Source: Octopus vulgaris (taxonomy: Eukaryota). From it: a DNA stretch of 64,000 nucleotides. The stretch lies in the NCBI GenBank assembly GCA_951406725.2, contig CATOCA020000001.1, positions 5,766,001 through 5,830,000 of the forward strand. The letters run 5' to 3'. The translations under genes were made by a program, and so were the position numbers. Below, piece by piece: positions 1 to 64,000 of the stretch (its first letter is position 1; every line of letters begins with the position of its first letter). The notes below the pieces were generated by a model. That model saw nothing but the letters and a program-made list of their open reading frames with translations, had not been told where the DNA came from and searched no databases.

Positions 1-11316: not shown

Positions 11317-12558
11317 TTTTTATAATTTCGTCTTTTTACTAGCAATAACAGACAGACAGGTGTTGTTATGTATGTTTGTATGTGTGAATGGCTTCAGTCA
11401 CGCATACACACACGCGAGCATGTATGCGTAAAAGACACATAAATGCAATGTTTGTGTGTGTGTTGCGTATATATATATACGGGCAACATAAACAATATTC
11501 TCCGTTTCTCCACAACTAATTTCCAAATTAGCTGAATCCGTTGTTCTAATCATAGCGATATATAGCTGGTCGTGCGTGAACATGGGAGAGAGCAGAGGTT
11601 AACAGAGCAAAAGACCTACGTGTTGACTGTAGACACGCTCCTTCGCAAACGATCAGCTATTATTTTGTAAACAATGTTTCGAAACTGTTCATGTTTTCGA
11701 AAGGAGAGGGGTCAACCTAAAGCCTTTGACCCGGTCGTAAAAATAAATAAAAAAATAGTAATATGTGTAAAAGAACTTCCTCTAAACGAATATGACCAAA
11801 AAAACGTGCTCTCGCAAAAGGGGTTGGGAGGAGAGGCCTATGGCCTTTTCTTTGATAATATCTTTCTTGCTCATTTAAATTCAGTTCAATGCAGTCTTGC
11901 CTTGAACCAACCATTTCTCTTTGTGTGTGTGTGTTCTTGATAATCGTTTAGAACAAGTTGTTTTACACCTATTACACTATTTTTTTTTGTTTTTGTGTCC
12001 GGGTCAGACACGTAACATTCACGATGTGAATTTTCCGAGGCCTCTCCCCCGCACCCTTTCACGAGCGTGCATTTTTTGGTTCATATTCGTTTAGAGGAAT
12101 TTGTTTTACACCTATTACACTATATTTTGTTTGTTTAATGACCGGGTCAAACGCTTTAGTTTGACCAGGAGAGGTATGACTTTCACATCTCTGCGGGAGA
12201 AGGTAGGCTTCTCTATTCCTGTTACAAAACTTACTTCCGGGTGCCATATTTGCTTTAATTGATGGTATTACACGGGTAGGTGGTGTTGGTGGGACAGTGG
12301 CAGGGGCAAAGGCGTGCAAAAACATGTATACAATAGGTGTATGTACGTATATGTTTGTGTGTGTGTGTTTTGCCCATATATATAAACTTAGTTGTGATCT
12401 GAACATAACCGCTTCTGAAACAGAGGTTCCGGAGCCCTTTTGGGCGTTTTATTTTCCTTGCTGGAAGGGTTCTCAATCCATGGGCAAAATGGGGTTACAC
12501 GAAAAAAAAAAGAAAAAAACTATCGATGAGTGTAAAAATCGAGAAACCGATTTCTTAT
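11317..12558 (+). mobile_element. Non-autonomous Helentron-associated (HINE/DINE-like) candidate with internal inverted repeat; left arm only
   Basis: Starts TTTTTATAA with a short (GACA)n nearby; ends with stem-loop AAATCG-AGAAAC-CGATTT then CTTAT. Abuts a truncated SINE head at 12559. Internal IR 11710-11840 / 12037-12166. Confidence 0.5.
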
Positions 12559-12608
12559 GGAACCATGTGGTTTGTAAGCAAGCTACTAACCACAAAGCCA
12601 ATCCTGTG

Positions 12609-12658
<50 letters not shown>

Positions 12659-12882
12659 TGTGGTTGTATGTTCCTCATGAAGCTTTTTAAAATAAATATT
12701 TCTTAGTGAAATTTTCTGAAAATCCATCCCTATCCATGTCTTAATCAACAATTATGTCTGGAGTTTGGATTGGTTTGAAACTCATCAAATGGTTTTATTT
12801 TCTCAACATAATCGGAAACACCAGAAAGTTATGGGAAAAAAATAAGGGTCTCAGGAAGTATATATATATATATATATATATA

Positions 12883-12947
<65 letters not shown>

Positions 12948-12988
12948 ATGTGTGTGTGTGTATATGTATATACATACTCATGTATATA

Positions 12989-13019
<31 letters not shown>

Positions 13020-13371
13020 TAATTATAATAAAGGGTTAATTGCAACAAGTTGCTCAAAACCACATACAGAAAATATTAGGAATAGCAGCCAAATAGATCA
13101 CTATTTCCTCTACTAATAAAAAAGTCTCCACAAACAAACAGAATTTGTAACCCGTATATGGTAAAGAGAAAGAAAACAACGAAATCCCAGCCTATTGGAT
13201 TAATTATAGACGAATCGTTTCTGGTTAGAACCGAAAGTTCAAGGATATAATATAATTCTTACCAAATATGATCTTTTCCATAAATTTATTAATTTTATTA
13301 AATTAATTATAATTGACCATTTTGTGTACATATTTATATATATATATACATATACATATATATATGTATAT

Positions 13372-13405
<34 letters not shown>

Positions 13406-13433
13406 GTATATAGATACTTATTTATATGTGTAT

Positions 13434-13480
<47 letters not shown>

Positions 13481-13830
13481 TATATCTTATAGGCATAAAT
13501 ACAGTGTACATACGGTATATATACGATTATATATACATACCTATATAAGTGTGCCTCGAAGGTCGGGAGAGGAGTTAAATAAAAATTCGCAGGAATAGAT
13601 TTTGTTTCCTCGTAATTTACCGAAAGACGGATAAATTGTTAGGAAAATTTAGAGAAAATCCTTTCGGGGAAGATTTGGATTATTTTGGAATATAATATGA
13701 ATGAAGAGAAACACTAACATATGCACACCACAATTTACATTATATATACATCCATACATTTTATTTGTATATATATGTATATATGCACACACATACACAC
13801 ACACGCACACACACATATATAGTCACTAAC

Positions 13831-13984
13831 CTCAACAGCGCTCTGTTTCATTATAGCTTTCACACCATCTGTCCATTCCGGAAATGAACTTGCAGCCAAA
13901 TGGAGAGGAGTATTGCCGTCGCTGGTCTTCTCGTTGATATTCCTGCCCCGAGAGAGTAATAGCTCCACAGCTTGCAGTCCACGC
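13831..13984 (-). CDS. Exon B of ankyrin gene (xRGLQAVELLLSRGRNINEKTSDGNTPLHLAASSFPEWTDGVKAIMKQSAVE)
   Basis: 154 nt, acceptor ...TTTTCCTCTCAG|, donor |GTTAGT, phase 2 to 0. Canonical GNTPLHLAA; in frame with exon C. Confidence 0.88.
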
Positions 13985-14054
13985 CTGAGAGGAAAAGATA
14001 GAAACAATGACTAATTTACATTAAATATGAAATTATTTTGGCTTTCAGACGAAA

Positions 14055-26440
<12,386 letters not shown>

Positions 26441-26441
26441 G

Positions 26442-28290
26442 TCTTTCTTCCTCTCTTTCTTTCTTTTCTCGCTCTTTCACTTTTTTCTCCTTCCTTCTCC
26501 CTCTCTTTTTCGTTTTATCCTTGTTCCTCTCTCTCACTCTTTCATTTCTCTCTTTCTTCCTCTCGTTTCTTTTTCTCTCTCTTTCCTTTCTCGCTCTCTT
26601 ACTTTTTTCTCCTACCTTCTCCCTCTCGTTTTCTTTTTATCTTTCTTCCTCTCTCTCACTCTTTCATTTCTCTCTCTTCCTCTCGTTTCTTCCTCTCTTT
26701 CTTTCTTTTCTCGCTCTTTCACTTTTTACTCCTTCCTTCTCCCTCTCGTTTTCTTTTTATCTTTCTTCCTCTCTCTCACTCTTTCATTTCTCTTTCTTCC
26801 TCTCGTTTCTATTTCCCTCTCTTTCCTTTCTCGCTCTCTCACTTTTTTGTCTTCCCTTCTCCCTCTCGTTTTCTTATTATGTTTCTTCCTCTCTCTCACT
26901 CTTTCATTTCTCTTTCTTCCTCTCGTTTCTTTCTCTCATTCTTTCTTTTCTCGCTCTTTCACTTTTTTCTCTTCTTTCTCCCTCTCGTTTTCTTTTTATC
27001 CTTGTGCCTCTCTCTCACTCTTTCATTTCTCCCTTTCTTCCCCTCGTTTCATTTTCTCTCTCTTTCCTTCCTCGCTCTCTCACTTTTTTCTCCTCCCTTC
27101 TCCCTCTCGTTTTCTTCTTATCTTTCTTCCTCTTTCTCACTCTTTCATTTCTCTTTCTTCCTCTCGTTTCTTCCTCTCTTTCTTTCTTTTAACGCTCTTT
27201 CACTTTTTTCTCCTTCTTTCTCCCTCTCGTTTTCTTTTTATCCTTCTTCCTCTCTCCCACTCTTTCATTTCTCTCTTTCTTCCTCTCGTTTCTTTTTCTC
27301 TCTTTCTTTCCTTCCTCGATCTCTCACTTTTTTCTCCTCCCTTCTCCCTCTCGTTTACTTTTTATCTTTCTTCCTCTCTCTCACTCTTTCATTTCTCTCT
27401 TTCTTCCTCTCGTTTCTTTTTCTCTCTCTTTCCTTTCTCGCTCTCTCACTTTTTTCCCCTTCTTTCTCCCTCTCGTTTTCTTTTTATCTTTCTTCCTCTC
27501 TCTCCCTCTTTCATTTCTCTCTTTCTTCCCCTCGCTCTCTCACTTTTTTCTCCTTCTTTCTCCCTCTCGTTTTCTTTTTATCTTTCTTCCTCTCTCTCAC
27601 TCTTTCATTTCTCTCTTTCTTCCTCTCGTTTCTTTTTCTCTCTCTTTCCTTTCTCGCTCTCTCACTTTTTCTCATTCTTTCTCCCTCTCGTTTACTTTTT
27701 ATCTTTCTTCCTCTCTCTCACTCTTTCATTTCTCTTTCTTCCTCTCGGTTCTTCCTCTCTTTCTTTCTTTTCTCGCTCTTTCACTTTTTTCTCCTTCCTT
27801 CTCCCTCTCTTTTTCTTTTTATCCTTGTTCCTCTCTCTCACTCTTTCATTTCTCTCTTTCTTCCTCTCGTTCCTTTTTCTCTCTCTTTCCTTTCTCGCTC
27901 TCTCACTTTTTTCTCCTCCCTTCTACCTCTCTTTTTTTTTATCCTTCTTCCTCTCTCTGACTCTTTCATTTCTCTCTTTCTTTCTCTCGTTTCTTTCTCT
28001 CTCTCTCTTTCTTTTCTCACTCTCTCACTTTTCTCTCCTACTTTCTCCCTCATTTTCTTTTTATCCTTCTTCCTCTCTCTCACTATTTCATTTCTTTCTC
28101 TTTCTTTTCTCTCTCCTTTTCTTTTTTCAATCTCTTTCTCTTAATCTTTCCTCTCCTTTTTTCTCTCTCTCTTTCTCTGTTTCGTTTCTCTTTTTGTCTT
28201 CTCTATAATTCTCTCTCAATTTTCCTTTTCTTTCTTCTATTTTTCTATTCTTCTCTTCTTTTTTCTCTTTCCTTTTCTTTCTCTCTTCTT
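26442..28290. repeat. Polypyrimidine minisatellite, ~120 bp unit, roughly 13 copies, decaying to CT-rich low complexity
   Basis: CCCTCTCGTTTTCTT recurs at 26621, 26741, 26861, ~26980, ~27102 and onward. Confidence 0.9.
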
Positions 28291-28539
28291 CTTGTTTCAG
28301 TCATGAGCCTACGGCCATGCTGGGGCTCCTCCTCGATTTTGTCTTTTATGTGTAGTACCTTTTCTGTCTAATTAGCACCAACCTATACATCTCTTTTGCT
28401 TTAGGCCAAAGTAACAGGGATGCTAATACACCGACACCGATTATCAATTAGCAGTTAGGGACACACACTTGCATAGATACACATGCATACACATACACAC
28501 ACAAACACAAACACACACACACATATATATACGAGTTAA

Positions 28540-29560
28540 TAACACCTGTAAGGATGTGTTTTATCTATTCACCAAAGTGAATGGAGCCTGCAGAAAGCTC
28601 TTATATCTGTCACACTTCCGTTCATGGGCCTCGTTACAACTCGCTCCCCACGTGACTGTTCATTCAATTATGACAATTTTCTGGGCCTTTACTGACCACA
28701 GAACCACATCAGGCCTCAGGGTTGTATGGATAAACTGGGGAAACTTCAATCTCTTCCCTAAGTCTACCTTCATATACCATAGTTGAGACCCTTGCAGCAA
28801 GCTATATATTGCTTTTGCTGGCTTTACTGGTTTCTCTCCCTCTTCCACGAACTTAATTGCGGCAGTTATCTTCCCTTGGTGATGATCTTTGTTACACCTT
28901 TACTGCTCCAGGGTGTGAGCAATTATTTTTATCTGCCTTGAGAAAGTGTTATTCAGTACCCTGCCAAGATGTGTGCCAGAGTACCCCTTTCCCACAAAGA
29001 CTACACAGCTGGTCTTCCCCCAAACCTTATCTGTGCAGGTTTGTTGGCGTCGGGAGTGTGTCATACACCGCTCCATGCAGTAAGGAGATGTGCAAAGGTT
29101 CCAGCCCCCATAGGTCAGTCCATGAGAGCTTCCTCTTAGGGAGATCCCATTTAGTCCATGCACTCAGAGATACCAACTCGACAGCTCTTGATTTCCTTTT
29201 ATCTTCCTCCTGGAACCACAATGCTTTCTGAGTCATAACCCGCCTCTCCCTGGTGTCTGCTTTCTTCCATTGTTGGAAATAGGAAGAGCCAAGTCCCTTG
29301 CGACCCCAACATGTAGCTACAAGTTATGACGCGTAGCTCCAGTATGCCTTCAGCCTGAACGTCAGCGGTGCTAGTTACCCACACTTTGTGTTAATACCTG
29401 CATGTCTGACAAGCTCGTCCTTAGAGTCTCTGTACATCATTACATTACATTTTGCTACTTTAAATTCCTCCACTACAGATGACAGGGCAAATTGTAACTG
29501 TCCCGATCTTATGTACAGGCCTATTCAATGAAGCTTGGGTAACCCCTAGCCATTTTTCGG
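28540..29560 (-). mobile_element. Degenerate Hero-like non-LTR retrotransposon (restriction-like endonuclease type), 3' part
   Basis: GLYIRSGQLQ..SSVVEEFKV, AVYDTLPTPTNLH, CSLCGKRGTLAHIL and LRPDVVLWS..KIVIIE motifs, with stops and frameshifts. Confidence 0.8.
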
Positions 29561-29929
29561 GGGAAGGGGTATTTATTTACCTTTCTCACCACCCTGGTGG
29601 GTGACTACTTACCACAACACCACCTCACAATAAGTAAATATTTGATGCATCACCACTTCGCTTTTTTTACTCATTCAACCTTTAATACTAGGCTTCAGCC
29701 AAACTCAGTTATATATTCTTTGAGTGTCTTATATACATAAACTAATATAAAATGTTCCCACGGCCCCCACACATTGGTGGTATTGACCACTTTGAGACGC
29801 CCTGCTCTATATTCCTGCAGACACTATCCCATCTATTGACTGCAATCCTGTTATTCTAACTTCCAATATTTCAATAATAAAGTAAAGCGTCATAAACAAA
29901 ATCACCTTTGTCCCTTTAGGTGTCTTTCT

Positions 29930-30230
29930 GGATTCAATGAACACCAGTACAGTTTTATAAAGTGGGGTTTGATTCCTATGTGACACACCAGTGTTTTCAT
30001 ATGTGAAACAAATTCTATCAAAAATGGTGTAGCCCTTGACACCAGTAAAACCTTCAACTTTGTATGGCAAGAGGACTTCTTTAAAAAGTCACCATCCATT
30101 TATCGGCTCCATCTGTCTCTCATCTCTTGGACTGAATACTTCCCGTCAGAACACCCCATTGCAGTGTGTGATGGATTTCTTTCTCACTCACATTCCATCA
30201 ATTCTGTCATGTCTCAATGTTTGGTTAAAT
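29930..30230 (+). mobile_element. Very old LINE reverse-transcriptase remnant
   Basis: HQYSF and VALDTSKTFNFVW resemble the QYGF and ALDISKAFDRVW RT motifs. Confidence 0.45.
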
Positions 30231-30399
30231 ATTTATAAAAATGTCGATGATGAGGATTAGAGAAAAGAGGTGAAGAAATAAATCAAATATCATCGACAAA
30301 TATATGTGGCTACTTTTCGTATTGTGTATAAAACATTTCATATTGTGTATAAAATAATAAACAGTCAAATTTGAGAAGGCAATAAACAGAACAACTTAC

Positions 30400-30479
30400 T
30401 ATTGTGGGATCATTTCTTATTAATATTTTAACTCCTTCAATGTCACCATTTCTAATTTTCTGTTCGATATCCTTCATGT
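30400..30479 (-). CDS. Exon A of ankyrin gene (MKDIEQKIRNGDIEGVKILIRNDPTI), probable N-terminal capping repeat; ATG at 30477
   Basis: Acceptor ...TTTTATTCAAAAG|, donor |GTAAGT, ends phase 0. NGDIEGVKILI matches a first ankyrin cap and the equivalent MIB2 exon end from recall. Confidence 0.65.
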
Positions 30480-30981
30480 CTTTTGAATAAAAACAGTCAA
30501 AAAAGAAAGAAAGCAAAACAGTTTTAAAAAAACTTATAAAATGAGTTAAACAACAATAAACAGAAGTTGATGGTTCTAAAATATTGCAGAAGATAACATT
30601 GATATTGTAAACTTCAGTTTATCTAAAGTATTATTCATAGCTGAATGTTCTTGACACTAATAAACCTAACAACAGTCATTGTGTTGTGTGTCTAGCTTAG
30701 CTACATTCCTCTGCTTACATCTTGAGCTACAAATCTGTGGATCATACCCCAGCTAGGGTGGGGGACACTTTATATAAAAAAACCAATTCATTCTCTAAAG
30801 AAAAGTAAATTTATGAAAACTAGTAAAAGAATAAACGAAACAGAATTTGTACAATAAAACCTCCTGTATTGATCTTTGATTTCATCTCAACTACTTTGCT
30901 AATATTTCGACAGACACTATCAACAAGAGCTTACTTTATAAATTTTTGCAAATATCTTTATGACTATTTCATAATTATTTA

Positions 30982-31031
<50 letters not shown>

Positions 31032-31034
31032 TAA

Positions 31035-31066
<32 letters not shown>

Positions 31067-32139
31067 CCACCATATACCGTCCACCTTCCATGCATCCAAG
31101 AATAAGATGGACGACAGGAGCTGTCCAGGTAGAAAAAAACTACCCTGGGCTATTGTCTTTACAGGGTCTTTACTGCTGGATGCCCTTCCAAACGCCAACC
31201 TCCAGTTTTGTCCCACTGTATGACACCTTGGGCAAGTACCTTCTTCCTAATCCCATGGTTGATCAAGGCTTTTTATTGGATTAAATAGAGACAATCTGAG
31301 AGACGCCCATCGTACACCGCTGGACAAAATCTGAGGACCAGTGAAAAAACTGCCAAAATGAAGTTTTTTTTTGTGTGTGTGTGTGTACGTATGCATATGT
31401 ATATCATCATCATCATCATCATCATCATCGTTATATATGCACACACCTGCTTGAGTGTGTGTGTGTATGTTTCCATTTGCTTTTACTGAAAATTCCTCAG
31501 GTATGAACGATTATCATTTTCCCTGTTAATAGACAAACCATTGGAATAAGTGATCCCTTGAACAACAGGTAAGGGTTAATAACTTGAAGGGGATCCAGAT
31601 GCAAAAAGAATGGATCGATAATATACTCATACAACCCATGGTAGTATGGAGAAAAGGTGTAAAATGATTGCTTTATATGCATAAACGTACATATATAAGT
31701 CTATGTATGTGTATACTCGTGTGCATGTGTGAGTAGCTGTATGGCATAGTGATTCGGGTGTTACCCACACAATAGCTAGATCGTGGATTTGATCCTTGCA
31801 ATACCCTTCCTTTCCCAAGAGAAGAAACGACAGAGGTTCGAGTCTCAAGCCATTAGAAAATCCAGCTTAACAGAATATACGTTAACAGAACAACTTCAAA
31901 TTAACGCAGATAGAAATGCCTGCTCCAGAGAACAGGAAACATCAAAGTAACGACAAGTCAGGTTGGAATTTAAAACTTTATCTTTTGGAGAGGAGCGACT
32001 AGTAACCTTTAACTAAGATCTTAATACATAAGCATTACGATAGATACTTTATGAATACATTTGTGTACACTTCACACTGGGTCAAAGGTCGCGTGAGCGC
32101 CTGTATATATTATAAATAAACAAATTTGGTGATTTGTTT

Positions 32140-32945
32140 AGTCTACTTCTTTTCCTCCAGTGCTTCATGCATTAGTGAACAGTCAACAGCGTTGGAGACC
32201 ATGGAGATTAAATTTCTGAATATTTGAAAACAGTTTCCTGTATCATTGTAATTTTTGGTGGATATCAAAATGCCGACATCATGACTGATGCTCAATGCTC
32301 TGTGAATACTGTAAAGGCTGTGAGATGTGACACACGCATGAGACTGTGAATCTGTAGCTACTGGGAAGGGACATAGTAGGAGTTCTGAGTGTGTCTGCAC
32401 CACACCACAATTCATTGCCACATCGTTGAGTAGGCAGTGAGTTACGCTCTACACAGACAGCTTTGTGAAACTGCTGTAGACTGGGATCAAACTCTGGCTG
32501 GAGAGGATTGCCATTGGAAGGTCATATGTGTGGCAGCAAGAATCATCTCTTCGTCATACCGCTGGAAGGAACCAGACGTGATTGTTAGAGGTTTTCTACG
32601 ACTGCCCCAGCCCGAATTTCTGGTCTTCTAATTCCACTGATTGTAATACCCTGGATTACTATGTGAGGGGCGCAATTGAGAAAGATACCAATCACTCTTC
32701 CTGCAGCACTAAGTCCAAGCTGACGACCAAGATCAAAGAGGGGTTCGAAAATCTCCCCAAGGACACAGTGAGAAACGCATATGCCAGGCTTTGAAGATGT
32801 GTTGAGGCTGTGGTGGAAGTGAAGGGCAGATAATTTCAGGAAACCTTTATCTCTCAGCCAAAACCTAGTTTTGACAGGTTTTGAATTTTTAAAACGCTTA
32901 TTTTTGGATGTGATGAGGAGTTTTATTTTCCTTTTGTGAAAACTG
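32140..32945 (+). mobile_element. Tc1/mariner-superfamily transposase remnant
   Basis: FWSSNSTDCNTLDYYVRG resembles WPPNSPDxNPLDYxVWG, followed by an EAVVEVKG C-terminus. Left boundary uncertain. Confidence 0.7.
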
Positions 32946-32964
32946 TCAAATGTATTCTTGTGTT

Positions 32965-33204
32965 CTTTTTACTTGCTTCAGTCATTTGTCTGCGGCCATG
33001 CAGGAGCACCACTATTAGGCGAGCAAATCGACCCCACGATATATTCTTTGTAAACCTATTACTTATTCTTAGTCTCTTTCCCGAACCACTAAATTAGAGG
33101 GATGTAAACACACCAGCATCGGTTGTCAAGCGATGTTGGCGGGGGGATAAACACAGATACACAAACACAAACGCACACATACACACATACACGCACACGT
33201 ATAC

Positions 33205-33238
<34 letters not shown>

Positions 33239-33392
33239 GACGGGCTTCTCTCAGTTTTCGTCTACCAAATCCAGTCACAAGGCTTTGGTTGGCCCGAGAC
33301 TATAGTAGAAAACACTTGCCGAAGGTGCCACGTAGTGGGACTCAACCTAGATCCATTTGGTTGCTAAGCAAGCTTCTTATCACACACACGCA

Positions 33393-33395
<3 letters not shown>
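32965..33395 (-). mobile_element. tRNA-derived SINE (same family as 10562-10957)
   Basis: Shared head and tail blocks with an internal CA/TA microsatellite. Confidence 0.8.
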
Positions 33396-33473
<78 letters not shown>

Positions 33474-33829
33474 CCAACCTGGGTTTTTATTCATGTTTGT
33501 TACAGCTCTGGTTGCGATAGAAGCCGTCAGTTTATCGAAATTTCCTTGGAAAATTGATTTGGGGAAAAGTGTACAAATCTCGATGCCAACACATTGTTAC
33601 TGTTTCTTATTGTACACTGTCCTCTTTTGTTCTACAAAAACCTGCCACACACTGCTTGACGCTTACAGACCTGGATCTTATTCCTTTATATAGAAAGAGA
33701 TACTGACACAAACACACACACACATATACACACACATATTACACACGTTCGTAGGCACAAGAGTAACTGTGGCAAGAAGCAATTATCTTCTGTTATAGCC
33801 GTGAGCTGACCAAAGCCTTATAAGTTGTG

Positions 33830-34910
33830 TATGGTCAGTGCATCTCCGACCGGGTCGATCAATTTGCTCAATAGAGTAGTGTTGTTCGTATACGCCAGGT
33901 TGGTAAAATGGTTAAGTCTCGAAGGCACCACCAGATACTTTCTTACAGACCTTGACCATCAGACAATCGATGACACAGTTGAAAAGATCAAGGGTGGCCT
34001 TTCAATCTTTTTGATCCCCTGTTAATGGAGAACCAGTCAGAATCCTTGCCGTTCACCCGGATGCAGCACTCGGTACTGCTATACACCTGTTGGAACATGG
34101 TTGTGATCTTGGGAGGCGCGTCGACAAGCTTGAGAACTTTCGATTACTGGTTGGGACACTCATATTTAAGTTGCAAGTGAATCTCGTCACAGAGAACCAT
34201 CCCCGCCATGATTCCTCCTGTCTCCATGATCCTAACATCGCGCCTCAATATTCGCGGGTTCTTTGATCAATCGCTTCATTACCCTGGCTGACAATGAGAC
34301 TGTCAACTGAGAGATCTTCAAATCATATGTCAACCAGTCTGCACATTATTTCCTGGTAAACACAATACTTCCTCCGAAGGATCTTGAAGGTAATCAATTA
34401 CCACCGGGAGGCCCGAATGCGTGGCGACATGAATGAGTACAGCAGGATCGACCTGAAATGCAGCAATGCCCATCTCAGATAAAAGAGGGAAATTCTGGGC
34501 AGAAGAAGCCGAACGTCTGGAGGCAGCATCAAAGAACGACGACATACACCAAGTGTTGAACATGTTCCAAAGAGCCTGTGCTTGTCTCCAGTTCAAGACA
34601 GCACAGGTGAAGGATACCAATGACAACGCCGTAGTCAAGGAAACCACCTGCTTCAAACGCTGGAAGGAGAGCTTTAGCCTTCTTCTTCATCACCCAACTG
34701 TTCCCATCCATCGCAGCCTAACCGTCGCTATAGACTCATCCGCAACCACATCACTTACAGGTTGTGTCCTATCACCCCGACGTGGTCAGGGCCACCCTGA
34801 AGAAGCTCAACAACAGCAAAACCCTTGGAATCTACACTATCACTGCAGAGATTTTGAAGGCGGGCGATAAATCATGATACAGTGACCATCCCACATCATC
34901 CACCAGCACC
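33830..34910 (+). mobile_element. Degenerate RTE-like LINE fragment (endonuclease-RT linker)
   Basis: KRGKFWAEEAERLEAA, KRWKESF and ITAEILKAG motifs with many lesions. Confidence 0.6.
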
Positions 34911-35592
34911 AGTGTGTCTTTCTGTCTGTCTGTCTATCTATCTGTCTGTTTGTCTATGTATCTATCTGTCTGTATGTCTGCCTGAATTCTAACTGTCTTT
35001 CTAAATCTGTTTGTGAGTGTGTGTGTGTGTGTGTGTGCGCGTGTATGTGCACATTTCAGCGTTTGTGTGTATCGCAACATCCACTTCGTAGCCGGTGGTG
35101 GTCCATTTTCCTCGACATAACTTAGCGGCTCTGCATTGATAGAATAAGTATCAGGCTAAACAAATAAGTCCTGGGGTCTATTCACCATTCGACTAAAATC
35201 TTTCCAGACGATGCCCAAGCATGGCCATAGTCGACTGACACAAGTATGTATACCTCCTTGCGACGATGTAAACTTTCATTTAATCAAGATATTTTGGCCT
35301 TGAAAAGCAGCCTCCAGTATACAACAATCTCGGTTATTTACCATTTCCAAGGTTCTGCTTGCTATGAAACATATGTAACCCGGATCCTATCGACTCCATT
35401 CCTTAACTCTTGTATTCTAATTCGCACACCGGGCTACCCTAATCGCCTTCCGAGAAATAGGAAAAGTAATTTTTTTCAACGTATCGAACTTCGATACGTA
35501 AAAACACCGTAACTTCCGCTTCAATAACGCACTATTGTCTTTGATCGTTTTCCCTACACCTCGATCAATGGATTTTATATATTACCTTACAT

Positions 35593-35634
<42 letters not shown>

Positions 35635-36266
35635 CTGTGATAGACGTTGAGAAACCAACTAAGTGATAGTATCTGTCCAATATACTGCTTGTAGCGTACG
35701 CAATTATTCTTATCCAAGTGCTAGTTCCAAGTGTATGTGTGTATATATAAACATATATAGGTATATGTATGAGTATGTATATATATTATATGTATATTTT
35801 GTATATATGAGAGACTATGCAAGAAGCCATGTGCTTCTGGGTGTTTACACACATATCTATCCAAAGGTCTGGAAATGGATATATACGTGTGTGCGCATGT
35901 GTGGTGATAAGGGTGTGTGTATGAGCGAGTTTGGATATGCATGTATATAATTATGTACACACATGTATATGGGTGTGAATGTATATCTGGTTAGTGGTAG
36001 TATAGGTGCATCTGTGGTTCTGTAGTTATATGTATGTATGCTTGCATGGGCTGAGTATAGACAGGTATAGATAGGAATACCCCATCGCTTTTTGTCTACC
36101 AAGGGTATGTTACTCCATACTCCTATTAGGAATATTCTACATAAACCTAGCTTATGCACTGGGTCTAAGAACCCGTCTCTTATGAAACTTTACAAAAAAC
36201 ACACGCGTGACTAGTTTCTCATAGATGCTAGCATTTAGTAATTGAAAGGCACCCAAGCAATGAACA

Positions 36267-36267
<1 letters not shown>

Positions 36268-36340
<73 letters not shown>
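36268..36340. repeat. (AAT)n microsatellite
   Basis: Read directly from the sequence. Confidence 0.97.
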
Positions 36341-36342
<2 letters not shown>

Positions 36343-37855
36343 TGGTGATGGTGTCACAATAAAAACACTGGTAATTGCGCAACCTGATAATCGCTACCTC
36401 ATATATGTTACAATGAAAAAACAAAATATTGTGAATAACGGTGGTAATGAAACTGAAGCCAATGATTGTGACAGTGTTACACCCGGTAGGCTCAGAGATT
36501 CTGGTCCGGCTCCAGCCCGCCCATATCCAGAAAGGGACTACCACACACGGCGTAGATGGAGGAAGCAAATTAATGCTGTGGTCATGGAGTGTTAGTACCT
36601 GAGCAGCGCGGTAGATGAAAATGGTGCTCAAACTAGGGGTTACTCATAATGTATGTATGATCCTGGGAGAGAAAAGGGATTGATTCAACTCCCGGAAAAG
36701 AGTATATGTGGTCAAGCTAGAGCAATAAGATAAAACTTGTTGGTTCACAGAAGTAGAGCTCGAAGCTATCAAAAGACGGGTCATGGAATATAGTAGCAGA
36801 GATAACAAGGAAAATACAGTTCTTAATAATAAGAGTAAATTCATAGCACAGGAAAGGAGCAGTGGTAGTCTACTTGATAAGAGACATATAGACGATCTAA
36901 AAGAAGACAATAAAACTAATGGCGACATGACAGATGAACAGATCTACGACAGAATGAAGGTAAGACTACAGGAGAATGATATAGCGACATTATTTGCTAA
37001 AAAGGTTGATCGATGGAAATTGAACCAAGAAACGAAAAATGTCAATGAAATTCAGAAATACATCAAAACAAACAACATCACAGAATAAAATAATTTGATC
37101 AACGCAGCAAGTATTGTTGTAGCAGAAAACTTGGGCGTTGATGTCAAGAAAAAAACAACATAATGGGAATGGCAAAAGAAAAGATCCATGGTGGTAAAGA
37201 AGAACACAGACAGGGTCAGACTTGCTCTCGAAGGAAATCTCTGTGGTAGACCGAAAAGAGAAAGGGGGTTTCAAAGAAAACAAAAATACAGGGCGATTTA
37301 AAGAAAGTATAATATTGAAAGAAATGGCCTGAAAGTAGTAATCGAGGGACTGAAACAGCGCCTCGTTGCAAAGAAAGCAAAGATGGTAAGATACGACCAA
37401 AGAATTTGGATAGTAGTCTGTCTAAAAGAAGCAGAACTAGTCATTTCAGTTAAGGAAGTGAAGGAAATCAGCAAAACAATGAGCAACTGGAAGGCCCCGG
37501 GACCAAGGCTACTGGATCAAAAAATTTGGTGAATGTCATGCACGAATAGCTGCGAAACTGAACACCTTGTTAAATGCCGACCAAGTAATATCAGAGAGGT
37601 TGGCATTGAGTAGGACAGTGCTGTGCCTGAAAAAAACATGGAAAAAGGCAATACGGTAGACAATTACAGGCCGATATCCTGTTTGCCACTTATGTGGAAA
37701 TTATTGACTGGAATACTCGCAATGTCCGAACATCTGGAAAAAAGGGAGTCCTGCCACATGAGCAGAAAGGTTGCAAGCGTAAGTGCAGAAGTACCAAGGA
37801 TCAATTCCTGATAGACTAAATTGTACTTAGAGACTGCAGGAGGAGGAAAACTAGT
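36341..37855 (+). mobile_element. Degenerate Dong/R4-clade non-LTR retrotransposon, 5' half
   Basis: [31 protein letters not shown] and EQKGCK...STKDQ.LID motifs. Begins immediately after (AAT)n and breaks off at the Gypsy remnant. Confidence 0.78.
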
Positions 37856-39110
37856 CATGGTAGTATTTCTGATTATTGTGGGTTAGTGAAACCGTGCAGT
37901 ATCCCTTGGATTCCGCAGAAAGTGATGCAGAAGCCATACCAATGACGCTCTTCAATTTGACCGTGATAATGTCGAGTGTGTTCTCTAGCTTCTCACTAAT
38001 GAAGCTCTTGTCAGTGCTACCGCCATCAATTAATGCTTCGGCTTTATAGCTATTGTTCAGTATAACCTTGGAGGTTACTCGGAAGTGTGAACCTGCTGAT
38101 GCTGATACTGCCAATGGCAAATAATTTTTACCATCATCCTATGTTACAGTTGCTGCGGTGCTCCTACATAGTTTTCCAAAATGCCCTATTTTGGGCATTT
38201 GTGACTGCTTTCTGCGCAGGGCAGTGAGTCCGCGGATGTCCGGAATAGCCACAAAGCCAACATTGACAGGGGTCTCCTCCCTGCTTTGGGGAATTTATTG
38301 GCTTAGCTACAATGGATGCAGTTGGACTGAATTTGGCACCCTCAGAGTTTAGAAAGACACAGGAACTCTGTTACGCCACATCTAGGGAACGTGCTTGATC
38401 ATAAGCTGTACTGAGGTCGACACTTTTGTTTTCTAATAGTCTTTGTCGTATTTGATTCGAAGTGAGCCCATTTATAAACACATCTCGAATCATTTCAGAC
38501 CGGTACTACTCAGCACTCACTGCAACAAAGTCACAGTCTTTCGCTAATATTTTGAGTTCATTTAAGAACTGGTCTAGAGATTCTCCTAGTTTCTGTTTCC
38601 TTGTGGCTAAAAGATGGCGTGCCATTACGATGTTCTTTGGTTTAATGTACACACTCTTTAGTGTATTCACAGCTTCTTCGTAGTTCTTAGCTTCACTGAT
38701 GAATTCGTATACGTTCGGTTCCACATAATTAATCAAAAGATTGCGTTTATCGATAACCCTACCTTCCTGCCCTGGTAGTGAGTCTATAAAGTTGGTGAAA
38801 GTTCTAAACCAGTGATTAAAAACTTTATCAGCATTTATAGAATTTCAGTTTGTATTCAGTCTGTCAGATTTCAAGTATCTTTCCATATCGTTCGCGTCTT
38901 TTCGCAAGTTTCTTTCTGCAACGTTTCCCAGTTGTGTATTTTCAAAAATTAGTTTCTTTAATTGTAATGTATAACCAGTAAATCCTGGTTCAAAGAAAGT
39001 AATTTTTAGTCATGGGCCTGTACCTTATTCCGAAAGGCCGTTCTCTGTTTTCCTCTTCCTGTCAAATGCGTATGCTCTTTATATCAACGTTGTTTGCATA
39101 ACATTCTACA
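37856..39110 (-). mobile_element. Ty3/Gypsy LTR retrotransposon remnant (gag, aspartic protease, candidate short LTR 38963-39110)
   Basis: Gag-like ARHLLATRKQKLGESLDQFLNELKILAKDCDF and protease-like ALIDGGST. A TGTA...TACA-bounded 148 bp segment lies upstream of gag. Confidence 0.75.
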
Positions 39111-39129
39111 TCTTACTAGTATCAGTTTA

Positions 39130-39297
39130 GACGCTGAGAATTTCGACCCCAGTATGCAACTGGTACTTAATTTATCGACCACGGCAGGATGAAAGGCAAA
39201 GTTGACCTCGGCTGAATTTAAACTCAGAATGTAAAGACAAACGAAATATCGCTAAGCATTTCGCCCGACGTGCTAACGTTTCTGCTTGCTCGCCGCC
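39130..39297 (-). mobile_element. Second tRNA-derived SINE family (Meta-domain-like core)
   Basis: Reverse strand reads GGCGGCGAGC...AGCCGAGGTCAACTTTGCCTTTCATCC...GTCGATAAATTAAGTACCAG. Related fragments near 7230-7330 and 51460-51550. Confidence 0.65.
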
Positions 39298-39772
39298 CTC
39301 TGTTGTTAATGATATTAATAAGGTAATAATAAGGTGGCTAGCAAGTTCACACGGTTACTGGCACATTATAAGCTAAATTTAGATTCAGTAGGGTATATAA
39401 TACCACTTGCTAAAATCAGAGCCAAAGCTCCAAAACCATCGGAATCTCACAATATATATGTATTGTGGTATTTCGGTCATTCTTGCCAAATAAACATATG
39501 CTCTATATATTCGTTCTCTTTACTCGTTTATTAATGTTCTTATTTTAACTCATGTCCCTTGTCAGGAAATCCTTCGTCACACATCTGTGGCCTCCATGTG
39601 TGCTCCCATGTGTCCCCCATGTGTGCTCCTTTTCTGCTCATTCCGTGGAGTGAAGAACGAATAAATAGTTCGACTGTTTAATTAGCCCCTAAAATATAAT
39701 AATGACCATCCCGAAATACAACAATACCTGTTTCAAACTCATGGTTTCAAACCAGGAATCTTGCAACACATG

Positions 39773-39821
<49 letters not shown>

Positions 39822-39824
<3 letters not shown>

Positions 39825-40555
39825 GGTCCCGGGTTGATTCGGGGTTAACCACAGTAAATAAGGTACTCAATACATAGCAGAGTAAAATTAATTTATTATA
39901 TAGAAGGAGCTTCTACAGGACTAGAACTGTTTCATTCAAGAGAAATCTTCAGGAAGCTAGTTAACAAGAATTGTATTGGCATTTATACATTTAGGCAGGT
40001 TTAAAGGGGTGTTGGTGGGGGACTTTTTGGGGGTAGGCATAGCGCAAAATATCATACTTGGGGGAGTGGTCAAGGAGTCAGTGTTAAATTAGATAGAAGA
40101 ATAAATAAAAAAATAAAAAAATAAAAAAATATATGTATAAAAAAAAAGGGGAATAGAGTTTTAGGTAAGTAAGGAGATTCTCACTTATACCTATGCACAT
40201 ATGTGTACATATATACACACACACATATACAAACATATATACATATACATACACACATACATACACACACATATATATACATATATATACACTTACACAT
40301 ACATATACATATCTACACATACACATATATGTATACATACACACACTCACATGCATACACTTATACACACATGTATATATACACACACGACCACACATAC
40401 ATATACACACATAAAGATATATATATATACACATACACACACATACTCACATACACGCATACACACACATATATCCACACACACACATGCACACACAGCA
40501 CACTAGTCCCTATATACACATATATACACATACACACATATACACACACATACAT

Positions 40556-40611
<56 letters not shown>

Positions 40612-40922
40612 GTGTACCTATGCATACCTACACATACACACATATATATACACATACAAATACAGACCCATTCCCTAATTTTAATTTTATTATCTTCATT
40701 TATTACTTTTGTTATCTTTGGCCGCTTGGTCACAAACATCTTGGCTATGACAGCCAGTCCATTTATCTGTCTACTGGAAAACAAGCACTCATTCACTCAC
40801 GCACACTCTTTAGCACGTACACTCACTCATTCGTACATTCATACACATACACGCACGCACGCGTTATATTCATACATACATACATCTACATACATTCACG
40901 TATATACACATACGTACGCGTA

Positions 40923-40925
<3 letters not shown>
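39822..40925 (-). mobile_element. Non-coding hammerhead-bearing repeat (Penelope pLTR/retrozyme-like), copy 1
   Basis: Direct repeat of 61334-62700 starting TGTAGGTCCCGGGTTGATTCGGGG. Flanked by (TA)n; no credible ORF. Confidence 0.7.
39908..39958 (-). ncRNA. Type I hammerhead ribozyme motif
   Basis: Minus strand: AGCTTC CTGAAGA tTTCtcttGAAt GAA ACAG ttctagtc CTGT A GAAGCT. Stem I 6 bp, CUGANGA core, weak stem II, GAAA, stem III 4 bp, GUA cleavage triplet. Confidence 0.7.
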
Positions 40926-40971
<46 letters not shown>

Positions 40972-41065
40972 AAATATTAGGGAATAAATCCAAACTTACA
41001 GGGAAAAATCAGATTTAGGATTAAATCCAATTTCATAGTATAAATATATTATATCATATTATATT

Positions 41066-41426
41066 AAATTAGAGATAAAACCACTATTAGGCAAATCAAA
41101 CAATGAAAAACATAAGCCAATACATAACATTAATTAATTTATATTATAATAAAAATATATCAACAGTATTAAAAGTATAATAAAAGATAGTGAGAATCAG
41201 AATCGAAATCGATCAATGGAAATTGCAGCTGAGATACCAGTGCCGGTGGCACGTAAGAGAATCATCCGAATGTCGCCGTTGCCAGCGCCACCCCGACTGG
41301 CCTCGTTATCTTTTATTAAACTTTTAATACTTTTGATATATTTAAAAAATAATATTAATTAATTAATTTTATGTATTGGCTTATGTTTTTCATTGTTTGA
41401 TTTGCCTAATAGTGGTTTTATCTATA

Positions 41427-41432
<6 letters not shown>
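41066..41432. repeat. Inverted repeat, ~125 bp arms (41066-41189 / 41306-41432), GC-richer loop
   Basis: GATAAAACCACTATTAGGCAAATCAAACAATGAAAAACATAAGCCAATACATAA and its reverse complement. Confidence 0.9.
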
Positions 41433-41462
<30 letters not shown>

Positions 41463-41466
<4 letters not shown>

Positions 41467-41682
41467 TATAATTAAGAGCTAAAGAAGATTATTCTAAAGC
41501 CAATACACTGATTTATCCACTTATATTCCGAAATTGATTCAATATAGAGATAACGAAATTAAAATTTTCTAAAGGTTAGTTGCCCGTTTTCAGTTTCAAT
41601 TTTCCTGTAACAAGTGGATTATAAGTGGATAAATCAGTGTATTGGCTTTAGAATAATCTTATTTAGCCCTTAATTATATGAT
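41463..41682. repeat. Inverted repeat, ~62 bp near-perfect arms (41463-41525 / 41620-41682)
   Basis: AAGATTATTCTAAAGCCAATACACTGATTTATCCACTTATA and its reverse complement. Confidence 0.9.
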
Positions 41683-42695
41683 GTTTATACTTCAACCGTA
41701 ACGGTTTTTTTAATATACTCCCACGCTTTCTGATGGATTCCTTTTCTGTAGAGAAAGGGACTCCATCCTATATTGTTAGTAGTATATATATATATAACAG
41801 TTTGGCGATCTCGGTTGGGACAAATGCTACTACCGTTTAGCCCCAGGAGACAACATCTCCTGCTGGCTAAACGTCATACAATCTGTCCTTGTATTTTCGA
41901 AAATACTGTGTAATTAGATGAATATTGTGACTAAATTCCATCAGATAGCTTTTCTACAGATATAAGCAAACTATACCTTATATTATATCCTGGAAATATT
42001 AATGATATATAAAATACTCTCTGAAAATAAAACGAATTTCCATATAAAAGTATGTTTGCGTTGGAAATTGTTATAATGAAACTTTGACAATATTAAAGAG
42101 TAAGAAAATATTGTGTTAATTAAAAGCAATAGAAGAAGAATATCTACCTGAATAATAAATTTTTTTCAGTTGGAATCTGAAGAGTTTTTCTGTCAGGAAT
42201 ATCTTCCACGTTCAGTGAGTTCAAAGAACAGCAAACGAATAAAGAAATGTGTTGAATTTTGTCTATTTATATTGATGTTATGAGACTTGGAGACGTTAAC
42301 TTTTGAGATAAGAGTTTGTGTGTGCGTGTGTCTATTTCGGGATAAGAATATTATGTGTATATGTGATGCTACGAATGTATGTATATGTGTCTATGCATGT
42401 GCGCGTGTGTGTGTGTGTGTGTGTGTTATAAACCCTACACATAATCCGTTCTGTTATTTAATCACATCGACAAATGCTAAATCCTGACAACAGTTATAGC
42501 AGTAAACGTTCTGTGTGTGTGTCTGTGTATTATATCTATATGTGTGCACGCATATATTTATGTATATGTGTGTTTCTAGGCATGCCATGTTCTCACTGCA
42601 GGTAAATAAAGGAAAATACTTGGATACGCACATACACACACATATTTATATGTACATATGCAGATACCATATATATAATGTATAGCATAATACAC

Positions 42696-42736
<41 letters not shown>

Positions 42737-42783
42737 TTTGTATATATGTATGTATGTATATATACTTATATATATTTATATAC

Positions 42784-43275
42784 AGGCGCAGGAGTGTCTG
42801 TGTGATACGTAGCTTACTTAGGAAGCACATGTTTCCTGGTTCAGTCCCACTGCGTGACACCTTGGGCAAGTGTCTTCTACTACAACCTCTGTCTGACCAA
42901 AAACTTCTGAGTGGATTTGGTAGATGGAAACTGAAAGAAAACTGTCGTATATATATATATATATATATATACATACGGCAGGTTTCTTTCAGTTTCCATT
43001 CAAATCCACTCACATATATATATATATATATGCGTGTGTGTGTGTGAGTGTGTGTGTCTGTGTGTGTGTGTGAGTGTGCATGTGTGTGTGTATGTTTGTG
43101 TGTGTATATTTGTCCTCCCAACATCGTGTGGAAACCGATGTTCGTGGGTCCTGGTAACATAGCGGTCCGTCAAAAGACACCCATAGAATAAGTACTAGGC
43201 TTACAAATAGTAAGTTCTGTGGTCGATTTGTTCGACTGAAGGCGGTGCTCCAGCATGGCTGCAGTCAAATGACTG
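42784..43275 (+). mobile_element. tRNA-derived SINE
   Basis: AGGCGCAGGAGTG head, CCTTGGGCAAGTG core, GCTCCAGCATGG tail. Confidence 0.8.
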
Positions 43276-43360
43276 AAACAAATAAAAGAATAATAGAATA
43301 CATACACACACACACGTACATGCATATATATATGTGTATGCATATATATATTTACGTGTA

Positions 43361-43431
<71 letters not shown>

Positions 43432-43527
43432 TAATACTTTGAGGAAATATTATTCCTAACTTACAGGGGAAAATTCAATTTAGAAATACTAAATCAAATT
43501 TCACAAAATATAATTTAATATAATATA

Positions 43528-43596
<69 letters not shown>

Positions 43597-43598
<2 letters not shown>

Positions 43599-44000
43599 GC
43601 GCAGGAGTGGCTGTGTGGTAAGTAGCTTGCTTACCAACCACTAGGTTCCGGGTTCATTCCCACTGCGTGGACCCTTGGGCAAGTGTCTTCTACTATAGCC
43701 TCGGGCCGACCTAAGCCTTGTGAGTGGATTTGGTAGACGGAAACTGGAAGAAGCCCGTCTTATATATGTATATATATGTATGTATGTATATGTTTGTGTG
43801 TCTGCTTTTGTCACTCCACCATTGCTTGACAACCGATGGTGGTGTGTTTACGTCCCGTATCTTAGCGGTTCAGCAAAAGAGACCGATAGAATAAGTACTG
43901 GGCTTACAAAGAATAAGTCCCGGGGTCGAATTGCTCGACTAAAGGTGATGCTCCAGCATGGCCGCAGTCAAATGACTGAAACAAGTAAAAAAGTAAAAGA
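43597..44000 (+). mobile_element. tRNA-derived SINE, well preserved
   Basis: Same family head and tail; inserted in (TA)n. Confidence 0.85.
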
Positions 44001-44825
44001 GTATATATATATACATATATATATATATATGTTTGTATGTATGTATGTATGTATGTATGTCGACCACAATATACAATTTAATTTAGATTGGTTGATTCTC
44101 TCAATTTCGATCCCTTTTGATAAAGACAAGGAATTCTGTCTTCTCAGTAATTCAGAACTATTGTTTATTTTTTCTAGAACTTCCCTTGTACACTCGGTTA
44201 CAGACCGTGTATACCGATGTTGGTAGTGTGTTTATATATGTGCATGTGTGCCTTTCTTTATATACATATATATATACATACCTATACATGTCTATGTATG
44301 TATATAAATTTATATGGTATTTGAGTGTATATACATATATACATATTTACATACACACACACATAGGTAGATAGATAGATAGATGTCGGAAGGTAGATAC
44401 ATAAATAAATTCATGTGAATACATATATATATATATATGCTCCACACAAAGGGTTTCATTCAGTTTCTATCTACCAATCGGCACAGACGGCTGTAGTTGG
44501 CCACAACTATAATGGAAGAGAATTGCCAAATGTGGGGTTGAACCAGGAATCATTTGGTTGTGAAACCAACTTCTTACCACACCGACACATTTGGAAGCAC
44601 ATAATCGTTGATCGAGCAGACATGATCACAAGCATTCCATCCACGACCATCTTGATGATTTACATGCATTTAGAATTACACTATGTAATCTGTCATACGA
44701 TATATGACAAAGGTGAGATTTGGGCTAAAATTTGGCTGCTATTTCTTGTAGATCAAATGAACCCCACAAATCCAATCGTTACATGCTTCTGTGTATGTCT
44801 GTGTGTGTGCATGTATGCCCATGTA

Positions 44826-44867
<42 letters not shown>

Positions 44868-45409
44868 CCGTGTGTGTGTCCTGTTCTGCTTGTAAGTAAA
44901 GCCTTTTGTCAGCGTTGTAAATTTAATCTCGTATTTTATCTGGAAATTAGGTCGAGTGTTTATGACATTCCTCTTGTGTTGCATGGCTGCCATGGTATAT
45001 ACAAGCTTGGAAGGCCATTGCCGCTCCTAACAGAAGTCATTATGTAAATAATGTCAGTAGAAAGAAGATAAGATAATTCAATATTTGAAGTGGTGTGCAA
45101 AGTTGTTTGAATATCAGTGGCTTATTTGGTCCACGTGAGTTCAATTCCTTGTAAAGCATTGTGTCCTTGAGTAAGACTCTTTATTTCCCGTTGCTCCAGT
45201 TCAATCTGGTGGTAAAAACAAGTAGTACCTGTATTTCAAAGGGCCAGCCTTGTCCCACTCTGTGTCACGCTGATTCTCCCGCAGAATTACGTTAATTGTA
45301 CACGTTTCTGTGGAGTGTTCGGCCCCTTTGACAATAATTTCACGAGGAGGCTGTTCCGTCGATCGGACACCTTGGAACCTTTGTTATTGTAACTGAGTGT
45401 CACTGATAT

Positions 45410-48400
45410 ATATAACAAACAACAAATGCACTACGGAGGAAACAACTACCAACACAATATACCTGAGGAACTAAGACGTAACACTAGGTTCAACAACAGA
45501 CTCCAGAACAGAGCACCACAAACTCACTCTGACAATTATAACAACATGAGACAGATAAATAATAGCTTTGAACATAACTACACCAACCATTTTTTAGACC
45601 CCACACACAGGAACAGGGACACACGATGGCAAAGGACAAACAAAAGAAACCTCAGGTAATTAAGATAATCAATCTCTCAAACAAAGAACTTACACCTAAC
45701 GAAATAAGCATACTCTCCAAAGGACTTAAATTTACACCCACCCCACAACGTTCTAATTATTATGAAATGAAAGATGATATTTCGGAATTTTGCAGAAAAC
45801 TAAGACTCACCGAGGCATTTCAAGACAAACAAATAGAGGAGGACTCAATAGCTAGAAACAAGAGCAATTACACCCCCACCAAAGGTAAGAATAAAGCCTT
45901 AGACCGCTATTGTGACTACATAACTAATTTCCCGTTTCAATTCATCAAGAAACAAAAACACAGCCCTAACTTCAACAAAAGAGAATGGAACGACCTCATC
46001 AAACTAAGAGAAGACAAAACAATAACAATTAAGGAGGCAGATAAGGGCAACGCGATAGTAATAATGAATACAAACAATTATAAAAAATTAGTGCTATCCC
46101 TATTAAGAGATGAAACGTATTATGAAAGGGCCCAACAGTATAACCAGCAAAAAATAATGCATAACCTTAGGACATTAATCAACACATACCAAGAAGGACT
46201 CACGAACAAGGAGTATGAATACATCACTAACTTCAAATGCAAATCGAGTTTGTTCTATGGTATCCCTAAGGTACACAAAAGCCAAACCATTAGAGAAACG
46301 TGCAAAACATCCACCGACACACTCATCAAAATCCCTTCACCAAATGATCTTAAACTAAGACCGATAATAGCAGGGCCAGCATGTGAAACTCACCGCCTCA
46401 GCAATTTCTTAGACACACTTCTTAAACCTTTCCTAAAACACATCAAAAGCTACGTAAGAGACGATATAGATATGCTCAACCACCTCCCTAAAACAGTCAA
46501 TGAGAAAACCCTTCTAGTATCATTCATCCCTCACAACCTAGGAATAGAAGCGATCACCTTCTGGCTGAATAACTACCCCTTTGAACTCCCAACTCGCATA
46601 AACAAAGACCTTATAATAGAAGGACTTAGATTCATTTTAGAGAACAATTATTTTATTTTTGACAATGATTTCTACAGGCAAAGATCGGGAACAGCGATGG
46701 GCACGCGTACTGCACCATCTTTTGCCAACCTAGTGATGGGATACCTCGAGAAAATACTATACCGGATGACACTCGAGAAATATGGAAACACCTTCGCCAC
46801 CTATACCCATAACAACTGGAAAAGATACCTCGGTGACTGTTTCATCATCTGGGACAAAGGCATAGAGAAACTTGAGGAATTTAAAATTCTATTAAATGGA
46901 ATAAATGACAATATACAATTCACGATGGACCACAACGAAAAAGAATTACCATTTTTAGACATCCTCATTAAGAAAACCGGCAACAAGAGACAGATATCTA
47001 CTATAAACCGACAGACTCTAAACAGTACCTACCCTTTGATTCATGCCACCCACGACACACTAGAATGAATGTCCCTTTTTGTTTTGCTAGAAGGGTTTGC
47101 ACCATAATATCAGACACAAACACCCGACACACACGTCTCCAGGAACTTAGAACCACACTCACAAATAGAAACTATCCACAGCCCCTAATAGACAGTGCAA
47201 TCCAACGGGTACTTAAATTAAGTATAGAAGACCTGAGACAAACAAAACCAAAAAAGAAAGAACAATTAAAAACCCTTCCCTACATCTCTACACACAACCC
47301 ACTCAACAATGAGGCCTTCAACACCATACTACAAAGCACAGCCCTACTAAAGGGAGACCCAAAGATGAACCAGATCCTCGAAACACACACCATCATTAAA
47401 AGTAAACGGCAACCAAAATCCTTGAAAAGGATTTTAACCCAAGCTACACTGCACTCAACATCAACCACAAAACCAGCAGTTAGAAAATGTGGAAGGCCCA
47501 ACTGCGGAATCTGTGTCATCTTGAAAGAAGGATCAGAATTTATACTGGAACAAGGCCACCAGTTCACCATTAGAACAAACTTCACCTGCGCATCAGAAAA
47601 CTTAATTTACGTCATAACATGCGCAGGCTGCAATAGGCAGTATATAGGACATACAAAAAATAGCTTACGTAACAGGATGGCGGTGCATAAATCACAAATT
47701 AGAAACCCTGATTACCGCAAAATACCGGTCAGCGGACACATAGATAGATGTGCTGGAAATGTAAATCCGAAATTTACAACTAACCCGCTCTATAAATTCA
47801 GTGACAACGCAACCTTCACACAACGCCAAAATAAAGAACTATATTTCATAAAAAAATTTAGACCAAGTTTAAACACCCTGGGCCAGGAATACTAAAACAA
47901 AAGATAAGTCCTCCGAAAGGGAGAAGCGGGGTTCCACCACGGCCGCTGCTTCAAACAGACACTCACTCTGACGGAAATATGCCTTAGTAAAAAAGGGAAA
48001 AAATTCTTTCGTGCAAATCTGACCCTGATACATACGATACAGCTAAGGGTCAGACCCGATTCTGATTGGTCAACAAGTTGATGACGTCTAGCTCTGCTAG
48101 AATGGACAGGATACAAACAGGGGACAGTCATTAGTCAGAATATTGATGACGTCCTTTTCTGCTTGAATAGTCACCTAACAAGTACAGACAGGGGGCAGAT
48201 CTAATGTAGCTATAAGTCGTGATTGGGCAGAATCTGGATGACGTCCCGCTCTGCTTGACTAACGAAGCGACTGGTCAAAACAGGAAACAAACAAGAGGCA
48301 GATATAATGCAGCGATTGGTCAAAATAATGATGACGTCCCGTTCTACTTGACTAACGAAGCGACTGGTCAAAACAGGAAACAACCAAGAGGGAGTTATAA

Positions 48401-48962
48401 TGCAGGGATTGGTCAAAATAATGATGACGTCCCGATCTACTTGATTAAAGCCACCTAACGAAACGATTGGTCAAAACATTGATGACGTCACGCTACGCTA
48501 GATTGACCACCTAACAGGCATTATAAAACCGAGCATTTCACAAAAACTAGAACCACCCAGCGAACTTCCACCATGGGTCATCACAATTGCTTAAGGTAAA
48601 AATGAATTCCTCGCTCTTTCGGAAACATCAATCTTCTGTATTGACCGTTTCCCACCACTTTGATCTGTTTTTTGTATTGAATACGTATCGCCACCGTGGG
48701 CCACTACATCAAACACTTTGAACATATACTTCAAACTATATATCAACTATACATGAACTATATATCAACTATACATGAACTCTAAGATGTCTGACTCCGT
48801 TGTGTATTATAAATGAATTTCTTATGTTTGACGGCATGAGCTGTCTTTTTTTATATATAACTTTTTTTGATAAGGTTCATTTCAGGAACTGAAACATGTT
48901 ATAATGTATATATAAAAATTAAAAATTGTATAATACAGCAGCATTTTCGAACTTCATTTTTT

Positions 48963-48965
<3 letters not shown>
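45410..48965 (+). mobile_element. Penelope-like element (Neptune-type), RT plus GIY-YIG endonuclease, inactivated
   Basis: ORFs 45626-47068 and 47065-47895 (frameshifted): LSKGLKF, FYGIPKVHK, LRPII, GTAMG, RYLGD (YxDD mutated), LPFLD. The motif-A DVxSLYT segment is missing after LLVSF. Cys linker CGRPNCGIC; NLIYVITC..C..QYIG. Confidence 0.93.
48060..48600 (+). promoter_or_regulatory. Promoter-like 3' region of the Penelope element: ~92 bp tandem repeats with TGACGTC and ATTGG motifs, TATA box, Kozak ATG, splice donor
   Basis: Six TGACGTC sites (perfect CRE TGACGTCA at 48483-48490), several ATTGG, TATAAAA 48522-48528, CCACCATGG with ATG at 48573, AAG|GTAAA at 48596. Motif evidence only. Confidence 0.5.
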
Positions 48966-49035
<70 letters not shown>

Positions 49036-49122
49036 AATATGTATGCACACGTATATATGAGTATGTACACACACCTACACACACACCCACACACACCCAC
49101 ACACACACACACACACACACAT

Positions 49123-49172
<50 letters not shown>

Positions 49173-49396
49173 TTCTTGATCCCCCGTATTTTTCCCCATA
49201 TCTTTCTGGTGTTTCCTACTTTTTAATGATAATCATTGATTTTCGATGACGATTATGTTGAGAAAACGGAAGCATTTGATTAGTTTCAAACCAATCACAA
49301 CTCCAGACATAATCGTTGATTAAGACATTGAAAGGGATGGATTTTCAGAAGATTTATTTAAGAAATGTTTATATTAAAAAGCTTCATGAGGAACAT

Positions 49397-49434
<38 letters not shown>

Positions 49435-49437
<3 letters not shown>

Positions 49438-50395
49438 CACAAGAATGGCTGTGTGGTAAGTCGCTTGCTTACAAACCACATGGTTCCGGGTTCAGTCCCA
49501 CTTGGGCAAGTGTCTTGTACTTTAGCCTCGGGCCGACCAAAGCCTTGTGAGTGGATTTGGTAGACGGAAACTGGAAGAAGCCCGTCCTATATATGTATAT
49601 ATATATATATTTTTATATATATATTTGTGTGTTTGAGTGTGCGTGTTTGTTACTCACCATCGCTTGACAACCGATGCTGGTGTGCTTACGCTCTCGTAAC
49701 TTAGCGGTTCGGCAAAGAGATCGATAGAATAAGTACTAGACTTACAATGAATAAGTCCTGGTGGCAATTTCCTCGACTAAATGTGGTGCTCCATCATGGC
49801 CACAGTCAAATGATGGAAACAAGCAAAAGAGTAAAAAATATCTATTTACATACTCACACACACACATGTGTGAGAGACAGGCGCAGGTGTGGCTGTGTGG
49901 TAAGTAACTTGCTTACCAACCACATGGTTCCCGGTTCATTTTCTTTGCATGGCACAATGAGCAAGTGTCTTCTGCTATAGCCCCAGGCTGGGCAAACCTT
50001 GAGAGTGGATTTGGTAGATGGAGACTGAAAGAAGCTCGTCGTATGTATATATATATAAATATGTATAAATCTATATATATATATATATGTGTGTGTGTTT
50101 GTGTGTGTGTGTGTGTACATATATATATATATATATATATACATATGAGTTTGTGTATGTGTGTGTGTGTTATGTGTGTCTGTGTGTACGTGCGTGTGTT
50201 TGTGTGTCTGTGTTTGTCCCCCAACATCGCTTGACAACCGATGCTGGTGTGTTTACGTCCCCGTAAACTAGCGTTTCTGCAAAAGAAATGAATAAAATAA
50301 GTACTAGGCTTACTGGGGTCGATTTGCTCGACTAACGACAGTGCCCCAGCATGGCCACATTCACATGACTGAAACAAATGAAAGAATAAAAGAAT
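49435..50395 (+). mobile_element. Two tandem tRNA-derived SINE copies (49435-49835, 49879-50395)
   Basis: Two head/tail pairs of the same family. Confidence 0.8.
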
Positions 50396-50729
50396 AAATG
50401 TAACTATGAACATACACACGCGAACACACACATATACACACACACATTTTGCTGCTCTATGTGTTTATTTATTGAGTTATTCATCCTATATGCGTGTGTT
50501 TGTGTGTGTGTATATAAATATATTTATATGCACATATGTATGTGTGTATACACGTGTGTGTATATACAATAGAAATCTCCATTACCTACTCCCCACCCCA
50601 ATCATTCCACCTGTTTAATTAATTTCATTCCTTCTCTTCTCTTTTTCTCTGAGTTTTTCTTTTAATTCTTCACCACCCGACTCCCCTTTCAGACACCATT
50701 TTTAATGTTTTTATTCTTTTCTTTATCAG

Positions 50730-50884
50730 GTTAATCCTCGAAATGAAGATGGTCGCACACCGCTGCACGTGGCCTGTTCACGGGGATACTTGCACATTGT
50801 CGACATTTTGTTGGGTCACAATGGCATCGATGCCAATGTGGTTGACAACAATGGAGACACACCACTGCATGATGCAGTTCGGAG
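50730..50884 (+). CDS. Exon C' of ankyrin gene, right copy (VNPRNEDGRTPLHVACSRGYLHIVDILLGHNGIDANVVDNNGDTPLHDAVR[R])
   Basis: 155 nt, AG|...|GTAAGT, phase 0 to 2, open frame; paralogue of 9837-9991. Confidence 0.9.
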
Positions 50885-51861
50885 GTAAGTCCCCATTAGA
50901 TCTGGAATATCCAAATCTGTTTCTTTTATGTTTTCAATAATGTTTGTTTCTTTTTCATTCAGTTATTTATGTCATAATCCCACCATGGGGTCATTGTCTT
51001 TCTTCTCTCTTTCGCACTGAAATAACACTGTAATCTACTTTATTAATTAATCATCACCATAATTGTTATTGTTGTTGCCTGACTGGACACTTTACTTCAT
51101 CTCGTTCTCCATTTCCTCAACGTCACAGGTTCAAATCCTCTCTCTTCTTCCTTTCATCCCATCTATAACTACTTTCTCTCTCTTTCTCTCTTTCTTCCTC
51201 ACTCTCTCTCCTTTGTAGTTTCCCTATTTATTCCGACCCTGGGCTAAATACAGAATCATCCCCTTACAGTATTTACATTTGTCTCTTTTATGTTCCATGT
51301 TCAAATCCTACCAGAATATTTACTATCACTCTGGGGTCAATATAATCTGTACCAGTAATACCCAGGGGTTCCTTTAATAAACTGTCTTCCTTCTTTTCTC
51401 CAGTTCTTGTTTCTTATTACTTTTGAAGAAAATAAATTGTGTTATTTTATTTACGACTCTTTACGTTCAGAGTTCAAATCCTGCCAATGTCAACTTCTTC
51501 CATCTTTGCAAGGTTGATAAAATACAATACCAGTCATGTACTGGGGTTCATATGATTACCTGTAGCCCTTCTTTCCTTCCTAAATTTCATGTTTATATAA
51601 GCTGTCAGAATTCTTAGCAGTATTTTCCCTGTCTTTACATTTCTGGGTTTACTCAGGTGTGTATATATCATTGTTCTACTGTGTAGAGTGTGTATTGAAT
51701 AAATATATATGTGTGTGTGAGTATGTGTGTAATAATTGCTGTAATTAAGTTATTGTGATCTAATTACATTTGTTTTCTTTAATGACCTAATAACTATTAT
51801 CTCAAGCTGTGTGATGTTTGCTTTTTTTTCATGTTTTTCTTTCCTCATCCATTACTTTCAG

Positions 51862-51898
51862 GCGAAAATATAAAGTGGTGTGTGCGATGCTGAACCAG
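51862..51898 (+). CDS. Micro-exon D', right copy ([R]RKYKVVCAMLNQ)
   Basis: 37 nt, TTTCAG|...|GTTAGT, phase 2 to 0, open frame. Confidence 0.83.
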
Positions 51899-52321
51899 GT
51901 TAGTTAATAAATATATATTATATACACTCTCCAGTATTATATTGATCTGTATAATATAAATATCATCAAGGTACCAGTGAAATAATGGGAATAGATTTAA
52001 TCACATGTACTACAAAAGCCTTGTGTTTGTGGAGGAATTGTATATTGATCATGTTGATGTTGATATTAGCGGTGTTGACTTTCCAACTGACCACCACCAC
52101 TGATAATAATATCTTTAATAGTGAAATAAAACAAGGTTATTATGAGATGAACCAAAATATAACAGACATCATATATATATATATATATATATTAATTGTT
52201 TCAGGCATTTGACTGCGGTCATGCTGGGGCATCACCTTGAATTTTTGGTCTACTGTATCGATCCCAGTACTTTTATTATTTTAAGCATACCACTTATCCT
52301 TTCAGCCTCTTTGCTGAACCA

Positions 52322-52367
<46 letters not shown>

Positions 52368-52614
52368 AAACACTCACACACACACATACATAGGCACACA
52401 GCTATTATGAAGCTTCTTTCAGTTTTCATTTACCAAATCCACTAACAAGATTTTGTTCAGCTCTAGGTAAGAGTGGAATATACTTGCCTGAGTTTGCATG
52501 CAGAGGGATTCAACGTAGAACCGTGTATGGTTGGGAAAAAAGCTTCTTATTCTACAACCATGTATATATGTATGGGTGTGTTGTACTCATTTCTGTGTAA
52601 ATATATATACATAC

Positions 52615-53120
52615 ATAACTTAGAATAACTTAGAAAGGTTTTGACCAGTATTGGCCCAAGCCATGTCTAACTTAATAGCACCACCTGGCGAAGTCTTTCA
52701 GTTCAGGATTTGGGCACCAAGGCCCATTCGAGCAGAGAGTTATTGTTTGCGGAGACATATCCGAGTGTGGGTGGTTTGTCCGGTACTGTTTGAAGGAATT
52801 TGTCCAAAGACTTCTTGAATTTTGTGTGGTCAGTTTCTTTTTTGACGTGTCCTGGTGTAATGTTGAAGAGAGCGGGTCCAATTGAGGTGAAATAGTTGTG
52901 CCGTATTGTCGTTATGTGATGCGATTTAGATTTTTGTTGTGGACGGATGGCACGTGGTCCAAGCCTTGGATGTATTTTGAAGGTGATGCCAACATCATTC
53001 GGACAGTGCTGATGGAATATTTTCCACATCATACAGATAATGTAGCGTTCACGGCGTCGTTGGAGTGGATACAATTTCAGCTTCTCTAGTCTACCCCAGT
53101 AGTCAAGGTCTGACATGCCA
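52615..53120 (-). mobile_element. 3' fragment of a CR1-group LINE, right arm only
   Basis: [22 protein letters not shown]...GPALFN...FKKSLDKFL C-terminus. Bounded by (TACA)/(TA) repeats. Confidence 0.75.
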
Positions 53121-53450
<330 letters not shown>

Positions 53451-53548
53451 TACTGGAGATGCATCGATTTATGGTTAGATCGTATGTGATCTTCTTCTAG
53501 CACATGGCTGTCCACATAGTGGTTTTTAGCCCTAAATATACACATGTA

Positions 53549-53579
<31 letters not shown>

Positions 53580-53689
53580 TAACCAATGATAATTTTGATT
53601 GTTATTTTCATATTTGTGTATGTCTATGTCTCTATTTGTGCGTTATAGCCATCATCGTCATCACCATCATCGTCATCATTATCATCATT

Positions 53690-55510
53690 TAACATCCACT
53701 CACCATACTGGCATGTGTCGGCTGGTTTGACAGGAGATTATGAGTCGGTGAGCTGCCCCACGTTCCTGTCTGATTTGGCATAGTTTCTACAGCTTGATGT
53801 CCTTCCTAATGCCAACCACCCCTGGTGTGTAATTGGCGTTTCACATGCCACCGGCACGGGTGCCACTTGCATGACACCGACAATGGCCACGACTACGATT
53901 CACGGATGGTTGCCATTTAAATGGCACCACCAACGACGATAATTCCCAGGTGCCAATTTACATGGCACCATCGGTGACCACAACTATGATACCCAGGTTT
54001 CATTGACATGGCACCGGAAGCGAACAGCCACGGCTATGATGCACGGCTGCCACTTATAGGACACTGGCACGACCACATCCTTATCGTCACCAGGGTTCTC
54101 GGTCACTTGTCATCTCCTCTATGATGTCCAACGGTTGGAGATCATTCTTCATCAACTCATCGAAAGTCTTCTTGGGTCTCCGTCTTCCAAAGGATCCTTC
54201 CACAGTTAGAGATCGGCACTTTTTGACACAACTGTTCATGTCCATACACATCGCAAGACCATACCAACGCAGACGTCTCTCTTGCACACCCTATTTGATG
54301 TCTTCAATTCTCAGCTTTTCTCTCAAGACTACTATACTCTGTCGTACATGCACACTGAGATTGTACATCCAGCGAGGCATACTGGCTTCATTTCTTTCAA
54401 GCCTATGGAAGTCCTCAGAGAGGTCACATCCCATGTTTCACTGACATGTAACATAGTTGTTTACACACAGGCATCATAACATCTGCCTTTCAATCTCAGG
54501 GAGACGCTCTTTGTTACCATTAGAGTTAAGATCACTCTGAACTTTGCACGTCTTATTCTTATTCTTGCAGCTACACTCAAGGAAGAACAAACCACACTCC
54601 TGACTTGGCCACCTAGATAGCGGAAACTATCAACTCCCAGTAGCTTACTTACCTGGCAATTGATGGGCTCTATTTTCTCTACATTTGTGCTGTTTATTGT
54701 ACCTGTGCACCTTCCAAACAGAAAAAACTATTATCCCTGTTAACCTTCCTCTGATATTGCTGCAACACTTATGTGTCCATACCTTACACTGGGCACATCT
54801 TATGAACTACCTACCTACCTACGCTTTTTCTACAGATCGAACAGTGCCATCTTCCTAAGGGGATTTGTGAATTGTCCGCTTTCCTACTTACCAAGACTGG
54901 TTTTTGTTAGACTAAGTTTAGGGTCCTTTGGTTCTAGTCCTTACTGATATACCTAAAATTTACCTAGTTCTGAAAGTTATTCGGCTATGATAACAAGGTC
55001 ATCAGCATTGGGGATCTCCTAGAAGCAGTTCATCTTAAATTCCTCTGTTATTGCCTGGAGGACTCTGATAAACAGGAAGGAGCTAAGGACTAATCCATGG
55101 TGAACCCCTACTTGTACCCTAATTCATTGCTACACACGATGCCAAACCTCACCTTACTGACAGCATCCCTGTACATGGCTTGTAACGCTCTCACCAACCA
55201 TTCGTCCATCCCTAGTTTTTGCAGTGACCGCCAAATAAGGGATCAAGGGATCCTGTCAAAGCCTTTCTCCGTGTTTAACAAAGGCCCAGTACAAGAGTTT
55301 ATCTTTGGCTTTGTACTTCTCCTGCAGCTGCCTTACCAGGAATATAGCATCAGAGGTTCTTCGCTGTGGCACAAAACCAAATTGCATCTCTTCTAGTCTA
55401 ACACACATCCTAATTATTTTGTCTGTGACCCTCTCAGTAATTTTCATTGCTTCATCTAATAGTTTGATACTTCTGTAATTCTTCCCGTCCAAGGCATCAT
55501 CTTCCCTGTA
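53690..55510 (-). mobile_element. Duplicated copy of the RTE-clade LINE fragment (paralogue of 1497-3350)
   Basis: Same 5' truncation point and many shared lesions, so the insertion predates the duplication or a later conversion event. Confidence 0.88.
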
Positions 55511-55694
55511 TGTGTGTGTGTGTGTGAGTGTGTGTGTGCGTGTGTATGTATTTGTAATTATTTGGAATTTGGGTATACATTTAGAAGTATACCCCTTAAA
55601 GCTCTTTCGCTGATTCGGTTACCTCATGTCATCCACAGTTGAGCTATAAGTGACACTGGATCTACCTCATGTATTCTGCAGTGTTCGTTCAGTT

Positions 55695-56155
55695 TATAAT
55701 GAATGAGGGAAGCAGAAAATGGAGTTAATGAGAATTTTTATTCATCGCAACGATTGTTTCAATCCATCTTGTATCGGTCCCTTGCAGGTAGGATATTGTA
55801 TAACTGGTTGTGGTACATCCTCCGGTGCAGATGCATGTCATCGGGTGTCTTCTTTTAAAGAAGATACCTCTGTAAATATATTCGGTTTCGCTTGGAATAT
55901 TGTTGTTGCCAGGAGGCTGTTGTCTCTCATGTTGTAATCCAAGAAGCTTCTAGCAACAACATGTCAGTTGAAACTGAATATATTTAGTGAGGTATCTTTA
56001 CATTAAAACAAGGCACCCGATGAGATGCATCTGCACTGGAGGATGCAACACAACATGTATAGTAGCCCACCCGCAAGCGACCGATGCAAGATGGGTCGAA
56101 ACGGTCGTTGTGATGCATATTCTCGTGAACTCCGTTTCCCCAATTCATTATATGT
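55695..56155. repeat. Foldback palindrome, right-arm copy
   Basis: Paralogue of 865-1330. Confidence 0.8.
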
Positions 56156-56585
56156 ATTTATATATGTAACACTGATGTTTATGTGTGTGTGTGCGTGCGT
56201 GCGCATTAGTTTTATGCATGTGGACGCTAACCGGCTCAGCAGTTTTATGAACCCCTTATTAATGTAGCAACGTCAAAAGTAAACATTAGAAATTATAATT
56301 CTTCTTTACTTGACTTGATCTGCTAATCATGTGTTTACTCTAGTTCTGTTGCCCTACAACTTTCTATAGTGAGGGGCAAATGTAGGACATCTTAATATAT
56401 TTATCATGTCTCTAACACACACATGTATCAGGTTATAGAAGGTCCTTATGGAAGATTTATTTCACTGACAAACATCAAATGTATTTGATCAGTTTAATCT
56501 AGTACCCAGTAGAAAACTGTAATGACATTGATATCAACCCTGATTTTCATGTAAATTTTCATTTTCCATTTTTACCTCCACAAAG

Positions 56586-56792
56586 GATTCAGTGAATTTA
56601 GAAATTGTGAACAAAGAATACAGGACACCATTGCTTGAAGCTGTTTCGGACGGTCACCTCGGAATAATGCAGCGGCTGATAGCCAGGGACGCGAATGTAA
56701 ATGCCGTCGACCATGGAGGAAATAATTGCCTGCATCTGGCGTTAAAAAGAGACTTTCATTCTGAGGTGGAGCACATGACCATGTTAGATCAG
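56586..56792 (+). CDS. Exon E', right copy (DSVNLEIVNKEYRTPLLEAVSDGHLGIMQRLIARDANVNAVDHGGNNCLHLALKRDFHSEVEHMTMLDQ)
   Basis: 207 nt, phase 0/0, splice sites intact, 6 nt in-frame indel relative to exon E. Confidence 0.9.
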
Positions 56793-57304
56793 GTAAGTTT
56801 TCACATTGTTTGTGACTATGTGTGTGTGTGTGTATTGCTGTGTGCATTTGTGCGTCTGTGTGTGTGTAAAATAGACAAACAGACAGAGAAAGACAGACAG
56901 AAACAGACATTGTTTGTATCGCAATTCTCACCTACCAACCCCATCCTCCATTACCATTTCCTGATCCAGTCACAATGGTAACCCTTAGTTATATTATTAT
57001 GTAACAAACACTATTCTCTATTCCGTCCCCTTCCGTCCTCAAAGGCACGACCTCTCCATGGTAGAGAAGGTGATCCATCTCGAATGTTGGCCATACAAAC
57101 ACGGTCATCAAAATTTGAAGGAGAAATGATCTATTCAAGACAGGAGATATTATTCTGAATTAACAATGATACTGGGTAGAAGAGAGGTTCATATGATAGA
57201 CAGTAACATTTATAGTGCTGGGGCCATGATAATAAATACATCTTGTCCATTCCATGAAGAATTCTGCCTGAAACAGCTCTCTGTCACATTTCTTTTATAT
57301 AATA

Positions 57305-57640
57305 CTAGCAGCATAGCCCGGCATTGCCCGGGTATGTAAGAGCCCCTAGTAGGCAACGACTAATCCCAATCTAGTCCTTTCCCTCTAGGGAACGAAGGTG
57401 CGTGTGTAGGTTGCAATATCTTCTCTTCACTCGAATACTTCTGTGTATACGATGTTCCTAGCAGTCCCTTTGGGCGATAAAAAGGTCGAGTTGCGTCCTC
57501 TAGACAGAAGATGTGTTGCATATAAAAAGTTTAGATTCTCGACCCCATGTCGAATTTATCGATTTTTTTCAGAACTGGGGGAACTTTTCAAAATTTTCGC
57601 TGCGTTAGTTTTGAATTATGACATTGGGCTATTCCCATAT
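57305..57640 (-). mobile_element. Non-autonomous Helitron 3' end
   Basis: Minus strand ends CCCGGGCAATGCCGGG hairpin, spacer, CTAG|T. The 5' boundary is uncertain. Confidence 0.6.
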
Positions 57641-57889
57641 GAATAAAGCTCACTACAGATGACTGACTACTATTCAGGCAGTTGATGGTCATCTGTGTAT
57701 TGTTGTAATGTCTACTTTGGTGAGAGGAACCTACTCTGACAGCCAGCGACCTCCCCACCCACTGGAATAGTCCATCAGACTAACACTGAACAATTTATCA
57801 ACTACGCGTTGGTGTTCTGCCTCAACTGTGACACCGATTCTTACTTCCCTTACTTCACTTTCTTCATCAAAAGATGTTTCCTTATTAAT

Positions 57890-58490
57890 TCATCATCATC
57901 ATCATCATGATAATGTATCGACTGTTTTCAAAGCTGGCATGGGTTCGACGCTTTGACCGAAGCTGGTCAGCTGAAAAGCTACCTGGGCTCCATATCTCTT
58001 TACGCATGGTTTCGACAGTTGGATGTCCTTCCTAATGCCACCCAATTTACATAATGTACTGCGTGCTTTTCTGCAGCACCGACACGGATATTTGTATGTG
58101 ACACCAGCATGGGTGATTTTTCCGAAGCATCAGCACCCATGATCCCTCAAGATTAGGATATCTCAGACGAAGAATGATACAGGGGTCATGACAGTATGCA
58201 AGGACAACGACGATTTAGCTTGGCATATTATCTCAAGTACAGCAGACTGCCAAAAGTATCGCTCCCATTTCATCCCCTCTGTGAGGCCCAACATCTGACG
58301 GTCCTTTCTCACCACATTATTGCACGTCTTTCTGGGTCTACCCCCTCCACACATTCCCTCCACAATGAGAGATCACCCCTTCTTGGTGAAGCTATCTTCA
58401 TCCATATGCATCACATAACCATACCATGGTAGACTTCTCTCCTGCGCACAAAATCCGATGCCTTATATACCCTGTTTTTCTCTCCAATCC
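57890..58490 (-). mobile_element. RTE-like LINE 3' fragment
   Basis: EGMCGGGRPRKTCNNVVRKD C-terminus, related 3' UTR and (GAT)n tail. Confidence 0.7.
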
Positions 58491-58799
58491 ACTTAATTAA
58501 AGAAACATTATTGATCTGCATGGATATGTCTATGTGGTGTTGATTTAGTTGTTATGTCTGAAGGCCTTGCTATGTTGTTGCTGTTCTCTTTTCTGGTATA
58601 ACTTATATTATTTGTGGTGTTATTCATATCTATAAGACAGTCCTTTGACGAAAATTTTATGCACATTTTGCTTTGGAGGTTAATGGCAGCCAAACCGAGG
58701 CAAGGATACTAAATGCGTGGTGAGAATGAGACCCATGATGGTTAAAATTCGCAAGCTATAAGATGTGGTTGCTATGGCAAAAAGAGTGATTTTTTGATC

Positions 58800-59751
58800 C
58801 CTCTATAACGATGTCTCTCTGTCACTCTTTCTTGCACCACCTCTCTCACTGTACATCTGTCTGTATCTATAGACAGAAAGCGATGACAACCGCAAAAGTT
58901 TAAATATTCTCGCCACAGGTCTTTTAGAACGGTGAATTAATATCGCCCACCTCCATCGCACAGTCATAACAGATATTATTAAACAGATATATTGTGTTAA
59001 TTTATATATATACTGTGTGCATATGTGGTTGGATTTGGCTAAAAATATGCACACCTATGTTAAAAGTGCTAGCGAGTTTGTATTGGAACTTCGAATTTGC
59101 TCAATTGAAAGGCATGGACTCTAGGGCAAAATTCCTCATCTTTTAAAATGTGGCCCGCTTAGACCCGAATGAAATCGGGTTATAATACCAAAACGAGTAA
59201 AACAATAATAAACTATTTTAATTCCGAACAAGGCCGGGTATGTATTTCTAATCTATCAAATGAAGAAGGCGAACGATGATACAAATTGGATTTTTATGTA
59301 AAAATATGTGTAATTGGGCCTGGAAGGAGATTACAATTTAGAAGAGGGGGTAACTTGCGGTGAGAAATTGTTTGAGAGACTTTTGGGGCGCTACTGTGGT
59401 CGTTTTGGTGTGAAAATAGGGATTTTATTGATTTTGGGGGACAATTGGGGGTTTAGATTGGACACCTTTTGCCCGATTTCAATCAAATTTTCAACATGGT
59501 AAAGTAGAAGATTTGTAATTTAAGCACGGAAATCTAATTTTTTATAAATGGGAGATAGATAGATAGAGAAAGATAAAAAGCAAGAGAAAGTGAGGGAGAG
59601 TCCGAGATAAAGGAAGAGTAAGAGAGTGGGGATGCGAGAGAGAAAGGAGAGAGGAACAAAGAAGGTGAATATGGCGATAAGAAACAAAGGAAGCAACAGA
59701 AAGTAACAATCACACCCTCACCCACGCGTAGAGCGGGTCACCTTAAGCTAG
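58800..59751 (+). mobile_element. Possible non-autonomous Helitron
   Basis: Imperfect GC hairpin ACCCACGCGTAGAGCGGGT followed by CTAG|T at 59748-59751. The 5' end is a guess. Confidence 0.4.
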
Positions 59752-60258
59752 TACTTATATGTACAATACTCTTCCGTAAGTATTTCTCTTGCTGTGGCCA
59801 TTTGGCTTTATCAAGCCAGTTGTAGAGATAGGTTCTTGTTGGTTTGTTGTCTTTCATTATTGTGACATTTCTGTCCTTATATTTTGTATATTTGACTTGA
59901 TGTTATAATAACTTTATATTGTGTTTTTATTGAATAGTTTGTGACATTTGTGATTGGCAAGTAAATATTTACTCATTAAATATCATTGTTAAGCAATAAC
60001 GTTGACCACTAATGTGCGTTTTGTTCAATATAATGATCATAATTTTTGTCTTAATGTAGAACGTAAAGTAAAACAAATGATAATGAAAAGTGGACTCAAC
60101 TAAGAGATGATGTAAGAAATCAACGCTGTGTGAATAGTTTAATCACTGGAGAAACAAAACTATGTGAAAATGTAGTCGAACTGTTGTGTAATTTGGGGCA
60201 TCTTTAGTATATGTTTGTGTAATCTTTAACTCATCATTTTATATTTCATCATTTGTAG

Positions 60259-60434
60259 TTCTGCAAGGATCTGAAACTGGGAAGCGAAGAAAGGTACTCT
60301 GGTGTGGTAGTTGCCAGCTACCTAGCCCACCACGGGGCCAACTTTTACTGTAAAAACAAAAGTGGCAGAACACCATTGGACCTAATAAAAAAGGAAAATT
60401 TAAAAAAGATGTTAAAGACGTTATTCTCACCGCA
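60259..60434 (+). CDS. Exon F', right copy (FCKDLKLGSEERYSGVVVASYLAHHGANFYCKNKSGRTPLDLIKKENLKKMLKTLFSP[Q/H])
   Basis: 176 nt, TTTGTAG|...|GTAAGT, phase 0 to 2, in frame with E'. Resembles the recalled MIB2 segment VACFLALEGAD...NHRGRSPLDL that precedes the RING domains. Not in the ORF track. Confidence 0.85.
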
Positions 60435-61105
60435 GTAAGTATTCACTGGCAATGACAAGATAAACCATTACATTTTCTATTTTGTATATAACCATGTTTA
60501 TATGTTTATATTGTTTTAATTCTACTGATACATTATACTGTCTTAGTAGCTTAATGAAAGGTTAGACGACAACAGTAAGAAGAACAATAAACAATATGCA
60601 GATGTTAAGATAATTAAAAGAAAGGACACTATTTTGATTACATTCAAATGATTGGTTGCGTTGACTGTTATACCTCTCCTAAAATCCCCACCCACCTCTC
60701 TCAATTCCCTATTTTAAAGATTTGGGACCAATGAGAAAATGTAGAAGTAAATAGTGAAGTGATGGAATTTATCTGTCTACCAACAGATTGTTCCTCTGTT
60801 TTCTCTGTCCCACCCAGTCATGTCCATGTGAGCTATCCTGAGAAAATCACTACAAACACATACAATGAGTGTACATACATGGATACATACATACATACGT
60901 ATTTATACATACATACGTATTTATACATGCATACATAGATACATACATACATATATATATATTTATATAACTACAACATTAGAAAATGGAGACACATACT
61001 TAAATCAATAAAACATCAACCATCAGATGATACCCAATCAATACTTTATTACACCATTACATAACAGTATAATATATATTTATATACATATATATACATA
61101 TATAC

Positions 61106-61137
<32 letters not shown>

Positions 61138-61156
61138 ATATACATATATATATTTA

Positions 61157-61208
<52 letters not shown>

Positions 61209-61291
61209 TATACATACATATATATACATATATACATATATATATACATATATATATACATATATATATAGATATATATATATACATATAT

Positions 61292-61333
<42 letters not shown>

Positions 61334-61336
<3 letters not shown>

Positions 61337-61890
61337 GGTCCCGGGTTGATTCGGGGTTAACCACAGTAAGTAAGGTACTCAATACATAGCAGAGTAAAAT
61401 TAATTTATTATATAGAAGGAGCTTCTACAGGACTAGTACTGTTTCATTCAAGAGAAATCTTCAGGAAGCTATTTAACAAGAATTGTATTAGCATTTATAC
61501 ATTTAGGCAGGTTTAAAGGAGTGGTGGTGGGGGACTTTTTTGGGGGTAGGCATAGCGCAAAATATCATACTTGGGGGAGTGGTCAAGGAGTCAGTGGTAA
61601 GTTAGATGAAAGAATACATAAATAAAAAAATAAAAAAATAAAAAAGTAAAAAAATATAAAAAAATAAAAAATAAAAAAATAAAAAAATAAAATAAAAAAA
61701 TAAAAAAATAAAAAAATAAATAAATAAATAAAAAATTAAAAAAAAAAAAAATTAAAAATATATATAAAAAATATATATATAAAAAATATATATATAAAAA
61801 AGGGGGGATAGAGTTATAGGTAAATAAGGAGATTCTCACTTATACCTATACACATATGTATACGTATCTACACACATATATATATATATA

Positions 61891-61932
<42 letters not shown>

Positions 61933-62354
61933 CACATATACATACATATCTACATACACACATACATACACCCGCCCACATATACAAATTTATACACATG
62001 CACATGCATATACCTGTCTACACATACACACACGTATATATGCATACACTCACTCCCATGCATGCACGCATACACACATGTATATATATACCCACGACCA
62101 CACATACATATATACACAGAAAAATATATATATTCATACGCACATACACTCATGCACACACAACACACCTAGTTCCCTATATACACATATTTACACCTAT
62201 ATATACATACACCCACATACACATATGTGTACATATATATATATATATATATACATATACACGCATACATATATATACATGTGTGCACATACATACATAC
62301 ACACATATACATACACATACACATACACATGTGTACCCATACATACCTACACAT

Positions 62355-62395
<41 letters not shown>

Positions 62396-62700
62396 CCAAT
62401 ACAGGCCCATTCCCTAATTTTAATTTTATTATCTTCATTTATTACTTTTGTTATCTTTGATCGCTAGAGCTAAGGATCCTGGCTATGGCAGCATGTCCAT
62501 TTGTCTGTCTACTAGAAGGCAAGTACTCATACCCGCACGCACACTCATTAGCACGTACATTCACCCATTCGTACACTCATACACATACACGTACGCCCGC
62601 GTTATATTCATACATACAAACATCTACATACGTTCACGTATATACACAAACGTACTCGTACCTACAGATTCGTGTCTACACTTTAGGAGGCTATTCTATA
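61334..62700 (-). mobile_element. Non-coding hammerhead-bearing repeat, copy 2
   Basis: Direct repeat of 39822-40925, flanked by TA-rich microsatellites. Confidence 0.7.
61420..61470 (-). ncRNA. Type I hammerhead ribozyme motif, copy 2
   Basis: Minus strand: AGCTTC CTGAAGA tTTCtcttGAAt GAA ACAG tactagtc CTGT A GAAGCT. Differs from copy 1 at one loop-3 base. Confidence 0.7.
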
Positions 62701-62780
62701 CATATACACCAATAAATATACATATATATATATATATACACACACACATACACACACACACATATACTCCTACATACAGA

Positions 62781-62829
<49 letters not shown>

Positions 62830-62981
62830 CACAAACATATATACACACATATATATATATATATATACACACATTCACACACATACATACATATACACAC
62901 AAACACATACATACGTATACATACATACATACATCCATACATCCATACATACATGCATTTATACGCATACACACACCCATC

Positions 62982-63014
<33 letters not shown>

Positions 63015-63291
63015 TCACACATACACATATACAAATATACGCACACACATACATACATACACGTATACACATACACGCACATACACATATACATGCGTAC
63101 CCATACACGTGCACACACGCACGCGCATCCATATATATACACACACACACATATATACACGTGTGCAAGCATACATACATACTCATACACGCACACATAC
63201 TTACATATACATATATGCACACACTTACACACATATATACATACACATATACATGCATACATACATATATGCATACATACACACACGCGCA

Positions 63292-63337
<46 letters not shown>

Positions 63338-63502
63338 CATACACATACATATACATACACATATACACATACATACACATACACATGCATACATATATAT
63401 ACACATATATACACATATACACATACATATATACACATATACATACATATACATACACACACACATACATATATACATATACACTGATACACATACCCAT
63501 AC

Positions 63503-63533
<31 letters not shown>

Positions 63534-63616
63534 TATACACATGCATATACTTATATCTCTACATACTCACATATAAACATATATATATATACACACACAT
63601 ATATATACATGTACAT

Positions 63617-63691
<75 letters not shown>

Positions 63692-63769
63692 TACATATAC
63701 ACATATACATGTATACATACGCAATAATGATACACATATATACACATACACACACACAGACAGATGCAT

Positions 63770-63826
<57 letters not shown>
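62701..63826. repeat. Compound (TA)/(CA)/(TACA) low-complexity tract
   Basis: Read directly from the sequence. Confidence 0.93.
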
Positions 63827-63827
<1 letters not shown>

Positions 63828-64000
63828 TGTGGGAAGGAAATAAATATTCGTCTGTCAAAATTCTTTATTTATTTAATTTCTAATGAACATAAATGGGATA
63901 TACTAATACTATATTCACTTACACATGCATAAACTAAGAATATGCAAAAGAAACTAATAAATTATGGTAACTAAATATTTAGGGGTGAAAAAAGTATTCG

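Follow-up and report, generated by a model that had tools for sequence, protein, structure and literature searches.

A 37-nt ankyrin exon with mosaic variants, uncoupled from its intron flanks, in a Mind bomb 2-derived gene family of Octopus

The window analysed here is a 64,000-nt stretch of the Octopus vulgaris genome (assembly GCA_951406725.2, contig CATOCA020000001.1, forward-strand positions 5,766,001 to 5,830,000). It carries parts of two related genes, referred to as copies D and D', which lie on opposite strands and whose introns align at 90-95%. Each copy contains a 37-nt micro-exon (exon C), and the acceptor pattern associated with it occurs twice in the window against 0.11 occurrences expected. 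The features of the two copies, in window positions, are as follows.

51862..51898, plus strand: exon C of copy D', the 37-nt micro-exon, running from phase 2 to phase 0 and encoding the last base of ankyrin position 12 and positions 13-24 (turn and outer helix)
6884..6920, minus strand: exon C of copy D (37 nt), a mosaic of the L087/L092 type and the LSK-ending type
50730..50884, plus strand: exon B (155 nt) of copy D', which begins in phase 0, ends in phase 2, encodes one and a half ankyrin repeats and is hypervariable as well
50885..51861, plus strand: intron between exon B and the micro-exon of copy D', 977 nt, GT-AG, along which the copies differ little throughout (diversity of about 0.02-0.065 in each 37-nt window)
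56586..56792, plus strand: exon D of copy D', 207 nt, starting in phase 0 and encoding the next ankyrin repeats, with low within-type diversity (0.037)
60259..60434, plus strand: exon E of copy D', encoding the last ankyrin-like repeat
9837..9991, minus strand: exon B of copy D
13831..13984, minus strand: exon A of copy D, encoding ankyrin sequence, with a phase-2 start at a repeat position equal to that of the micro-exon
221..433, minus strand: exon D of copy D; a 100-N gap interrupts the gene about 2.2 kb beyond the window start
30394..30477 (approximate limits), minus strand: probable first coding exon of copy D (tblastn, E 3e-8)

The RING, linker and death-domain exons of copy D' sit 2-14 kb past the window end. 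Both copies are incomplete as assembled, copy D meeting a gap and copy D' being without 5' exons, which were sought on the plus strand over 150 kb upstream and not found. The introns of copy D hold multi-kilobase (ATC)n arrays (window positions 7380-9200 and about 14000-26400); the exon expected between its first exon and exon A was not found, and may have been lost in or near the larger array. A long coding-like stretch resembling a retrotransposon (about 45500-47900) is situated just upstream of copy D', near the end of its similarity to other copies, and a tandem duplication of about 590 nt at 93% (3626-4796) is found where a LINE-like insertion ends in the intron between exons C and D of copy D.

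By length, micro-exons are exons of 51 nt or less. An earlier note on this DNA had assumed that the 37-nt segment is a spliced coding exon, and this is borne out by contigs from four public runs of four studies, presumed to be RNA and compared at 85% likeness. The exact GT-AG junction from 50884 to 51862, which removes the 977-nt intron, is present in the contigs of three of the four runs and a one-letter variant of the junction in those of all four, these contigs representing the gene family and not necessarily copy D' itself. Exons B, C and D stand in a single frame in database protein models. The segment is a short internal GT-AG exon of which the upstream (B-C) junction is found in presumed-RNA contigs and the downstream (C-D) junction is given by the protein models only. 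It is not a skippable cassette, since skipping 37 nt between phases 2 and 0 shifts the frame, and the 'swappable module' of the earlier note could not be exchanged by splicing. An alternative cassette or mutually exclusive micro-exon was rejected on the same ground of length and because D and D' are parts of separate, oppositely oriented genes.

The proteins nearest to the two copies are 'MIB2-like' and labelled Octopus vulgaris, O. sinensis and O. bimaculoides; they combine ankyrin repeats with a RING domain (PF13920) and, in many, a C-terminal death domain (PF00531). In the AlphaFold model of one relative (P0007, mean pLDDT 80), the exon C product forms the turn after a helix (175-181) and then a second helix (185-192), and in this placement the micro-exon contributes the helix-turn and the outer helix to one ankyrin repeat. 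Foldseek matches of the model include DARPins, ankyrins and, among 500 ankyrin matches, the MIB1 ankyrin domain (8v0e, E 3.7e-15). One family protein (P0088) is annotated with leucine-rich repeats besides ankyrin repeats, and in a neighbouring family gene (L043-L045, G000:C31 about 5673000-5694000) small, repeated linker exons follow one another between the RING and the death domain.

Mind bomb 2 is the origin of the family. On C26 of genome G000, at about 2.52 Mb, a full-length gene of the Mind bomb 2 type has exons homologous to exon D, exon E and the RING exon, a phase-2 intron at repeat position 12 that matches the 5' end of the micro-exon, and a phase-0 boundary before exon D that matches its 3' end; an ankyrin array followed by a PF13920 RING, with homologous exon boundaries, is a Mind bomb trait that the family has kept. 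The two matching boundaries belong to different, longer exons in the C26 gene, from which the 37-nt exon itself is absent and in which the matching helix ends a longer exon, and our inference is that ankyrin exons, rearranged in register with one another, gave rise to the 37-nt exon. Mind bomb E3 ligases are defined by N-terminal MIB/HERC2-ZZ and Mind bomb SH3 repeat modules. None of these modules was among the precomputed Pfam domains of the family proteins, and PF18346, for which the best 40 candidates in G000 were scored, gave matches on C26 and C13 and none in the C31 or C29 clusters. The octopus family differs from Mind bomb 2 in being without the N-terminal substrate modules, in having typically one RING and in carrying a C-terminal death domain. 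A second expansion lies on C26 at about 0.73-2.54 Mb, where several Mind bomb-like genes stand in a cluster and have retained the SH3 repeat (16 of the 18 PF18346 matches).

Retrieval of the variants through their conserved intron flanks, as the earlier note had proposed, was carried out on genome G000. The exact flank pattern gave 85 matches, against 7 for a reversed control, and removal of 11 unrelated matches and addition of four copies from other searches led to a set of 78 copies, which is a lower bound, a DNA search having given 105 candidates. Fifty-four copies, mostly on C31, are of the window type, and 24, mostly on C29, are of a diverged C29 type. Exon C is 37 nt long in 74 of the 78. 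Six of the 54 window-type copies have exon indels; the 48 in-frame copies left when these are omitted encode 30 distinct 12-residue peptides. A further set of 40 copies with intact exons B and C omits the 24 C29-type copies and 14 window-type copies (no fetched intact exon B, or indels). The intron between exons B and C varies from 0.9 to 10.5 kb among copies, and exon D falls into at least four discrete types, about 70% alike, which are all joined to the same homogenised B-C block.

Among the 40 intact copies, the mean pairwise difference amounts to 0.256 for exon C, 0.144 for exon B and, for four intron flanks, 0.022-0.053, and in 23 short-intron copies consecutive 37-nt windows before, in and after exon C give 0.039, 0.257 and 0.029. 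The diversity peak stops at both splice sites, and the exon-versus-intron contrast first seen between copies D and D' is found family-wide. Further out, intron diversity goes up about 270 nt past the micro-exon. Exon D of the window type has a diversity of 0.037 in 15 copies, and exon C one of 0.238 in 13 of these. Within exon B, diversity per 37-nt window goes up to 0.204; because exon B has a similar excess over the introns, the micro-exon marks the far end of a pattern that extends across the gene. The hydrophobic helix pattern reported as kept between the two copies holds throughout, V58 and L62, which are presumed to be buried, being invariant in all 40 copies, and exposed positions take 4-9 residues. 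Summed over equivalent ankyrin positions, entropy is 14.7 bits in the micro-exon and 7.5 bits in the preceding repeat, a twofold difference. By general ankyrin geometry, the outer helix, on which most of the exon lies, would face away from the usual concave binding groove.

The earlier counts for copies D and D' proved exact on recount: the two micro-exons differ at 12 of 37 nt, nine of 12 whole codons are altered, all nine changes are non-synonymous, and there is no stop or indel, with 2 mismatches in 130 nt upstream and 8 in 100 nt downstream, as reported. The pair is nevertheless ordinary, as 12 or more differences in the 37 nt are seen in 273 of the 780 pairs (35%) that the 40 intact copies form. 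At the 12 sites that differ, each allele is present in at least three other copies and no difference is private. The two are not sister copies, a relationship ruled out by the rank of D' for D, and conversely, which moves between 2nd and 35th of 39 with the region compared. The exon of D' is identical to that of copy L074 on C29. That of D is 3 nt away from L087 and L092 and is an exact one-crossover mosaic of their type (first 26-31 nt) with the LSK-ending type. Copy L112 (G000:C31:8913591-8923590) has an exon B 100% identical to that of D' and a different, 35-nt version of the micro-exon.

Micro-exon variants are assembled from shared blocks, the LSK ending being found on five different middle blocks. 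Four-gamete incompatibility within the exon is 0.19 for sites 1-3 nt apart and climbs to 0.72 for sites 19-36 nt apart; all four gametes are present in 132 of 280 between-codon site pairs, with a minimum of eight events. Under permutations that take related copies as exchangeable, the increase with distance (rho 0.31, codon permutation p 0.001) is significant, as is the number of distinct exons that are exact one-crossover mosaics of two others (14 of 31; codon shuffles give 8.05 +/- 1.94, p 0.001). Linkage falls off within some 12-24 nt, from an r2 of 0.18-0.22 at 1-6 nt inside exons. Exon C distances are uncorrelated with those of either flank (rho 0.04 and -0.06, p 0.35 and 0.70), whereas the flanks correlate with each other across the exon (0.29, p 0.01). 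The exon and intron histories, which the earlier note had suggested comparing as trees, are uncoupled when measured by such distance correlation, and conversion rather than crossing over is indicated, because the flanks stay linked while the middle does not. As for micro-conversion from a third paralogue, exchange itself is supported, copy D being an exact mosaic, but the single donor gives way to a pool of at least 54 close copies, and the exchanged unit is smaller than the whole exon, since the four-gamete and mosaic tests place breakpoints inside it. Recent donation from the C29 type was ruled out, since 8-13 nt separate each of the 40 window-type exons from the C29-type exon closest to it. 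Among 26 O. sinensis-labelled database proteins, 22 distinct 12-residue variants occur, of which 13 are identical to G000 variants and the other nine are mostly new combinations of the same blocks.

Strong positive selection, offered earlier as one source of the difference between the copies, is not supported. Minimal-change counting (35 non-synonymous, 10 synonymous, p 0.59) puts the exon dN/dS at 0.99 and the pairwise Nei-Gojobori method puts it at 1.53, neither giving a significant excess over only about 8 synonymous sites; at the 16 variable-type positions, conservative counting gives 1.04. With these values, and with all differences being shared standing variants, the nine of nine non-synonymous changes are no sign that positive selection has acted anew between the two copies. 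Shared and singleton alleles stand at 35:8 in the exon and 61:93 in the flanks (p 1.6e-6), and singletons per site are at the intron level (8/37 in the exon, 41/194 and 52/200 in the flanks), on which ground a mutational hot spot was rejected. The exon excess lies wholly in shared variants, which fits old variants kept and reshuffled while the introns homogenise, and selection is likely to preserve them. According to PMC3924837, an exon whose divergence peaks while the introns around it are homogenised bears the signature of selection under conversion, and for Arabidopsis RPP8 PMC6771003 invokes intergenic exchange with selection, since neutral simulation fell short of the diversity; the old shared exon variants amid homogenised introns described here follow the same pattern.

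The explanation that we hold to be the probable one, with moderate confidence, is that of a spliced ankyrin exon whose variants are mosaics of short blocks, likely gene-converted between copies, with selection likely preserving the different versions while the introns were homogenised. Conversion would take place between DNA copies, aided by their near-identical introns, in tracts of roughly 10-25 nt, a length read from linkage decay in one assembly and not from observed events, and selection would act against the erasure of exon variants as the introns homogenise. The ankyrin array is predicted to bind diverse, probably foreign, proteins, and the RING and death domains to mark bound proteins or to signal. 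Against this explanation count a dN/dS without significant excess, the position of the variation on an outer helix that is not the usual binding face, the indels in six of 54 copies, and the incomplete state of both window copies.

Relaxed constraint remains the main rival, although we consider it unlikely. Exon versions would then be leftovers of old subfamilies on a tolerant, exposed helix, neutrally shuffled and persisting because their divergence hinders conversion. This would account for a dN/dS of about 1 and for the four old exon D types, each of which may once have had its own exon C; moreover, the outer helix appears constrained in exon B (13 non-synonymous to 11 synonymous) and not in the micro-exon (24:7), a difference that is not significant (p 0.087). 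However, exchange inside the exon can be demonstrated, and divergence therefore does not block conversion; diversity returns to baseline at both splice sites, the variants are at intermediate frequency, and no link remains between exon C block and exon D type in a table judged by eye.

More doubtful still is a history in which new point mutations recently came under strong positive selection, following a burst of duplication, and the look of mosaics is due to repeated mutation. Star-like intron spectra (Tajima's D -1.7 to -2.6, taken descriptively), the lack of variation at two fourfold sites of invariant exon codons and the 28 transversions among 43 variants are in its favour, but singleton changes are not in excess, synonymous variants are shared at codons 54, 55, 57, 59 and 60, multi-base blocks recur, and incompatibility depends on distance, a dependence not expected of repeated mutation. 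Spliced mRNA as the template for conversion would explain why diversity and uncoupling end at the splice sites, yet it is highly improbable and finds no support, as r2 across the junction of exons B and C is 0.018-0.036, which is the null level (0.025), and none of the 78 copies has lost the intron, although a flank-based search could not have found such a copy. Chimeric exon consensus from collapsed repeats, suggested by the exon indels, the gap near copy D and the missing 5' exons of copy D', is just as improbable given the recurrence of 13 of 22 variants in O. sinensis-labelled proteins, the remaining nine being mostly block recombinations, and the other letters carried at the exon B-C junction by contigs of four studies.

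The evolutionary mechanism favoured here, conversion of short blocks between copies with selection, is already known from MHC and R genes. Conversion among MHC genes is described in PMC12674619, and MHC, plant R genes and red/green opsin exon 5 share, according to PMC3924837, many paralogues, shared polymorphism, chimeric haplotypes and an exon peak between homogenised introns, the patchwork traits found here also. The octopus exon differs from these in a peak just 37 nt wide, in mosaics inside that peak and in belonging to a putative cytoplasmic ankyrin E3 ligase. The Arabidopsis RPP8 NLR triad resembles it in intergenic exchange and selection, but comprises three loci and population alleles in PMC6771003, whereas the octopus data come from at least 54 paralogues in one assembly. 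In fungal NLRs with highly conserved ankyrin repeats, the repeats are diversified by recombination and selection, with proposed non-self sensing; all selected sites but one map to the concave face there, and the repeats shuffle within a NOD-domain gene (PMC4986451). By comparison, the octopus exon varies mainly on the outer helix and the family has no NOD domain, NACHT and NB-ARC being absent from the precomputed Pfam domains of its proteins. F-box as well as MATH-BTB expansions of nematodes and plants are likewise enlarged ubiquitin-ligase target-recognition families with a hypothesised role in pathogen defence, of a different fold and acting as adaptors rather than single-chain RING proteins, and the evidence given in PMC1866355 is similarly indirect.

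By analogy with the fungal ankyrin NLRs (PMC4986451) and the F-box or MATH-BTB expansions (PMC1866355), the family may combine a variable target-binding array with a RING whose sequence makes ubiquitin-ligase activity likely and with a death domain as output, its most plausible role being defence. A literature search, whose coverage mostly excludes subscription journals, found no paper describing the family. The present analysis contributes the sub-exon mosaic structure, the uncoupling from the flanks and the variability of the outer helix, and the micro-exon is less important as a stand-alone module than first supposed. With near-identical flanks in about 54 copies, the 37-nt exon offers an unusually clean site for measuring conversion tract length and selection. 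It is conceivable, though we would not expect it, that germline micro-conversion builds an octopus library of intracellular ankyrin-RING-death sensors in which this exon brings variety to a second recognition surface, on the array's outer face, a reading drawn from its twofold variability over the preceding repeat. Cephalopods are not known to have antibodies or T-cell receptors. At least 78 ankyrin-RING-death genes with MHC-like patchwork exons make the family a candidate variable sensor of diverse intracellular threats in these animals.
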